A stretch of 64,000 nucleotides of DNA, taken from assembly GCA_944389185.1 (NCBI GenBank), contig CALXLL010000003.1, positions 12,754 through 76,753 on the forward strand. The letters run 5' to 3'. Position numbers and translations under genes: made by a program. Each line of letters begins with the position of its first letter. Position 1 is the first letter of the stretch. Below are positions 1 through 64,000 of this stretch, in pieces. This DNA comes from an uncultured Alphaproteobacteria bacterium (GTDB lineage: Bacteria; Pseudomonadota; Alphaproteobacteria; Rs-D84). The notes under the pieces are model-generated. The model saw only the letters and a program-made list of their open reading frames with translations. It made no database searches and had not been told where the DNA came from.

Positions 1-154
1 TATCAAAACTTGCGGCTATGACATCGGAGTTTGGTAAATCTATTCTTTTAAAAAAAATCCCGTGTTTTTTAGACGGTTTAATAACTAAGTTAACAGGTAA
101 GCCTGAATGAATACCTTTTCCAGATAAAGATATCTTTTTTTTAATTGTTGTCAT
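1..154 (-). CDS. lpxC: UDP-3-O-acyl-GlcNAc deacetylase LpxC, N-terminal fragment (gene continues past window start)
   Basis: Hand translation of the minus strand from ATG (complement of 152-154) gives MTTIKKKISLSGKGIHSGLPVNLVIKPSKKHGIFFKRIDLPNSDVIAASFD, a typical LpxC N-terminus. Absent from the ORF track because it is cut by the window edge. Overlaps the lpxK stop. Confidence 0.75.
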   Translation of the reverse strand, partial: MTTIKKKISLSGKGIHSGLPVNLVIKPSKKHGIFFKRIDLPNSDVIAASFD

Positions 155-1058
155 TTAAAGCCTCTTTTAACCATACAAAAAAACTATCTTCTATTGTGGT
201 AATTAGTTTTGCATATAAAATCTGATTTTTAGCGTATTCAGGCAATCTTACCCAATCTTTTTCTGTTGTGATTAATCTAGCATTTTTTTGTTCGGCTAAA
301 TTAAACAAGTTTTCTAAATCTTTATCTGTATATTGATAGTGGTCTGGGAAAGATTTTGTAACGACGACATTTTTTAACATAGAAAAGAACTTTTTAGGAT
401 AACCAATACCCGCAAAAGCTATTAACTTATCAGATTCAGAACAAGGAAGTTCTAATTCATTATAAGCATAAAAAACTGGTATATTTTTGGGTATTTTTAT
501 TTTTCTTTTAACCTTTTGTTGTGATTTTATTATAAGGATTGCATTTGCTCTTTTCAGGGCAGTTTTGGTTTCACGCAAAGGTCCGGCAGGCAGCAAAAAA
601 CCATTTCCCATTCCCAGTTTTTCATCAAAAACGATTATAGATAAATCTTTTTGTATAGAAGGGTTTTGAAAACCGTCATCCATTACTATTGGTCCAATTT
701 TATTTTTCTGCTTATTTAATAAGATAAGATTTGATTTTCTATCGCCTACATGGACTTGCAATCCGGATTTTGCAAGCATCAAAGCTTCATCCCCTACCCC
801 ACCTGTTTTAAGGCTTTTTTTATAACCGCGCATAACAACTGGTGCGTCTAAGAAACCAGCAACCATACGAACGACAGGCGTTTTACCTACGCCACCTGCA
901 AAAATATTACCTATACAAACAACTGGTCTGCGTGATTTATAAGGTTTAATTTTTCTAAGCAAAAAGACAAACCGAGAGCCTAAAAAATACAAGAAAGAGA
1001 AAGGCAATAAAAGAAAAGCCAACGGCGTTTTATGTAAGAACCACCAAGGAGTTTTCAT
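141..1058 (-). CDS. lpxK: tetraacyldisaccharide 4'-kinase
   Basis: 305 aa. N-terminal membrane helix followed by the P-loop GNIFAGGVGKTP typical of LpxK. ATGA overlap with the upstream gene; adjacent to lpxC. Confidence 0.9.
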   Translation of the reverse strand: MKTPWWFLHKTPLAFLLLPFSFLYFLGSRFVFLLRKIKPYKSRRPVVCIGNIFAGGVGKTPVVRMVAGFLDAPVVMRGYKKSLKTGGVGDEALMLAKSGLQVHVGDRKSNLILLNKQKNKIGPIVMDDGFQNPSIQKDLSIIVFDEKLGMGNGFLLPAGPLRETKTALKRANAILIIKSQQKVKRKIKIPKNIPVFYAYNELELPCSESDKLIAFAGIGYPKKFFSMLKNVVVTKSFPDHYQYTDKDLENLFNLAEQKNARLITTEKDWVRLPEYAKNQILYAKLITTIEDSFFVWLKEALNDNN

Positions 1059-1843
1059 TTTCGTCCTTTATTTTTCATAATTTTTTTCATTTCTTTTTTA
1101 TGTTTTTTAAATTCGCCGGCAGTTAAATCTTGTTCAACTTGAAAAAGGTTAAAAGCCCCGTCTAATTCTCGCAACTGTTTAACCATAATATCTTCTATTT
1201 TTTTTCTTGTTTCTTCGAACTCATCTGGCGACGCTTTTGGATTAACGAAAATAGGTTCCCCTATTTTACAAGTAATAACTGAAAAGGGCAAAGCGACAAG
1301 ATACCTATCCCACCTATTTTGAAACCAAGAATGCGAACAAGAATAACAAACAGGGATAATTGGTGCCCCGGTCATCTTAGCAAAATATAAAGCCCCGTCT
1401 TGAACACGTAAAGAAGGTCCCCCAGGTCCGTCTGGTGACATACACATAGAAAATCTTCCGTCTTTAAGAACTCTAACCCCCTGTCTTAGGACAGAGATAC
1501 CGCCTTCTGAGGTGCTGCCATATATAGATTTAAGGCCGAAAAGTCGTTGTAATTTAGCCATCATTCTTCCGTCTTGATGTCTAGAAGCGACGGCATACGC
1601 GCGCATACCGCCCAAACAGACGATAGGTGAAAGCATCATACTACGTCCGTGCCAAAACACGAACACAGCGGGCTTTCTGCGGTATTGCTTAAAGACGTGC
1701 CAATTAGTAATTTTTTTACGGCAAGTAAAATAGACGAACCACATAGCGACAGCCATAAAAGCTGCGATTAACCATTGAATAAAAGGGAAACGTAGAACTG
1801 GTTCCCAGAAAGCTTTCCATAATTTTCTAAAAGTTTTATACAT
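1055..1843 (-). CDS. DUF374-type lysophospholipid acyltransferase-like protein
   Basis: 262 aa with an N-terminal TM helix. Family assignment is from overall sequence resemblance and the usual position directly upstream of lpxK in alphaproteobacteria. The stop TGA overlaps the lpxK ATG. Confidence 0.65.
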   Translation of the reverse strand: MYKTFRKLWKAFWEPVLRFPFIQWLIAAFMAVAMWFVYFTCRKKITNWHVFKQYRRKPAVFVFWHGRSMMLSPIVCLGGMRAYAVASRHQDGRMMAKLQRLFGLKSIYGSTSEGGISVLRQGVRVLKDGRFSMCMSPDGPGGPSLRVQDGALYFAKMTGAPIIPVCYSCSHSWFQNRWDRYLVALPFSVITCKIGEPIFVNPKASPDEFEETRKKIEDIMVKQLRELDGAFNLFQVEQDLTAGEFKKHKKEMKKIMKNKGRK

Positions 1844-1964
1844 ATACTACTCTATTTAATAACCAGCAAGGATTGTAGCAATAAAAAAAGCATAATTCAA
1901 GTAAGATAGGAAAAGAAGTTTTATGAATAAAACTATAAAAAAATAAAAAAAGAGCAAAAAAATC

Positions 1965-1993
1965 TTGACAAAAAGAGCAAAAAAGAGTAAACT
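1965..1993 (+). promoter_or_regulatory. sigma70-like promoter for tRNA-fMet
   Basis: TTGACA (1965-1970), 17-nt spacer, TAAACT (1988-1993), about 16 nt upstream of the tRNA 5' end. Confidence 0.45.
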
Positions 1994-2009
1994 GAACGAA
2001 GTTTTCTAT

Positions 2010-2086
<77 letters not shown>

Positions 2087-2099
2087 GTTAAATAAAAAG

Positions 2100-2128
2100 A
2101 CGCACCGAAAGGTGTGTTTTTTTATTTT
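2100..2128 (+). terminator. intrinsic terminator after tRNA-fMet
   Basis: ACGCACC-GAAA-GGTGTGT hairpin with a GNRA loop, followed by TTTTTTTATTTT. Confidence 0.7.
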
Positions 2129-2145
2129 AATGAGTTGCTGGATTT

Positions 2146-2232
2146 GAGCCACTGAAACAAAAGTGGTTCAACCGCAGCAAAAAGGCGGAATAACGCCGGT
2201 CGCCAGCAGGCGATTTTGCAAGGTGACGAAGT
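2146..2232 (+). other. tRNA-3'-end-associated hairpin-rich module, copy A (homologous to 57046-57143)
   Basis: Three hairpins: CCACT/AGTGG, GGCG/CGCC, TCGCC/GGCGA. They are separated by the blocks TTCAACCGCAG, GG and CAAGGTGACGAAG. The same architecture with compensatory stem changes is found after tRNA-Val at 57046-57143. Confidence 0.6.
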
Positions 2233-2252
2233 AAATCCATTCCCCGCAACCA
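2233..2252 (+). repeat. 20-nt direct repeat of the tRNA-fMet 3' end (copy of 2067-2086)
   Basis: AAATCCATTCCCCGCAACCA is identical at 2067-2086 (T-loop to CCA of the intact tRNA) and at 2233-2252. Confidence 0.9.
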
Positions 2253-2262
2253 AGATTCAAAC

Positions 2263-2284
2263 CGCAGAAATCTGCGTTTTTTTT
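2263..2284 (+). terminator. intrinsic terminator after the duplicated tRNA 3' end
   Basis: CGCAG-AAAT-CTGCG hairpin followed by a run of 8 T. Confidence 0.6.
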
Positions 2285-2451
2285 ATTACTTTAGTTTTCC
2301 CTAATTTTATCACTTTTATTCTGGGGCTACTCAGGGGCAACCCAAAATTCACTTTTTTTTACACTTTCTGCACACGCTTATTTCTTTATGCAATTCTTCA
2401 AGTTTCATTTTTTATATTTTTTCTATAATAATATCCAATTTTATACATAAT

Positions 2452-2796
2452 CTAGCAATCTTCACATCTTTTATACTCTATTTCCCAATCGTCTCGCTTT
2501 AATTTCAAAGTATCTTTATCTATACTTACTATTTCATATTCTTCCGTAAAATCTATCGTCTGATGATTACCTATACTTTTACCTTTTAATATCAGATTTC
2601 CATCTCTTTCTTCCCAGCTTTCATACTGTAATGTTGCCATATTTATTGATTCTGCACGCCCCCCTTGCTCTAAATAAAAACCTTGTTTTATATCAGGCAT
2701 ATTTGGAACAGGCTCTACCCATTTACCGTAAATGCTATTATCTTCACCGCAAGAGCATAAAATTAAACCTAAACCAAGTATAAAAAACTTTTTCAT
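2452..2796 (-). CDS. small hypothetical lipoprotein
   Basis: 114 aa. Signal peptide with a lipobox-like LILCSCG. No recognised catalytic motif. Resembles lipocalin-like lipoproteins only loosely. Confidence 0.6.
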   Translation of the reverse strand: MKKFFILGLGLILCSCGEDNSIYGKWVEPVPNMPDIKQGFYLEQGGRAESINMATLQYESWEERDGNLILKGKSIGNHQTIDFTEEYEIVSIDKDTLKLKRDDWEIEYKRCEDC

Positions 2797-2872
2797 ATTT
2801 TACCCTTTGTTTTAGTTTATTATACAATAATATTCTTGCGAATAAATATTATTTTTTTACTATATTATTACT

Positions 2873-3277
2873 ATGCATGCAGAAAAATTATCTTTATCTT
2901 TCGGAGTAAATCAAATCTATGATAACGCCGAATTTAATATTTTACCACAAGACAAAGTCGGTATAGTCGGCGTTAACGGTGCCGGTAAAACAACTCTATT
3001 TAAAATAATTCTTGGGCAAATAAAGCCAGATTCAGGCTATATAGACGTTGAAAATAAAACCATTGGATATTTACCTCAGCAGATAGAAATTAAAGATTCT
3101 GATATAACAGTATGGGATTTTTTATTAACAGCCAGACCTATTAAAGCTCTTGAAAAAAAGCAAAATGATTTATACGAAGACCTTTCAAAAAATCCCGAAG
3201 ATAAAGAACTTTTAAACAAATTATCAGATATACAAGAAGAACTTGAATATTATTATGCCCTGAATACGAAAGAATAA
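2873..3277 (+). pseudogene. 3'-truncated ABC-F family ATPase gene (first nucleotide-binding domain only)
   Basis: 134 aa with Walker A GVNGAGKTTLFKII and the ABC-F-like GYLPQQ. Full-length ABC-F proteins carry two ABC domains and are several-fold longer. The frame ends 4 bp from a convergent gene. Confidence 0.7.
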
Positions 3278-3281
3278 AAAA

Positions 3282-3893
3282 TCACTCAAAACATTTTTTT
3301 AAGGCGCTGTTATCATTATTTTCGTCTATCTTTTTATTTCTTATCTCTTCCGCTGCTTTTATCTTTTGTTTTATTAAAATTAAATCTGGATGAGCTTGTA
3401 ATTCTGCATTAAGCTCGCTAACTGCTGCATCTATATCTTCTTCGTTTCTAACGAATATAGGTGTTATTGAATCTGCGGCACTATATATAGAATCTTGTAA
3501 TTCTTTTTTATAATCGTCTATCACTGATAAATAAGCTCGTATATGCTGGTCTTCGTGGCCCAGAACCGCATCATATGCACAAGTATTCGGACTATGTCTT
3601 ATATCAATTTGAACTAAAAAATTACTATAACCAACAACAGCTTCAACGGATTTTAAAGCTACGCAATAACCGTCTTCTATATTCGTTATATCTGCAACTA
3701 TGTCATAATTATCCACCATAGTAGCTACTACATTACCATGTAAAAAATCCATTTCTTTAAGCGGTTGAACAACCTCTTTTGTCCAAATCGGTGTTTCTAT
3801 AAAAACTTTTGGATTTAATTTATAAGGCAAACAATCATCTGCCAGCGCAGGCATAACAAATAACACTAAAAAGAAACTTAAATAGCGCTTCAT
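3282..3893 (-). CDS. secreted hypothetical protein with HExxH motif (possible DUF922/COG5661-like Zn-protease)
   Basis: 203 aa. Cleavable-looking signal peptide (FVMPALA-DD). HEDQH motif in GHEDQHIRAY. Lies immediately downstream of virB4 on the same strand. Confidence 0.6.
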   Translation of the reverse strand: MKRYLSFFLVLFVMPALADDCLPYKLNPKVFIETPIWTKEVVQPLKEMDFLHGNVVATMVDNYDIVADITNIEDGYCVALKSVEAVVGYSNFLVQIDIRHSPNTCAYDAVLGHEDQHIRAYLSVIDDYKKELQDSIYSAADSITPIFVRNEEDIDAAVSELNAELQAHPDLILIKQKIKAAEEIRNKKIDENNDNSALKKCFE

Positions 3894-3902
3894 AATTATT
3901 TA

Positions 3903-6320
3903 TTATATATCACCTGCCCCCTGCTTTTTAAGATATTCTGCAACAAAATTATTTCCATAAGTTTTATATAACTCTTCAGCAAGCAATACAGACGAACGGC
4001 CAGATTCAAACAATCTTAATAAATTACCTAAACCACCCAGCTCTGTATTTAAAATTACAGATTCGTTATTAACAGGTCTTGATAATAAAACCGCTCTTTT
4101 CAAATTCGGATAAGCTTTACCTTGAATGAAAGCCATTTCCAAAGGATTCAAATTCCAATAAGAATAATCACTTGCATCTGCAGCAGGATTTCTGAAGAAC
4201 ATAACGGTCTGAGCCTGACCACGAACCACATCACCTATTCCAAGTTTATCAAGAACGTTTGCTCGCTGGAAAGCAACCATATAAGCCTGACGATTTTTTC
4301 TACCTTCTTGCAAACCAGTAATAAAACTGTCGCGGAACATTTTGTTTTCCAACATAGGCGCTGTTTCGTCAATCATAATCAAAGACGGATTACCGCCAGA
4401 AACAGTTATATTGTTAATTCTATGAAGAATATAAGATATAACTGCCGGAGCCAAAACTTCATCTTGTAAAATATCTGTAAAATCAAAAGTAGTAAGCCTT
4501 GAATACAAATCTAAAGTATCAGAATCTTCGTTAAAGATGTCACCATATTGTAACGGATCAACCCATTTTTTCAAAGCACTTCTCATATTACCGGAAGAAG
4601 AAAAACAACTTTCCCACAAGTTTTTCAGCATTCTATCTTTATCGGATAAATAATCAAAATTAACAGAAACTGCCCTTGCTATTTCATCAGCGGATAAAGC
4701 ATCTGTTTGACCTGAAATTATACTAAACCAACGACGTAAGAAAGCTCTATTTGCTGCAGAATCAGGCATTTTCAAAGGATTTAAATGGGTCAAGAAACTA
4801 TCTGCCAGTTTATCTTTTTCTTTATTCTGCATTGTGATGTATTTACCACCGACAGCCAAAGTAAATATTTCAGCACCTTTATTTCTATCAAAGAAGAAAG
4901 CTTTTAATTTAGGATGTCTTAAAGCTTGTGCTATCAAGAAAGAGAATAAAGTAGTTTTACCGCCACCCGTAGGACCAATTGTTAAAGTATGTCCGACGGC
5001 AGCAGGTTTATCAGAAACGTGGAATTGGAATTGATAAGGTGTTCCTTGCGCAGTTGGGAATATAACCAAAGGTCCTTCACCCCAATCAGAGTTTGTTATA
5101 CCGCTTGGTGTATTAGACATAGGTATACTGATAGCAGCAGTTTTTGACAACATCTTAAAGCTTCGTGGGAAAACGTCAAAACCAGGAATCAAAGCAAACC
5201 ACGAAACTTTTGCGGCATAAGTTTCAATTATTGGTGCAACACCAAACGAAGCAGCTATTTTCTTAAAGTCATTAATATATTGTAAAAGCTCTTCTTCTGT
5301 ATCACCGAACAAAACGAACAAAGGATAATAATTTACCATACTTTGATTACCGGAAACGTTTTCATCCATAGCTGATTGAGCTTCTGTAATTTGCTCTTCC
5401 GAAGTAGAGTTTTTCTTATCCGCCGTTGCAATTCTTTGACGAATAACTAAATCAATATCGGAACTTCCCATTATATGGAAAGCGTTCATACAAATCATTT
5501 CCGTTTGAACAGTTGTAACAAAATCATAAAAATCTTCATCTAAATAATCTGGTGACGTTTTGAAAGAAACCATAGCAGCATATTTATTATTACCGCCACT
5601 CATATATTTTACATAACCGCTTTTTAAGAACTCTACATCATCAACAGTCACAACATCGGACATATTCTGATTACATACAGCAGGTTTAGGTTTTGTGACA
5701 GGCGATAAAATACGACCAAAAAATCTTGCCATATTATTAATCGAATTATTTTTCATAACTTTCGGTTTATAGGCCGCCAAAATAGATTCTATATAATTAG
5801 TATATTGATTAAGTTTTTCTCTGTTATTATTACCTTTTACAGATAAAACTATGTAATATCTGTTAACAAAGATTTTTAAACCTTGTGAAGACCATTTATC
5901 GTATATTTTTTGTAAAACAGGTTGATCAAATTCATAATCTTTTTTTTGTTCTATTGCATCTCTGGTCATATAGAACCTAAGCACAACATTAGGGTCACGA
6001 ATTTGGTTAAATAATTGTGCCCTTAAATCAAGAAACTTTTTTTTCGTTTCATCGTCTTGCATACTTGTCTGCACGCCTTCTACAGAAAAGACGCGAACCA
6101 AAGAACCATCTTCAAGACTTACAGAATCATCATTATAAACCGTCTTAAAAGGTAAATATTCTGAATATTTAGTATATCCAAACGGTGGGAAAATCTTTTT
6201 CGTTAAAACGGGTAAATACAACATTAATACTATAAAAATGAAAACAACGGCCATAGCCAATACTGTTAAAGTTATTGGCAAAATACTACTTCCTGCAAAA
6301 TATTCAAAAAAACCGTTCAT
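3903..6320 (-). CDS. virB4: type IV secretion system ATPase VirB4
   Basis: 805 aa with Walker A GPTGGGKTT. Size and domain order are typical of VirB4/TrbE. Sits 1 bp downstream of virB3. Confidence 0.9.
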   Translation of the reverse strand: MNGFFEYFAGSSILPITLTVLAMAVVFIFIVLMLYLPVLTKKIFPPFGYTKYSEYLPFKTVYNDDSVSLEDGSLVRVFSVEGVQTSMQDDETKKKFLDLRAQLFNQIRDPNVVLRFYMTRDAIEQKKDYEFDQPVLQKIYDKWSSQGLKIFVNRYYIVLSVKGNNNREKLNQYTNYIESILAAYKPKVMKNNSINNMARFFGRILSPVTKPKPAVCNQNMSDVVTVDDVEFLKSGYVKYMSGGNNKYAAMVSFKTSPDYLDEDFYDFVTTVQTEMICMNAFHIMGSSDIDLVIRQRIATADKKNSTSEEQITEAQSAMDENVSGNQSMVNYYPLFVLFGDTEEELLQYINDFKKIAASFGVAPIIETYAAKVSWFALIPGFDVFPRSFKMLSKTAAISIPMSNTPSGITNSDWGEGPLVIFPTAQGTPYQFQFHVSDKPAAVGHTLTIGPTGGGKTTLFSFLIAQALRHPKLKAFFFDRNKGAEIFTLAVGGKYITMQNKEKDKLADSFLTHLNPLKMPDSAANRAFLRRWFSIISGQTDALSADEIARAVSVNFDYLSDKDRMLKNLWESCFSSSGNMRSALKKWVDPLQYGDIFNEDSDTLDLYSRLTTFDFTDILQDEVLAPAVISYILHRINNITVSGGNPSLIMIDETAPMLENKMFRDSFITGLQEGRKNRQAYMVAFQRANVLDKLGIGDVVRGQAQTVMFFRNPAADASDYSYWNLNPLEMAFIQGKAYPNLKRAVLLSRPVNNESVILNTELGGLGNLLRLFESGRSSVLLAEELYKTYGNNFVAEYLKKQGAGDI

Positions 6321-6321
6321 A

Positions 6322-6618
6322 TTAAGCTGCTAACCTTCTTGAAACCCTTTTTTTCAACAATTGTATTCTTGCGGATAATATTTGTCCAAGCTGCGGGTCT
6401 TTTTTAGAAAAAGCCGCTAAAATCATATGAACAACGCAAACCGACACCAAAAAATACAACGGACTTACAGGAGTATTTGTCTTATAAATCAACAAGCTTA
6501 TAACGAAAACTATTAAAAATACTATGAATTGCACGGCAAAATTAAGTATTGCAAGAGAATAAGGCACATAAAAAATACGTGCTGGATTTGCTAATGCTTT
6601 TAAGACTTGTTGTTTCAT
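6322..6618 (-). CDS. virB3: type IV secretion system protein VirB3
   Basis: 98 aa, two hydrophobic helices, directly upstream of virB4 as in P-type T4SS loci. Confidence 0.75.
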   Translation of the reverse strand: MKQQVLKALANPARIFYVPYSLAILNFAVQFIVFLIVFVISLLIYKTNTPVSPLYFLVSVCVVHMILAAFSKKDPQLGQILSARIQLLKKRVSRRLAA

Positions 6619-6657
6619 TTTGGCTAAACTCTCTCCTGCTTTTAGAAATTATAACAA

Positions 6658-6841
6658 TTTCAACAATTTTCAACAAGCATAAAAATCAAAATCTTTAATT
6701 TGTTAAATATGTTAAAAAAACATATTTTTTTAACGTGTTAATTATTTAAATAACTTTTCAACATATTTATAAAAAACCTTTAAAATTAAGAAAAAAATTG
6801 TTAATAAACTGTTTAAAAAAATATAAAAACCGTTTTCAACA
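6658..6841 (+). repeat. four copies of the octamer TTTCAACA in the virB3/rpmJ intergenic region
   Basis: TTTCAACA at 6658, 6668, 6756 and 6834, all in the same orientation. The first two copies are 10 bp apart. Confidence 0.5.
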
Positions 6842-6935
6842 TAATTAACAAGCCTAACAAAAACAACAAAAATATAATAAATATTTGATTTTTTGTAAAA
6901 AGCATTTATAATGACTGCACAAAAAGGATTTAGAT

Positions 6936-7070
6936 ATGAAATTTTTAAGTTCTTTAAAAGCTTGGAAAAAACGCGGTAATGTAAAGCAAATTCGCCGTGG
7001 TAAACAAGTTATTTTAATTGATCCAGATAATCCAAAGTTTAAAGCTAAACAAGGATTTAAGAAAAAATAA
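6936..7070 (+). CDS. rpmJ: 50S ribosomal protein L36 (type B)
   Basis: Hand-found 44-aa ORF MKFLSSLKAWKKRGNVKQIRRGKQVILIDPDNPKFKAKQGFKKK. It matches the non-zinc type-B L36 pattern (..SLK......R.G...VI...NP.FKA.QG). AAGGA Shine-Dalgarno upstream. Below the ORF-track size cutoff. Confidence 0.85.
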   Translation: MKFLSSLKAWKKRGNVKQIRRGKQVILIDPDNPKFKAKQGFKKK

Positions 7071-7127
7071 TTTTGCTTATTTGCAAAATAGGATTTTTAT
7101 GCTCAAAGGTTCTTTGGGCTTTTTTTA

Positions 7128-7847
7128 TTAAAATAAATCAGTTTCGTTTAAAAATGCTTCTTCAAGAACTTGTTTTACTTCTTGACCTGAAAGTCCCGCT
7201 TGTCTTAGATAATTTATTTGAAAATCTGTTGCTTGATAAATATAAGCGCTATGGTCAGCTTGATTAGGAATAGACTGTATTCTTTGAGCCGGCATAAATT
7301 GTATTTTTGCGCTTTTATCTGCCATTGCGCCAAAATTAATATCAGAAGTTGTATTTTCACAATTTTTATTAATAATTGCTGTTCCTGTTAGTTTTGTATA
7401 AGAATCTTTATGAGCAAGCAGTTTTGTTTTAACTATAATACTTGTATCAGATTTTTTATGTTCTGCCTTGCAGTCAATCGTTAAATCGGAATAATTTTGA
7501 CATATTATACTTGTTTTTATTTCAGATTTTTTACCGGTATTTTTTAATAAAACGTTTAAAAAAGCCGGTTTTTTATTTTGTATTTTTATACTGATAAAGA
7601 CCGGTTGGTTATCAGATAAAAGGTTTATATCTAAGTCATTTTGACCATATATTTCACCAACATAGATTATATGAACTGGTTTGTCATAAGTTTTATTTAT
7701 ATCTGTATATTCAATGGTAGAAAGTTCCGGCACAAAAGCACCGTTGCGAAAAACAAGAGTTTCCGCAGGGAAGGTTTTTATATTGAAATCTTTCCAAAGG
7801 TATGACATATTGTAAAACATTATAAAGGAAAAAATTATGGGATTCAA
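7128..7847 (-). CDS. SufD/SufB-family domain protein, stand-alone
   Basis: The C-terminal segment ADHSAYIYQATDFQINYLRQAGLSGQEVKQVLEEAFL parallels the SufD/SufB tail (.SHGAT.G.LDE..LFYL.SRGI...A..LL..AF). The true start is probably the internal Met at 7808, because the annotated start overlaps ychF. Confidence 0.55.
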   Translation of the reverse strand: MNPIIFSFIMFYNMSYLWKDFNIKTFPAETLVFRNGAFVPELSTIEYTDINKTYDKPVHIIYVGEIYGQNDLDINLLSDNQPVFISIKIQNKKPAFLNVLLKNTGKKSEIKTSIICQNYSDLTIDCKAEHKKSDTSIIVKTKLLAHKDSYTKLTGTAIINKNCENTTSDINFGAMADKSAKIQFMPAQRIQSIPNQADHSAYIYQATDFQINYLRQAGLSGQEVKQVLEEAFLNETDLF

Positions 7848-8916
7848 TTGTGGAATTGTAGGTTTACCAAACGTTGGAAAATCTACGCTTTTTAATGCTT
7901 TGACGCAAAGCGCTGCTGCAGACGCGCAAAATTATCCTTTTTGCACGATAGAGCCGAATACCGGACGTGTAGTTGTTCCTGACGCAACTTTATTGAAGTT
8001 AGCCGAGTGTGCAAAATCGGCAAAAATAATACCAACGCAACTAGAAATTGTAGATATCGCGGGTCTTGTAAAAGGTGCTTCCAGCGGTGAAGGGCTTGGT
8101 AATAAGTTTCTTGGAAATATATTATCTACGGACGCAATTATTCACGTTGTAAGATGTTTTGAAAACGATGATATAGTTCACGTTAACGGTCATATAGATC
8201 CTTTGGCTGATATTGATACAATTGAAACAGAACTTATGTTGGCAGACCTTGAAAGTCTTGAAAAACAAATAAAAAATCTTGAAAAAAAGGCTCATGGCCT
8301 GGATAAGAATGCAATTAAATTGCTTGAAGACGCAAATAAGATTAAAGAATCTTTATCTGCTGGAACGCCGGCAAGAGATTTAGAAGTTGATGCAAAACCA
8401 TTTAATTTATTAACAGCCAAACCTGTTATATATGTATGTAATGTTGAAGAAGCTGCTGCTGCAAACGGCAATAAATATTCACAGCAAGTAATTGAAAAAT
8501 ATTCTTCTAAATCACCCGTATTGATAATTTCGTCAAAAATAGAAATGGAGATAGCACAAATAGTTGATACAGAAGAAAGAAAGATGTTTTTACAAGAACT
8601 TGGTTTAACAGAATCAGGATTGGATAAAGTTATAAAGACCGGGTATGAAACGCTTGGTTTACAAACTTTTTATACTGTTGGACCAAAAGAAGCGCATGCA
8701 TGGACTATAACGAAAGGTATGACGGCACCGCAAGCCGCCGGTAAAATACACACAGATTTTGAAAAAGGTTTTATTCGTGCCGAAATAATATCACCAGAAG
8801 ATTATTTAACTTATGGCGGTGAAGTCGCTGTAAAAGAAGCCGGTAAAATGCGTCTTGTAGGTAAAGAATACGTTATGCAAGAAGGTGATATTTGCCACTT
8901 TTTATTTAACAATTAA
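7837..8916 (+). CDS. ychF: ribosome-binding ATPase YchF
   Basis: 359 aa. N-terminus [23 protein letters not shown] and the C-terminal TGS-like end are typical of YchF. Confidence 0.92.
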   Translation: [359 protein letters not shown]

Positions 8917-8941
8917 AAAACCGGTTTTTACCGGTTTTTTT
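8915..8941. terminator. bidirectional intrinsic terminator (ychF / dnaG convergent)
   Basis: AAAAAACCGG-TTTTTA-CCGGTTTTTTT. Confidence 0.7.
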
Positions 8942-10556
8942 ATATAGAAATAAGTAAATCTAATTTATCTTGATATTTTTGTATTTCTTCGTCTATTTCT
9001 TTTAATCTGCTTGAAGCGCCTATATCACCAGATAGAACAATATTAGTTATTTCTTTTTTTTCTTTGTGAAGTTTTTCAAGATATTTTTGTATTTTTAATG
9101 AAACTATAAACTTTTCTGCTGCTACGTCATCAAGGTTTAATTCCGGTGCAGATGCATCAAAATCTATATCAAGCGTGCTTAAAAAGTCCATATATCTTTC
9201 CGCAAGAAAAGGATATTTATTTGCTATAAAAATTAAAGTATTTTTAGTTACTGTATCTATTTCAGGAAGTTTTATTTTTATTTCTTTTTTTTGTTTAGTC
9301 CATTTATGCCACTGATTAAATTTTCTTGAATTATATTCTTGTTCATATTCTGACTTTAAATTAACGTCTTTTATTTTATTAATTTTATCTTTTAAGAACT
9401 TTTCCGCTTGTGACCTGCCACCAGGTGTAGAAACTAAAAAGTTTTTATTTGTAATATCCCATAAAAAATCTACTAAAGATTCTGCACTATCTATAATTTT
9501 GCGCATAGCTGTTTCCCCGGATTTTTTTAGTATTTCATCTGGGTCTTTACCGCCAGAAACAAAAGCAAATTTAATATCTGAATTATCTCGAATAAATGGC
9601 ATAACAATATCACAAGCTCTTTCCGCTGCTTTTTGACCGGCTGCATCACCATCAAAGCAGAAAATAATATTTCTATTTGATTTACAAAGTAAAGCAATAT
9701 GATCTTCGGTAAGCGCCGTTCCAAGTGGTGCGACAGTTTCTGGAAAACCGTTATTTTGCATTTGAATAGCGTCTATTTGCCCTTCTACGATAATACTTCT
9801 ATTTGCGCGATGTATAGCATCACGTGCGAAATTCAAACCGAAAATAGTTTTTCTTTTATGGAATAAAATAGTATCTGTCGTGTTTATATATTTAGGTTCA
9901 CTTCCATCCAAACTTCTTCCTGAAAACGCGACGATATTACCGCTGGCATTAAAAATAGGAAACATTAATTTATCACGGAAAAAGTCATACATACCATATT
10001 CACCGCGCCTTACAAGCCCAGTAGATAATAAAGAATCTTGCTTTAAGTTTACAAAATTATTAGCGATTAAATTATTTTTAGGTGCATAGCCAATACGATA
10101 TTTTTTTATCATATCATCTGTGAACCCGCGATTTTTTATATATTCCAGAGCTATTTTTCCTTCTGGTTCATATAGTTTTTTTTGATAAAGTTTTGTTGCT
10201 TTTTCTAATATATCAAAATAAGAATCTTCTTTTGCAATTTGCTGGGCCGATTTTGGTTTATAATCAGGCATTTTTAAACCGGCTTGATTTGCAAGTTCTT
10301 TAATAGCCGAAACAAAGTCTATATTTTCAGATTTCATAACAAAAGAAATAATATCGCCATGCTCGCCACAACCGAAACAGTGATAAAACCCTTTTTCTTC
10401 GTTAACTGAAAAACTTGGCGTTTTTTCATTATGAAACGGGCAGCAACCCCAATAGTTTTGACCTTTTTTATTAAGCGCAACTTTTCGCCCTACGACATCA
10501 ACAATTGATAATCTTGCACGAAGTTCATCTGTAAAGTTTCTGTCGTAATTGGCCAT
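8940..10556 (-). CDS. dnaG: DNA primase
   Basis: 538 aa. CHC2 zinc finger CPFHNEKTPSF..CFGCG, then a TOPRIM region (EGQIDA...DGDAAG). Confidence 0.92.
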   Translation of the reverse strand: MANYDRNFTDELRARLSIVDVVGRKVALNKKGQNYWGCCPFHNEKTPSFSVNEEKGFYHCFGCGEHGDIISFVMKSENIDFVSAIKELANQAGLKMPDYKPKSAQQIAKEDSYFDILEKATKLYQKKLYEPEGKIALEYIKNRGFTDDMIKKYRIGYAPKNNLIANNFVNLKQDSLLSTGLVRRGEYGMYDFFRDKLMFPIFNASGNIVAFSGRSLDGSEPKYINTTDTILFHKRKTIFGLNFARDAIHRANRSIIVEGQIDAIQMQNNGFPETVAPLGTALTEDHIALLCKSNRNIIFCFDGDAAGQKAAERACDIVMPFIRDNSDIKFAFVSGGKDPDEILKKSGETAMRKIIDSAESLVDFLWDITNKNFLVSTPGGRSQAEKFLKDKINKIKDVNLKSEYEQEYNSRKFNQWHKWTKQKKEIKIKLPEIDTVTKNTLIFIANKYPFLAERYMDFLSTLDIDFDASAPELNLDDVAAEKFIVSLKIQKYLEKLHKEKKEITNIVLSGDIGASSRLKEIDEEIQKYQDKLDLLISI

Positions 10557-12814
10557 TATTTTTTGTTATCCTTTTTGCTGGCTATTTTCTTATTTATCAG
10601 TTGTATAGCTGTTTCTAAATCTGGTTGATTTTTTACAGAAACATTAACTTTATTAGAAGATATATAAGCACCATATCTTCCTGTTGGATAATAATATATT
10701 TTTTGTTTAGTTTCTGGATTTTCACCAAGCTCTATTGGTTCAGCTTTTTTCTTTGCACCAGATAATAATTCTTTTGCAATTTCTAAGGTAATGGTTTCTT
10801 CGGTATATTGCTTGGCAGGAACGTTTTTACTGCCGTCTGTGACGTAAGGGCCGAATTTTCCAACTTTGAAATAAATGTTTTCACCTAAATCAATATCGAT
10901 TTTTTGTGGTATTTTTTTATCTTCATTTAAGTCTTGTGGATAGATGTCAGAGCCGTTTTCAAGCTTTTTTACATAGTCGCATTTTGGGTAATTAGAACAA
11001 CCAATAAAAGCACCGAACTTAGATAATTTAATACCAAGCTTGCTTCCGCATTTCGGGCAAATATCGTTACCGTCTGCAAACAAATGTTTATGCATATTAT
11101 CATTTATAGAATCAATAATTTCTGACGTTTTAATATCTTTTGCAGAATCTATCATTTTTTTTGTTGGTTTCCAGAAATCATTCAAAGCGGATATTTTTTC
11201 TTTTTTACCGTTTGAAACGTCGTCAAGTGTATCTTCTGTTTTAGCTGTAAAATTAACGTCTACTAAATCGTCAAAGTATTTTGACAGATAAGAAGCTATG
11301 ACCCAACCACCCGAAGTTGGATGAAATCTTCTTTGTTTATCTTGTTCTACATACTTTCTATCTACGATTGTTGACATAATAGTTGCATAAGTAGAAGGAC
11401 GCCCTATTCCAAGCTCTTCCAATTTTTTCACAAGTGAAGCTTCTGTATATCTTGCTGGTGGCTGAGTAAAATGTTGTTCCGGTAAAAACTTTGTTATAGT
11501 AATTTTATCGCCCGTATTCATAGGTGGTAATTTTGCTTCTTTCGTTTCATCAGAATCGTCTTTATCTTCAGTATAAACCTTCATAAAACCGTCAAAAGTT
11601 CTTGTGGTACCTACTGCATGAAAAACAGCAACTTTATTATCTGTTTCTATATCAGCAGAAATACTGTCAAACTCTGCGTTTTTCATCTGACAAGCAATTG
11701 TTCTTTTCCATATTAAATCATAAAGTTTTGCTTCATCACCTGAAAGGTTTGGTCTGTCTGAATCAAAATGAGTTGGTCTGATAGCTTCGTGCGCTTCCTG
11801 AGCGTTTTTAGATTTTGTCACATAAATATTAGGTTTTTCAGGAACAAACTTATCACCGTATTCTTTTTGTATATAGCTTCTTATTTCATTAACAGCTTCG
11901 GCAGATAAGTTAGTTGCGTCAGTTCGCATATAAGTAATCAAACCTTGTTCATATAATTTCTGGGCCGTAGCCATAGTTCTTTTAGAAGCAAAGTATAATT
12001 TTCTTGCAGCTTCTTGTTGCAGTGTGCTGGTTGTAAAAGGTGCAGCTGCTTTTCTTGAAGTTTTCTTTTTATCTATATTAACAACAGTTGCAGAAACATC
12101 TGGTTGTCCGACAGCAGATAATATTTCATCAATATATTCTTTGTTTTTTATTGTTAATTTTTCTATTTTTTCAGATTTAAACTTAGAAAGGGTCGCAGTA
12201 AAGTTTGAATCTTTTATGTTACAGTCTGCGTCCAAAGACCAGTATTCAACCGGTTTAAAAGCTTCTATTTCTTTTTCTCTATCAACGACCAGCTTTACCG
12301 CAACAGACTGAACGCGACCTGCTGAACGTCCAAGATTCCTTCGCCACAGCAAAGGTGATATACCAAAACCGATTAAATAATCTAAGGCTCTACGGACAAG
12401 ATAAGCGTCAACAAGATTGGTATCTATTTCACGTGGATGTTCTATGGCTTCAAGAACTGCTTTTTTAGTAATTTCATGAAATGCGACGCGATAAACTTTT
12501 TTATTATCTAAAACTTTTTTAGATTTTAATATATCAAGTATATGCCAAGCGATGGCTTCACCTTCACGGTCAGGGTCCGATGCAAGATATATATTGTCTG
12601 CTTTTTTAAGCTCGTCAATTATAAGTTTTATTTGTTTTTCTTTACCTGGCATAATCTGCCAGCGCATTTTGAAGTCGTGTTCTGTATCGACGCTGCCGTT
12701 TTCTGGAACTAAATCGCGAACGTGTCCGACAGAAGCAACGACTTTCCAGCCGTTACCAAGGTATTTACCGATAGTTTTAGCTTTTGAAGGTGATTCAACG
12801 ATAAGCAGATTCAT
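10556..12814 (-). CDS. topA: DNA topoisomerase I
   Basis: 752 aa. N-terminus MNLLIVESPSKAKTIGKYLG (TOPRIM), and C-terminal Cys4 zinc-ribbon motifs (CPKCGS...CSNYPKC). Confidence 0.92.
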   Translation of the reverse strand: MNLLIVESPSKAKTIGKYLGNGWKVVASVGHVRDLVPENGSVDTEHDFKMRWQIMPGKEKQIKLIIDELKKADNIYLASDPDREGEAIAWHILDILKSKKVLDNKKVYRVAFHEITKKAVLEAIEHPREIDTNLVDAYLVRRALDYLIGFGISPLLWRRNLGRSAGRVQSVAVKLVVDREKEIEAFKPVEYWSLDADCNIKDSNFTATLSKFKSEKIEKLTIKNKEYIDEILSAVGQPDVSATVVNIDKKKTSRKAAAPFTTSTLQQEAARKLYFASKRTMATAQKLYEQGLITYMRTDATNLSAEAVNEIRSYIQKEYGDKFVPEKPNIYVTKSKNAQEAHEAIRPTHFDSDRPNLSGDEAKLYDLIWKRTIACQMKNAEFDSISADIETDNKVAVFHAVGTTRTFDGFMKVYTEDKDDSDETKEAKLPPMNTGDKITITKFLPEQHFTQPPARYTEASLVKKLEELGIGRPSTYATIMSTIVDRKYVEQDKQRRFHPTSGGWVIASYLSKYFDDLVDVNFTAKTEDTLDDVSNGKKEKISALNDFWKPTKKMIDSAKDIKTSEIIDSINDNMHKHLFADGNDICPKCGSKLGIKLSKFGAFIGCSNYPKCDYVKKLENGSDIYPQDLNEDKKIPQKIDIDLGENIYFKVGKFGPYVTDGSKNVPAKQYTEETITLEIAKELLSGAKKKAEPIELGENPETKQKIYYYPTGRYGAYISSNKVNVSVKNQPDLETAIQLINKKIASKKDNKK

Positions 12815-12817
12815 GTT

Positions 12818-13963
12818 TTAACTTCCTTTTGCAGACAGTTGCTGGTCTTTGTGAATATGAGCGTTCTGACATAATCCGAAACCAAACATCAAGGATAAAA
12901 GACTGCTTCCACCGAAAGACATCAAAGGCAGCGGTACCCCAACAGTTGGCATCAGACCAAGAACCATAGAGATATTTATAAAATAATAAATAAAAAAGTT
13001 CAACATAAAACCAAAACATACCAGTTGACCAAATCTATTTCTGCAAGTTTTTGCACACCAGAACAGTAAAGCTATTATAATTGAATATATCATAAGTAAA
13101 GTAAAAGCACCTATAAAACCAAACTCTTCTCCCAGCATAGTGAATATAAAATCTGTTTGTTTTTCAGGTAAGAAAGATTGTTGTGATTGTGAACCATTCA
13201 TATATCCTTTACCAAGAAAGCCACCACTGCCAAAAGCTATTTTAGCTTGCGTGATTTGATAACCTGAACCTTGTGCATCATGGTCTGGGTTTATAAAAGT
13301 AATTATTCTGTCTCGCTGATAGTCATGCAGGCCGCCATACCAAATTATCGGAGCAGACATTAAACCTATTATTATAGCGATAATAAACCATTTTTTCTGT
13401 GCCCCTACTATATAAAACATACCAACGGTTATCATTCCCAAAGATAAAGCTGTTCCTAAATCAGGTTGGGCAACTATTAAGCTGAATGGCACGAAAAGCA
13501 TAAGTGCGGGCACAACATAATTTTTTATCTGAGATAATTCAACTGAATTCATCCAAGCAGAATATCTTGCCAAAGCTAAAACCAAAGCAATTTTAATAAG
13601 TTCGGACGGTTGCACGTGAAAAAAACCAAGATTTAACCATCTTTGTGCACCCATACCAGTATGCCCCACGAAAGTGACAAGTATTATCAATAATAAAGCT
13701 ATGCCATAAATAACGTAAGCAGATTTTATCCAGGTCTTTATATTAGTAAATGCGGCAAAAAAGAACACAGCAAGACTTAAAAGTATTTTTATAAGCTGAG
13801 AAAACGCAAAAGGACGCCAAGCCCCCCCACCTGCAGAATATAACATAACAATAGACAGCGTTAAAACAAGGCAAACAGGTATAAACATAGCCCAAGAAAA
13901 CCGACTAAGCTTTTCTGAAAAGCTCATCATACTTGCATTAGAAACTCTTGTTTGTCTGGTCAT
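12818..13963 (-). CDS. rodA: peptidoglycan glycosyltransferase RodA (SEDS family)
   Basis: 381-aa polytopic membrane protein of the FtsW/RodA family, directly downstream of the PBP2 gene. Confidence 0.85.
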   Translation of the reverse strand: MTRQTRVSNASMMSFSEKLSRFSWAMFIPVCLVLTLSIVMLYSAGGGAWRPFAFSQLIKILLSLAVFFFAAFTNIKTWIKSAYVIYGIALLLIILVTFVGHTGMGAQRWLNLGFFHVQPSELIKIALVLALARYSAWMNSVELSQIKNYVVPALMLFVPFSLIVAQPDLGTALSLGMITVGMFYIVGAQKKWFIIAIIIGLMSAPIIWYGGLHDYQRDRIITFINPDHDAQGSGYQITQAKIAFGSGGFLGKGYMNGSQSQQSFLPEKQTDFIFTMLGEEFGFIGAFTLLMIYSIIIALLFWCAKTCRNRFGQLVCFGFMLNFFIYYFINISMVLGLMPTVGVPLPLMSFGGSSLLSLMFGFGLCQNAHIHKDQQLSAKGS

Positions 13964-13965
13964 AA

Positions 13966-15741
13966 TTATTTCATATCTTTCAGTAATTCTTTCATTGTTT
14001 CTGCAACTACTTTTACGGCAGGACCGCTTCCGCCAGAATGTTCGGTAATTGCACAGACCGCATATTTAGGTTTGTTAACAGGTGCATAACCTACAAATAA
14101 ACCGTGGTTTCTCATATTCCATTTTAATTGTTCATTTGTCAGAACACCACTTAATCTTTCCGCCATAGAAATACTACGAACTTGTGAAGTCCCAGTTTTA
14201 CCGCCCATCTTTTTCCCATTTACGTTTATTGCATTTCCTGCGGCTGTTCCGCCTTTCTTCGTTACTTGTTCTAGTCCGTTTAATATAGCTTTTATATTTT
14301 TGGGTTGTATATCAAGTTTTTTAAAATTAGGTTTTTTATCTGTTTTTATTAATCTTGGAACAACTACTTTATTAGAAGCTGTTCTTGCTATCATAATTGC
14401 TAGCTGTAAACAGTTTGAAAGTATAAAACCTTGTCCGATTCCGGATATAATCGTGTCACCATGAACCCAGCTATAACCGATATTTTTTTCTTTCCAATAT
14501 CTGTCTGGAACTACGCCTGACATTTCCCTTGATAACATATCATCCAAATATTTTTGTCCCAAACCCAATTTCAAGGCCATTTCTTTGATAGAGTCTATAC
14601 CTATACGCAATGCAAGCTGATAAAAATATATGTCACAAGAGTGTTTAAGTGCACCCGCTAAATCAACCCAACCATGACCTTTGGTGTCCCAGCAATGATA
14701 TCGTCTATCGCCATAATCCCAATGACCAGGGCAATGTATCTTTTCATTTGGGGTTATAGCCCCTGCTTCCAGTGCAGCCAAAGCAACAACTATTTTAAAA
14801 GTTGAACCTGGTGGATACATACCTTCTATTGTCTTATTCATAAAAGGTTTCATATAATCTTTTATTAATGAAGCCATATATTCGTCACCGTCTGGGGCAG
14901 AAAACATATTAGGATCAAAACTTGGTGCAGATACCATAGCTAAAATATCACCTGTTTCTATGTCCAGCGCAACGCCGCATCCAGATTTTGCCAGTTCTAA
15001 ATAGTCATACATAACACGTTGAACGTTATCTTTTATCGTTATTTGAATGTCTTTACCAGGTATTGCCGATATATATTGGCTTTTATCTTCACCTGTTATT
15101 CTACCTGTTGCGTTTGTTATCATAACTGTTTGACCTGGAATACCAGCAAGCTCTTTATCAAACTTCCTTTCCAGCCCAGTAATACCTTTTGTAAAGAAGG
15201 GTGCGTTTGGAACGGGTTTTTCTGGTTCACCTATATAACCAAACACTTGTGCCCCAGCCGGTCCCATTTCATAAATCCTTGCAAAACCACTTCTGAAATG
15301 AAGACCGGTAAGATTTTTTGCTTGAAGATTTGCCAACGTTTCCCAGTCTGTATTTTCTGATACTAATACAGGTTGAAACTTTGGCTGTTTATTTATTTTA
15401 CTTTTTATTTTTTCTAGTGTTTTCTTTTTAAGATTCAGCTCTTTTGTAACTGTATTTAATAATAAATCTATATTATCAGATTCTTCAGGTATTATATAAG
15501 TTCGATAAATAGGAGTATCTCTGGATATAGGATTACCGTTGTTTGATAATATTTTTCCTCTTTCTGCAATATTTATTTGAATTCTGAAAGAGTTATTTTC
15601 GCTTTTTTTTGTGTATTCTTTATAGCTGAATACTTGCATTTGCAGCATTCTTAATATCAAAGCCGACGTTAAAATTGCACCGCCCGTTAAAAACAAAGCG
15701 CTTCTTCTATCAAAAAGTTTTGCAACTTCTTTATCTATCAT
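13966..15741 (-). CDS. mrdA: penicillin-binding protein 2 (elongasome transpeptidase)
   Basis: 591 aa. N-terminal anchor and transpeptidase motifs (STFK, SGI/SxN-like, KTGT). Located between mreD and rodA. Confidence 0.88.
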   Translation of the reverse strand: MIDKEVAKLFDRRSALFLTGGAILTSALILRMLQMQVFSYKEYTKKSENNSFRIQINIAERGKILSNNGNPISRDTPIYRTYIIPEESDNIDLLLNTVTKELNLKKKTLEKIKSKINKQPKFQPVLVSENTDWETLANLQAKNLTGLHFRSGFARIYEMGPAGAQVFGYIGEPEKPVPNAPFFTKGITGLERKFDKELAGIPGQTVMITNATGRITGEDKSQYISAIPGKDIQITIKDNVQRVMYDYLELAKSGCGVALDIETGDILAMVSAPSFDPNMFSAPDGDEYMASLIKDYMKPFMNKTIEGMYPPGSTFKIVVALAALEAGAITPNEKIHCPGHWDYGDRRYHCWDTKGHGWVDLAGALKHSCDIYFYQLALRIGIDSIKEMALKLGLGQKYLDDMLSREMSGVVPDRYWKEKNIGYSWVHGDTIISGIGQGFILSNCLQLAIMIARTASNKVVVPRLIKTDKKPNFKKLDIQPKNIKAILNGLEQVTKKGGTAAGNAINVNGKKMGGKTGTSQVRSISMAERLSGVLTNEQLKWNMRNHGLFVGYAPVNKPKYAVCAITEHSGGSGPAVKVVAETMKELLKDMK

Positions 15742-16189
15742 TGCAAACCTTTTTAATCAAAGTTGTTATAGGTAAATATAATAAAGAAACCCATACGAAA
15801 AGCCAACAAGCAGTGAACAAACTGGATAAGCTTATATTAGCTAAAAATAATATAATCATAGCCAAGCCAAAAAACAACATAAAGAAAACGAAAGCATTAT
15901 TTTCAATTTGTCTAAGGTCTATGTATGGTTGGAAACCGTTTGCAGAGTAAAAAACGCAATATAAGCAAGTCCAAAAAACCAAAGTATCAAACTTATAATC
16001 TATCAAAAAGCAAAATAGCAAAGAATATATCGGGAAAAACGGGACAGGTTTAACAAACGAGCAATAAAATATAGGTATAATAGCCAGTATTCCAGCAGGA
16101 TTCCAAAAATTGACGGAAAGATTCCATAAAAACAAAACCGTTAAAAACGGAAATATCAGCTTAAAAAAATATATAATATTTTTCTTCAT
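15731..16189 (-). CDS. mreD: rod shape-determining protein MreD
   Basis: 152-aa polytopic membrane protein between mreC and mrdA. The assignment is largely positional. Confidence 0.7.
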   Translation of the reverse strand: MKKNIIYFFKLIFPFLTVLFLWNLSVNFWNPAGILAIIPIFYCSFVKPVPFFPIYSLLFCFLIDYKFDTLVFWTCLYCVFYSANGFQPYIDLRQIENNAFVFFMLFFGLAMIILFLANISLSSLFTACWLFVWVSLLYLPITTLIKKVCNDR

Positions 16190-17007
16190 TTATATTTATT
16201 ATTTTTATCAAAATCTAATACTATAACGCTTGAAAGTTTTTTAGGGTTTAATACATCTACGTCTGTTTCGTTTATCATAGAACCGACGAAAATACCTTCT
16301 GGCAGGACGCCGCTTATATTACTTGTAATAAGTTTTATACCTGCGGCCGGTTGAAACATAGGATCGCTGAAAAATCCCATTGTAGGAACAGACGAACCGT
16401 TTCCGCGTAAAAAACCGTAAACTTCGGATCCGGCGATTCTAACAGCTATATTACTGGAAGAGTCTATTAACGATTTTACGCGCGAAAAATCTGGTGCGAC
16501 TTCGGATACTACGCCAACCAAAGCACCGTCTAGGGATATTACAACCATACCCTTTTCTATACCGCTTTTTATACCTTTGTTGATAAAGAAAGTGCTGTGA
16601 TTAAAAGCGGTTGTGTCATGGACTACGTCTGCAAGTATAGAATTATTAGGTATAGACTTTACTATATTAAGTTCTTTATGAAGTCTTTGATTTTCTTGCA
16701 TAGTAATTTCGCAAGACATATTATATTGCAAAGCTTCATTTAATCTGACTTTTAGTTCTTCGTTTTCGGTGCGAAGATTTGAAAGTTCGTGGATATTATC
16801 AGCAAAGTCACCAACCGCCCTAATTGGCCAAGTTATTACGTTACCTAACCAGTTTGCGACAGGTATAAAAACGTGTGCCAGTCCGTTGATTATATTATAG
16901 TCTGGTTTTGCGACCATAATGTATATAAAAAGTATAGGTAAAATAGCCGCTGCGACGGCGGATTTAATTAATTCACGGACTCTGGAAGATAGTTTCTTTT
17001 GCTTCAT
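16186..17007 (-). CDS. mreC: rod shape-determining protein MreC
   Basis: 273 aa. N-terminal TM helix, coiled-coil (LRTENEELKVRLNE) and a beta-rich C-terminal domain. ATGA overlap with mreD. Confidence 0.85.
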   Translation of the reverse strand: MKQKKLSSRVRELIKSAVAAAILPILFIYIMVAKPDYNIINGLAHVFIPVANWLGNVITWPIRAVGDFADNIHELSNLRTENEELKVRLNEALQYNMSCEITMQENQRLHKELNIVKSIPNNSILADVVHDTTAFNHSTFFINKGIKSGIEKGMVVISLDGALVGVVSEVAPDFSRVKSLIDSSSNIAVRIAGSEVYGFLRGNGSSVPTMGFFSDPMFQPAAGIKLITSNISGVLPEGIFVGSMINETDVDVLNPKKLSSVIVLDFDKNNKYK

Positions 17008-17146
17008 TGCCGTTTTAGTGTAGCCTGTAAAAAGCTATTATTCAATAAAAACTTGATTTTTCTTTTAATTGTGTCAGAATACCAAGCGTGTTAGACAAAC
17101 CAAAGTGGCAAGGCATTGCCATCAGGTTATAAAAAAAGAGGTTAAA

Positions 17147-17350
17147 ATGCCAAAATTAAAAACAAAGTCATATTTGAAGAAACGTGCTTCTATGACTGCA
17201 ACAGGTAAAATCCGTGTTGCCAGAAACGCTCATAAAAAACTGTTGCGTAAAAAGTCCAAAAGGGCAAATAACGCAGGTTCAAAACCACAATATTTAAATG
17301 ATAACATGGTTGGTCAGGCTAAAATCTTGGCTCCATATGGTTTGAAGTAA
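17147..17350 (+). CDS. rpmI: 50S ribosomal protein L35
   Basis: MPKLKTKSYLKKRASMTATGKIRVARNAHKKLL... The start was moved to the internal ATG at 17147, preceded by AAGAGG. The ORF-track start at 17069 adds a non-homologous extension. Confidence 0.88.
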   Translation: MPKLKTKSYLKKRASMTATGKIRVARNAHKKLLRKKSKRANNAGSKPQYLNDNMVGQAKILAPYGLK

Positions 17351-17365
17351 TAAGGGGGTAAGATT

Positions 17366-17734
17366 ATGGCAAGAGTTAAACGCGGAACTACCGTAAGACA
17401 AAAACATAATAAAATACTTGAACGTGCAAAGGGCTATCTTGGTCGTCACAGCACAACTTATCGTGCTGCACGTGAAAAAACAGAAAAAGCCGGGCAATAC
17501 GCATATCGCGATCGTCGTGCAAAAAAACGCGATTTTCGCTCTTTGTGGATTGTTCGTATTAATGCTGCCGTTCGTCCAAACGGTTTGACATACAGCCAAT
17601 TTATGAATGGTTTAAGAAAAGCCGGTGTTGTTTTGGATCGTAAAGTATTAGCTGAAATGGCTTATGCTGGTGATGAAAACTTCGCTAAATTGGTTGAAAC
17701 AGCAAAACGATTTATTACAGGGGAAGCAAAATAA
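17366..17734 (+). CDS. rplT: 50S ribosomal protein L20
   Basis: 122 aa; [24 protein letters not shown]... is the canonical L20 N-terminus. Confidence 0.93.
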
Positions 17735-17769
17735 AACCCTTGTTGGCAGCTTGTTGTTTTGTCATAATA

Positions 17770-17796
17770 AAGCCGTCAATAGACGGCTTTTAATTT
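17770..17796 (+). terminator. intrinsic terminator/attenuator between rplT and pheS
   Basis: AAGCCGTC-AATA-GACGGCTT followed by TTAATTTTA, ending 15 nt before the pheS ATG. Confidence 0.6.
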
Positions 17797-17811
17797 TATA
17801 AGGAACCGATT

Positions 17812-18759
17812 ATGCAAGATAAGATTAAAAATATAAATAATATAGAAGAGTTACAAGCTTTATATACGGCAACGTTTGGTAAAAACGGAACGATGACCGC
17901 ACGTTTAAAAGAAATGAAGAATCTTGATAATGAAGCGCGTGCAAGTTTAAACAAAGAAAATACAATGCTTCGTGAATTATTCAAGAATCGTCAGATAGAG
18001 CTTGAAAATCAAGCGTTAATGGAAGGACTTGCAAAGCAAAGACTGGACGCTAGTTTGAATCCAGAACCTGAAAATATAGGAACGCTTCATCCTTTGACCA
18101 AGTCTTTATCAGAAATATCCGCTGTATTAGAATCTTTCGGTTATAAAATGTGGACTGGTCCAGAAATTGAAGATGACTGGCATAACTTTACTGCTTTGAA
18201 TACGCCAGATTATCATCCGGCGCGCGATATGCAAGACAGCTTCTTTTTAGATAACGGGAACGTTATGCGGACGCAAACGTCTGCTATTCAAATTCGAAGC
18301 ATGGAAAAAGAAGGTGCGCCAATAAAAATGTTCGGTGTAGGGGCTACTTATCGTAAAGAGATGGATGCCACTCACAGTCCTATGTTCCATCAGATTGAAG
18401 GTCTGTATATTGATAAAGATATAACCATGTCCGATTTAATATCTGACGTTAAAGAGTTTCTAAAAAAGTTCTTTGAAATGGACGAAGTAGAGCTTCGTAT
18501 AAGACCGTCTTATTTCCCGTTTACAGAACCAAGTATAGAGATAGACTTAAAATGGCAGGGTGGAAAATGGCTTGAAATAATGGGGGCTGGTATGGTTCAT
18601 CCAAACGTTTTAAGAAATTGCAATATAGATCCAGATGTTTATCAAGGTTTTGCTTTTGGTTTCGGTTGGGACAGACTTGCAATGTTAAAATATGGTCTAA
18701 ACGATATCAGGCAGTTTTATGACGGTGATATTCGTTGGTTAAGAAAAACGGGTTTTTAA
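17812..18759 (+). CDS. pheS: phenylalanine--tRNA ligase alpha subunit
   Basis: 315 aa. Class II aaRS motifs (HPARDMQDSFF; FRxE-like; GFAFGFGWDRLAM). Confidence 0.92.
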   Translation: MQDKIKNINNIEELQALYTATFGKNGTMTARLKEMKNLDNEARASLNKENTMLRELFKNRQIELENQALMEGLAKQRLDASLNPEPENIGTLHPLTKSLSEISAVLESFGYKMWTGPEIEDDWHNFTALNTPDYHPARDMQDSFFLDNGNVMRTQTSAIQIRSMEKEGAPIKMFGVGATYRKEMDATHSPMFHQIEGLYIDKDITMSDLISDVKEFLKKFFEMDEVELRIRPSYFPFTEPSIEIDLKWQGGKWLEIMGAGMVHPNVLRNCNIDPDVYQGFAFGFGWDRLAMLKYGLNDIRQFYDGDIRWLRKTGF

Positions 18760-18773
18760 TAAAAGGCTTTGAA

Positions 18774-21074
18774 ATGAAATGGACTTATGATTGGTTAAAA
18801 GAATATTTGGATACAAAAGCTTCTGCAAAAGAAATTGCGGATGTTTTGACCAAGACAGGTTTAGAAGTAGAAGACTTAATTGAACCTGTTTTACCTGTTG
18901 CGGCTAAAATAGTAGAATGCAGACCGCACGAAAACAGTGACCATTTACACGTATTGCTTGTAGATGACGGTGGCAGTTCTTTAAGGCAAGTTGTTTGTGG
19001 GGCACCTAATGTTAAAGTCGGTTTAATTTCTGCTTTGGCAAAGCCAGGTTGTGTTATACAAGGACAAGAAATTAAAAGCGGTAAAATACGCGGTGTTTTA
19101 TCAGATGGTATGATGTGCAGCGGAAAAGAGCTTGGCTTAAACGATGATCATAACGGTATTATTGAATTGCCAAGTGACACTAAGCTGGGGTCAGTCGTTA
19201 TTGATATGCCGGTTGTTTTTGAAGCCGGTATAACGCCTAATCGTCCTGATTATTTATCTGTTCGCGGTATTGCACGTGATTTATCTGCAACTGGAATTGG
19301 GAAGTATATAGAACCACAAGATAAAGAAGTGCAACCTGTTGAAACGAAACGAAAAGTAAATGTATTAACAGATAAGTGCCCTGTATATCGCTTTGCAGAA
19401 GTCAGCGATATAAGTGTAAAACCAAGCAACAAGATTATTGCTTCACGACTGGGGGGCATCGGCATAAATCCAAAGAACGCCGCCATAGACGCTACGAATT
19501 ACATTTGTTATGATATGGGGCAGCCTATGCACTGTTTTGATGCAGATGAAATAGACGGTGATATAACCGTTAGACTTGCTAGTGACGGCGAAGATTTTAC
19601 CGATTTATTTGGTAATGCTCATAAGCTGAAAGATACCGATATTGTTATTGCTGATGATAAAGGTGTTTTAGCTTTGGCAGGTGTCATTGGTGGTGCGCGC
19701 GGTATGACGACAGATAAAACTAGAAATATTATTTTAGAAAGCGCTTATTTTAATCCGGTTTCTGTTCGTAAGACGGCTAAAAGGCTTGGTATATCAACGG
19801 ATGCTTCTTATAGATACGAACGTGGTATAGACCCTGATATTTCAGGTGTTGCGCTGGATAAAGCCGTTAAAATAATAATAGATTCTTGCGGTGGAAAAAT
19901 TACGGGAACGGGTGTTGGCGGTAAGAACGAATTTGAAAAAGTTCAGATAAAATATAATCCAAGCTTGATGTTGAAAAAAACAGGGGTGGATATAGAAGAA
20001 AATATTCAAAAAGATATTTTAGAAAAATTGGGAAATAAAGTAGAAGTATCCGGTAAAGACTGGATAGTAACACCGCTTACAAGTCGTGTTGATATGGTTT
20101 TGCCTGAAAATGTAGTTTCAGAGCTTGTAAGGATTTATGGTTACGATAAAATAGCCGAAAGCGCTAAACGTAAACCTAATTTTGCGGTAAAGCATAACGA
20201 TAGTTATTTATGGTTAAAGCAAAAGCTTGCTGGTCGCGGTTTAAACGAAGCTAAGTCTTTTGGATTTGCAAGTTCTAAGATAGAGTCTTTAATTACGGAT
20301 AAAAAGCTTGTAAAAATTGCAAATCCGATAGTTTCAGATATGGATATTGCGCGCGGTTCTTTATTAAGCAACTTATTAAAGTTTGTTGCGGATAACGAAA
20401 AACGAGGTTTTGCAAATCTTGATATGTTTGAGTTGGGGACAGTGTTTGATGGAAACGAACCAGGTCAACAGCACAATCAGATATGTATCATAAGGACCGG
20501 TGAAACTTCACCAAAACATTGGCAAAAGCGTAATCGCACAAAAGATATTTATGATGTAAAAGCTGATATTATTGACTTAATAAATAATCAAAGCTTTACT
20601 ACTGATTGTGAAAACGCTCCGCTTTGGGCTCATCCATTCAGATATGGTGCCATTATGCAAGGTAAAAAGAAAATTGCAGAGTTCGGTGAATTACACCCGT
20701 CTGTTGCAAAAGCATTAAAAATAAAAACGCCTGTTATGATAGCAATCATAGATGATATAGAAAACTTATCACCTAAGAAAGTTAAAGAGCCTGTATTAAG
20801 CGATTTTCAGCCGATTAATCGTGATTTTGCTTTTATAGTTGAAAAAGATTTTCCAGCTGAAAAGCTTACTTTAACGGCAGTATCATCAGACAACAGAATT
20901 AAAGAAGCGATTGTGTTTGATTCGTTTGATATGGGAAACGGTAAAAAATCAATTGCATTTACGATAACTATTATTCCAACAGAAAATATGACAGATGAAG
21001 AACTTTTAAAGATTCAAGATTCTGTTATAAGAAACGTAGAATCAAAATGTAATGCCACAATTCGTGATAAATAA
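18774..21074 (+). CDS. pheT: phenylalanine--tRNA ligase beta subunit
   Basis: Start set at MKWTYDWLKEYLD (ATG 18774), the canonical PheT N-terminus. The ORF-track start at 18735 overlaps pheS. Has a tRNA-binding domain (VVCGAPNV) and B3/4 and B5 regions. Confidence 0.9.
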   Translation: MKWTYDWLKEYLDTKASAKEIADVLTKTGLEVEDLIEPVLPVAAKIVECRPHENSDHLHVLLVDDGGSSLRQVVCGAPNVKVGLISALAKPGCVIQGQEIKSGKIRGVLSDGMMCSGKELGLNDDHNGIIELPSDTKLGSVVIDMPVVFEAGITPNRPDYLSVRGIARDLSATGIGKYIEPQDKEVQPVETKRKVNVLTDKCPVYRFAEVSDISVKPSNKIIASRLGGIGINPKNAAIDATNYICYDMGQPMHCFDADEIDGDITVRLASDGEDFTDLFGNAHKLKDTDIVIADDKGVLALAGVIGGARGMTTDKTRNIILESAYFNPVSVRKTAKRLGISTDASYRYERGIDPDISGVALDKAVKIIIDSCGGKITGTGVGGKNEFEKVQIKYNPSLMLKKTGVDIEENIQKDILEKLGNKVEVSGKDWIVTPLTSRVDMVLPENVVSELVRIYGYDKIAESAKRKPNFAVKHNDSYLWLKQKLAGRGLNEAKSFGFASSKIESLITDKKLVKIANPIVSDMDIARGSLLSNLLKFVADNEKRGFANLDMFELGTVFDGNEPGQQHNQICIIRTGETSPKHWQKRNRTKDIYDVKADIIDLINNQSFTTDCENAPLWAHPFRYGAIMQGKKKIAEFGELHPSVAKALKIKTPVMIAIIDDIENLSPKKVKEPVLSDFQPINRDFAFIVEKDFPAEKLTLTAVSSDNRIKEAIVFDSFDMGNGKKSIAFTITIIPTENMTDEELLKIQDSVIRNVESKCNATIRDK

Positions 21075-21080
21075 AACTGT

Positions 21081-21111
21081 AAAAAAAAGCCGGTAAATGC
21101 CGGCTTTTTTT
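21081..21111. terminator. bidirectional intrinsic terminator (pheT / nth convergent)
   Basis: AAAAAAAAGCCGG-TAAAT-GCCGGCTTTTTTT. Confidence 0.7.
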
Positions 21112-21766
21112 ATATGATTTTATCTGGTGCATTACACCATTTTGCAACTGGACATTCCGCACATTTTGATCGTAAAGCTTTGCATGTATATCTGCCATGT
21201 AGAACCATTACGTGATTTACAATTGGATGATATTTTTTAGGTATTTTTTTTATTAACTTTTCTTCGACTTTTTCTGGTGTGTTGTCTTCTTGCCCTGCCC
21301 AACCAAATCTATGTGCTAATCTGAATACATGAGTGTCAACGCCTATATTCGGTGCATTCCATAATACATTAGTTATAACGTTTGCAGTTTTTTGACCGAT
21401 TCCAGGAAGTTTCATAAGTTCTGCCCTGCTGTGATATTTTTCTGGAAACTTATAGTTAGAATTATTATTACCTTCTTCGTCCATAAGTTTTGCTGATAAA
21501 GCGATTATATTTTTTGCTTTATTATTAAAAAAAGAAATTACTTTTATGTGCTTTTTTAAACCTTCTTCACCAAGCGTTATCATTTTGGCGGGCGTGTCAG
21601 CTATGCTAAATAAAGCGGGTGTAACTTCATTGACTTTTTTGTCTGTGGCCTGGGCAGATAATATTACCGCCACAGCAAAAGTAAACTCGTTTGTGCTAAA
21701 CAGCTCTGACCGGATAGTCATATCTATGTAGTTCGGCATAACCGAGAAATACTTTTCTGGCGTCAT
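21110..21766 (-). CDS. nth: endonuclease III
   Basis: 218 aa. HhH-GPD region (LPGIGQKTANV) and a C-terminal 4Fe-4S cluster motif CKALRSKCAECPVAKWC. Confidence 0.9.
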   Translation of the reverse strand: MTPEKYFSVMPNYIDMTIRSELFSTNEFTFAVAVILSAQATDKKVNEVTPALFSIADTPAKMITLGEEGLKKHIKVISFFNNKAKNIIALSAKLMDEEGNNNSNYKFPEKYHSRAELMKLPGIGQKTANVITNVLWNAPNIGVDTHVFRLAHRFGWAGQEDNTPEKVEEKLIKKIPKKYHPIVNHVMVLHGRYTCKALRSKCAECPVAKWCNAPDKII

Positions 21767-21767
21767 A

Positions 21768-24700
21768 TTATTTTACCTTTTTAAGGCTTATCGCAAGCTT
21801 ATAACCTTCTATTTCTGTTTCTATGTCACCGCTTCCGACGGACATTTCTGTTATCAAAGCTTCAGACATAATGTGTTTGCGATATTTTTCCAAAGCATCT
21901 GCCAAAGCTCTGTCTGCACTGTATTCCATGGTTATGCGGTCCGATACATCCAGGCCTATGGTTTTGCGCGTATCTTGGATAAATCTTAAAGCATCGTTTA
22001 CCAGTCCTTCTGATATTAATTCGGCATTAATTTCTGTATCCAAAATCAATACAGCAGTGTTATCCGGTAAAGCTGCACCTGATATACCGTCTTTCATCGT
22101 TAAGCGTTGTTCAAACTCGTCAGAGTTTAAAGTATAATCTGCAACTATAAGTTTATCGTCTTTTATTTCATAATCACCGCGTTTTACGGCAGGTATTATA
22201 TCTTTCAAAGCGTTGCCCAAACGTGCACCGATTTTTGGCGTAATAAGGTATACGAAAGAATCGGCGACTTTTGATATATCTTGCGAAAAGATTACATTTT
22301 TGATATTTAATTCATCTTTTATAATATCTGTATATTCAGACATATCTGTTCCAACGACTTCAAGTTTAGCCAAAGGCAGACGGTTACGTAATTTATATTT
22401 TTCACGTAATTGATTTCCAACAGAAACAATCATCTGGACTTTACGCATATCTTGAACGATTTTTGTATCCATATTTTGCTTTACTGGAAAATCTTGTAAG
22501 TGCACAGATTCTTTGCCTGTAAGGTTTTTATAGATATATTCCGTGATGAACGGAGCAATCGGCGCAAGTGCTTTACACAAGTTAGTAAGAACATAATAAA
22601 GAGTGTTAAAAGCAGCTTGTTCTTCATCCCAGAACCTAGCACGTCCAAGACGTATATACCAGTTGTTAAGGACGTCTAAAAATCTTACGAATTCTTTGAC
22701 GGCAACGTCTGGTTTATATTCGTCCAGAGCTTTTCCTACAGCGCCAATCAATTCATTTAATTCGGATAATATATATTTATCCATCATATTGTCCGAGTCT
22801 GTATCAGCCACAGCCGTAATATTTGCTGGGTTTGCATACAATGTAAAGAAGTGGTAAGCGTTCCATAAAGGCGTTAAAACCGTTTTGATTGCGTCGTTAA
22901 AGACTTTACCAGCCATATCAACAGAAACAGGTTCTGTCTTTAAGAAATTGCTGCCTAGAATAAAGACACGAACTGCATCTGCACCATAAGTTTCCATAAG
23001 TTGACTTGGGTCAACGAAATTACCGACTGATTTTGAAAGCTTCTTTTTATGTTCGTCAACTACCATTCCGTTTACAGAAACCGTTTTGAAAGCAGGTTTA
23101 TCAAACAAAGCTGTTGCCATAACCATCAAAGAATAAAACCAACCGCGTGTTTGATCTTGACCTTCTATGATATAATCTGCTGGGAACGTAGCATTAAACT
23201 TATCCTGGTTTTCAAATGGGTAGTGCAGCGACGCAAAAGGCATAGAACCAGATTCTACCCAGCAATCTAAAACGTCTGGTATGCGATTCCAACCGTCTTT
23301 TGTTAAAGCGTCCAGCGTCGGTCTGTGTAAATCGTTAATTTTAACCCCAAAGAAATCTTCTATTTCTGCAATAGAGCCGAATACTTTATATTGACCGTCT
23401 TTTTCCCATATAGGAAGCGGCGTTCCCCAGAAACGATTTCTGGATATAGACCAAGGTCTTGCACCTTCTATCCAGGATAAAAATCTGTCACCTGCTGTAT
23501 TCCATTTAGTTTTTTCTTTTGTGTTTTTTATCAATTCTTCGCGGATTTTTGGCACGTCTATATACCAAGAATTAGTCGCTCTATATATCAGCTTTTCTTT
23601 ACTTCTTGGACCATAAGGATAACTATGCTTGTGTTGTTCTTTTTTAACAAGATGTCCGTTATCGCGTAAATATTGCATAATTTTTGGGTTTGCAACGAAG
23701 ATATTTTCCCCTGCCCAGTCTTTTACGTCTTCGGTAAAATTACCATAGTCATCAACATTTAGTATTACAGGGAACTTTTGATTAATGTTTTTTGCTGCCC
23801 AAAAATCGTCTTCGCCGTAAGCAGGTGCTATATGAACGATTCCCGTTCCGTCAGAATCAGAAACGTAATCTGCCGGTATTACTTGATACAGTAAATCAGA
23901 ATAACCTTCATAATAATTAAACAAAGGTTTATAGTGCAGACCGACAAGTTCTGAACCTTTCAAGCTGCCTATTTTTTCTGCGTTTGCAAATTGTTTTTCA
24001 TAAGCAGAAAGTCTTGTTTCTGCGATTATGTAAACGGCACCGTCAGAATCTTTCATACGAAGGTAATTCATATCAGGGTTTACCGCCAAAGCAGAGTTTG
24101 CAGGTAAAGTCCACGGCGTGGTTGTCCAAGCAACTGCTCTATCCCCATTTTCAAGTTCAAACCATACGGTTATAGCGTCATCTACGACGTCTTGATATTC
24201 GCTGGAAGCCTCTGAATTAGATAATACAGTTCCCAATTTCCAATCATAAGGGTTTACGCGATAATCTTTATAAAGCAAACCTTTGTTGTATAATTCTTTG
24301 ATTGCCCATATTACAGATTCCATATAGTTTTTATCCATAGTGCGATAACCTTTACCGTCACCATAGTCAACCCAGCGACCTATACGTTCTATAAAGCGTA
24401 ACCACTCGTTAGAATAAGTCATAACATCATCGCAACATAACTTACAGAAATAACCGATACCTTGTTGTGCGACGATATCTTTTGCTTGTTTATTTTGCTT
24501 TTTTTCAACAGAAGCTTCGGCAGGAAGACCGTGACAGTCCCAACCAAGTTCTCGTATAACGTGCTTACCTTTCATAGTCTGGTATCTGCCTACCATATCT
24601 TTGACGGCCGAAACGCCCAGATGTCCCCAGTGAGGAAGGTTGTTGGCAAACGGTGGGCCGTCATAAAAAGTAAAAGGATGACCAAGTTTAGTCTTATTAA

Positions 24701-24797
24701 GACTTTTATGAAAAGTATCGTCTTTACGCCAAAAAGCTAGTATTTCTTGTTCTAGCATAGGAAAGTTAGCTTTATTTTCTGTTTTTGGGTATGCCAT
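21768..24797 (-). CDS. ileS: isoleucine--tRNA ligase, type 2 (eukaryote-like form)
   Basis: 1009 aa. FYDGPPFANNLPHWGH (HIGH region of the type-2 form) and a KMSKS variant KLSKS. Confidence 0.9.
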   Translation of the reverse strand: MAYPKTENKANFPMLEQEILAFWRKDDTFHKSLNKTKLGHPFTFYDGPPFANNLPHWGHLGVSAVKDMVGRYQTMKGKHVIRELGWDCHGLPAEASVEKKQNKQAKDIVAQQGIGYFCKLCCDDVMTYSNEWLRFIERIGRWVDYGDGKGYRTMDKNYMESVIWAIKELYNKGLLYKDYRVNPYDWKLGTVLSNSEASSEYQDVVDDAITVWFELENGDRAVAWTTTPWTLPANSALAVNPDMNYLRMKDSDGAVYIIAETRLSAYEKQFANAEKIGSLKGSELVGLHYKPLFNYYEGYSDLLYQVIPADYVSDSDGTGIVHIAPAYGEDDFWAAKNINQKFPVILNVDDYGNFTEDVKDWAGENIFVANPKIMQYLRDNGHLVKKEQHKHSYPYGPRSKEKLIYRATNSWYIDVPKIREELIKNTKEKTKWNTAGDRFLSWIEGARPWSISRNRFWGTPLPIWEKDGQYKVFGSIAEIEDFFGVKINDLHRPTLDALTKDGWNRIPDVLDCWVESGSMPFASLHYPFENQDKFNATFPADYIIEGQDQTRGWFYSLMVMATALFDKPAFKTVSVNGMVVDEHKKKLSKSVGNFVDPSQLMETYGADAVRVFILGSNFLKTEPVSVDMAGKVFNDAIKTVLTPLWNAYHFFTLYANPANITAVADTDSDNMMDKYILSELNELIGAVGKALDEYKPDVAVKEFVRFLDVLNNWYIRLGRARFWDEEQAAFNTLYYVLTNLCKALAPIAPFITEYIYKNLTGKESVHLQDFPVKQNMDTKIVQDMRKVQMIVSVGNQLREKYKLRNRLPLAKLEVVGTDMSEYTDIIKDELNIKNVIFSQDISKVADSFVYLITPKIGARLGNALKDIIPAVKRGDYEIKDDKLIVADYTLNSDEFEQRLTMKDGISGAALPDNTAVLILDTEINAELISEGLVNDALRFIQDTRKTIGLDVSDRITMEYSADRALADALEKYRKHIMSEALITEMSVGSGDIETEIEGYKLAISLKKVK

Positions 24798-24825
24798 AAA
24801 AAGCTCCGTAAATATTTATTATTAT

Positions 24826-24850
24826 AAAAAAACGAGGCGCCATGCGCCCC
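24826..24850 (-). promoter_or_regulatory. terminator-like hairpin in the ileS 5' leader (possible attenuator)
   Basis: The minus strand reads GGGGCGC-ATG-GCGCCTC, then G plus 7 T, ending 28 nt upstream of the ileS ATG and downstream of the separate tRNA-Thr terminator. Confidence 0.4.
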
Positions 24851-24965
24851 AGCAACCGCCAAAGCGCAGTCACTGATTATCTTATAATAATTATGTTTAA
24901 TTGTTTCATGCATGTAATTTTAATATATAAAAATCTTGATTTCCAGTGTTTTTTTCCGATTAGAA

Positions 24966-24994
24966 TAATAAAAAAGCCACGAAAGTGGCTTTTG
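24966..24994 (-). terminator. intrinsic terminator after tRNA-Thr
   Basis: AGCCAC-loop-GTGGCT followed by TTTTTTATT on the minus strand. Confidence 0.7.
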
Positions 24995-25000
24995 TTTATC

Positions 25001-25076
25001 TGGTGCCGGTTATAGGACTTGAACCTACGACCCCCTCATTACGAATGAGATGCTCTACCAGCTGAGCTAAACCGGC
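25001..25076 (-). tRNA. tRNA-Thr (anticodon CGT)
   Basis: The reverse complement GCCGGTTTAGCTCAGCTGGTAGAGCATCTCATTCGTAATGAGGGGGTCGTAGGTTCAAGTCCTATAACCGGCACCA folds as a cloverleaf. Anticodon loop TTCGTAA. CCA encoded. Confidence 0.88.
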
Positions 25077-25106
25077 TTGCGTCACTTATCTTAATATATG
25101 TTTTTA

Positions 25107-26756
25107 TCAATTTCCACATCTAATTTTTCTTAATACCACCATTATACCTGCCGGCGTAATTCCGGGTATTCTTGAAAGCGATGCTATGTTTTCGGGTCTG
25201 GTCTTGGTCAGTTTTTCTATTAACTCGTTCGTTAATCCTGGCATATCTTTATAATTAAAGTTTTTTGGTATTTTTAAGTTTAAATCTCTTTTATACGATT
25301 CTATCTCTCTTTCATTGCGCTGGATATAGCCGGAATAAAACTTGTCGTTTTCTTTTATTTTGCTTTCTTTCAGTTTATATTTCTTTTCGTATTCGTCATT
25401 ACTTATTAACCCCAGTTCAACTGCTTGCCTACCAAGTCTTGCAATAGCATTATCACTTCTTAGTGATAATCTGTATTCTGCTCGCGACGTAAACATACGA
25501 TAAGGTTCGTCTATACCAAGCGTTGTTATGTCGTCTATTAAGACTCCTATCATGGCGGTTGTCCTATCAAGACTTAGCGATTTTGTCCCCAGCGCAAAAG
25601 CTGCTGCATTGGCACCCGCAACTATTCCTTGTGCTGCGGCTTCTTCATAACCAGAAGTTCCGTTTATTTGACCGGCAAAAAATAATCCCGGAATATCTTT
25701 TGATTCTAGTTTGCTATTTAACGCTCTGGCATCAATCGCATCGTATTCAATGGCATAACCATATCTTGCTATTTTTGCGTTTTCCAGTCCCGGTATGCTA
25801 TGAATCCATTTGTCTTGTATATCAGAACCAAAGCTTGTAGATATGCCGTTTGGATATATTAAGTCGCTATCCAAACCTTCCGGTTCTAAGAATACATGAT
25901 GAGATAAATGTTCAGGAAAACGCATAACTTTATCTTCCAATGAAGGACAATATCTGGGTCCAGTTCCACGAATAGCCCCGTTATACATAGGGGCATCTTT
26001 TATATTATCACGAATTATTTTATGTGTTGCTTCTGTTGTATGAGTGATAAAGCAAACGGCTTGATAGTTATTTTCTGGGCGTCCATCAGAAAACCAATCG
26101 TGCGGGTTATCACCTGGTTGTAATTCGCATACTTCCCAGTTAATAGAATCTTTGTATATTCTTGCAGGAGTTCCTGTTTTTAGTCTTATAATAGAAAAGC
26201 CCGCTTTTGACAATATATCAGAAATATTAAAATCTGCTTCTTGATATTGTCCGTCGTCTTGTAATCTTCCTGATTTTATTCTTTCTTTACCTCTGGTTAC
26301 CAGGCCGTGTAAAAACGTTCCTGTTGTAAATATCAAAGCTTTTGTTTGGTATTCGTTATTAACGATTTTATTTTGTAAATCAATGAAGTTAACCTTTTCA
26401 AAAGCGATAGTAAGATTTTTATATTTACCCAATATTTCTACTATTGCTTTATGATAAAGCTTTCTGTCTATTTGCGCTCTTAATGCCTGCGTAGCCGCCC
26501 CATGTGAAGCGTTAAGCGTTCTGAAATGAATACCGGCCATATCGGCAGCAATCGGCATAACACCGCCCAACGCATCTATTTCTGCGACCATTTGTGATTT
26601 TCCTGGACCGCCTATACTGGGGTTGCAAGACATAGCGCCCAAATCAGATAAAGCTTGCGTCATCAATAAGGTGCTTGCACCGCGTCTTGCGGCAGCAGTT
26701 GCAGCTTCTACGCCTGCGTGTCCTCCACCTATAACGATGACGTCAAAGTTTTTCAT
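25107..26756 (-). CDS. mnmG: tRNA uridine 5-carboxymethylaminomethyl modification enzyme MnmG (GidA)
   Basis: 549 aa. N-terminal FAD fold FDVIVIGGGHAGVEAA and the MSCNPSIGG motif. Somewhat shorter than typical MnmG. Confidence 0.88.
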   Translation of the reverse strand: MKNFDVIVIGGGHAGVEAATAAARRGASTLLMTQALSDLGAMSCNPSIGGPGKSQMVAEIDALGGVMPIAADMAGIHFRTLNASHGAATQALRAQIDRKLYHKAIVEILGKYKNLTIAFEKVNFIDLQNKIVNNEYQTKALIFTTGTFLHGLVTRGKERIKSGRLQDDGQYQEADFNISDILSKAGFSIIRLKTGTPARIYKDSINWEVCELQPGDNPHDWFSDGRPENNYQAVCFITHTTEATHKIIRDNIKDAPMYNGAIRGTGPRYCPSLEDKVMRFPEHLSHHVFLEPEGLDSDLIYPNGISTSFGSDIQDKWIHSIPGLENAKIARYGYAIEYDAIDARALNSKLESKDIPGLFFAGQINGTSGYEEAAAQGIVAGANAAAFALGTKSLSLDRTTAMIGVLIDDITTLGIDEPYRMFTSRAEYRLSLRSDNAIARLGRQAVELGLISNDEYEKKYKLKESKIKENDKFYSGYIQRNEREIESYKRDLNLKIPKNFNYKDMPGLTNELIEKLTKTRPENIASLSRIPGITPAGIMVVLRKIRCGN

Positions 26757-27484
26757 TAAAAGCGCCCCATACCACCGTTTATATGTAATGTTTGACCGTT
26801 TATATAGGATGCTTCATCTGATGCCAAGAATACACAAGCATTAGCTATGTCTTCTGGTTCGCCAAAGCGACCTGCTGGTATCTGAGCAAGATAGGTCTTT
26901 TTTAATTCGTCAGACAAAACGTCGGTCATAGGAGTTTTTATAAAGCCCGGTGCGATACAATTAGCGGTAATACCTCTTGAACCGACTTCGGCTGCGATAG
27001 ATTTTGTCATAGCAATCATACCGCCTTTTGAAGCAGCATAGTTTGCTTGCCCTGGCCCACCGATAACACCAATAATAGAAGCCATATTAATAATACGACC
27101 GAAACGTTGTTTCATCATAGGCATTATTACGGCACGGCACATTTTGAAACAAGAACGTAAATTGGTATTTATTACGTCGTCAAACTGTTCGTCTGTCATA
27201 CGCATTATCAAAGTATCTTTCGTTATACCAGCATTATTTACGACAATATCTATTTTGCCGGCTTGCTCTATCGTATTCATAACAAGCTCAACTGCCGCAC
27301 CTTCTTCTGCTAAATCGGCTGGTATTTTTATATAAGAATCGTCAAATTCAGATTCCAGCTTTGCTATATTTCTGCCTGACACAACGACTTTTGCACCGGC
27401 TTGCTTCATCTTTTTTGCAATAGCACCACCTATACCACCCGTTGCACCTGTGATTAAAACTACTTTATTTGTTAAATCAAACAT
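26756..27484 (-). CDS. fabG: 3-oxoacyl-ACP reductase
   Basis: 242 aa. SDR motifs TGATGGIG, NNAG and YxxxK (YAASKGG). Adjacent to fabD. Confidence 0.88.
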   Translation of the reverse strand: MFDLTNKVVLITGATGGIGGAIAKKMKQAGAKVVVSGRNIAKLESEFDDSYIKIPADLAEEGAAVELVMNTIEQAGKIDIVVNNAGITKDTLIMRMTDEQFDDVINTNLRSCFKMCRAVIMPMMKQRFGRIINMASIIGVIGGPGQANYAASKGGMIAMTKSIAAEVGSRGITANCIAPGFIKTPMTDVLSDELKKTYLAQIPAGRFGEPEDIANACVFLASDEASYINGQTLHINGGMGRF

Positions 27485-27485
27485 T

Positions 27486-28367
27486 TTATAACTCCAATTT
27501 TCTAGCTGTCATTTCAGGACATATTCTTGTTGTTAAACCCGTTAAAACCGCGCCTGGTCCGACTTCAACTGTTTCCGTTATACCAAGCTCGTGCATTTTT
27601 AAGACAGATTCACGCCAATGAACACCATGTGTAATTTGATATACCAAAGCTTCTTTAATTTCGTCAGGGTCGCTCATTGGGCTTGTTGTTTTATTAGAAA
27701 TAAGAATCGCTTTTGGCGTTTTGATTTCAATTTTTTCAAGTGCAGCTTTCATTTCTTCTGCGGCAGGTGCCTGAATACGACAATGAACGGGAACAGACAG
27801 CGCCAAAGCCATAGCTCGTTTTGCACCGGCTTCTTTTGCTAAAGTCATAGTTTCTTCTACTATATTTTTTGCACCAGATATAACCACTTGTCCTGGACTG
27901 TTATCATTAGCCACATCACAGTTTGTTTTGTTGCATATTTCGCGAACTTTTTCAATATCCAGCCCAAGTATAACAGCGGTTAAGCCTTCTCCAACAGGAA
28001 CAGCGCGTTGCATAGCGTCACCGCGTAAACGCAACAACCTTGCTGTATCGGCCAAAGAAAGCGCCCCTGCTGCACAAAGAGCCGTATATTCACCCAAAGA
28101 ATGTCCGGCAACATATTTTGTTAATTCTGTTTCTGTCGCGCGTAACATAGCAATAGACATTGCCATAATAGCCGGCTGAACATTAGAGGTCAAAGTCAGA
28201 TCTTCCATAGGACCATTAAAAATAATATCGGAAAGTTTTTGGCCCAAAGCATCATCTACTTCATCAAAGACGGCTTTGGCTTCTTTATTGTTGTCATATA
28301 AATCTTTTCCCATACCAACAGCTTGCGAGCCTTGACCAGGGAAAACAAGAATAGAAGATTCATACAT
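27486..28367 (-). CDS. fabD: malonyl-CoA:ACP transacylase
   Basis: 293 aa. FPGQGSQ and the active-site GHSLGEY. Confidence 0.9.
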   Translation of the reverse strand: MYESSILVFPGQGSQAVGMGKDLYDNNKEAKAVFDEVDDALGQKLSDIIFNGPMEDLTLTSNVQPAIMAMSIAMLRATETELTKYVAGHSLGEYTALCAAGALSLADTARLLRLRGDAMQRAVPVGEGLTAVILGLDIEKVREICNKTNCDVANDNSPGQVVISGAKNIVEETMTLAKEAGAKRAMALALSVPVHCRIQAPAAEEMKAALEKIEIKTPKAILISNKTTSPMSDPDEIKEALVYQITHGVHWRESVLKMHELGITETVEVGPGAVLTGLTTRICPEMTARKLEL

Positions 28368-28396
28368 ATTTTCACCTTTTATTAATTATAGGTGAA

Positions 28397-28927
28397 TTAT
28401 ACTTTGCGAATAGAGAATTCGCAACCGCAATAATTTTGACGATAAAAATCAGATTGGTGACCGATTTTTTGGCGCAATTCTTCGTTCCATTTAACAGGGA
28501 TATAGTATTTTTGGCCCAAGATACTTTCTGCGGCTTTATCAACTTGGTTTTGGTCTTTATGTCGTGAAACGCCGAAAACAGAAGCTATTGCATCATAACC
28601 GTTCTGTTCTGCCCATTTTTTTGCGAATGCAAACCTAAAAGCAAAGCACTTAGCACAACGAGCCCCACGTTCAGGTTCTTTTTCCAATCCTTTAACGGCG
28701 TCTAACCAATCTTTGTGATTGTATTGTCCGATTGCATACTTAACCCCCAAAGATTCGCAGTATTTAATTTGCTCTTCAAGTCTTTTCTGATATTCAGATT
28801 CTGGAAAAATATTTGGGTTATAAAAAAGAACAATGAAGTCTTCAATGTCTTGCAGTTCACCGTCTTTCAATTGCCGGATAGCCCCAGCACTGCAAGGTGC
28901 ACAACAAGACATTAAAACTAACCTCAT
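28397..28927 (-). CDS. queH: epoxyqueuosine reductase QueH (DUF208)
   Basis: 176 aa. CCAPC near the N-terminus and YRQNYCGCEFS near the C-terminus, the DUF208/QueH signature. Confidence 0.85.
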   Translation of the reverse strand: MRLVLMSCCAPCSAGAIRQLKDGELQDIEDFIVLFYNPNIFPESEYQKRLEEQIKYCESLGVKYAIGQYNHKDWLDAVKGLEKEPERGARCAKCFAFRFAFAKKWAEQNGYDAIASVFGVSRHKDQNQVDKAAESILGQKYYIPVKWNEELRQKIGHQSDFYRQNYCGCEFSIRKV

Positions 28928-28929
28928 TT

Positions 28930-29208
28930 TTATCTGCCTAGATAAGTTTTGTGTTCGCGTAATTTGAAATCACGAGCCAAAACAGTAATTGCTTTATTTA
29001 ATTCTTCTTCTGTGCTTGTTTCTATTGTTATGGTTCCTCTTTTCAAAGAGATATTGTTAAGTCTTTCTTTTGCATAGGAATAAAAAGAACAAGGAGCCCC
29101 AGCATTACAAGCAGGCAACGAACGACAAGAACCGCAACACATACTGCGAATATTTTGGTCTTCACCATTATAAGTTAAATTAATCTTTATACTATTTTCT
29201 AATAACAT
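28930..29208 (-). CDS. small cysteine-rich hypothetical protein
   Basis: 92 aa with the Cys cluster MCCGSCRSLPACNAGAPCS. Ends 2 bp upstream of queH, so probably co-transcribed. No family recognised. Confidence 0.5.
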   Translation of the reverse strand: MLLENSIKINLTYNGEDQNIRSMCCGSCRSLPACNAGAPCSFYSYAKERLNNISLKRGTITIETSTEEELNKAITVLARDFKLREHKTYLGR

Positions 29209-29350
29209 CGTTTAACCTTTTATTTTTGCCCATTGATATATATGTAAAAAAAACGCGCTTTTCAAGGTTCTTTCATAAATATCAATCTAAGCACCGAGCC
29301 ATATCCTAGCATAAGATTTTAACTTTGCAAGCAGTTTTTTTGACAAAAGT

Positions 29351-31345
29351 TTATTTTGTGTAATTTTTTCCTATATCCGTATCTTTTGGTAATTCAATTA
29401 TTTCTTCTGAATTATCGCCGATACCCAACTCTGCTGGGCTGCACATCATACCAAAGGATTCCAGACCTGCAACTGTGCGCTGGCTGATAGTTTTTTTCAT
29501 TGTTGGCAGCTTGCATCCAATTGGTGCCAATATACTAATCATACCTTCTTTAACGTTTGGTGCCCCGCAAATAATCTGCAAGTTATGGTTTATTCCGTCG
29601 TCTACAGTTAATATATGCAAGTTGTCATTGTTTGGATGTTTTTTTACCGCAACTATTTTTGCAGTTATTGGTTTTGGCGCATCGTCTATCTTTGGGGCGT
29701 ATTTTTCTGTTAGCGCAATAACAGTTTCTTCGTCTATTCTTGAAAATAAGTTTTCAGGAACGGAAAAAGTCGTATTATCTGCAATTCTGCTGTCGAACTT
29801 TTCAGGCCAAGATAAATCTTGCTTATCAGCAAAAATACTTCTGATTTTTTCTGCAGTGCTTGGTATGAAAGGTGCAGATACGCGCGAATACAAGTCAATC
29901 AGTTGAAAGCAAGTATTTAATACCTGCCCTGCACTTTCCAAGTCACCGTTTTTAACCAACACCCAAGGTTCTTTAACTGTCATATATTCGTTACCCAAAG
30001 CATACAAAGAACGCAAAGCAAATACTGCATTACGGAATTCGCAAGAATCTAAAGCTTTTGTAAGTTCTGTAATTTTTTCGTTAACTTTTTGAGCTAAGTC
30101 AGCGTCTATATTTCCTGCTTTTGGAACGTTATTGCCAAAGTTTTTTTCTGTGATTTTGCAAACGCGCGAAACGAAATTACCCAACATACCATTCAGGTCT
30201 TTATTTACGATGTCTGCAAATCGTGCAAAAGTAAAATCTGTATCGTCTGTTTCTGGTGCAGATGCAATTAAAGCATAGCGCCATACGTCTGCCGGTGCGA
30301 TGCTTAAAGCGTCTTCCAGAAATACGCCTCTTTTTTCAGATTTAGAAAACTTACCGCCCTCAAAATTCAAAAAGTTCATGGATTTCAGCATGTCAACTGT
30401 TTTCCAATCATCTTTCATAGCAAGTTGCTGTTCAGGGAAGAATACGGCATGGAACTTTACGTTGTCTTTGCCCATAAACTGAGCATAATGACAATCAGGA
30501 TTCTTCCACCAATCTTCCCAATTATCGCGCACAGACTGAGATATAGAAACATATCCCCAAGGTGCATCAAACCAGACATAAAAGACTTTATTTTCATATC
30601 CTGGTTTATTTACAGGTATACCCCAAGATAAGTCACGTGTAATTGACGTATCTATCAATCCTTCTTTTGCCCATCCTTGTGCGATATTACTTGCGGTTTT
30701 AGACCATTTAGGTGCGTGTTCCTTTAACCAATCTTGCCAAATATCTTGAACCTTAGAAGCAAGGAAAAAAAGATTTTTTGTTGGCCGCATTTCAATATTT
30801 GTGCTGCCCGAAATCGTGCTGCGAGGATTTAATAATTCTGTTGCTTCATAAGTCGCGCTGCATTTATCACATTGGTCGCCGCGTGCTTTTTCATAACCGC
30901 ATTTTGGGCAAGTCCCAACTAACTGACGGTCGGCTAAGAACATATTGTCATCTACGCAAAAAGGCTGCAACGTTTCGCGTTCTTCTATTAAGCCTAATTC
31001 ATCCAAACGGCTAAACAAGCTTTGAACCAATGTTTCTTGTAATTTCGTATGCGTTCTTCCATAAGTATCAAAAGACAAGTTAAAGTCTTTAACTGCTTGT
31101 AAATGCTTTTTGTAATAAAAGTTAGAATAATCAAGCGGGCTCATTCCTGCTTGTTTTGCACCGACTTCAACGGGCGTTCCATGTTCATCCGCACCACATA
31201 TATATAAAACGTCACGGCCTTTTGCACGGCAGAATCTGGCGTATATATCGGAAGGTAACCAGCAACCGATTAAATGCCCCAGATGCAAATCGCCGTTAAC
31301 ATAGGGTAAAGCGGAAGTAATAAGATATTTATTATTTTTTGTCAT
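29351..31345 (-). CDS. metG: methionine--tRNA ligase with C-terminal tRNA-binding domain
   Basis: 664 aa. HIGH variant (LHLGHLIG), a CxxC knuckle (CPKCG...CDKC), a KFSKS (KMSKS-type) motif, and a C-terminal EMAPII/Trbp111-like IICGAPNV. Confidence 0.92.
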   Translation of the reverse strand: MTKNNKYLITSALPYVNGDLHLGHLIGCWLPSDIYARFCRAKGRDVLYICGADEHGTPVEVGAKQAGMSPLDYSNFYYKKHLQAVKDFNLSFDTYGRTHTKLQETLVQSLFSRLDELGLIEERETLQPFCVDDNMFLADRQLVGTCPKCGYEKARGDQCDKCSATYEATELLNPRSTISGSTNIEMRPTKNLFFLASKVQDIWQDWLKEHAPKWSKTASNIAQGWAKEGLIDTSITRDLSWGIPVNKPGYENKVFYVWFDAPWGYVSISQSVRDNWEDWWKNPDCHYAQFMGKDNVKFHAVFFPEQQLAMKDDWKTVDMLKSMNFLNFEGGKFSKSEKRGVFLEDALSIAPADVWRYALIASAPETDDTDFTFARFADIVNKDLNGMLGNFVSRVCKITEKNFGNNVPKAGNIDADLAQKVNEKITELTKALDSCEFRNAVFALRSLYALGNEYMTVKEPWVLVKNGDLESAGQVLNTCFQLIDLYSRVSAPFIPSTAEKIRSIFADKQDLSWPEKFDSRIADNTTFSVPENLFSRIDEETVIALTEKYAPKIDDAPKPITAKIVAVKKHPNNDNLHILTVDDGINHNLQIICGAPNVKEGMISILAPIGCKLPTMKKTISQRTVAGLESFGMMCSPAELGIGDNSEEIIELPKDTDIGKNYTK

Positions 31346-31375
31346 TTTATACAGCCTTTTTACTTAGTATAATTT

Positions 31376-31402
31376 ATAAAAAATGACGCCCAACGGGGCG
31401 TC
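31376..31402 (-). terminator. intrinsic terminator between tRNA-Val(GAC) and metG
   Basis: The minus strand reads GACGCCC-CGTT-GGGCGTC followed by ATTTTTTAT. Confidence 0.65.
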
Positions 31403-31475
31403 AAAGAAACCCGTCAGATATTTTCGTTTAATGTTAGTTTTGCATTCGCATTATTCAACCTGTTTTTTTATTTAT

Positions 31476-31552
31476 TGGTGGGTGGTATTGGACTCGAACC
31501 AACGACCTTTACGATGTCAACGTAACGCTCTAACCAGCTGAGCTAACCACCC
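31476..31552 (-). tRNA. tRNA-Val (anticodon GAC)
   Basis: The reverse complement GGGTGGTTAGCTCAGCTGGTTAGAGCGTTACGTTGACATCGTAAAGGTCGTTGGTTCGAGTCCAATACCACCCACCA forms a cloverleaf. Anticodon loop TTGACAT. CCA encoded. Confidence 0.88.
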
Positions 31553-31564
31553 AAAACTTAACGG

Positions 31565-31592
31565 ATTATACCAAAGAAAAATCAGATTGCAA
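31565..31592 (-). promoter_or_regulatory. sigma70-like promoter for tRNA-Val(GAC)
   Basis: The minus strand reads TTGCAA (31592-31587), 16-nt spacer, TATAAT (31570-31565), 12 nt before the tRNA 5' end. Confidence 0.55.
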
Positions 31593-31615
31593 TACTTAAA
31601 AAACTCTTTTATAAT
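31587..31615 (+). promoter_or_regulatory. sigma70-like promoter for the 31621-31800 RNA, sharing a palindromic -35 with the divergent tRNA promoter
   Basis: TTGCAA (31587-31592; the hexamer is its own reverse complement), 17-nt spacer, consensus TATAAT (31610-31615). Confidence 0.55.
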
Positions 31616-31620
31616 AATAA

Positions 31621-31800
31621 GCGCGACAGGGGTTCTGTCGCTGGGCATACAAACCTATTCAGCACGCGCCAGAGATGGCGGAAAATATCTCCAACCGATT
31701 TGGTTGGAGTGCACTGAATATATTGAATAAAGTGCGCAATTTCGTGTTGAATTGTTTGTAAGCTCCAACCACCTAAATATTTTTCGGTGGTTTTATTTTA
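31621..31800 (+). ncRNA. candidate structured RNA (unclassified sRNA or cis-regulatory leader of the downstream HTH gene)
   Basis: Bounded by the promoter above and the terminator AACCACC-12 nt-GGTGGTT plus a T-rich tail (31767-31800). Contains hairpins 31623-31641, 31667-31680, 31689-31709 and 31711-31735, and a long closing helix 31645-31666 with 31743-31763. No ORF is present. Confidence 0.5.
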
Positions 31801-31821
31801 TTGTTTGAAAGCGGGGCTGTT

Positions 31822-32019
31822 ATGAAGGTTGGACAAGAAATTGAATCTATAAGAAAAAAACTTGGTTTTTCCGTCGTGTTTATGTGTAACGTTTTTAATG
31901 TTTCTGAACCAGATTATTATAAAATAATTGCCGGTAAATACCGGTTAAATACATATCAATTAATTATGTTTATAGATGCAACTAAAACCCCACTTAAATC
32001 CATAGAAGAATATTTATAA
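31822..32019 (+). CDS. small XRE-family helix-turn-helix protein
   Basis: 65 aa from ATG 31822 (the ORF-track start at 31801 is a TTG inside the terminator tail). IRKKLGFSVVFMCNVFNVSEPDYYKIIAGK fits the HTH_XRE pattern. Confidence 0.55.
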   Translation: MKVGQEIESIRKKLGFSVVFMCNVFNVSEPDYYKIIAGKYRLNTYQLIMFIDATKTPLKSIEEYL

Positions 32020-32042
32020 AAAACCGGCTTTTGCCGGCTTTT

Positions 32043-32045
<3 letters not shown>
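32018..32045. terminator. bidirectional intrinsic terminator (HTH gene / mreB convergent)
   Basis: AAAAAACCGGC-TTTT-GCCGGCTTTTTT. Confidence 0.7.
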
Positions 32046-33101
<1,056 letters not shown>

Positions 33102-33207
33102 CTAGGTAATCGTTTTTTGCACTATAAAGCCTGAGCATAAAAAAATCAAGAGCCCTTAATAAAGTTTTTTTATTTGATTATCTTTATATTGTGTTATTAT
33201 ACGGCTT

Positions 33208-33543
33208 ATGAGAAATACGATAAAAAATCATAAAGATTTCATAAGGTCCGAAACTGATATAGAAGCTAAATCGGCGTTTTTTTTCATTCGTGCAAAACCT
33301 GCTATAAAATCTAAAGACCCCAGGTATGGTTTAATCGTCACCAAAAAGACCTTTAAATTAGCGGTTGAAAGGAATCGTGCTAAACGCTTACTGCGTGATT
33401 GGATACGTTTTAATGAAAAACTTTTATCAGATAATCTTGATTATATTTTCATCGCAAGACGCCCTATTCTTGATGCGGAACGTGAAGATGGTAGAATCGC
33501 TTTGAAAAAAGCTTTAAATTATATAAAAAAACAAAATGCTTAA
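33208..33543 (+). CDS. rnpA: ribonuclease P protein component
   Basis: 111 aa, basic. RNR-type motif ([12 protein letters not shown]). Overlaps yidD as in the conserved rnpA-yidD arrangement. Confidence 0.85.
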
Positions 33544-33754
33544 AAAGTTAGCCGTATATTTAATCAATTTTTATCAGCGGGCAATATCTCCTTTTACCGG
33601 TGGGCGTTGCGCTTGTCGTTATGTGCCTACGTGCAGTGAGTATACCAAGCAAGCCATACAAAAATATGGTTTTTTTCGTGGGGGATGGTTGGGAATTAAA
33701 AGAATATCCAGGTGCAGACCCGGTGGGGGATTTGGGTATGACCCTGTCCCTTGA
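33536..33754 (+). CDS. yidD: membrane protein insertion efficiency factor YidD
   Basis: 72 aa. YQRAISPF...[10 protein letters not shown]...[14 protein letters not shown] is the YidD signature. Confidence 0.9.
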
Positions 33755-33815
33755 CAATGGGTATGATTGTGGTAAAATTCGCTCTATCAGAAAAAAAGAA
33801 TAAAGGATTATAAAA

Positions 33816-34256
33816 ATGTCTTTTCGTGCAACCGTTGAATCTATGTCAAAGATTATGGATGAAATGGGTATTACAGAACTTGATTTGGAACGTCAGTTCT
33901 TATTTGGTGTTTATCGTAAACATATACATTTATCAAAACAGCAAGCTGCTGCGGTTAGTATGCCAAGTTTTCCTACGGCAGAAGCTAAAAGCGCTAATAG
34001 TGAACCGTCTGAACATATAAACGGTTATGCTTTAAAATCACCGATGGTTGGGGTTGCGTATCTGGCGCCAGAACCGGGTGCAGAAACCTTTACGAAAGTC
34101 GGTGCAACAATAAAAGCAGGTGACACGGTGGCTTTGGTTGAAGCTATGAAAACTTTCAATCCTATCAAGTCCGATAAAGACGGTGTGGTTAAAGAAATAC
34201 TTGTATCTGACGGGCAAGCCGTTGAATTTGATCAACCTATTATAATAATAGAATAA
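33816..34256 (+). CDS. accB: biotin carboxyl carrier protein of acetyl-CoA carboxylase
   Basis: 146 aa. The biotinyl-lysine motif EAMKT is in the C-terminal lipoyl-like domain. Directly upstream of accC. Confidence 0.9.
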   Translation: MSFRATVESMSKIMDEMGITELDLERQFLFGVYRKHIHLSKQQAAAVSMPSFPTAEAKSANSEPSEHINGYALKSPMVGVAYLAPEPGAETFTKVGATIKAGDTVALVEAMKTFNPIKSDKDGVVKEILVSDGQAVEFDQPIIIIE

Positions 34257-34258
34257 AA

Positions 34259-35635
34259 ATGTCTCAGATAAAAAAAGTTTTAATTGCTAATCGCGGTGAA
34301 ATCGCTTTACGTATAATTCGTGCTTGTCGTGATATGGGTATCAGGACAGTTGCGGTTTATTCTACGGTTGATAGAAACGCTATGCACGTTCAGCTGGCCG
34401 ATGAATCTGTATGTATTGGCCCGGGGGCTTCAAAAGATTCTTATTTAAACGAGTCGGCTATTTTAACGGCGGCTTTACTTACGAACGCGGATGCGATTCA
34501 TCCGGGTTATGGTTTTTTATCAGAACGCGCAGATTTCGTTCAGAAAGTTGAACAGCATGGTTTAATCTGGATTGGGCCAAGCGCAGCTATGATTGAAAAA
34601 ATGGGCGATAAAGTTAACGCCAAGAAAACTGCTATTGAATGCGGTTTGCCTGTTGTTCCAGGATCTGACGGTGCTGTTAAATCTTTGGAAGAAGCTTTGG
34701 AATGGGGCGAAAAAATCGGTTATCCCGTTATGTTAAAGGCAGCGGCCGGTGGTGGCGGACGTGGAATGCGTCCTGTTATGTCGGCAGATGAAATGGCAGA
34801 AGCTTTCCAAATGACCAAGAACGAAGCAAGAAGCGGTTTCGGTGATGATACTTTATATATGGAGAAGCTGCTGCTGCATCCAAGACATATAGAATTTCAA
34901 GTTCTTGGTGATAAGCATGGAAATGTTGTTATTTTTGGGGAACGTGATTGTTCTTTGCAGCGCAAAAACCAAAAGGTTATGGAAGAATGCCCTGCTGCGG
35001 CTTTAACGCAGAAGCAGCGTGACGATATGATAGAGATATGTAAAACCGCTGCGAAAAAAATGGGGTATACTAACGCCGGAACTTTCGAGTTTATGTATGA
35101 AAACGGTAAGTTTTATTTCTTGGAAATGAATACAAGATTACAGGTAGAACATCCAGTGACTGAAATGGTTTACGGTGTTGATTTAGTGCGCGAGCAAATA
35201 AGAATAGCTGCCGGTGAAAAGCTGGGGTATACTCAATCAAACGTTATACCGCATGGTCATGCCATAGAGTTTCGCATAAATGCAGAAGACCCAGAAACAT
35301 TTGTTCCAAATCCAGGGAAGATAACATTGTATGCACCATCGGGTGGTTTGGGCGTTCGTGTAGATAGCGCGGTTTATACTGGTTATACTATACCACCAAC
35401 TTATGATTCTATGATTGCAAAGTTGATTGTTCATGCTCAGAATAGGCCCGCTTGTATTATGCGTGCAACGCGCGCATTGGACGAATTCGTAATAGAAGGC
35501 GTAAAAACCACGATTCCTTTGCAGCAAAAGCTATTAAAGAATAAAGATGTAAAAACGCTAAACTTTGATAATCATTGGTTGGAAAATTATTTAAAAGAAG
35601 AAAAGAAATCTGTAAAAAAATCAGATGAAAAATAA
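34259..35635 (+). CDS. accC: biotin carboxylase
   Basis: 458 aa. KVLIANRGEIALRIIRA, ATP-grasp glycine loop AAGGGGRGMR, EMNTRLQVEHPVTE. Confidence 0.93.
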   Translation: MSQIKKVLIANRGEIALRIIRACRDMGIRTVAVYSTVDRNAMHVQLADESVCIGPGASKDSYLNESAILTAALLTNADAIHPGYGFLSERADFVQKVEQHGLIWIGPSAAMIEKMGDKVNAKKTAIECGLPVVPGSDGAVKSLEEALEWGEKIGYPVMLKAAAGGGGRGMRPVMSADEMAEAFQMTKNEARSGFGDDTLYMEKLLLHPRHIEFQVLGDKHGNVVIFGERDCSLQRKNQKVMEECPAAALTQKQRDDMIEICKTAAKKMGYTNAGTFEFMYENGKFYFLEMNTRLQVEHPVTEMVYGVDLVREQIRIAAGEKLGYTQSNVIPHGHAIEFRINAEDPETFVPNPGKITLYAPSGGLGVRVDSAVYTGYTIPPTYDSMIAKLIVHAQNRPACIMRATRALDEFVIEGVKTTIPLQQKLLKNKDVKTLNFDNHWLENYLKEEKKSVKKSDEK

Positions 35636-35636
35636 T

Positions 35637-35666
35637 AAAAAAAGCCGGCTTTTGCCGGTTTTTTTA
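35637..35666. terminator. bidirectional intrinsic terminator (accC / sspB convergent)
   Basis: AAAAAAGCCGGC-TTTT-GCCGGTTTTTTT. Confidence 0.7.
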
Positions 35667-36128
35667 ATTCTTTTTATTTTTTCTGAAATCGTCCAATGAT
35701 ACGATTTTTTTATTTGTTGAAACAGGTTCGTTTTTTTCTTCCAAAGGTAATTCCATATCATTATCTGCTGCATCGCTGCTTTTCGGATGAAAAGACAGCA
35801 TAAAATCTACGGAAGGATCTTTAAATTCAACCAGTGCAGAAAAAGGCACGCGTATAAAGAAAGGTTTGCCGTCAAAAGTTAATTGAACGCCGAATTCTTT
35901 ATCAGAAACATGAAGGTTGTTATAAGAATATTGTAAAACAATGGTCATAGTATCTGGGTATTTTATGCGCAGAAAGTCCGGTAAAACCACACCCGGAGCC
36001 CTAGTTTTAAAAGTTATATAAAAATGAGTTCCGTCACCTAATCCGTTGAATTGTGCATGTATCAAAGCTTCTTTAACGACAGATTTAAGTGCGTTGTCTA
36101 ATAATGTCTGGTAATCAATTCTGGTCAT
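35664..36128 (-). CDS. sspB: ClpXP adaptor SspB, alphaproteobacterial type
   Basis: 154 aa. IDYQTLLDNALKSVVKEAL...HFYITFKTRAPGVVLPDFLRIKYPDTMTIVLQ...FKDPSVDF parallels Caulobacter-type SspB. Confidence 0.8.
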   Translation of the reverse strand: MTRIDYQTLLDNALKSVVKEALIHAQFNGLGDGTHFYITFKTRAPGVVLPDFLRIKYPDTMTIVLQYSYNNLHVSDKEFGVQLTFDGKPFFIRVPFSALVEFKDPSVDFMLSFHPKSSDAADNDMELPLEEKNEPVSTNKKIVSLDDFRKNKKN

Positions 36129-36129
36129 T

Positions 36130-37212
36130 TTATTGCTCCGCCACCAGTATATTATTTATCGTGCCGTCAAAGCAAGAAACAAATACAGCATCTGGCACAT
36201 CTTTAAATACTTCTTGTTCTAAACCCGTTGCCCAAACCTGAGCTTCTGCTTTACCAAGTTCAGAAAAAAGTTTATATCTGGCGTTTTTATCAAGATGGGC
36301 AGCTGCTTCGTCAAGTAATATAAGCGGTTTATAACCCGTTTTCGTTCTTATTAATTTTGCGTGCGCCAGTATAATATCCAGTAATACAGATTTTTGCTGT
36401 CCGGTGCTGGTTAAATTAACAGGTAAGTTCAAACTTTTATTAAAAACACCAAAATCTGATTTATTTGGACCGTCAAGTATCATTTTATCACCTATAAGTT
36501 GACGATTTTGCGCCAAGTAATCAAGATATTTTCTTTCAGAAGTAGCTGCATTTTCACCGTGGATAAGCATATCTTCTATGTAGCCCGATACGCTAATTGC
36601 GGCATTTTCTAAAAAATAATTTATTTCACCTGCATACTGTATTCTTGCACTGGCAATAGCGACTGATATACCGGCAATTTGCTGATCCAAAGCGTTAATC
36701 CAATTATTATCTGGGCTGTTTTTTAGTGCAAAAGCGCGTTCTGATAAAAGTTTTGATAATCTTGCAACTCTTCCACCATGATTGGAATCAAAGTTTGCGG
36801 TAAGCCTGTCAAAAAAAGACCTTCTTTCACTTGCGCCATCAACGAATATTCTATCTTCTTTTGGGGTTAACCAAACTATTCTTAAATGTTCTGCAAGTTT
36901 TGATAAAGTAGAGCTTTCCCCATCTATTTTTGTTCGTCTGTTTGTGTCACCATTATTAAAGAATACCGAAATATCTGTATCGTCAGATAAAGTAGCAAAT
37001 ATAGAAAAACCGCCGGGACCGTTAAAGTTGGCAATGTCAGTCATTGTGGCACCGCGCATACCTTTTTCACCGCCCAGCATAGATACAGCTTCAAGTATCG
37101 CAGTTTTGCCAGCACCATTAGGTCCGGTTATAATTACGTTTTTTCTGCCATGCGTAAGTATTCTGCATGTTTTGTGGTTTCTAAAATCAGAGATAGTAAG
37201 GCTTGTTATCAT
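36130..37212 (-). CDS. recF: DNA replication and repair protein RecF
   Basis: 360 aa. LTISDFRNH, Walker A GPNGAGKTAILEA, a signature-like STGQQKS, Walker B LLLDEAAAHLD. Confidence 0.9.
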   Translation of the reverse strand: MITSLTISDFRNHKTCRILTHGRKNVIITGPNGAGKTAILEAVSMLGGEKGMRGATMTDIANFNGPGGFSIFATLSDDTDISVFFNNGDTNRRTKIDGESSTLSKLAEHLRIVWLTPKEDRIFVDGASERRSFFDRLTANFDSNHGGRVARLSKLLSERAFALKNSPDNNWINALDQQIAGISVAIASARIQYAGEINYFLENAAISVSGYIEDMLIHGENAATSERKYLDYLAQNRQLIGDKMILDGPNKSDFGVFNKSLNLPVNLTSTGQQKSVLLDIILAHAKLIRTKTGYKPLILLDEAAAHLDKNARYKLFSELGKAEAQVWATGLEQEVFKDVPDAVFVSCFDGTINNILVAEQ

Positions 37213-37225
37213 AATTTATTAAAAA

Positions 37226-37299
37226 TGGAGGCCTGGGTCGGAATCGAACCGGCATACAAGGATTTGCAGTCCTCTGCATAACCACTCTGCCACCAGGCC
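37226..37299 (-). tRNA. tRNA-Cys (anticodon GCA)
   Basis: The reverse complement GGCCTGGTGGCAGAGTGGTTATGCAGAGGACTGCAAATCCTTGTATGCCGGTTCGATTCCGACCCAGGCCTCCA forms a cloverleaf. Anticodon loop CTGCAAA. CCA encoded. Confidence 0.88.
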
Positions 37300-37333
37300 A
37301 TATTATTGTGAAATTATACTACGCAAAAAAAAA

Positions 37334-37361
37334 TTGTAATTCAACATAAAAATTATATAAT
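37334..37361 (+). promoter_or_regulatory. sigma70-like promoter for the efflux operon
   Basis: TTGTAA (37334-37339), 16-nt spacer, TATAAT (37356-37361), 35 nt upstream of the TolC-like start. Confidence 0.45.
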
Positions 37362-37395
37362 GTGAAAAAATATTTCAAAGAGAGAGATGTAAATA

Positions 37396-38733
37396 ATGAA
37401 GAAAATAGCGGTATTTTTGTGCTTTATGCCTGTAATGGCTTTTGCGGCTGAAGAAGATTGTTTTTCAAGAAAAGATGTTCCGTCAGAAACGCTTTCTTTG
37501 CCGGAAGTAATTGATCTTGGTCTTTGCAGAAACCCACAGACAACATCTGCGTTTTTATCATACGAATCAGCAAGATTTGCGAAAAATGCTGGTTACGCTA
37601 ATTATTTACCCAGCATTTCTGTGTCTGGTTCCGCAAATTTGCCTTATAGAAATAAAGAGTGGACAGATTGGTCTTATGGGGCTTCTTTATCTGCTTCTTA
37701 TTTGATTTTTGATTTCGGTAAAAGGTTGTCGGATATAAATCAATTAACAGCCACTTGGCGCGCAGCAGGTTTTGATTACGATGAAACGGTTCAAAATTAT
37801 ATTTATAGTATTATTGGTGCTTATTATTCTTTGCTGACTGCAAATGCCGACGTTAAAACAGCGGAATCTTTAAAAACTGTTGCAAAAACAGCAATGGATA
37901 CAGCTGATAAAAAATATAAAGCCGGCGTTGTTGCAAAAGCCGACGTTTTAAAAGCTGCAACTACTTTGGCAAGCCGCGATTTAGAGCTGGAAAGAGCAAA
38001 AAATAACCGTGAAATAGCAAAAGGTAATTTATTATCAAAATTGTCTTTTTCAGCGGACCAGGAAATAAGCATAGAAGATATGCCGGCTGATTTCGGTGAA
38101 GTGGCTGAAAACGAGGATATAGATAAATTAATAGAAACAGCAAAACAGAAAAGGCCAGATTTATTAAGTGCGGAAGCAAATAAAGAAGCCGCTTGGCACA
38201 GAAGAAACAGTTCTTTTTTAAGTAATTTACCAAGCATATCTGCTTCTGGTTCGTTGTCTTGGAATAATACGCCTTCAGAATCTTTTAACGTAGGAAACGA
38301 TAAAATAAGTGGCAGTATTGGAATCAGAGCTTCTATGCCCATATTTGCTGGTTTTGCCAATGTTTATGGCGTTCGTCAGGCGCAAGCAAATTATGATAGA
38401 GCAATAGAGCAAGAACGCTTAACAAACGATAATGCTATGCTGGACGTATTTACCGCATATCAAAATTATAAAACGGCACAGACCGTATTAAAGCAGACGA
38501 AAGTCTTATTAGATTCTGCTGTTGAAAGCGAAAAAGTGACGGCAGGAATGTATAAAGTTGGTAAAGCTACGATGTTAGATTGGCAGACTGCACAATCTGA
38601 ATTAGTAGATGCCCAAAAACAGCATAATGCGGCTAAATATGATTTGTTTACAAAAAGGGCTGCAGTTGCCTTATCTGTGGGAGATTTAAAAGCTAATTTA
38701 TTAGAGGGAGAAAACATAAATGAAGAAGAATAA
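37396..38733 (+). CDS. TolC-family outer membrane efflux protein
   Basis: 445 aa with a signal peptide. Two repeats of the OEP pattern (LSL.E.I...L..NP......; P.ISASGS...). First gene of the efflux operon. Confidence 0.85.
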   Translation: MKKIAVFLCFMPVMAFAAEEDCFSRKDVPSETLSLPEVIDLGLCRNPQTTSAFLSYESARFAKNAGYANYLPSISVSGSANLPYRNKEWTDWSYGASLSASYLIFDFGKRLSDINQLTATWRAAGFDYDETVQNYIYSIIGAYYSLLTANADVKTAESLKTVAKTAMDTADKKYKAGVVAKADVLKAATTLASRDLELERAKNNREIAKGNLLSKLSFSADQEISIEDMPADFGEVAENEDIDKLIETAKQKRPDLLSAEANKEAAWHRRNSSFLSNLPSISASGSLSWNNTPSESFNVGNDKISGSIGIRASMPIFAGFANVYGVRQAQANYDRAIEQERLTNDNAMLDVFTAYQNYKTAQTVLKQTKVLLDSAVESEKVTAGMYKVGKATMLDWQTAQSELVDAQKQHNAAKYDLFTKRAAVALSVGDLKANLLEGENINEEE

Positions 38734-39901
38734 CGAACAAGCGAAAAAAAGCGGATTTTTTTCTTGGGTATGGCATAGAAAATGGCGTTTTGTATTTCTG
38801 CTATTGATAGTTTTCGGGGGGGTATATTATTTTTCTGGAAGTTCCAGCGACTCGGACAATAATTTTGTCACAGTAAATATAACCAGGGGCGATATCAAGC
38901 AAGTCGTGACCGCAACAGGTGAAATACAACCATTAAACACTGTTAATGTGGGATCACAGGTATCTGGAACCATAGATCATTTATACGTAGACTATAATTC
39001 AAAAGTAAAAAAAGGTGACGTTCTTCTTACAATAGAACCGTCGGTGTTACAGGCTTCGGTTGATGAAGCAAAAGCGTCTTTGGTCAGTGCTGAATCACAG
39101 CGTGATTATGCCAAAAGCGAATATGAAAGGGATAAAAGTTTATATGAAGACGGTTTCATAGCCAGGGCAGAAATGGAGCAGTCAAAAACAACATATGAAC
39201 AAGCTGAACAATCTGTGAATCGTGCTTTGTCGCAATATGAAAGAGCCGTAACAAATCTTGGTTATGCAACTATAACATCACCTGTTGATGGAACAGTTAT
39301 TTCTCGTCAAGTTGATGTAGGTCAAACTGTTGCTGCATCTTTTCAGACGCCAGATTTGTTTGAAATAGCCGAAGATTTATCAAAAATGCAAATAGAAACC
39401 GCTGTTTCCGAAGCAGATATCGGGGTTATTAAAGAAGGTCAAGCCGTAACATTTACGGTAGACGCTTATCCAACTGACACTTTTGAAGGGTTTGTCCGTC
39501 AAGTTCGTTTAACACCGACAATTACTTCAAACGTTGTCGTTTATACTGTTGTAATAGATGTTGATAATTCCGATTTACGTTTAATGCCAGGAATGACGGC
39601 TTTTGTAACAATACTGGTATCAGAAAAAAAAGATGTTTATAAAGCAAGTAATTTTGGTTTTCTGGTTCGTAATTTTGACAATATAGTCGCAGATGCTGGG
39701 GATGCTACTCCACAAACTCATCTTGCGATTTTGCGCGGTGAAGACGTTTTATTAGTTCCGTATACCAAGGGCATAGTTACAGCAACGGAAACTGAAATTA
39801 TATCGGACGGTATCCAAGACGGCGATAAAATAATAGTTGGAAAAACGGGTGCTTCTTCGTCCAGTAGTTCTTCCAGCACAATGATGGGACCACCAAGGTA
39901 A
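38720..39901 (+). CDS. MacA/HlyD-family periplasmic adaptor (membrane fusion protein)
   Basis: 393 aa. N-terminal anchor, a lipoyl-like segment (GDIKQVVTATGEIQPLNTVNVGSQVSG), a coiled-coil hairpin and beta-barrel. Ser-rich C-terminal tail. Confidence 0.85.
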   Translation: MKKNNEQAKKSGFFSWVWHRKWRFVFLLLIVFGGVYYFSGSSSDSDNNFVTVNITRGDIKQVVTATGEIQPLNTVNVGSQVSGTIDHLYVDYNSKVKKGDVLLTIEPSVLQASVDEAKASLVSAESQRDYAKSEYERDKSLYEDGFIARAEMEQSKTTYEQAEQSVNRALSQYERAVTNLGYATITSPVDGTVISRQVDVGQTVAASFQTPDLFEIAEDLSKMQIETAVSEADIGVIKEGQAVTFTVDAYPTDTFEGFVRQVRLTPTITSNVVVYTVVIDVDNSDLRLMPGMTAFVTILVSEKKDVYKASNFGFLVRNFDNIVADAGDATPQTHLAILRGEDVLLVPYTKGIVTATETEIISDGIQDGDKIIVGKTGASSSSSSSSTMMGPPR

Positions 39902-39905
39902 TAGA

Positions 39906-39929
39906 AAAGCGCACATAAGTGCGTTTTTT
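39906..39929 (+). terminator. intra-operon terminator-like hairpin between adaptor and ABC ATPase genes
   Basis: GCGCAC-ATAA-GTGCG(T) followed by a TTTTTT run, 30 nt upstream of the ATPase ATG. Confidence 0.45.
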
Positions 39930-39959
39930 AGAACTTATTTATTTCAGCAGAGATATAAA

Positions 39960-40682
39960 ATGAAAAAGACACAAGAAAATATAATATCTATGAATAAAAT
40001 CTGTAAAAGTTTCCCCGTAGAACTTGGGGGTGAACAACAGGTTTTATTTGATATAACTTTTGACGTAAAAGTCGGCGAATTTGTAGCAATTATGGGACCT
40101 TCTGGCAGTGGAAAATCTACGTGTATGAATATAATAGGTGCGCTGGATACGCCGACAAGCGGTAAATATGAATTATATGGTAAAGATGTAACGCATTTGA
40201 CGTCTGACGAGCTTGCAAAAGTGCGAAACGAATATATAGGTTTCGTATTCCAGCAGTTTAACTTATTAAGTAAAAGAAGCGTTTTGGATAACGTTATGTT
40301 GCCCTTAATGTATCGAGGTTTGGTTATGGAAGATAGAATTAGAAGAGCTAGGGAAATGTTGAACCGAGTCGGTCTGAAAGATTTTGAATCGTATCTTCCA
40401 ACTCAATTATCCGGTGGTATGAAGCAGCGCGTTGCCATAGCACGCGCACTGGCAGGTGGCCCTAAACTTATTCTTGCCGATGAACCAACTGGGGCCCTAG
40501 ATAGTAAAATGGGAAACGAAATCTTAACCTTCTTTAAAAAGCTTAATAAAGATATGGGGATTACTATAGTTATGATTACGCACGAATTTGATATTGCTAG
40601 ATATGCAGACAGATTAATCCATATTCGTGATGGGCATATTAACTATGACGGAAAAATCCCGCGCGACGAACGTAATTTATAA
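39960..40682 (+). CDS. MacB/LolD-type ABC transporter ATP-binding protein
   Basis: 240 aa. Walker A GPSGSGKST, signature LSGGMKQR, Walker B LILADEPTGALD. Confidence 0.9.
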   Translation: MKKTQENIISMNKICKSFPVELGGEQQVLFDITFDVKVGEFVAIMGPSGSGKSTCMNIIGALDTPTSGKYELYGKDVTHLTSDELAKVRNEYIGFVFQQFNLLSKRSVLDNVMLPLMYRGLVMEDRIRRAREMLNRVGLKDFESYLPTQLSGGMKQRVAIARALAGGPKLILADEPTGALDSKMGNEILTFFKKLNKDMGITIVMITHEFDIARYADRLIHIRDGHINYDGKIPRDERNL

Positions 40683-40701
40683 AGATTAATAGGAATAAAA
40701 A

Positions 40702-41919
40702 ATGACTTTTAACGATATTTTGAAAGAATCTTGGGTATCTATAAGCGGAAATAAAATTCGTTCTTTTTTAACTGTTCTTGGTATTGTTATAGGTGTTATG
40801 GCGGTAGTGATAATGGTTGCAGTTGGTGAAACCGTGCAAAAACAAATTACAGACCAATTTTCTTCCCTTGGAACTAATACAATTATGATACGTGCTGGGG
40901 CGGCCCAGCAGGCTGGTGTAAGAACGGGAAATCGTCAAACTTTGACTATTCAAGATGCGGAAGTTATTGCTCAATTACCAGACGTGGCTGCTGTATCACC
41001 CGTTCAAAATGCAGCGGCACAAGTCATATATGGCAATAAAAACTGGGCTACATCTATGGTTGGGGTTTATCCGGACTATACGTCTGTTCAAAATATAGAA
41101 ATAGAATACGGGACTTTCTTTAATCAGTCCGCTGTAAGAAATGCTTCTACTTACGCTGTAATTGGGCCTACAACGGCAGAAGAACTTGGATTGCCCAAAG
41201 ACCCTGTCGGTGAAGTTATCCGCGTTCAGAACACGCCTTTCGTAATTGTGGGGGTAACAAAAGCTCGTGGCGATTCCGCAATGGGAAGTCAAGACGATAT
41301 GATTATTATACCAATTACAACTTTAAAGAAGCGTTTACAGGGCAGCAGATTTCCAAATTCTGTTAATATGATAACCTTGAAATTATACCCCGACGCAGAC
41401 AATGTTTTGGCGACAGAGCAACTGACAGTATTACTTCGTCAACGGCACAACTTAAAAGATTCCGATGCTGATGACTTTCAGATTATGGACATGAAGCAAG
41501 TAATGGAAACAATGAATACAGTTACGGGATATATGAAATTATTATTAATTGCAATTGCCGGCGTTTCTTTGCTTGTTGGTTCTATTGGTATTATGAATAT
41601 GATGTTAGTATCTGTGGCAGAAAGAACGCGCGAAATAGGTATAAGAAAAGCAATTGGTGCCCGCGAAAGACAGATAATAATACAGTTTTTATCTGAATCC
41701 ATTTTGATTTCTTTTATTGGTTCTATGGCGGGTTTATTGATTGGCGTTGGTTTATCCCAAGGGGTCGGACGATTTGTAATGGGTTATAACGTTCCGTTCA
41801 GTGCTTGGTCGGTTATATTGTCTGTAAGCGTTGCTGTTGTTGTGGGGTTGGCTTCTGGTGTTGTTCCTGCATTAAAAGCCGCAAAGTTAAACCCAATAGA
41901 CAGTTTAAGATACGAATAA
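40702..41919 (+). CDS. MacB/FtsX-type ABC transporter permease
   Basis: 405 aa. One N-terminal TM helix, a large periplasmic domain and a C-terminal FtsX-like bundle (ERTREIGIRKAIGA). Confidence 0.88.
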   Translation: MTFNDILKESWVSISGNKIRSFLTVLGIVIGVMAVVIMVAVGETVQKQITDQFSSLGTNTIMIRAGAAQQAGVRTGNRQTLTIQDAEVIAQLPDVAAVSPVQNAAAQVIYGNKNWATSMVGVYPDYTSVQNIEIEYGTFFNQSAVRNASTYAVIGPTTAEELGLPKDPVGEVIRVQNTPFVIVGVTKARGDSAMGSQDDMIIIPITTLKKRLQGSRFPNSVNMITLKLYPDADNVLATEQLTVLLRQRHNLKDSDADDFQIMDMKQVMETMNTVTGYMKLLLIAIAGVSLLVGSIGIMNMMLVSVAERTREIGIRKAIGARERQIIIQFLSESILISFIGSMAGLLIGVGLSQGVGRFVMGYNVPFSAWSVILSVSVAVVVGLASGVVPALKAAKLNPIDSLRYE

Positions 41920-41946
41920 AAAAAACCGGCTTTTGCCGGTTTTTTT
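41918..41946. terminator. bidirectional intrinsic terminator (permease / gpsA convergent)
   Basis: AAAAAAAACCGGC-TTTT-GCCGGTTTTTTT. Confidence 0.7.
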
Positions 41947-42811
41947 ATATATTAAGCTTATCAAGCATTTCTTTTAAAACTGGGGTTGGAATAGATTTTC
42001 CTTCGGCGCGTTTAATAAGTCCATGTAATGCGAATATTCCTTCAACTGTGCCTTCTGGTTTTTCACCTTTGGCTATTGCCATTCCACCCGCAAAATTGCG
42101 ACTTGTTGCGGATGTAGCAGATAAGAATAAGTCCCCTATTCCACAAAGCCCCAAGAAAGTTCTTTCTTTTGCCCCGCAAGCAATACCAAGATCAACGACT
42201 TCATTCCAAGCGCGTGTAAATATCATTGCTCGGTCGTTTTCTCCCTGGCAAGCTACGCTGTTATAACCGCATATTAAAGCCACTGCATTTTTACCAACAC
42301 CGCACATTTCTGTGCCGATTATATCGTCTGTTGGCGTTAAATATAAAAGTTTAAGAATATCTTTACCTGCTTCAATCGCTTTTGCGTTTCCTGCCAAAGT
42401 TGAACCTGTTGGAACACCTGTTGCAACTTCTGCTGCAAACTGTGGACCCGATAAAACTGCTAAGTCTTCGCATTCCGGCAGTTCTTCTTTAATAATTTCT
42501 GACATAAAGCAACCAGTAGAAAGTTCTGCACCTTTTGTGCATACTATAATTGGTTGCTTATTATAAAATTGCTTTGCTTTACGCAATGTTTCGCGGAAAA
42601 AAGCCGCAGGAGTCACCATTATCCAAGCGTCTGTTAAAGAAATATCTTCCATATTTTTGGTGATTTTTAAACCTGACGGTAAAGATTCTATGCCTTCAAA
42701 ATGCTTATATTCACCGTCAAAAGACCATAAAATCACTTCGTTTCCGCCTTTTGCGGCGATAATAGATAAAGCAGTTCCCCATGCTCCTGCACCGATTACA
42801 GCAACTTTCAT
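41945..42811 (-). CDS. gpsA: NAD(P)H-dependent glycerol-3-phosphate dehydrogenase
   Basis: 288 aa. MKVAVIGAGAWGTAL Rossmann start and the GLKN-like/NVIAI-like core (CGVGKNAVALICG). Shorter than the E. coli enzyme. Confidence 0.82.
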   Translation of the reverse strand: MKVAVIGAGAWGTALSIIAAKGGNEVILWSFDGEYKHFEGIESLPSGLKITKNMEDISLTDAWIMVTPAAFFRETLRKAKQFYNKQPIIVCTKGAELSTGCFMSEIIKEELPECEDLAVLSGPQFAAEVATGVPTGSTLAGNAKAIEAGKDILKLLYLTPTDDIIGTEMCGVGKNAVALICGYNSVACQGENDRAMIFTRAWNEVVDLGIACGAKERTFLGLCGIGDLFLSATSATSRNFAGGMAIAKGEKPEGTVEGIFALHGLIKRAEGKSIPTPVLKEMLDKLNI

Positions 42812-44421
42812 TTCAATTTCCTTATTTTCTTTTCTATTTGAGGGGCGATTGTTAAACCATCGTCTGATAAATCAAGTGCACGATTATATGCTTCCAGAGC
42901 TTTATCATTATCCCCCTTTTTTACGTATAAATCACCAAGATGCTCAAATAAAGACGAGCAATTATTAGCTACATCCCCTACCCTAGACAGAATCTCTAGC
43001 GCAGAATCTGTGCCTTCACGAACAGCCAAAACCACGCCAAGCGTATCCCAAGCAAATATATCTGAAGGATTTTGTTTGACCAGACCCATTGCATAATCAT
43101 AGGCGTTTTCTATTTCGCGATTTTGACCTGCCCATATTTTTGCTTGTAAAGCAAGTATTTCCGAATCTAAAGGCAACATAACAGATGCATCGTGTATGTC
43201 TGATTGGGCTTTATCAAGGTCGCCGAAAACGTAGTATATTTGCGCCCTACTTTTTGTGAAAAAAGCATGACCTATTTCGCTTAAATCCGGATATTTTAAA
43301 GATTCGTTTATAACTTTCAATGCTGCTCGCTGGTTGTCGTGCTGAATATAATACGCAATCAGCTTATTTACAGCGGGAACGAATAGTGGATTCTTATCAA
43401 CCAAGTCTTTTAATTCATCTATATCGTCATTTTTATCTGCTATTCTTAATAAAGAGAAAGCGCCAAAAGGACTATTTTTATCTACTTTATTAAAATACTT
43501 TTCATAATCGCCTGTATTAGTATAAAAGAACTGACCCATATAATAATTTATTGCATTGTTATTTTCGTCATAACCAGGACCAATAATTTGAGCAAATCGC
43601 AACAACAATATAGATAAATCAGAATACATCATTATTTGGGTGTGAGATACATTTTGTATCAAACTGAAAGCCAAAGCATTTTTTAAACCAGAATAATTAT
43701 CCCAAGATGGTATATCGTTATATTGTTCCATGAACATACCACCAGGTCTTAACGTAAAGTTTGCTTTTAAAGCTTCTGCTTTTATTGGCATATTATAATT
43801 ATTATAAAAAGACATTATGTATAAATAATCGTTTATATTCATAAAGTCGGCTGCCACTTTATCAAAATATTCTGCTGCTTTTTCAGGTTTTCCCAATTCT
43901 GCATATATTTGTCCTCGGACAAAGTTCTTCCAGGATTCGTTCGTTGATAAAGATTCTATAAACTTAAGGGTTTCTGTAATATGATTAATAGCAACAGCAG
44001 ACCATATTCTTAAAGGTGCAGCCAGTGCAGATTCATCTTTTTTGTGCCGTTTATAAAGTTCTTGCCAATCATCTTGCGTTAACAAATAAGCGTCATAAAT
44101 TAATCGGGCTGCAGCCGTTTTTTCGTCTTTCAGATTTTTTGCATTTTCTGGCAGTTTACCACTTAAAAAGTCTGATAAAAGCTTTGTGTTTTGCACTATC
44201 GGATATTCCGTATCTTCAAGATTGTTGGCAAAAAAACTGGCACTTTCAAAATCGTTTATAAAAATTGCGTGCTGAGCCGCCAAAAAAGCACCGTATTTAT
44301 TTATCGGATATGTATAGTTTTGATTTGTGTTTTTTGTATTTGTGCACCATAAACTACCTGCTGTAATGATTATTACGGCAAGTAAAGCTGCACCAGTAAA
44401 TATTTTTTCTATTCTTTTCAT
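42808..44421 (-). CDS. TPR-repeat protein with N-terminal membrane anchor
   Basis: Start reset to MKRIEKIFTGAALLAVIIITAGSLW (ATG complement of 44419-44421). The 77-codon ORF-track extension overlaps rsmG on the other strand. Multiple TPR-like A/Y/L repeats at the C-terminus (ALEAYNRALDL). Confidence 0.7.
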   Translation of the reverse strand: MKRIEKIFTGAALLAVIIITAGSLWCTNTKNTNQNYTYPINKYGAFLAAQHAIFINDFESASFFANNLEDTEYPIVQNTKLLSDFLSGKLPENAKNLKDEKTAAARLIYDAYLLTQDDWQELYKRHKKDESALAAPLRIWSAVAINHITETLKFIESLSTNESWKNFVRGQIYAELGKPEKAAEYFDKVAADFMNINDYLYIMSFYNNYNMPIKAEALKANFTLRPGGMFMEQYNDIPSWDNYSGLKNALAFSLIQNVSHTQIMMYSDLSILLLRFAQIIGPGYDENNNAINYYMGQFFYTNTGDYEKYFNKVDKNSPFGAFSLLRIADKNDDIDELKDLVDKNPLFVPAVNKLIAYYIQHDNQRAALKVINESLKYPDLSEIGHAFFTKSRAQIYYVFGDLDKAQSDIHDASVMLPLDSEILALQAKIWAGQNREIENAYDYAMGLVKQNPSDIFAWDTLGVVLAVREGTDSALEILSRVGDVANNCSSLFEHLGDLYVKKGDNDKALEAYNRALDLSDDGLTIAPQIEKKIRKLK

Positions 44422-44446
44422 GTTCAAATATGCTACAATAATCTTT

Positions 44447-45004
44447 ATGAATAATAAAGAAAAATTTGACAGATATGAAGCGCTTTTAATTGAATGGTCG
44501 GCCAAGATGAATCTTGTGGCTCCCAGCACGTTAAAACACATAAAAGAAAGACATTTTGCTGATTCTGCACAGCTTGCAGATGTTTTACCTGCGGGTGTAA
44601 ATATAATTGATTTGGGAAGCGGTGCCGGTTTCCCCGGTGTTGTTCTTGCCATTCTTGGATGGAACGTTGTTTGTATAGAATCAATTGGTAAAAAGGCAGC
44701 TTTTTTACAGACTGTAAAAGAAAATCTGTGTCTAGATAATCTTACTGTTTACCATGGGCGTGTAGAAGATTTTGTGACCACCCTGCCCCGTCAGTCCGAT
44801 TCGATTTTTGCCGCACGTGCTTTTGCACCGCTTATAAAGATTTTAGATTATGTTGCTAAAACAAAATGCCGGCTTTTTTTATTAAAAGGCCGGGAAATAG
44901 AAAAAGAAATAGCGGTTGCAAAAAAGAAATATAATTTTGATTATAAATTAATACCATCAAAAACAGGCGACGGTTATATTATAGTAATACAAAATAGCCG
45001 GTAG
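44447..45004 (+). CDS. rsmG: 16S rRNA (guanine527-N7)-methyltransferase RsmG (GidB)
   Basis: Start reset to MNNKEKFDRYEALLIEWSAKMNLV (ATG 44447). SAM motif DLGSGAGFPG. Confidence 0.88.
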   Translation: MNNKEKFDRYEALLIEWSAKMNLVAPSTLKHIKERHFADSAQLADVLPAGVNIIDLGSGAGFPGVVLAILGWNVVCIESIGKKAAFLQTVKENLCLDNLTVYHGRVEDFVTTLPRQSDSIFAARAFAPLIKILDYVAKTKCRLFLLKGREIEKEIAVAKKKYNFDYKLIPSKTGDGYIIVIQNSR

Positions 45005-45018
45005 TTTCATATGAAACA
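45003..45018. promoter_or_regulatory. parS-like centromere site 1
   Basis: AGTTTCATATGAAACA has a perfect 14-bp palindrome core and differs from the parS consensus TGTTTCACGTGAAACA at 3 positions. It overlaps the rsmG stop. Confidence 0.55.
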
Positions 45019-45108
45019 AAAAATAACATTTTGTTTTTGCTGCGTTTTTGTTTTATAAATAAAGTTTACCGGTTTTTTTGTATTTTTTTTGATTTGAAAT
45101 ATATTTTT

Positions 45109-45124
45109 TGTTTCATGTGAAACA
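45109..45124. promoter_or_regulatory. parS-like centromere site 2
   Basis: TGTTTCATGTGAAACA has one mismatch to the parS consensus TGTTTCACGTGAAACA. It lies 114 bp upstream of parA. Both sites are followed by AAAAATAA. Confidence 0.7.
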
Positions 45125-45237
45125 AAAAATAATTTATTGATATTAGTGTGTTTTTAATTGCTTTAAATTAAATGTCTTGACGTTTTATATCGTTTTTTTG
45201 TATCAATTATATTGTTATAATATTAGGAAAGGAAATA

Positions 45238-46020
45238 ATGGTTCAAATAATTGCTTTTGCAAATCAAAAAGGCGGTGTTGGTAAAACAACTACCGCAATA
45301 AATCTTAGTGCTTCTTTGGCGGCAATAAAAAAACGTGTGTTGTTGGTTGATTTGGATGCACAAGGTAATGCAGGAACAGGGTTAGGATTCGTCAGGGCTT
45401 CACATAGCCAAAGTGTTTACGGTGTTATTATGGGGACAGCCAAAGTTGCGGATAATATTTTATCTACAGCTGTGCCTGGACTTCATATATTGCCGTCTAG
45501 TCAAGCTTTGTCCGGTGCAGAAGTGGATTTGCTGGATATGGATAATCGTGAATATAGGTTAAGGGATGCTTTAAAAGAAGTTTCCGGTTATTATGATTAT
45601 ATTTTATTAGATTGCCCACCGGCTTTGGGGTATTTAACTTTAAATGCCTTAACGTCTGCAAATCATGTTATAATACCTTTACAGTGTGAGTTTTTTGCAT
45701 TAGAAGGTGTGCAGCATTTAATAAACGCAATTAAAGAAATTAAAATAAAATGGAACCCTAACTTGGATATCCTAGGTGTTCTGTTGACTATGTATGATAA
45801 ACGTTATGGTTTAACCAAGGCTGTTGATGAAGACGTAAGAAACACTTTTGGTGACAAGGTATTTAAAACAGTTGTGCCAAGAAATGTTCGTGTATCTGAA
45901 GCACCAAGTCACGGAAAACCTGCATTGTTTTATGATTTTAATTCTTCTGGTGCGCAAGCTTATCTGCGTGTAGCCACGGAAGTCGTTAATAAACTGGAAA
46001 AGGGGGATTTAAATGTCTAA
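45238..46020 (+). CDS. parA: chromosome partitioning ATPase ParA (Soj)
   Basis: 260 aa with the deviant Walker A NQKGGVGKTTT. Confidence 0.92.
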   Translation: MVQIIAFANQKGGVGKTTTAINLSASLAAIKKRVLLVDLDAQGNAGTGLGFVRASHSQSVYGVIMGTAKVADNILSTAVPGLHILPSSQALSGAEVDLLDMDNREYRLRDALKEVSGYYDYILLDCPPALGYLTLNALTSANHVIIPLQCEFFALEGVQHLINAIKEIKIKWNPNLDILGVLLTMYDKRYGLTKAVDEDVRNTFGDKVFKTVVPRNVRVSEAPSHGKPALFYDFNSSGAQAYLRVATEVVNKLEKGDLNV

Positions 46021-46891
46021 GTTTGGTTTAGGACGCGGATTAGCAGATTTAAAAGAAGAAATAGGTAATGTGCCAGATATATCTATCTTAACTGGTGGGG
46101 AAAGGGTTGTCGTTAAACAGATTCCTTTAATTCAGATTGGGGCGAATCCTGACCAGCCAAGAAAAACTTTTTCTGATACAGATTTAGAAGAGCTTGCTTC
46201 TTCTATTAAAGAAAAGGGGGTCTTGCAACCGATTTTATTAAGGTCCGTTCAAGGAAAACCTTATTTATATGAAATAGTTGCGGGCGAAAGACGTTTTCGT
46301 GCAAGTAAACTTGCTGGTTTAACAGAAATTCCGGCATTAGTAAAAACTATCAGTAATGAAAATGCTATGGAAATAGCGTTAATAGAAAACGTGCAGCGAG
46401 AAAATCTTAATCCAATAGAAGAGGCTGCGGCCTATAAAAATCTTATGGATAAATGCGGATATGATTTAAGTGATGTTTCAAGACTTATCGGTAAATCTGA
46501 AAGTTATATAAAAAACAGTATTCGTTTAGATAAGTTACCGATTTCAGTAAAAACAATGGTAGAGCAGGGTAAAATAAGCGCTTCGCACGCCAGAACCATA
46601 GCGGTTGCGGAAGACCCGGAAGCTATGGCGAATTTGATTATAGAGAAAAATATGTCTGTTGCCGATACGGAAAAAGCCGTTAAAAAAACGAATCGGTCAA
46701 CTAAAAGCCGTTCTTATAATTCAAAAGGTATGGACGATGACTATATTATTGACATCGAATCGAAATTAAAAAGTTCATTAAAAATCCCGGTAAAATTGCA
46801 AGAAATGCGCGGTGGAGCCGGTAAAATAATATTGTCGTTTTCTTCAAGATTACAGTTGCAAGAGCTGGTTGATAAATTAACATCTTTATAA
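46013..46891 (+). CDS. parB: chromosome partitioning protein ParB (Spo0J)
   Basis: 292 aa. LGRGL start, ParB box (IVAGERRFRA) and an HTH region. Overlaps the parA end. Confidence 0.92.
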   Translation: MSKFGLGRGLADLKEEIGNVPDISILTGGERVVVKQIPLIQIGANPDQPRKTFSDTDLEELASSIKEKGVLQPILLRSVQGKPYLYEIVAGERRFRASKLAGLTEIPALVKTISNENAMEIALIENVQRENLNPIEEAAAYKNLMDKCGYDLSDVSRLIGKSESYIKNSIRLDKLPISVKTMVEQGKISASHARTIAVAEDPEAMANLIIEKNMSVADTEKAVKKTNRSTKSRSYNSKGMDDDYIIDIESKLKSSLKIPVKLQEMRGGAGKIILSFSSRLQLQELVDKLTSL

Positions 46892-46893
46892 TA

Positions 46894-46922
46894 AAAAATA
46901 CCGGCTTTTGCCGGTATTTTTA
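46894..46922. terminator. bidirectional intrinsic terminator (parB / pal convergent)
   Basis: AAAAAATACCGGC-TTTT-GCCGGTATTTTTAT. Confidence 0.7.
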
Positions 46923-46938
46923 TTGTTTTTTACAACTG

Positions 46939-47355
46939 TTATTTTACTGTTGTAGTGGCGTTACGATTCCATTTCCAAACTTCTTCACCAGTTCCTTGAA
47001 CTAATGGACGTTCTTTACCGTAAGAAATTGTAGAAATACGTTTGGAATCAATACCGTCTTTTACCAATACTTCCTTAGCAGCGTTTGCACGACGTGCACC
47101 CAAAGCTAAGTTATATTCAGTAGAACCACGTTCGTCGCAATTACCAGCAATTTGGATTTTTACGTTTTCATGGTTTTTCATATATAAAGATTGACCTAAC
47201 AAATTATCGCGTGCTTCGTCAGAGATTTCTGCAGAATCGAAAGCGAAGAATACGCGTTGTTCGTTTAAGTCCGCTGGTTCAACGATGTTAGAGCCACCAC
47301 AAGCGGCCAACAAACCTGCAACACCAGCTAGCATAGCAAAGTTTTTTATTTTCAT
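46939..47355 (-). CDS. pal: peptidoglycan-associated lipoprotein (OmpA-like domain)
   Basis: 138 aa. Lipobox LLAACGG. OmpA-C motifs (GNCDERGSTEYNLALGARRANA). Confidence 0.88.
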   Translation of the reverse strand: MKIKNFAMLAGVAGLLAACGGSNIVEPADLNEQRVFFAFDSAEISDEARDNLLGQSLYMKNHENVKIQIAGNCDERGSTEYNLALGARRANAAKEVLVKDGIDSKRISTISYGKERPLVQGTGEEVWKWNRNATTTVK

Positions 47356-47432
47356 GAAAATACTCCCTTGAGTTTCTGTTACTCGTGTTATAGTCTATAA
47401 TAAAAGGTTTGAAAAATCAAGGATAAAGACAA

Positions 47433-48221
47433 ATGAACGCTGATTTCTTAAGAGATTTACAACTGGCAGGCGTTAAATGGGAAATTACAGAATTGCCGAT
47501 GGCTTTATACGTAGGTGCCAAGAAAGAAGCAAAATTAAAAGAACAAAAATCGCAAGAAGAAAAGAAAGATATTCCGACGTTAAAAAGAGTTGCAACTTCT
47601 GTCGTTCCGCCTATAGAACCGCTTGTTCCTATGTCGTTGGATATTGCGAAAGCCATGGCTTTGCGTCCTTTGGACTTAGACGCTTTACGTAGGATGATAT
47701 CAGAGTTTAATCACCCATTAAAGGTCGGGGCGACGAATGTAGTTTTACCAAGTTTTGCACCAAATTCTAATGGGGTTTTAATCGTGACTGATATACCAAG
47801 TAGTGAAGATGATGAATGTGGAAATGTCTTATCAGGTCCTGCTGGGGATTTATTAGATAAAATGTTGGCGGCGATACATATGTCACGTGAAAACGTTTCT
47901 ATTTTACCGCTTGTATTTTGGCGCACCCCTGGTGGTAGAAGTCCTTCCAGAAATGAGTTGGATTTAGCCAGACCTTTTGTTGATAGGGCTATAAGCCTTT
48001 TAAAGCCAAGAATCATAATAACGCTTGGGGTTTTGGCTGCGAATGAAATAGCTGGTTTAACTCTTCCCAAGGATCACGGCGTGCAAAAAAAATTGGATTG
48101 CGGGGCCACAGCTTTTCCTATTTTTCATCCAAATTATTTAATTTTAAAGCCTGCTGCGAAACGAGACGTTTGGATTGTATTGCAAGAAATTGAAAAAATG
48201 TTGAAAATAGGGGATAAATAG
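47433..48221 (+). CDS. uracil-DNA glycosylase, family 4 type with N-terminal extension
   Basis: 262 aa. The core TDIPSSEDDECGNVLSGPAGDLLDKML corresponds to the family-4 motif GE.PG..ED..G.PF.G.AG.LL..ML. HPNYLI lies near the C-terminus. Confidence 0.8.
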   Translation: MNADFLRDLQLAGVKWEITELPMALYVGAKKEAKLKEQKSQEEKKDIPTLKRVATSVVPPIEPLVPMSLDIAKAMALRPLDLDALRRMISEFNHPLKVGATNVVLPSFAPNSNGVLIVTDIPSSEDDECGNVLSGPAGDLLDKMLAAIHMSRENVSILPLVFWRTPGGRSPSRNELDLARPFVDRAISLLKPRIIITLGVLAANEIAGLTLPKDHGVQKKLDCGATAFPIFHPNYLILKPAAKRDVWIVLQEIEKMLKIGDK

Positions 48222-48257
48222 TTAATAATTTGGCTGTTAGCAAAAAAGGAGCTTACA

Positions 48258-48815
48258 ATTAAAACTGTAATAAATCGCGATAATCGCAAGGACACAGGTC
48301 CACGTATAAACAACCGTATTTTTGCAAAAACGGTTCAAGTCATTAATCAGAACGGTCAAAATCTTGGGGTTATGCCAATAGGGCAGGCTTTGCAAATTGC
48401 TGCTGACGAAGGTTTAGATTTGGTGGAAATGAATGCAAATAATAATCCGCCGATTACAAAGATAATGGATTTCGGAAAGTTTAAATACGAGCAAAAAAAG
48501 CGTGCGAATGAAGCCAAAAAAAATCAGAAAAGGACAGAGTTAAAAGAAGTTTGGGTAAAGCCTTTTATAGAAGCCAACGACTTGAATATAAAAATGAAAA
48601 AAGTCTTTGAATTCTTAGAAGACGGCGACAAAGTAAAAATATCCGTTATGACTAAGGGTAATAAAAGGGTCTTGGCACAAGGGCGCGAAGCTGTGCCTGA
48701 ATTGTTTGCCAAGATAATCGAAACAGTCGGCGAAAAGGGTGCTTTGGAAAGCAGGTCTAAACCGGAAGAAAGAACCAAGTCTATTGTTATCAGTCCTGTA
48801 AAGCAGGCGAAATAA
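48258..48815 (+). CDS. infC: translation initiation factor IF-3, ATT start codon
   Basis: The frame stays open upstream of the ORF-track ATG (48372) back to ATT at 48258, 6 nt after AAAAAAGGAG. The added residues IKTVINRDNRKDTGPRINNRIFAKTVQVINQNGQNLGV match the IF3 N-domain. A non-AUG start is the conserved autoregulatory feature of infC. Confidence 0.85.
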   Translation: MKTVINRDNRKDTGPRINNRIFAKTVQVINQNGQNLGVMPIGQALQIAADEGLDLVEMNANNNPPITKIMDFGKFKYEQKKRANEAKKNQKRTELKEVWVKPFIEANDLNIKMKKVFEFLEDGDKVKISVMTKGNKRVLAQGREAVPELFAKIIETVGEKGALESRSKPEERTKSIVISPVKQAK

Positions 48816-48817
48816 AT

Positions 48818-48845
48818 AAAAAACGCTCGGGTGAGCGTTTTTTTA
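48818..48845 (+). terminator. intrinsic terminator after infC
   Basis: AACGCTC-GGGT-GAGCGTT followed by a T run. Confidence 0.7.
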
Positions 48846-48898
48846 TGGTAAAACTTAAAATAATTTTGTATCTTTTCCTTGTGAAAAAGGAAAATAAA

Positions 48899-49102
48899 AT
48901 GGACGATAAAAAGTTGTCTTTTGAAGAAGCTTATAAACAACTGACTGAACTTGTCAAAAAAATGGAAGCAGGGGAATTATCTTTGGAAGAATCTGTTTCT
49001 GCTTACGAACAAGGAATTAAGTTGAAAGCTTATTGCGAACAGTTATTAAAAGAAGCAGAATTAAAAATAGAAACGTTACAGGTTCCATCTGTAAATCAAT
49101 AA
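48899..49102 (+). CDS. xseB: exodeoxyribonuclease VII small subunit
   Basis: Start reset to MDDKKLSFEEAYKQLTELVKKMEAGELSLEESVSAYEQGIKL (ATG 48899), the canonical XseB helix-hairpin pattern. Confidence 0.85.
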   Translation: MDDKKLSFEEAYKQLTELVKKMEAGELSLEESVSAYEQGIKLKAYCEQLLKEAELKIETLQVPSVNQ

Positions 49103-49113
49103 GTGGTAAAGTC

Positions 49114-51630
49114 GTGGTTGAAAAAAGTAAACTTACCCCAGTTATGCAGCAGTATGTGGATATGAAAGCAGAAAATCCTGATGCTTTGCTGATGTTTCGT
49201 TTGGGGGATTTTTATGAAGCTTTTTTTGAAGATGCTAAAACAATCAGTGAAAATCTGGGGTTGGTATTAACGCAGCGCGGAACAGATGTCGACGGTGAAG
49301 ATATACCTATGTGTGGGATACCTTGGCACGCGGCAGATAATTATTTTGGTCGTTTAGTAAAAGCGGGTTTTAAAGTAGCGTTAGTAGAACAAATGGAAAC
49401 GCCTGCCGAAGCCAAAGCAAAAGGGCATAAGTTTATAGAAAGAAAAGTAATTCGGGTTTTAACACCTGGGACTTTAACTGATGAAAATCTTTTAACTCCT
49501 AAAAACTCTAATTTTCTTGTGGCCGTTGTTGCGCTGGGACAGGGGACTTTTGATATAGCTGGTTGTGATATTTCAACAGGCGAATTTTTTATAGGAAAGA
49601 CTTCAGAAGTTCTTGATGATTTGGTTCGTATAAGTCCTGCAGAGGTTATTTATCCAGAACAAACGGCAGAAAATGAAACGATTTTGCATTTGCGTGACGT
49701 TTTCAAAACTACGCCCGTTTACGAGAAGTTATATGAAAGAACTGATATAGGTCAAATTGTTTCAAAGGTTTTCGGTAATGCAACAAGTCTGGACGCTTCT
49801 GTTCGACCTTCTGGCAGTGCTATATGTATATTGGCTGGTTATTTGTTTAATACTCAACGAGGGGCGGCCATTACATTCAGGGCACCATATGTTTATAAAT
49901 CAGGGAAACAGCTTTTAATAGATTCTGCAACTTGGAAAAGCTTGGAAATAGATGGTCCTATTAATGAAGGCGGAAGTTGCTTAATAGACGTTTTGGATAA
50001 TACGAAAACTGCTGCTGGGGCCAGGAAATTGCGTTCTTATTTAAGAAGCTTATCTGGTGATATTTCAGAAATACGAAAAAGGCAGGAACATATAGGTCAT
50101 CTGCTTTTGAATCAAGATGTGGTTGCTATGGTTGCAAGTAGTTTGTCTTCGGTACCGGATGTAGGCAGGTGTTTATCAAGATTATTGTCTGGACGTGGGA
50201 CGCCGCGCGATATGCGAAATATATCAGATTTTTTAATAGAATTACCTAATGCAAAAATGCTGGGTGCAAGATTAGATTCTGATTTATCCGCAAAGTTTTC
50301 TAACATAAATACTCATGATGACCTAGCTTTACAGTTGAAAAGCGCTTTGGCAGAAGAATTACCGACTTTTTTCCGTGACGGGAATGTTATAAGAGAAGGT
50401 TTTGATATATCATTAGATCATATGCGTGGATTGGCACACGGTGCAAAAGAAACGATTGCGGGTATGCAGGCGGAATATGCGACTTTAACAGGGGTTCATA
50501 CTTTAAAAATAAAATATAATAATATATTGGGATATTTTATAGAAGTTCCAAGCGCCAGGGCAGACGTTCTTATGAAACCAGAATCAGGTTTTATACACCG
50601 CCAAACTATGTCTGGAAATATGCGTTTTACTACTGCTAAGTTGATAGACTTGGATAACGATGTTCGCAGTGCAGCTGAAAAGTCCGCAGCTATTGAGACC
50701 GATATAATCAGCGGTTTTATACAGAAAATAAAAGAAATATCAGATGATTTATTAAATACAGCAGAATTGCTTGCCGACTTAGATGTTTGGTATTCTTTGG
50801 CGGTATGTGCGGATAAATATTCATGGGTCAGACCCAGAATAACAGAAGGCACAGATTTTGATATTGTCGGCGGGCGACACCCTGTTATAGAAGCTGTCTT
50901 ACGCAAAAAGGGTGATAACTTTGTTAAAAACGATTGTAATTTGAATATAAAATCAATTGCTTTGTTAACGGGGCCTAATATGGCCGGTAAGTCTACTTAT
51001 TTGCGACAAAACGCTTTACTGGTTGTGCTGGCACATCTTGGTTCGTTTGTGCCTGCTTCAAGCGCTAGTATCGGTATATGCGATCAGTTGTTTAGTCGTG
51101 TTGGGGCATCGGATAACCTTGCGGCCGGGCAGTCTACTTTTATGGTGGAAATGAGCGAAACCGCCAATATTTTACGCCGCGCGACCCAAAAGTCTTTTAT
51201 AATATTCGATGAAATAGGTCGCGGAACAGCAACTTACGATGGTATGGCAATTGCACAGGCTGTTTTAGAATATTTAGATGATTTAAAACCACGGACTTTA
51301 TTTGCTACGCATTATCACGAATTAACAAGGTTAGTAAGTCAAGGTGCTTTGACAGACGTCAGCTGTCTGACTATTGATGTTCGTGAACATAATAATGAAA
51401 TAGTATTTATGCATAAAATAGTTGCAGGTGTTGCGAACAGGTCTTATGGTATTCATGTGGCGAAAATGGCTGGTATGCCGGAAAGCGTCGTTAAAAGAGC
51501 TGAAAGCGTGTTGGCAGATTTGGAAGAAACCAAAACAGACGTTTGTCAGGAAAGGCCGGAAAAACCGAAAGAGACCAGAAATAAAGTTGCGCAACCGAAT
51601 ACTAAGACACAGTTGAATTTATTCGGATAA
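49114..51630 (+). CDS. mutS: DNA mismatch repair protein MutS
   Basis: Probable GTG start at 49114 (..KLTPVMQQYVDMK, the canonical MutS N-terminus), with ATG 49144 as the alternative. The ORF-track start at 49033 lies inside xseB. Walker A GPNMAGKST; DEIGRGT. Confidence 0.9.
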   Translation: MVEKSKLTPVMQQYVDMKAENPDALLMFRLGDFYEAFFEDAKTISENLGLVLTQRGTDVDGEDIPMCGIPWHAADNYFGRLVKAGFKVALVEQMETPAEAKAKGHKFIERKVIRVLTPGTLTDENLLTPKNSNFLVAVVALGQGTFDIAGCDISTGEFFIGKTSEVLDDLVRISPAEVIYPEQTAENETILHLRDVFKTTPVYEKLYERTDIGQIVSKVFGNATSLDASVRPSGSAICILAGYLFNTQRGAAITFRAPYVYKSGKQLLIDSATWKSLEIDGPINEGGSCLIDVLDNTKTAAGARKLRSYLRSLSGDISEIRKRQEHIGHLLLNQDVVAMVASSLSSVPDVGRCLSRLLSGRGTPRDMRNISDFLIELPNAKMLGARLDSDLSAKFSNINTHDDLALQLKSALAEELPTFFRDGNVIREGFDISLDHMRGLAHGAKETIAGMQAEYATLTGVHTLKIKYNNILGYFIEVPSARADVLMKPESGFIHRQTMSGNMRFTTAKLIDLDNDVRSAAEKSAAIETDIISGFIQKIKEISDDLLNTAELLADLDVWYSLAVCADKYSWVRPRITEGTDFDIVGGRHPVIEAVLRKKGDNFVKNDCNLNIKSIALLTGPNMAGKSTYLRQNALLVVLAHLGSFVPASSASIGICDQLFSRVGASDNLAAGQSTFMVEMSETANILRRATQKSFIIFDEIGRGTATYDGMAIAQAVLEYLDDLKPRTLFATHYHELTRLVSQGALTDVSCLTIDVREHNNEIVFMHKIVAGVANRSYGIHVAKMAGMPESVVKRAESVLADLEETKTDVCQERPEKPKETRNKVAQPNTKTQLNLFG

Positions 51631-51640
51631 AGGGGACAAG

Positions 51641-52129
51641 ATGAGAACTCGGGCAGTATATATATATAAAACCAATTTTTACGAGCCTAGATATAAAGAG
51701 TTCTATAGCCGAAAAGATTTAGAACAATTTTTGTCTGAATTAGATTTTATGAAACCTCATTTAAAAACTTGCTATTCTGTTGGTTTACCAGAGTTTCAAT
51801 TAGGTAGTTGCTTGGTAGTTTATAAAGACGGTGAATGCTGTCGTTCCGATATAAAATGGGGGCCAAGGTTTATGATAGGAAATAATATAAGTGTTGATAA
51901 AGACGGGCATATATTTGTTGATATAGCTATGGATAGAATAGAAAACGGTGAAATATTAATCCAAAGAGATTATAAAAAAACAAAATTAAATAAAAATAGA
52001 ATTGATGCGATAATATCGTCTGATAGTCATAGTCAGATTTGGCCGAAATGTGACAGGTGGAAAAAGACGGTTTTTATAAAGTTCTTAACACAAGTTGGTA
52101 AACAAACACTAAGCATGGCGCAATATTAA
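51641..52129 (+). CDS. hypothetical protein (orphan), translationally coupled to truB
   Basis: 162 aa with no recognisable motif. Starts 11 nt after the mutS stop, and its stop overlaps the truB ATG (TAATG). Confidence 0.5.
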   Translation: MRTRAVYIYKTNFYEPRYKEFYSRKDLEQFLSELDFMKPHLKTCYSVGLPEFQLGSCLVVYKDGECCRSDIKWGPRFMIGNNISVDKDGHIFVDIAMDRIENGEILIQRDYKKTKLNKNRIDAIISSDSHSQIWPKCDRWKKTVFIKFLTQVGKQTLSMAQY

Positions 52130-53001
52130 TGGTATCTGGTTGGATAATTTTAGATAAACCGACAATGATGTTCAGTCGCACAGCTGGTGCAAAAGTGGCG
52201 CACATGCTTAAAACGAAGACTTTTGGACATATAGGAACATTGGATGAGCTGGCATCTGGTGTTTTGCCGATTGCTTTTGGTGGAGCAACCAAGATGATAC
52301 CTTTTGTAGAGGACTTGTCTGACGGTAAAAAAGAGTATTTATTTTCTATGCAGTTTGGTTTTGGAACTGATACTTTGGATATTCTTGGTAAAGAAATAGC
52401 TAAAACGAACTTTATACCGACCGAACAGCAAGTAAAAGATTGTCTTAAAGATTTTATCGGTGACATAAAGCAGGTTCCGCCCGCATATAGCGCAGTTCAT
52501 ATAAAAGGTAGACGTGCTTATGATTTAGCAAGGGCAGGGCAAAACATAGATATGCCAGAAAGACAAATAAGTATTTATTCATTAGATTTTTTAGGTGTTC
52601 AAGGCAAGTCTTGGCATTTTAAGGTTATTTGCAGTCGTGGGACTTATGTTCGTGCGCTGGCTCGGGATATAGCTAGAAAGTGCGGAACGCTTGCAACTGT
52701 TGATATGATACGCAGAACCAAAACAAACGGATTTGATATAAAAGATGCTGTAAAACTTGATTTTTTGGAAAAAGTATTTAATAATAGTGCAGATTTCAAG
52801 GAAATCTTGAAACCAATAGACTTATGTCTGGGGGGCATTCCGGTTATAAGTCTAGACGAAAAAAGTGCCGTTTTATATAAGAACGGTGGTTTTATTAAAG
52901 TGGCGGGTAACGCTGGGCTGGTTCGTGTTTATACCGATAAGCAATTTATAGGTATAGGACAGATTTCAGACGGTGTTCTTCGTCCAAAACGAACAATATA
53001 A
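52129..53001 (+). CDS. truB: tRNA pseudouridine55 synthase
   Basis: 290 aa. GWIILDKP...GHIGTLDELASGVLP contains the catalytic Asp motif (GTLD). Confidence 0.9.
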   Translation: MVSGWIILDKPTMMFSRTAGAKVAHMLKTKTFGHIGTLDELASGVLPIAFGGATKMIPFVEDLSDGKKEYLFSMQFGFGTDTLDILGKEIAKTNFIPTEQQVKDCLKDFIGDIKQVPPAYSAVHIKGRRAYDLARAGQNIDMPERQISIYSLDFLGVQGKSWHFKVICSRGTYVRALARDIARKCGTLATVDMIRRTKTNGFDIKDAVKLDFLEKVFNNSADFKEILKPIDLCLGGIPVISLDEKSAVLYKNGGFIKVAGNAGLVRVYTDKQFIGIGQISDGVLRPKRTI

Positions 53002-53014
53002 AAAAGGAAAAACA

Positions 53015-53287
53015 ATGTCCGTAACTAAAGAAAAAAAAGCTGAATTAATCAGCTCGTTCAAAACGACAGAAAAAGATAACGGTGGTTCTGCTGCATCACA
53101 AGTTGCAGTTTTGACGGAACGCATTCGTAACTTAACCGAACATATGAAAGCGAATCCAAAGGACGAGCATTCAAAGCGCGGTTTGTTGTTTATGGTAAAT
53201 CGTCGTAAAAAGTTGCTGGCTTATATAAAGAAGAACAGCACAGAAGAATACGAAGCTTTGATTAAAAAATTAGGTCTTCGTAAATAA
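53015..53287 (+). CDS. rpsO: 30S ribosomal protein S15
   Basis: Start reset to MSVTKEKKAELISSFK (ATG 53015). ...SQVAVLTERIRNLTEHMKANPKDEHSKRGLL.MV.RR is the S15 signature. Confidence 0.92.
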   Translation: MSVTKEKKAELISSFKTTEKDNGGSAASQVAVLTERIRNLTEHMKANPKDEHSKRGLLFMVNRRKKLLAYIKKNSTEEYEALIKKLGLRK

Positions 53288-53315
53288 AAATGGGGCTTTC
53301 GCCCCTTTTTATTTT
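53288..53315. terminator. bidirectional intrinsic terminator (rpsO / Cys-rich gene convergent)
   Basis: AAAAAT-GGGGC-TTTC-GCCCC-TTTTTATTTT. Confidence 0.7.
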
Positions 53316-53584
53316 GAGTAATGACAATCAGAAGTATAAGTAAAAGTTCCTGTTTCATCTGTCATAATTGTCCCTGCCGGAATATAACAAGCGGTATAAT
53401 CCGTATTATTACCATCGTCAGATGTTCCTGGTGACGGGCATTTTTCACATAATGTCATACTTGCTTTGTTTGTAAGGTAATAACCTTTTTTACAGGCTGT
53501 ATAATTTTTTGTGTATACAGTGCAGTCGGCTATCGCCATTTCAGCAAAGGACATACAAAATAAAAATATTATAGTCTTTTTCAT
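53309..53584 (-). CDS. small secreted cysteine-rich protein
   Basis: 91 aa. Signal peptide (MKKTIIFLFCMSFAEMAIA) and 6 Cys in the mature part. AGGAG Shine-Dalgarno 7 nt upstream. Confidence 0.65.
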   Translation of the reverse strand: MKKTIIFLFCMSFAEMAIADCTVYTKNYTACKKGYYLTNKASMTLCEKCPSPGTSDDGNNTDYTACYIPAGTIMTDETGTFTYTSDCHYSK

Positions 53585-53603
53585 TTATAACTCCTGTTGC
53601 GTT

Positions 53604-53966
53604 TTAGTCGAGTTGACATTTCATGCACTCTGATTGAGTGGATACAGATTTTTTTTCAAAACACTGGTATTGTTTTGTGGTTGGATTACACGTCCCATAA
53701 GTAACAGTATAATATCCTGTTGTGTCTGAACCGGTAGAGTCGCTTCTTGCGCAAATACCGCTTACATTTAAATGCCAACCATCAGGACAAGTTCGAGTCG
53801 TTCCGTATTCGCCTGTAGGGCAGCAATAACCAGTATATCCGGCACAGCAATCTTCAGAACTCATACACGTGCTAATTGGAGGTAAAAGCGCCCAAGAGTT
53901 ATGTGAAATAAATATCAGCGATATAAAAATCCCTGATAATATCATATGTTTTTTCATTTGTTTCAC
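53604..53966 (-). CDS. small secreted cysteine-rich protein
   Basis: 120 aa. Signal peptide (…LIFISHNSWA) and 11 Cys in the mature part, including CC doublets. AGGAGTG Shine-Dalgarno upstream. Confidence 0.65.
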   Translation of the reverse strand: MKQMKKHMILSGIFISLIFISHNSWALLPPISTCMSSEDCCAGYTGYCCPTGEYGTTRTCPDGWHLNVSGICARSDSTGSDTTGYYTVTYGTCNPTTKQYQCFEKKSVSTQSECMKCQLD

Positions 53967-54210
53967 TCCTATGTTTTATCGCGTTGATAAAATTGAACCG
54001 CCAAGAAAATCAAGGCGGCAGGAGGTTGGAAACAATATCAAAGAATTGTGTCGTTTATTTTTTATATTCACGACCCCCCTGCCTGTTATGACAGAGGTAG
54101 TTTTTCGTCGTTTTCAGACGCTTTGATAAAGGGTTTCCACACCCCGATGCTAAAACTCTTAGCATCGCCGTAATTATATAAAAGTATTTTTTATATATCT
54201 ATTAAAATAT

Positions 54211-54238
54211 TTGCAAACAGGTAAATATTTCTTATAAT
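54211..54238 (+). promoter_or_regulatory. sigma70-like promoter for pnp
   Basis: TTGCAA (54211-54216), 16-nt spacer, TATAAT (54233-54238). Confidence 0.5.
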
Positions 54239-54247
54239 CATAAAAGT

Positions 54248-54312
54248 GCGAAGGAGAAATTGTTCTTTCTTGTGCTTGGGCAAGAGCATAAAAACGAATA
54301 ATTTTTCTTCGC
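54248..54312 (+). promoter_or_regulatory. long imperfect hairpin in the pnp leader (candidate RNase III / autoregulation site)
   Basis: GCGAAGGAGAAATTGTTC (54248-54265) pairs with GAATAATTTTTCTTCGC (54296-54312), with G-U pairs and one bulge. There is an inner stem CTTG/CAAG. It lies between the promoter and the pnp Shine-Dalgarno. Confidence 0.45.
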
Positions 54313-54352
54313 GTTAATAATTAACTTAACTAAAAAATATGGAGAAAAATAT

Positions 54353-56521
54353 ATGTTATTTGGTTTATTTAATAAAGATGATAAAAAACATCTAAATAAC
54401 CCAGTTGCAATTGAAATCCCTTATGGGGATGAAACTTTGCGTTTGGAAACTGGGCGTATGGCAAAACAAGCAAACGGTTCTGTTCTGGCTACTATGGGTG
54501 GAACTATGGTGCTGGCAACGGTTTGTGCAGAAAAAACTGCCGTGGAAGGTCAAGATTTTTTCCCTTTAACCGTTGATTATCAAGAAAAATTCGCTTCTGC
54601 GGGGCGTATACCTGGTTCGCGCGATAGACGCGAAGGTAAAGCTTCTACGGGTGAAACTTTAATTGCAAGATTGATTGATAGGCCTATTCGTCCTTTGTTT
54701 CCTGAAACATTTAAGAATAAAGTTCAAATAATAGCCCAGGTATTTTCTTATGATAAAAAGAATCAACCTGATATTTTAGCCATGATTGCGTCCAGCGCGG
54801 CTTTGGCTTTGTCTGGCGTTCCTTTCCAAGGGCCGATTGGCGCGGCTCGCGTGGGGTATATGAACGGGCAATACATATTAAACCCTTCTAAAAAGCAAGT
54901 AGAAGAATCTGAAATGGATTTGGTTGTTGCAGCTACGAAGGACGGCGTGTTAATGGTTGAATCTGAAATCGGCGAATTAGACGAAGCTACTACTTTGGGC
55001 GCTGTTAAATTCGGTTTTGACGCTCAGCAGGTTGTTATTGATGCTATTAATGAATTTGCCGAAAAAGCCGGTAAAGAACGTTGGGCCGTTCCTGAAAAGT
55101 CCGATGAATACGTTGCTATGGAAAAAGATTTTGAATCTTTTGCGGGTGACATAGAATCTGCTTTACAGATTAAAGAAAAGCTTGTTCGTTTAGATACTTT
55201 GGCAGAAATTCACGCAAAAGCCAAAGCCCGTATACCAGAGCTTTTCCCAGAAACAACAACAGCAGTATCAACCTTGGAATCTTGGGCAGACGAAATAGTT
55301 GAAGGTATTACCGCTAGGATTATGCGCGGTAATATATTGGCTGGCAAGCCTCGTATTGACGGTCGTGATAATAAAACAGTTCGTCCGATTGAAATAGAAT
55401 TGGGGGTATTACCGCGTGCTCATGGTTCTGCCTTGTTTACTCGTGGTGAAACTCAAGCACTGGTTTCTTTAACTTTGGGTGGTGGTAAAGATGCTTTACC
55501 AATTGAATCTTTGGACGGTGACGAAGAACGTGACTTTATATTAAATTATAATTTCCCTGGTTATTCCGTTGGTGAATGCAAGGGGTTAAAAGCACCTGGT
55601 CGTCGTGAAATAGGTCACGGTAATCTTGCTTGGCGTGCTTTGCATCCAATGGTTCCAAGCCGCAGCGAGTTTGATTACGTTATTCGCGTTGTTTCCGATA
55701 TTTTAGAATCTAATGGTTCTTCTTCTATGGCGACAACGTGCGGTGCTACGCTTGCAATGATGGACGGTGGCGTTCCTTTAAAGCGTCCTGTCGCAGGTAT
55801 TGCTATGGGATTAATCAAAGATGGTAAAGATTACGCTATTTTGACGGATATTTTAGGGGACGAAGATCATCTTGGTGATATGGACTTTAAGGTAACCGGA
55901 ACAAAAGAAGGTATAACAGCTTTACAGATGGATATCAAAATCACATCTATTACTTTCGAAATTATGGAACACGCTTTGCAGCAGGCAAAAGAAGGTCGTA
56001 TGCATATCTTGGGGAAGATAGAAAAAGCCATTAAAGCCCCGCGTAAGCACGTTTCTGAGTTTGCACCGCAAGCATACACAATTAAAATCAATCCAGATAA
56101 AGTTCGTGACGTAATAGGCAAGGGTGGTTCTGTTATCCAAGCTTTGACGCGTGAAACGAATACTCAGATTGATTTAGAAGACGATGGTTCTATAAAAATT
56201 ATGGCTACGACGCAAGAAGAAGCCGAAGAAGCAATGAGAAGAATAAAAGAAATCGTTGCAGAACCAGAAGTTGGTGTAATTTACGAAGGAACGGTTTCTG
56301 GTGTAAAAGACTTTGGTTTATTTGTAAAGATTTTGAACGGATTTGAATCTATGGTTCATATTTCTGAAATTACGGGTGAAAGATTGGCCAAGATTCAAGA
56401 CGCTAAATTGAAGGAAGGCGATAAAGTATTCGTGAAATATCTTGGGGTAGATAAGCGCGGTAAGACACGTTTATCTATGGTAGGTATAGACCAGAAAACA
56501 GGTAAAGAAATCGCAAAATAA
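54353..56521 (+). CDS. pnp: polyribonucleotide nucleotidyltransferase (PNPase)
   Basis: 722 aa. Two RNase PH domains, then KH (KIRDVIGKGGSVIQAL-like) and S1 (GTVSGVKDFGLFVKI) domains. Confidence 0.93.
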   Translation: MLFGLFNKDDKKHLNNPVAIEIPYGDETLRLETGRMAKQANGSVLATMGGTMVLATVCAEKTAVEGQDFFPLTVDYQEKFASAGRIPGSRDRREGKASTGETLIARLIDRPIRPLFPETFKNKVQIIAQVFSYDKKNQPDILAMIASSAALALSGVPFQGPIGAARVGYMNGQYILNPSKKQVEESEMDLVVAATKDGVLMVESEIGELDEATTLGAVKFGFDAQQVVIDAINEFAEKAGKERWAVPEKSDEYVAMEKDFESFAGDIESALQIKEKLVRLDTLAEIHAKAKARIPELFPETTTAVSTLESWADEIVEGITARIMRGNILAGKPRIDGRDNKTVRPIEIELGVLPRAHGSALFTRGETQALVSLTLGGGKDALPIESLDGDEERDFILNYNFPGYSVGECKGLKAPGRREIGHGNLAWRALHPMVPSRSEFDYVIRVVSDILESNGSSSMATTCGATLAMMDGGVPLKRPVAGIAMGLIKDGKDYAILTDILGDEDHLGDMDFKVTGTKEGITALQMDIKITSITFEIMEHALQQAKEGRMHILGKIEKAIKAPRKHVSEFAPQAYTIKINPDKVRDVIGKGGSVIQALTRETNTQIDLEDDGSIKIMATTQEEAEEAMRRIKEIVAEPEVGVIYEGTVSGVKDFGLFVKILNGFESMVHISEITGERLAKIQDAKLKEGDKVFVKYLGVDKRGKTRLSMVGIDQKTGKEIAK

Positions 56522-56526
56522 TATTA

Positions 56527-56550
56527 ACAGGGTCTTAAAAGACCCTGTTT
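56527..56550 (+). terminator. hairpin after pnp (weak T tract)
   Basis: ACAGGGTC-TTAAAA-GACCCTGT followed only by TTAAAAG. Confidence 0.45.
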
Positions 56551-56572
56551 AAAAGATTTAGGGAGAAAGACA

Positions 56573-56869
56573 ATGGATATGGAAGCTTTGATGGCTCAGG
56601 CCCAAGAGTTACAGAATAAAGTGACCGCAGCGCAAGAAAAGCTGGCAGCTACAAGGATTAAAGGTTTGTCTGCAGATGGTTCTTGCATAATGGAAATAAC
56701 TGGGAAATATGATTTTGTTAGCATAAGTATAAAACAGGATATTTTAGCCGGTGGTGCAAAGAAAGTAGAATCTGTGGTAGCAGAAGCGTTTCGTGACGCA
56801 AAAGCGAAAGCGGATAAAATAATAGACGAAGTAATGGGGCAAGCGACGGCCGGTGTTCCGATGCCTTAA
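56573..56869 (+). CDS. ybaB: nucleoid-associated protein YbaB/EbfC
   Basis: 98 aa. ..LMAQAQELQNKVTAAQEKLA...G.SADG.....ITGK......I fits the YbaB pattern. Confidence 0.85.
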   Translation: MDMEALMAQAQELQNKVTAAQEKLAATRIKGLSADGSCIMEITGKYDFVSISIKQDILAGGAKKVESVVAEAFRDAKAKADKIIDEVMGQATAGVPMP

Positions 56870-56877
56870 TAAAAAAC

Positions 56878-56906
56878 TGGACAAGTGCAAAAAAATGTAT
56901 TATTAT
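56878..56906 (+). promoter_or_regulatory. sigma70-like promoter for tRNA-Val(TAC)
   Basis: TGGACA (56878-56883), 17-nt spacer, TATTAT (56901-56906), 14 nt before the tRNA 5' end. Confidence 0.45.
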
Positions 56907-56920
56907 ATGCACGCTGTTTC

Positions 56921-56997
56921 GGATGTTTAGCTCAGTTGATTAGAGCATCTCGTTTACACCGAGAGGGTCGGGGGTTTGAGTCCCTCAACATCCACCA
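56921..56997 (+). tRNA. tRNA-Val (anticodon TAC)
   Basis: GGATGTTTAGCTCAGTTGATTAGAGCATCTCGTTTACACCGAGAGGGTCGGGGGTTTGAGTCCCTCAACATCCACCA forms a cloverleaf. Anticodon loop TTTACAC. CCA encoded. Confidence 0.88.
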
Positions 56998-57002
56998 GAT
57001 AT

Positions 57003-57027
57003 AAAACCGCAATTTTGCGGTTTTTTT
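57003..57027 (+). terminator. intrinsic terminator after tRNA-Val(TAC)
   Basis: AAAACCGC-AATTTT-GCGG followed by 7 T. Confidence 0.7.
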
Positions 57028-57045
57028 ATTTAACGAAAAGGACGA

Positions 57046-57143
57046 AAACCCCCGAAAAAGGGGGTTGAACCGTAGACACAAGGCAGACGGAAGTATGCCG
57101 GTTTGCAAAGCAAATGTGTCAAGGTGGCGAAGCAGTCCCGGGT
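57046..57143 (+). other. tRNA-3'-end-associated hairpin-rich module, copy B (homologous to 2146-2232)
   Basis: Three hairpins: CCCCC/GGGGG, GGCA/TGCC, TTTGC/GCAAA. They are separated by the blocks TTGAACCGTAG, GG and CAAGGTGGCGAAG, then a degenerate T-arm remnant AGTCCCGGGT. Confidence 0.6.
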
Positions 57144-57183
57144 ATCCACCAGATATAAAACCGCAAAATTGCGGTTTTTTTAT
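57144..57183 (+). repeat. 40-nt direct repeat of the tRNA-Val(TAC) 3' end plus its terminator (copy of 56990-57029)
   Basis: ATCCACCAGATATAAAACCGCAA..TTGCGGTTTTTTTAT occurs twice. The only differences are 2 nt in the hairpin loop (AATTTT versus AAAATT). Confidence 0.9.
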
Positions 57184-57251
57184 AAATAGTTTTGTGTTTT
57201 TTATAAATAGGTATTACAATGTGCTTATAAAACAAAAAATGGAGGAAAGGT

Positions 57252-57899
57252 ATGAAAAAGTTTTTAATCTTTGCTTTAATAGCTTCCGTTCTAAGTTCTT
57301 GTGCAACGGTAAACCCATATACTGGTGAAGCGCAAACCTCAAAAGCAGTGTGGGGCACTGCAATTGGTGCCGCAACAGGTGCTGCAACAGGGGCTTTGGT
57401 GTCAGGTAATCGCGGTGCAGGTGCTTTGGTTGGTGGTTTGGCTGGTGCGGCTATTGGTGGTGGAACAGGTTATTATCTTGACGTGCAAGAAGCTGAATTA
57501 CGTCAAGAACTTGCATCAACTGGCGTAAGCGTTGTTCGTGAATCTGATAATATTCGTTTAGTTATGCCAGGCAATATTACTTTTAAAACAGATTCTTCGG
57601 ATATAAATGCAAGTTTTTATGCCACGTTAAACTCTGTTGCGAAAGTCTTGAATAAGTATGACGATTCTACTGTAATGGTTTTGGGGTATACAGATAATAC
57701 TGGAACCGATGCATATAATCAGACGCTATCGCAACAACGAGCAAATGCGGTTGCGGCGTATTTACAAGGACAGGGTGTAAAAGCTTCAAGGTTTGAAATA
57801 ATGGGTATGTCTTCTTCAAATCCAATAGCAAATAATTCAACCGCAAGCGGACGTCAGCAAAATCGTAGGGTAGAAATTAAGATTATACCTAATAAATAA
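57252..57899 (+). CDS. OmpA-family lipoprotein with glycine-zipper N-terminal region (YiaD-like)
   Basis: 215 aa. Lipobox LSSC, a Gly/Ala zipper (GAATGAATGALVSG..GGLAGAAIGGG), and an OmpA-C domain (GYTDNTGTDAYNQTLSQQRANAV...NRRVEI). Confidence 0.85.
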   Translation: MKKFLIFALIASVLSSCATVNPYTGEAQTSKAVWGTAIGAATGAATGALVSGNRGAGALVGGLAGAAIGGGTGYYLDVQEAELRQELASTGVSVVRESDNIRLVMPGNITFKTDSSDINASFYATLNSVAKVLNKYDDSTVMVLGYTDNTGTDAYNQTLSQQRANAVAAYLQGQGVKASRFEIMGMSSSNPIANNSTASGRQQNRRVEIKIIPNK

Positions 57900-57901
57900 A
57901 G

Positions 57902-57930
57902 AAAAACCCCGCATTTGCGGGTTTTATTTT
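57902..57930. terminator. bidirectional intrinsic terminator (OmpA-like / TrpF-like convergent)
   Basis: AAAAACCCCGC-ATTT-GCGGGTTTTATTTT. Confidence 0.65.
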
Positions 57931-58673
57931 GTTTTTTGCCAATTTAGTGCGGCGTTTATATATTGTTTTGCTCTTTGTATATCGAATGTTTTTGTGCCAG
58001 GTATTTTTAATTTACCTTCTGCATCTATCCATATATCTGTTCTGCTGCCGGCTACTTTTGCAATTTTATCAAGGTTTTCCGAAACATTTTCTGGTGACAG
58101 CCCACCTGCATAACCTTGCGGGTGATTCATATAAACAGGACTATTCCAAGATTCAGGACTTATACCCGCACCATACGAAGAATCATACAAAAGTGAAAAA
58201 TTGACGCCTTTACTGTCAAGTCTTGATATAAACTCTTGTAATTTTTTGTTATTGTTATAAGGAAAAACGAATTCGTTTTGCCTATAATTTTTAATTATCT
58301 TAGAAGTTTTATCTGCGCATGGTATTGAAGTAGCGTCACCAAGATTTAATTGCCATCTTTTTATTATCGGTTTACCGGTTCCTTTATGTTTCCTGTCCAG
58401 TAATTCTTGAAGTTCTTCAGGTATTATTCCGTCACAAAAGTCGCTGCACCAGGCGTGGTTGATATGAATAGCTATATTTAACGGTTGCGAGAAACAATCA
58501 GAAAGCGACAGTAGGTTTTCTAACCACATATGTCTGGGCATACCTTTATTCATCGTAGGGCGATGCGCCTGTATGCCAATTTCTACTTTTGATGATATCT
58601 GAAGAAGTTCAATAACTTTATCAACCGAAGCGTTTTCACGTATATCCGAACAGGTTATATATCTTAATTGCAT
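57924..58673 (-). CDS. TrpF-like (phosphoribosylanthranilate isomerase family) TIM-barrel protein, divergent
   Basis: 249 aa. LLYDSSYGAGISPESW, GYAGGLSPENVSENL and IWIDAEGKLK line up with the TrpF motifs LLD...GGTG..FDW, LAGGL.PENV and VDVSSGVE. Overlaps the rlmN end by 10 nt. Confidence 0.5.
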   Translation of the reverse strand: MQLRYITCSDIRENASVDKVIELLQISSKVEIGIQAHRPTMNKGMPRHMWLENLLSLSDCFSQPLNIAIHINHAWCSDFCDGIIPEELQELLDRKHKGTGKPIIKRWQLNLGDATSIPCADKTSKIIKNYRQNEFVFPYNNNKKLQEFISRLDSKGVNFSLLYDSSYGAGISPESWNSPVYMNHPQGYAGGLSPENVSENLDKIAKVAGSRTDIWIDAEGKLKIPGTKTFDIQRAKQYINAALNWQKTK

Positions 58674-59776
58674 TTATTGTCCTTTGCATTATTTAAGCGC
58701 AATTGACCGCATGCACTCCCTATATCCTGCCCGCGTTCGCGTCTTATTCTTGTATGTATCCCGTTTTTAATAAGAATATCTTGAAATCTATGAACGGCAT
58801 TACCGCTGGGAGAAACGAAGTTTCTTTCGTCTACTGTATTCCATGGTATTAAGTTAACCATGCAGTTTTTCCCAGAAATAAGCTTTGAAAGTTGTTCTGC
58901 TTGTTCTTGGGTGCAGTTATATAATACGGTTTCGCCGTTTTCGTTTTTCTTGGCAAGCAATATATATTCTATCATCAGCTGACGATTGTGCAGGTCTGAA
59001 AACTTAAAAGCATTTTCCAGCACTTCTTCCAGCTTATATTTATGGTTTATAGGCATAATTGTATCGCGCAAATCGTTCGTCGGGGCGTGTAAAGATATCG
59101 CAAGATTAATAGGTCTGCCCCATTTTATCAGGTCTTGTATTCCCGGCACCACGCCGCAAGTAGAAACGGTGATTCTTCGCCAACCTATACCCATATCTTT
59201 ATTTGCTTTTTCTATAAAGCCGATTACGTTTTCGGTATTTTGAAGTGGTTCACCGGTTCCCATAACGACAATATGTGAAACGTCAAAGTTATTCGGGTCA
59301 CCGTTTGCTTTAATTGATTTATCGCTTGTAACAGCGCTTCTTAATTCCCATTGAGCAACCAAAATCTGAGAATATATTTCATTTATCGTTAAGTTTCGTT
59401 TAAGCCCCAGTAAAGTGCTGGCACAGAACTTACAACCCATAGCGCAACCAGCCTGCGAACTTACGCAAACGCTGTTACCATAAGTTGTTCTCATCAAGAC
59501 GCACTCTATTTGCTCGGCATCATTTAGTTGTAATAAGAACTTTGTTGTCTGCTTGTCACTGGATTCTAGTTTTTTTACTATTTTTACCGGTAAAGTTACG
59601 GCAATTTCACTAAGTTTTTGTCTTAATTTTTCTGGTATATTTTTCATAACAGAAAAATCAGGTGCCCCGCGATTTAACCAATCTTCAATTTGTTTTGCGC
59701 GGAACTTAGGTTCACCTAGCCTGGTAATAAAATCTTGTAATTCTGCCGGCGTTAAATTAAATAAAATCGTTTTCAT
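58664..59776 (-). CDS. rlmN: 23S rRNA/tRNA adenine-C2 methyltransferase RlmN (radical SAM)
   Basis: 370 aa. The radical-SAM cluster CAMGCKFCAS sits in SSQAGCAMGCKFCAST. C-terminal GSACGQL. Confidence 0.9.
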   Translation of the reverse strand: MKTILFNLTPAELQDFITRLGEPKFRAKQIEDWLNRGAPDFSVMKNIPEKLRQKLSEIAVTLPVKIVKKLESSDKQTTKFLLQLNDAEQIECVLMRTTYGNSVCVSSQAGCAMGCKFCASTLLGLKRNLTINEIYSQILVAQWELRSAVTSDKSIKANGDPNNFDVSHIVVMGTGEPLQNTENVIGFIEKANKDMGIGWRRITVSTCGVVPGIQDLIKWGRPINLAISLHAPTNDLRDTIMPINHKYKLEEVLENAFKFSDLHNRQLMIEYILLAKKNENGETVLYNCTQEQAEQLSKLISGKNCMVNLIPWNTVDERNFVSPSGNAVHRFQDILIKNGIHTRIRRERGQDIGSACGQLRLNNAKDNKCN

Positions 59777-59961
59777 AATTGATACCTGTCATCGTTTATA
59801 ATTATAACCGCTTTACGCCTAAGCTGTTTAAGTTGTTGTTCTGCTTTTGACATGGCTTGTTTAAATTTAGCGTTTTGCTTAATTATGTCATCTACTTGTT
59901 TATATTCATCTGTTTTGTTGGTTGCGCCGACACCTCACACGCAATCATCTTGTGACGGTGA
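59773..59961 (-). other. in-frame continuation of the surA-like reading frame behind two TGA codons
   Basis: Same frame as 59962-60600: ..QKVP-TGA-SPSQDDCV-TGA-GVGATNKTDEYKQVDDIIKQNAKFKQAMSKAEQQLKQLRRKAVIIINDDRYQL-TGA. The tail resembles the SurA C-terminus (…W..EQR..AYV.I). The final TGA overlaps the rlmN ATG. Confidence 0.6.
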
Positions 59962-60600
59962 TCATGGTACTTTCTGCAAGTCAGCTACTCTTTCCCTTAT
60001 GTCTTCTGATAGCTCGTATTGAAGAGCCGTAAACTTTTGCGGAACGCCACCAAGATTTTCTGCCATTTTTACCGCTTCGTCACAGCTGCTTGGTTTAGTC
60101 AATTTACTTGCAATATCTGCCGGTATATCGGTTAGTCTTACTATCGTCATTTCTATCGGTAAACCGTGTTCTTTCGCCAAGCTGGATCTTTCTTTTTCAA
60201 TGTCTTCTGAAGTTATATCAATAGTAGGCATGATTGTTCTGCCGATTATTATTTGCCAAGCTATATCAGCTTTCACAGCGTTCTGCGCCATAGCTTTTTC
60301 AGAATCTGAAAGGTCGTCGCCAAGATTCATTTTTTTAAGCTCTTTATTAACTGTTTCATCATCTGGAACGGCCCCAAAATTATTCGCATAACTAAGTTTT
60401 ACGTTATCATCAATGATATTTTGTAAGGCTTGTTTGCGGTTATCCGTAGAAACTTGTCCTTGTCGATTCATAAGTTTTGTTCTGGCGGTTATATCTGTAT
60501 CAGTTATTGGTTTACCGTTAACGCTTGCGATTACCGTTGCAGAAACAGCAGGTGCGCTGATTAAACAACATAAAGAAAATATAAAATATAATTTTTTCAT
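59962..60600 (-). CDS. surA: SurA-like periplasmic chaperone (N-terminal domain), frame interrupted at its 3' end
   Basis: 212 aa up to the first TGA. Signal peptide, then IASVNGKPITDTDITARTKL, typical of the SurA N-domain. Position downstream of lptD is as in the conserved lptD-surA arrangement. Confidence 0.7.
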   Translation of the reverse strand: MKKLYFIFSLCCLISAPAVSATVIASVNGKPITDTDITARTKLMNRQGQVSTDNRKQALQNIIDDNVKLSYANNFGAVPDDETVNKELKKMNLGDDLSDSEKAMAQNAVKADIAWQIIIGRTIMPTIDITSEDIEKERSSLAKEHGLPIEMTIVRLTDIPADIASKLTKPSSCDEAVKMAENLGGVPQKFTALQYELSEDIRERVADLQKVP

Positions 60601-60612
60601 AATCTTTTACCT

Positions 60613-62628
60613 TTAATATTTTCTGCCGTCAATACTCATACCGAATTTAAATTGATATGTAGTGTTTCCGATATAGTCACCTTTGATTGCATTATCATGA
60701 CGATATTCCACGGATATATAATAACAAGGGTGAGTATAAAATATACCGCCAGAATGTCTTTGAAATTGGTTTTCTGTTATATTATACGTTGCATTAAAAC
60801 GGATTGCCCATCGGTCAGTCAATTGGATTCCTGTCCCCGCTACTAATTCGTGAATATCGTCATCTTGGGTGAATTCGTCTATAAATTGCTGTGACCATAT
60901 ATGTCCTATGTTTAAGTAATTTCTGGCTTTCCATAAATAAATCGAATTTTCTATATGTCTAAGAGAAAAATTATCTTCTGCGATGCGAAAACGACTTGCT
61001 AAACTTAACCATTTAGAGTTTCTATATTCTAATCTTCCGACATAATCCGAAGCGCCATTATGAAAACCGCTGTTAGGATCTGTTGAGTTTTGGTTTTGAA
61101 AATCATAAGATTGCCCCAAAAATACATTGAACGTTTTCCCGGTATTGTTGAAAGCTGTCCAACTGATACCATAATCTGCGTAAGTTCCATTTTCCCATAG
61201 GTCGAAACCTGCAAACCTGTTATCAGAAAACAAAGAAGCGTCTGATAAAAAAGCGCCTGCAGAATCGTTATTTAAAGCAAATTGAGCATTATCTAAATGG
61301 CGCATAATTGTTAAGCGTGCTTTCGGTTCTATTATCTGAGTCCATGAAGAAGAGGGCTTAAATAAAGGCAAGCTCCATTCAACATAACCACTGGGTAAGA
61401 ATCTGTTCTTTAGTCCGGAAAAACTTTGTCCGTCAATCATTTCTGTATTATTAAAATTATATAAATCGTATCTAGCAGATAAACTTGCCGTTATTCTGTT
61501 TCCCCCCCATAATGTCCAAGGTGATATTATACTTGCTTCACCGATTAATCTTTGTGAAGCAGTTCCGTCGCCAGATATACCAAGAATATCTGCATTAAAA
61601 TTGGCATAAGTTTCTTTCCAAAAAGGTGCCGTTTGATAATTGGCACGTATATTCGGTAAAATATTACCGCTTGGTGTTGTGCTATACAAAGCCCCACCAC
61701 GTAGCTCTTGGAATATGTGAGCGTCTGCGACTACATAACCGGATTGTCCGAATAGCTCTATTTTAGCGCCAGAATCTAAATAAGGTTGTGCGTCATAAAA
61801 ACCATATTTTTGTAAATATGTTTTGTCGGAAGCTCGTGCTAGGAATATAGAAGCCCTTGCGTATTCGCCAAGCTCTATCACATCATTATTAAATATGTGC
61901 CAGCGATTTTCACCGTCTTTATTATGTGTAAAAGAAGCTTGCGTTCTGTATTCGGAATGTTCTGCGTTCAGTCTGTGTTCCAATTGAAACAGTGGGTTTT
62001 CTTGCGTCAGATAAGAAACCGTCGCGGTTAAATCGTGCGTATCTGATATGGAAACATAAAAAGGTATGTTTATTTGCGTTCCCATATTATTTGTAGATTC
62101 TAAATCTGGCATTAAAAAACCTGTTTTATAATTAACAGAAGGGTCGGGCATTTCAAAAGCTGGCAACCAAAATACGGGAACTTCATAAACCCATAAAACA
62201 GGGTTATAAAAAACAAGCATATGACTGTCGTTGTTGTGTATTATTTCAGTGGCAGATATTTCCCAAGCGTTACCAAATTCATCACATTTATCACACGCGG
62301 TAAACATAGCGTTCTTAGCAATCGTTTTTATACCTTCACGGACAATATTGTCGGATTCAACGTATACATTGTCACCTAACCATAATTGTATATCTTTACC
62401 TGTTAGATTTTCGCCTGTTTTATTTATGTAAGAATCGGTCAAAGTCATTTTTTGACCTGTTTCGTTTATAATTTCTGTTTCACCCGATGTTTTAATCGTT
62501 TCGGTATTTAAGTCGTATTCTATTTTTTGTGCCGTAATTGTTTTTGGTTTGTTTAAATCAACAGAAGCGGCTTGAACGTTTTGCACAAGCGCGATTGTAA
62601 ATAGATAAAACCAGATAAACTTCTTCAT
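60613..62628 (-). CDS. lptD: LPS-assembly outer membrane protein LptD
   Basis: 671 aa. Signal peptide, an OstA-like N-terminal domain and a large beta-barrel. Neighbours are lptG and surA. Confidence 0.88.
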   Translation of the reverse strand: MKKFIWFYLFTIALVQNVQAASVDLNKPKTITAQKIEYDLNTETIKTSGETEIINETGQKMTLTDSYINKTGENLTGKDIQLWLGDNVYVESDNIVREGIKTIAKNAMFTACDKCDEFGNAWEISATEIIHNNDSHMLVFYNPVLWVYEVPVFWLPAFEMPDPSVNYKTGFLMPDLESTNNMGTQINIPFYVSISDTHDLTATVSYLTQENPLFQLEHRLNAEHSEYRTQASFTHNKDGENRWHIFNNDVIELGEYARASIFLARASDKTYLQKYGFYDAQPYLDSGAKIELFGQSGYVVADAHIFQELRGGALYSTTPSGNILPNIRANYQTAPFWKETYANFNADILGISGDGTASQRLIGEASIISPWTLWGGNRITASLSARYDLYNFNNTEMIDGQSFSGLKNRFLPSGYVEWSLPLFKPSSSWTQIIEPKARLTIMRHLDNAQFALNNDSAGAFLSDASLFSDNRFAGFDLWENGTYADYGISWTAFNNTGKTFNVFLGQSYDFQNQNSTDPNSGFHNGASDYVGRLEYRNSKWLSLASRFRIAEDNFSLRHIENSIYLWKARNYLNIGHIWSQQFIDEFTQDDDIHELVAGTGIQLTDRWAIRFNATYNITENQFQRHSGGIFYTHPCYYISVEYRHDNAIKGDYIGNTTYQFKFGMSIDGRKY

Positions 62629-63683
62629 TTTTTACTTAGTATAAACATAATTATTACAAAAACAACGAATTGAACGGCAGCCAATATAAAAAATTCTGTT
62701 AAACTTTCTATCATATTAGAAGCCGACATAAATGCGGCCATAGTTATGCCCATTGCTGCGACTGCTATTGCTGGCGCCAGGCTTGCCCTTCTACGAAGTA
62801 GTGACGATTTTAATAATATCATAGTGCATAAAGCAGCAAGTATAATATTCATAAAAGGGTTTAAAAATCTGGAACATAACTCGGCAAGAACCATTTTATA
62901 TTGTTTTTCGGTTTCTATATTGGTTACCGACATTAACAATTCACTTGTCGGTATTCTGCGGACTCTGAACCCGTCTTCACCACCTTTGTCTGCAACGTTT
63001 AAATCCATATCAAAGCTTGAAAACGTGCCCGTTGTATTTCCGTTACCTTTTGCCTGTAAAGCCCCGTTAGACATAACAATAGATAAACCCCTTGCAGTAG
63101 AAACCAGCTTACCTTTTTCTGCAAATATTATTATTTCTGATGTTTTGTCCCTGGTATCAGATAACATTACTTGGGATAGGTCGTGTCCGGAAACTTTATC
63201 TACATATACTACCAAGCCATTAGCAAGTTGAGTAAACGCAGCTTCTTGCAACTTCATGTGGGCCAATCCATACCTCAGGTTCCACTGAGTGCTGTAAAAG
63301 TCTGCCTGTGTTGCGGGGACAATCCATATATTTAAAGCAAGATGCAGTGCAGTTAATATAGAAGCTATAATTAAAGCAGGACGCGCTATCTGTAAAGGTG
63401 ATAAGCCTGATGCTGCCATTACAGTCACTTCATTATCTGATATAAGCTTATTATATACGAATATTATTGCAATGAATGTTACGAAAGGCACAATGATTGA
63501 TATGATAAAAGGAACCATCAGCATAGTTAGTCCCAAAAAACTTGATAGGTTTATACCATAATTTAAAAGGAACTTCATCATAGACATTATATGAATCATC
63601 CAAGCCAGTCCGGTTAAAACCAGCATTAATGTTATGAATATAAACACAAGTTGTTTTATAAAATACTTTGAAAATATTTTCAT
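62625..63683 (-). CDS. lptG: LPS export ABC permease (LptG/LptF family)
   Basis: YjgP/YjgQ-type 6-TM permease with a periplasmic beta-jellyroll insert. Start probably MKIFSKYFIKQL (63683) rather than the ORF-track 63710. Called lptG because of adjacency to lptD. Confidence 0.75.
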   Translation of the reverse strand: MKIFSKYFIKQLVFIFITLMLVLTGLAWMIHIMSMMKFLLNYGINLSSFLGLTMLMVPFIISIIVPFVTFIAIIFVYNKLISDNEVTVMAASGLSPLQIARPALIIASILTALHLALNIWIVPATQADFYSTQWNLRYGLAHMKLQEAAFTQLANGLVVYVDKVSGHDLSQVMLSDTRDKTSEIIIFAEKGKLVSTARGLSIVMSNGALQAKGNGNTTGTFSSFDMDLNVADKGGEDGFRVRRIPTSELLMSVTNIETEKQYKMVLAELCSRFLNPFMNIILAALCTMILLKSSLLRRRASLAPAIAVAAMGITMAAFMSASNMIESLTEFFILAAVQFVVFVIIMFILSKK

Positions 63684-63806
63684 AATTTTAAAGTATAAAG
63701 CCCAAAACAAGCACCGTCAAATAAAAACAGATAAAAATATAAAAATGCTTGATTTTTTACGATTCGAGTATAATAATAAAGACGTTCTTAAAAGTTAAAG
63801 TTTTAA

Positions 63807-63834
63807 GAGCGGGGTTGAAAGACCCCGCTCTTTT
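63807..63834 (+). promoter_or_regulatory. terminator-like hairpin in the nusA leader
   Basis: GAGCGGGG-TTGAAAGA-CCCCGCTC (8-bp GC-rich stem) followed by TTTT, 31 nt upstream of the nusA ATG. A TATAAT lies at 63771-63776 upstream. Confidence 0.45.
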
Positions 63835-63864
63835 AGTAAAATATAAAAATTAAGGAGATAACAA

Positions 63865-64000
63865 ATGTCTTTTGTTTCGATGCCACGTCAAGATTTATTA
63901 TTGGCAATAGATTCTTTGGCGCAAGAAAAACAAATTGAACGCGACGTTGTAATTGAGTCATTAGAAGCCGCTATTGCAAAAATAGCAAAACATAAATATG
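63865..64000 (+). CDS. nusA: transcription termination/antitermination factor NusA, N-terminal fragment (continues past window end)
   Basis: The hand translation MSFVSMPRQDLLLAIDSLAQEKQIERDVVIESLEAAIAKIAKHKY matches the NusA N-terminus pattern (..LL.....S.EK.I....I.EALE.A......KY). AAGGAG Shine-Dalgarno 8 nt upstream. Confidence 0.8.
   Translation, partial: MSFVSMPRQDLLLAIDSLAQEKQIERDVVIESLEAAIAKIAKHKY

What the first reader, a model, noticed from the sequence alone, without database searches (positions are those of the whole stretch)
56990..57183. Second tRNA locus with the same architecture: tRNA-Val(UAC) 3' end plus terminator repeated 114 bp downstream
ATCCACCAGATATAAAACCGCAA..TTGCGGTTTTTTTAT (40 nt: the last 8 nt of the tRNA plus the whole terminator) occurs at 56990-57029 and again at 57144-57183. 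The copies differ only in two loop nucleotides. The 114-bp filling contains the three-hairpin module and, just before the repeat, a degenerate T-arm remnant (AGTCCCGGGT versus GAGTCCCTCAAC in the real tRNA). Two independent tRNA genes carrying related inserts argues for an active or recently active targeting mechanism rather than a single chance duplication.
Basis: seen in the sequence. Interest (0 to 1): 0.6.

Follow-up and report, generated by a model that had tools for sequence, protein, structure and literature searches.

The report
RtT-like repeat unit behind tRNA-Val
The repeat behind this valine tRNA gene is one partly decayed unit of a folded, gene-less trailer family that follows many tRNA genes and ends in a copy of the tRNA's own tail; it is a distant alphaproteobacterial cousin of the long-known but unexplained E. 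coli RtT repeats.

Summary
tRNA-Val(UAC) lies at 56921-56997. The 40-nt stretch (last 8 nt of the tRNA plus the terminator) recurs 154 nt downstream at 38/40 identity; shuffled sequence gives at most 17.

The 114-nt filling is one unit of a multicopy structured element. At least 10 of about 43 tRNA loci in this 0.8-Mb genome carry one. My model finds it in 84 of 107 sampled genomes of the genus, behind at least 16 tRNA species.

Each unit has an antisense T-arm, a sense T-stem strand, a conserved core of about 80 nt, and a 19-nt copy (A58-A76) of the neighbouring tRNA's tail. Core helices covary strongly, with G:U pairs on the tRNA-sense strand.

E. coli RtT repeats (Rfam RF00391) share this layout, including a duplicated tail plus terminator behind lysQ. 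RF00391 nevertheless scores these units below its threshold.

The Val locus is polymorphic in the genus: subfamily A unit, subfamily B unit, stump or empty. No integrase, transposase or reverse transcriptase is present.

This copy is old, with a recently exchanged core and a homogenised terminator. This scan has noted the same family on this genome (two notes) and on other DNA; a word search returned 26 findings.

The parts
56878..56906 (+). sigma-70-like promoter (TGGACA-17-TATTAT) 15 nt upstream of the tRNA; probable promoter of the tRNA-plus-trailer unit
   Evidence: 10 of 12 consensus matches; function inferred
56921..56997 (+). tRNA-Val(UAC) gene with encoded CCA
56990..57029 (+). direct repeat copy 1: last 8 nt of the tRNA (ATCCACCA) plus the terminator S
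57003..57024 (+). palindromic intrinsic-terminator hairpin S (AAAACCGCAA-TT-TTGCGGTTTT) followed by a T run
57036..57151 (+). RtT-like unit, subfamily A (full-length match to my covariance models)
   Evidence: R1 124.3 bits, E 3e-37; R2 113 bits; fold
57040..57053 (+). 5' arm GGAC-GAAAA-CCCCC: degenerate antisense copy of the tRNA T-arm (reverse complement of GGGGGTTTGAGTCC with TC changed to GA). GGAC pairs with GTCC of the tail (P1); CCCCC is the 5' strand of P2
   Evidence: I3: 56968-56983 / 57040-57055, 88% complementary
57049..57064 (+). hairpin P2: CCCCC-GAAAAA-GGGGG. The 3' strand is the sense T-stem 5' strand of tRNA-Val
57065..57071 (+). T-loop-derived TTGAACC. In the family it pairs with CGAA (Pa) and GGT (Pb) of 57123-57131
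   Evidence: helices 4 and 5; pair 55:139 is AU in 54 units and CG in 25
57075..57120 (+). core domain: helix P3 (GACAC / GTGTC) enclosing hairpins P4 (57082-57099) and P5 (57102-57114)
   Evidence: 96% identical to the core of the Pro(GGG) unit on contig C5
57120..57134 (+). conserved strand CAAGGTGGCGAAGCA joining the core to the tail
57135..57151 (+). tail: decayed copy of tRNA-Val positions 59-76 (GTCCCGGGTATCCACCA; intact form GTCCCTCAACATCCACCA)
57144..57183 (+). direct repeat copy 2: last 8 nt of the tail plus the second terminator S'
57157..57178 (+). second terminator hairpin, the exact reverse complement of the first
   Evidence: I1, I10
2136..2252 (+). sister unit behind tRNA-fMet (tRNA at 2010-2086) in the same window
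   Evidence: R1 93.5 bits

Best explanation
The stretch 56998-57183 is one unit (1.26 units counting the repeated terminator) of an RtT-type tRNA trailer repeat.

Shown. It is a gene-less structured element of about 115 nt. It lies on the tRNA strand, right behind the tRNA's terminator. It is built from an antisense T-arm of the neighbouring tRNA, a sense T-stem strand, a conserved core of about 80 nt and a copy of the tRNA's last 19 nt. The core helices are kept by compensatory changes, and G:U pairs show that the tRNA-sense strand is the folded one. The family sits behind many different tRNAs. It forms tandem arrays, is gained and lost between species, and swaps cores between loci of one genome. 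E. coli RtT repeats have the same layout.

Inferred. The unit is transcribed from the strong tRNA promoter by read-through of the first terminator. It folds co-transcriptionally and is cut out by the enzymes that mature the tRNA 3' end, because its tail and following terminator reproduce the tRNA's own 3'-end cassette. That would yield a small stable RNA like the 171-nt E. coli rtT RNA. This RNA would carry an unpaired exact copy of the tRNA's acceptor 3' strand and CCA on a folded scaffold; what it does is unknown.

Also inferred. Unit number and presence change by recombination or replication slippage between the tRNA end and tail copies. Cores are homogenised by conversion bounded by the T-loop-derived flanks. 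On this reading the 40-nt repeat is simply the unit boundary (tail plus terminator), recently homogenised in this lineage.
For: Family membership and copy number. G000 gave 9 R1 matches, 47 of 61 sampled genomes of the genus matched R1 and 84 of 107 matched R2.

Adjacent tRNAs and 19-nt tails.

The 5' arm is specific to its own tRNA: in 33 of 48 units the own tRNA scores best, with a mean score of 13.9 against 8.5 for other tRNA types.

Covariation: 87% of cells are paired against 72% in shuffles; 21 of 27 pairs change on both sides, in 325 cells; 0 of 500 shuffles reach this; slid controls reach at most 44%. G:U is frequent, for example 64 units at pair 87:128 and 28 at 53:154.

Same layout in E. 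coli. RF00391 hits 16 places at 6 tRNA loci. The serX units have a 19-nt tail and the arm GGGGGGATGAGAAGCCCC. The lysQ trailer has tail plus terminator duplicated exactly as here.

Reciprocal weak model hits: R1 and R2 match all four tyrT/tyrV RtT repeats full length at E 9e-5 to 3e-2. RF00391 matches the G008 tRNA-Val unit at E 4e-4, 29 bits.

Core exchange: the Val core is 96% identical to the Pro(GGG) core in G000, and sister cores sit at different tRNAs within one genome.

Locus history.

No mobility enzymes.

Literature: rtT RNA is released from tRNA operon transcripts and its function is unknown (PMC4986893, PMC3318445, bioRxiv 10.1101/2024.07.17.603846).
Against: The first terminator has a full T run: 7 T here, and across the family a mean longest T run of 5.6 against 5.1 for the second terminator. 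Transcription into the unit therefore depends on unmeasured read-through. G:T pairs also form in single-stranded DNA, so the strand asymmetry does not strictly prove an RNA. P1 and P2 covary automatically because both sides derive from the tRNA T-stem. The distal 13 nt of the tail are not paired to the 5' flank, so a tRNA-like acceptor helix that would stop exonucleases is not evident. How a unit becomes fitted to a new tRNA is unexplained. RF00391 does not reach its gathering score on any unit.
Confidence: 0.6

Rival explanations
1. An active, non-autonomous mobile element aimed at tRNA 3' ends by its own antisense arm. In this reading the arm acts as a guide that pairs with the tRNA gene or transcript. 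A trans-acting or host enzyme cuts after CCA, in single-stranded DNA in the manner of IS200/IS605, or at the RNA level followed by copying back into DNA.
For: Units sit behind at least 16 tRNA species, each with an arm specific to its neighbour. Presence varies between sister genomes. Tandem arrays are common. Distribution is patchy across Alphaproteobacteria: 2 of about 150 other sampled genomes (roughly one per family). Both unit boundaries follow CCA. The E. coli rttR region is enriched in exonuclease-resistant 'mobilome' DNA under stress.
Against: No Y1 transposase, rve transposase, reverse transcriptase or phage-type integrase was found in a 97%-complete genome that carries 10 occupied loci. 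Among 52 units with an adjacent tRNA, every tail that could be matched resembled its own neighbour, with at most a few mismatches, and none looked like another tRNA's tail, so no 'unadapted' unit was seen (by eye; 11 tails had no 6-nt exact match to score). Many units (fMet, His) look vertically inherited across the genus. The Val copy is decayed.
Confidence: 0.15
2. A by-product of replication errors with no function. Snap-back at the palindromic terminator and at the T-arm would create the sense-antisense-sense triplication of the tRNA 3' end (a miniature tandem inversion duplication). Quasi-palindrome correction and slippage would then shape and amplify it.
For: The formula tRNA(47-76) - palindromic S - reverse complement of 47-62 - loop - 49-58 ... 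59-76 is a sense/antisense/sense arrangement centred on hairpins. The second terminator is the exact inverse of the first. Arrays end at arbitrary points of the unit.
Against: The core is not derived from the tRNA. It is conserved across genera and shows compensatory changes in P3, P4, P5 and Pb. The 19-nt tails stay exact while loops diverge. A similar layout recurs in E. coli. Errors alone do not produce a conserved folded core.
Confidence: 0.12
3. Scars (attL/attR remnants, or a cis-mobilisable gene-less derivative) of integrase-driven islands or prophages that integrate into the 3' end of tRNA genes and duplicate it.
For: A direct repeat of the tRNA 3' end flanks the filling. In G024 the unit lies beside a small extra ORF that the sister genome G006 lacks.
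Against: There is no integrase apart from XerC/XerD. One related core lies behind at least 16 tRNA species, which does not fit integrase specificity. The core sits inside the second tail copy, splitting it at 58|59, instead of lying between intact att sites. The core carries RNA-type covariation.
Confidence: 0.06

Closest known systems
RtT RNA / rttR and the 178-bp repeats of the E. coli tyrT-tyrV operon (Rfam RF00391), with the further RtT copies behind proK, the lysT operon, valU-lysV, serX and argQZYV-serV
   Same: It lies directly 3' of tRNA genes on the same strand. The order of parts is antisense T-arm (often GGAU-GAGAA), hairpin, GGTTCGA, two core hairpins, CGAAG, and an 18-19-nt copy of the tRNA tail ending in CCA. 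It forms tandem arrays whose unit includes the spacer or terminator. The tail plus terminator is duplicated behind E. coli lysQ exactly as here. Arms are fitted to each tRNA. There are reciprocal sub-threshold model matches.
   Different: The core sequence and lengths differ: there is no GCGCAGCGCTGAGTA segment, and P3-P5 differ. RF00391 gives no hit on the window's units at E<=10 and only 29 bits (gathering score 45) on the G008 ortholog. The host is an alphaproteobacterium with a tiny genome, not an enterobacterium or Pasteurellaceae member. There is no tpr-like ORF.
tRNA-integrating genomic islands, prophages, tycheposons and their gene-less derivatives (CIMEs)
   Same: The tRNA 3' end is duplicated as a direct repeat bounding extra DNA, and the site is occupied in some relatives and empty in others.
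   Different: There is no integrase. Many tRNA species share one core. The second tail copy is split by the core at T-loop position 58|59. Units are 110-180 bp and fold as one structured strand.
REP/BIME and REPIN elements with RAYT transposases; IS200/IS605 miniature derivatives
   Same: They are short, multicopy, hairpin-rich and intergenic, with strand-specific folding and frequent placement after terminators.
   Different: No Y1/RAYT gene was found. Location is strictly tRNA-linked. The ends are copied from the neighbouring gene, not from the element.
Functional tRNA spacers and trailers such as 3'ETS-leuZ of E. coli, an sRNA sponge (recalled from my own knowledge, Lalaouna et al. 2015; not checked here)
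   Same: A by-product of tRNA operon processing that acts as an RNA in its own right.
   Different: 3'ETS-leuZ has no tRNA-tail copy, no antisense arm and no multicopy family. No target pairing is known for RtT-like units.

Membership tests
RtT RNA (Rfam RF00391) | Covariance-model score at or above the gathering score (45 bits) | tested here: not met
   No RF00391 match on 56900-57250 at E<=10, nor on 9 other loci of the genome at E<=1. The best match among 41 relatives is the orthologous G008 Val unit at 29 bits, E 4e-4. No match above threshold in 151 sampled genomes of the class.
RtT RNA (Rfam RF00391) | Lies immediately downstream of a tRNA gene, on the same strand | tested here: met
   The tRNA ends at 56997 and the unit spans 57036-57151 on the + strand. 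This holds for 52 of the 80 fetched family members, which have a tRNA within 230 nt upstream; the others are mostly second units of arrays or lie at contig ends.
RtT RNA (Rfam RF00391) | The unit ends in a copy of the last 18-19 nt of the neighbouring tRNA, including CCA | tested here: met
   Here 8 nt are exact plus a decayed 9 nt (57135-57151). The ortholog in G008 has an exact copy of this length, and about half of the 52 units examined have 19-21 exact nt. E. coli tails are 18-19 nt.
RtT RNA (Rfam RF00391) | 5' arm antisense to the tRNA T-arm, followed by a hairpin and GGTTCGA | tested here: met
   GGACGAAAACCCCC...GGGGGTTGAACC. Arm specificity was tested. The E. coli equivalents are shown.
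RtT RNA (Rfam RF00391) | Tandem repetition of the unit together with its spacer | tested here: met
   1.26 units at this locus. Elsewhere in G000 there are 2.6 units (Arg-CCT) and at least 3 (Arg-ACG). G137 has 4 units at 164-nt spacing.
RtT RNA (Rfam RF00391) | Released as a discrete RNA by processing of the tRNA transcript | not testable with these tools
This is known only for E. coli rtT (cited in PMC3318445 and PMC4986893).
tRNA-targeting integrative elements / CIME | A site-specific integrase in the element or in the genome | tested here: not met
   The only two PF00589 matches are XerD-like and XerC-like. One small serine recombinase lies at C6:35512-35937, not next to any unit.
tRNA-targeting integrative elements / CIME | One target tRNA, or very few, per element family | tested here: not met
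   Subfamily A units lie behind at least 16 tRNA species.
IS200/IS605-type or REPIN single-strand elements | A Y1 (HUH) transposase or RAYT in the genome | tested here: not met
   PF01797 gives no match in G000, while the control genomes respond.
Retroelement-derived repeats | A reverse transcriptase in the genome | tested here: not met
   PF00078 gives no match.
Known self-cleaving ribozymes and other Rfam families | A match to any of the 4227 Rfam models | tested here: not met
   Only chance-level matches at E<=10. The weak RsmY match on the His unit (E 0.19) was discounted because the genome has no CsrA.

The most novel reading that the evidence does not exclude
RtT-like units are a protein-less, self-fitting genetic parasite, or symbiont, of tRNA genes. 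The antisense T-arm would act as a guide that lets the conserved core be copied behind, and re-fitted to, any tRNA gene using only host replication, recombination or tRNA-processing enzymes. This would explain the spread over at least 16 tRNA species here. It would also fit the reported presence of the same design in Gammaproteobacteria, CPR bacteria and Clostridia; those last two are unchecked notes from this scan.
Probability: 0.15. Interest if true: 0.85.

Novelty: new variant of a known kind. Interest (0 to 1): 0.5.

Why it matters
RtT repeats have been known since the first sequencing of the E. coli tyrT locus, and an RNA product was described in 1991, but their function is still open. 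They are catalogued only for Gammaproteobacteria. This locus belongs to a large and diverse alphaproteobacterial branch: I counted hundreds of units in about 100 genomes of one genus, behind at least 16 tRNA species.

That diversity gives real comparative power. It defines a covarying core. It shows that the folded strand is the tRNA-sense strand. It shows that the exact, unpaired copy of the tRNA's acceptor 3' strand plus CCA is the most constrained part. It also shows that cores are exchanged between loci while the arms stay fitted to their tRNA. Each of these statements can be tested in laboratory E. coli, which carries the same design at six tRNA loci.

For annotation, these units explain many assembly breaks and 'partial tRNA' calls next to tRNA genes in small genomes.

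Tried and rejected
1. Rfam at permissive thresholds on this and nine other loci gave no family for the module.

2. Hammerhead-like reading of GGAUGAG...CGAAC: there is no Rfam support, and the GAU lies inside helix P1, so I rejected it.

3. CsrA sponge (GGA motifs in the P4 loop and the arm; weak RsmY match): the genome has no CsrA above threshold, so I rejected it.

4. 'Leaky first terminator, strong second terminator': T runs do not differ (5.6 against 5.1), so this is not supported.

5. tRNA minihelix or acceptor-stem mimic, with the 5' flank pairing the whole tail. In-register pairing beyond one extra pair is at chance level. Gapped complementarity of the 5' flank to the distal tail is no better for the unit's own tail than for foreign tails (3.96 against 3.77). 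I rejected this for subfamily A; P1 is only about 5 bp.

6. Integrase, transposase, reverse transcriptase and Y1 searches in the genome found nothing beyond XerC/D and one small serine recombinase.

8. The original paper of Bosl and Kersten 1991 (PMC329039) is not held. The CoCoNuT preprint listed for 'RtT' no longer contains the term.

9. Insertion or deletion polarity from the G006/G024 sister pair. The indel covers the unit plus a small ORF and lies between the T runs of two terminators. It may be a deletion in G006, so it cannot be counted as a clean gain.

Full report
**Observation.** The window carries tRNA-Val(UAC) at 56921-56997 on the + strand. The 40-nt string ATCCACCAGATATAAAACCGCAATTTTGCGGTTTTTTTAT (56990-57029) recurs at 57144-57183 with 38 of 40 identical bases, leaving 114 nt between the copies. 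The two differences are the central loop bases, so the second hairpin is the exact reverse complement of the first (I1). Shuffled versions of 56800-57400 never gave a direct repeat longer than 17 nt with two mismatches or fewer. A promoter-like site lies at 56878-56906 and the first hairpin scores as an intrinsic terminator.

**What the filling is.** The 114 nt align with the trailer of tRNA-fMet at 2087-2256, with compensatory changes in every hairpin. BLAST and motif scans of the 796-kb assembly found more copies. All of them lie directly behind tRNA genes: Arg(CCT) with 2.6 tandem units, His, Pro(GGG), Arg(ACG) with at least 3 units running over a contig break, and a contig end whose tail fits Arg(TCT). 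A second subfamily (B) follows Tyr, Gln(TTG) and Gln(CTG). That makes at least 10 of about 43 tRNA loci.

**Unit grammar.** Each unit follows one formula. After the tRNA's CCA comes a palindromic terminator-like hairpin S. Next is an antisense copy of the tRNA T-arm, then a short loop, then the sense T-stem 5' strand plus TTYGAA. The conserved core follows: CCGCAG, helix P3 enclosing hairpins P4 and P5, and CAAGGTGRCGAAGYA. The unit ends in a copy of the tRNA from A58 to A76. In other words, the core splits a partial tRNA copy in the T-loop between positions 58 and 59. The Val unit folds into this consensus by itself (z = -2.7).

**Family size and structure.** A covariance model built from seven units (R1) matched 47 of 61 sampled genomes of the genus, with 1-9 units each. 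A second model built from 89 units (R2) matched 84 of 107 genomes of the genus. It also matched 2 of 14 genomes of other genera in the same family, 7 of 19 genomes of one further family of the order, and 2 of about 150 other sampled alphaproteobacterial genomes, roughly one per family. Those distant matches also lie about 50 nt behind tRNA genes and form tandem arrays.

I fetched 80 units with their flanks. Of these, 52 had a tRNA within 230 nt upstream: Arg-TCT/CCT/ACG, Val-TAC, Lys-CTT/TTT, Glu-CTC, Ala-CGC, Pro-CGG/GGG/TGG, fMet, elongator Met, His and Ser-GGA/TGA. About half of them had an exact tail copy of 19-21 nt. The 5' arm is specific to its own tRNA: the own tRNA scored best in 33 of 48 units, with a mean of 13.9 against 8.5 for other tRNA types.

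On the 89-unit alignment, 87% of cells are paired against 72% in shuffles. Twenty-one of 27 pairs show changes on both sides, in 325 cells, and none of 500 shuffles reached this. Slid controls reach at most 44%. The core helices and the long-range helix ACC:GGU (A:U in 54 units, C:G in 25) are independent of the tRNA sequence. Their covariation is therefore real evidence for a selected fold. Frequent G:U pairs (64 units at one pair, 28 at another) show that the folded strand is the tRNA-sense strand.

Two refinements came out of negative tests. P1 is only about 5 bp, and the last 13 nt of the tail (acceptor 3' strand plus NCCA) are not paired with the 5' flank. P1 and P2 covary automatically because both sides derive from the T-stem, so an alternative fold with two T-arm-like hairpins cannot be excluded.

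**Relation to RtT.** The E. coli tyrT/tyrV repeats (RF00391, 133-137 bits) read GGGGAAGGAT-GAGAA-hairpin-AAGGTTCGA-two hairpins-CGAAG...-ATCCTTCCCCCACCACCA. This is the same order of parts. RF00391 finds 16 copies at six tRNA loci of E. coli K-12. The three 181-bp serX units end in a 19-nt tail and carry the arm GGGGGGATGAGAAGCCCC, with the same TC-to-GA change seen in several units here. The lysQ trailer has tail plus terminator duplicated exactly as in this finding.

My models, built only from the alphaproteobacterial units, match all four tyrT/tyrV repeats full length and in register, at E 9e-5 to 3e-2. RF00391 in turn matches the tRNA-Val unit of the closest relative G008, at 29 bits and E 4e-4. 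No unit reaches the Rfam gathering score. I therefore file the element as RtT-like, a new variant, and not as a member of RF00391.

The literature I could read describes RtT as released from tRNA operon transcripts, conserved in Pasteurellaceae next to tRNA genes, responsive to stress, and of unknown function.

**History of this locus.** Among the 22 same-genus loci that still held tRNA-Val(UAC), the site behind it takes several states:

- a subfamily A unit in G000 and G008;
- a subfamily B unit in G024 and G002;
- only a stump of the 5' arm in G014 and G012, and perhaps G017;
- no unit (the terminator is followed by the next gene or by unrelated sequence) in G001, G003, G004, G005, G006, G007, G009, G013, G019 and G021.

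In a tree of the neighbouring OmpA-like protein, G000 and G008 are sisters (support 98/94), so their unit predates their split. G006 (empty) and G024 (B unit) are also sisters (100/97). Their difference covers the unit plus a small ORF and lies between the T runs of two terminators, so it may be a deletion in G006.

The G008 unit has an intact tail and a core of the fMet/Arg(ACG) type. The G000 unit has a mutated tail, a reduced arm and a core 96% identical to the Pro(GGG) unit of the same genome. A tree of cores shows sister cores at different tRNAs within one genome in G000 (twice), G014 and G051, beside tRNA-specific clades such as fMet. Cores are therefore exchanged between loci while the arms stay resident.

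In G008 the two terminators differ, and the second one resembles both terminators of G000. Across the family the two terminators are alike in 7 of 29 loci and clearly different in 21. The 40-nt repeat of this finding is thus a recent local homogenisation or duplication of the unit boundary, and not the footprint of a fresh insertion.

**Mechanism.** The genome (97% complete) has only XerC- and XerD-like tyrosine recombinases and one small serine recombinase that is not next to any unit. It has no reverse transcriptase, Y1 transposase or rve-type transposase. This argues against integrase scars and against a classical transposon.

My best reading, at about 0.6, is a processed tRNA trailer RNA of the RtT type. 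It would be expressed by read-through from the tRNA promoter and bounded by two copies of the tRNA's own 3'-end cassette. It would be maintained because the RNA, with its exact free copy of the tRNA end, does something still unknown. At the DNA level it would be reshaped by recombination or slippage between tail copies and by core conversion.

The rivals are a guide-directed mobile element (0.15), a functionless product of snap-back replication at the terminator and T-arm hairpins (0.12), and integrase scars (0.06).

The first terminator looks efficient, which is the main weakness of the RNA model.

**Context in this scan.** Earlier notes on this same genome describe the fMet unit as RtT-like and the Gln 172-bp repeat as a gene-less cassette. 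A word search returned 26 findings reporting the same design, in at least 26 genomes; those shown lie in CPR bacteria, Saccharibacteria and gut Clostridia. I tested the RtT comparison and the multi-locus claim myself. I did not test the reports from other phyla.

Noticed in passing
window 57176-57189 and 57197-57210: An exact 14-nt direct repeat TTTTTTATAAATAG lies just after the second terminator, in the promoter region of the OmpA-like lipoprotein gene (57252-57899).
   Followed up: no
G000 contig C6:1-222 (outside the window): tRNA-Ala(GGC) is followed by tandem repeats of about 82 bp that re-copy the whole T-arm plus 3' end, with no RtT-like core. This is a different kind of tRNA-end repeat and it runs into the contig end.
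   Followed up: no
G000 C8:1-260, C11:3613-3800 and C4:77709-77862 (outside the window): The trailers of tRNA-Ser(GGA), tRNA-Ser(CGA) and tRNA-Pro(TGG) share another conserved non-coding sequence (..TACCAGT.T.TA..CCCC..CCAAAA..). It may be the end of a different element family.
   Followed up: no
G000 C6:34985-37634 (outside the window): A small serine recombinase (200-aa frame, C6:35512-35937) lies downstream of tRNA-Asn between two copies of the same terminator-like 15-mer. This may be a small integrated island.
   Followed up: no
L048, L050, L060 (units behind Glu-CTC and elongator Met in G054 and G058): In different genomes and behind different tRNAs, the tail is followed not by a terminator but by a shared motif, TCCGTCTTCGC...GCGATTGG. 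This suggests a further conserved module that docks onto tail copies.
   Followed up: no
L024 (G024) and L015 (G003), between tRNA-Val and the OmpA-like gene: A small ORF of about 70 aa ending in ..NIKSR* is present in some species and absent in G000, G006 and G008. In G024 it lies just after the RtT-like unit.
   Followed up: partly
window 25001-25076, 31476-31552, 37226-37299: The other three tRNA genes of the window (Thr-CGT, Val-GAC, Cys-GCA) have plain trailers with no unit, so occupancy is selective even within 64 kb.
   Followed up: yes
E. coli K-12 NC_000913 780554-781808 (L134): Truncated RtT units form the spacers inside the lysT-valT-lysW-valZ-lysYZQ operon. Each ends in the tRNA-Lys tail just before the next tRNA, so in E. 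coli they are certainly part of the polycistronic precursor.
   Followed up: partly
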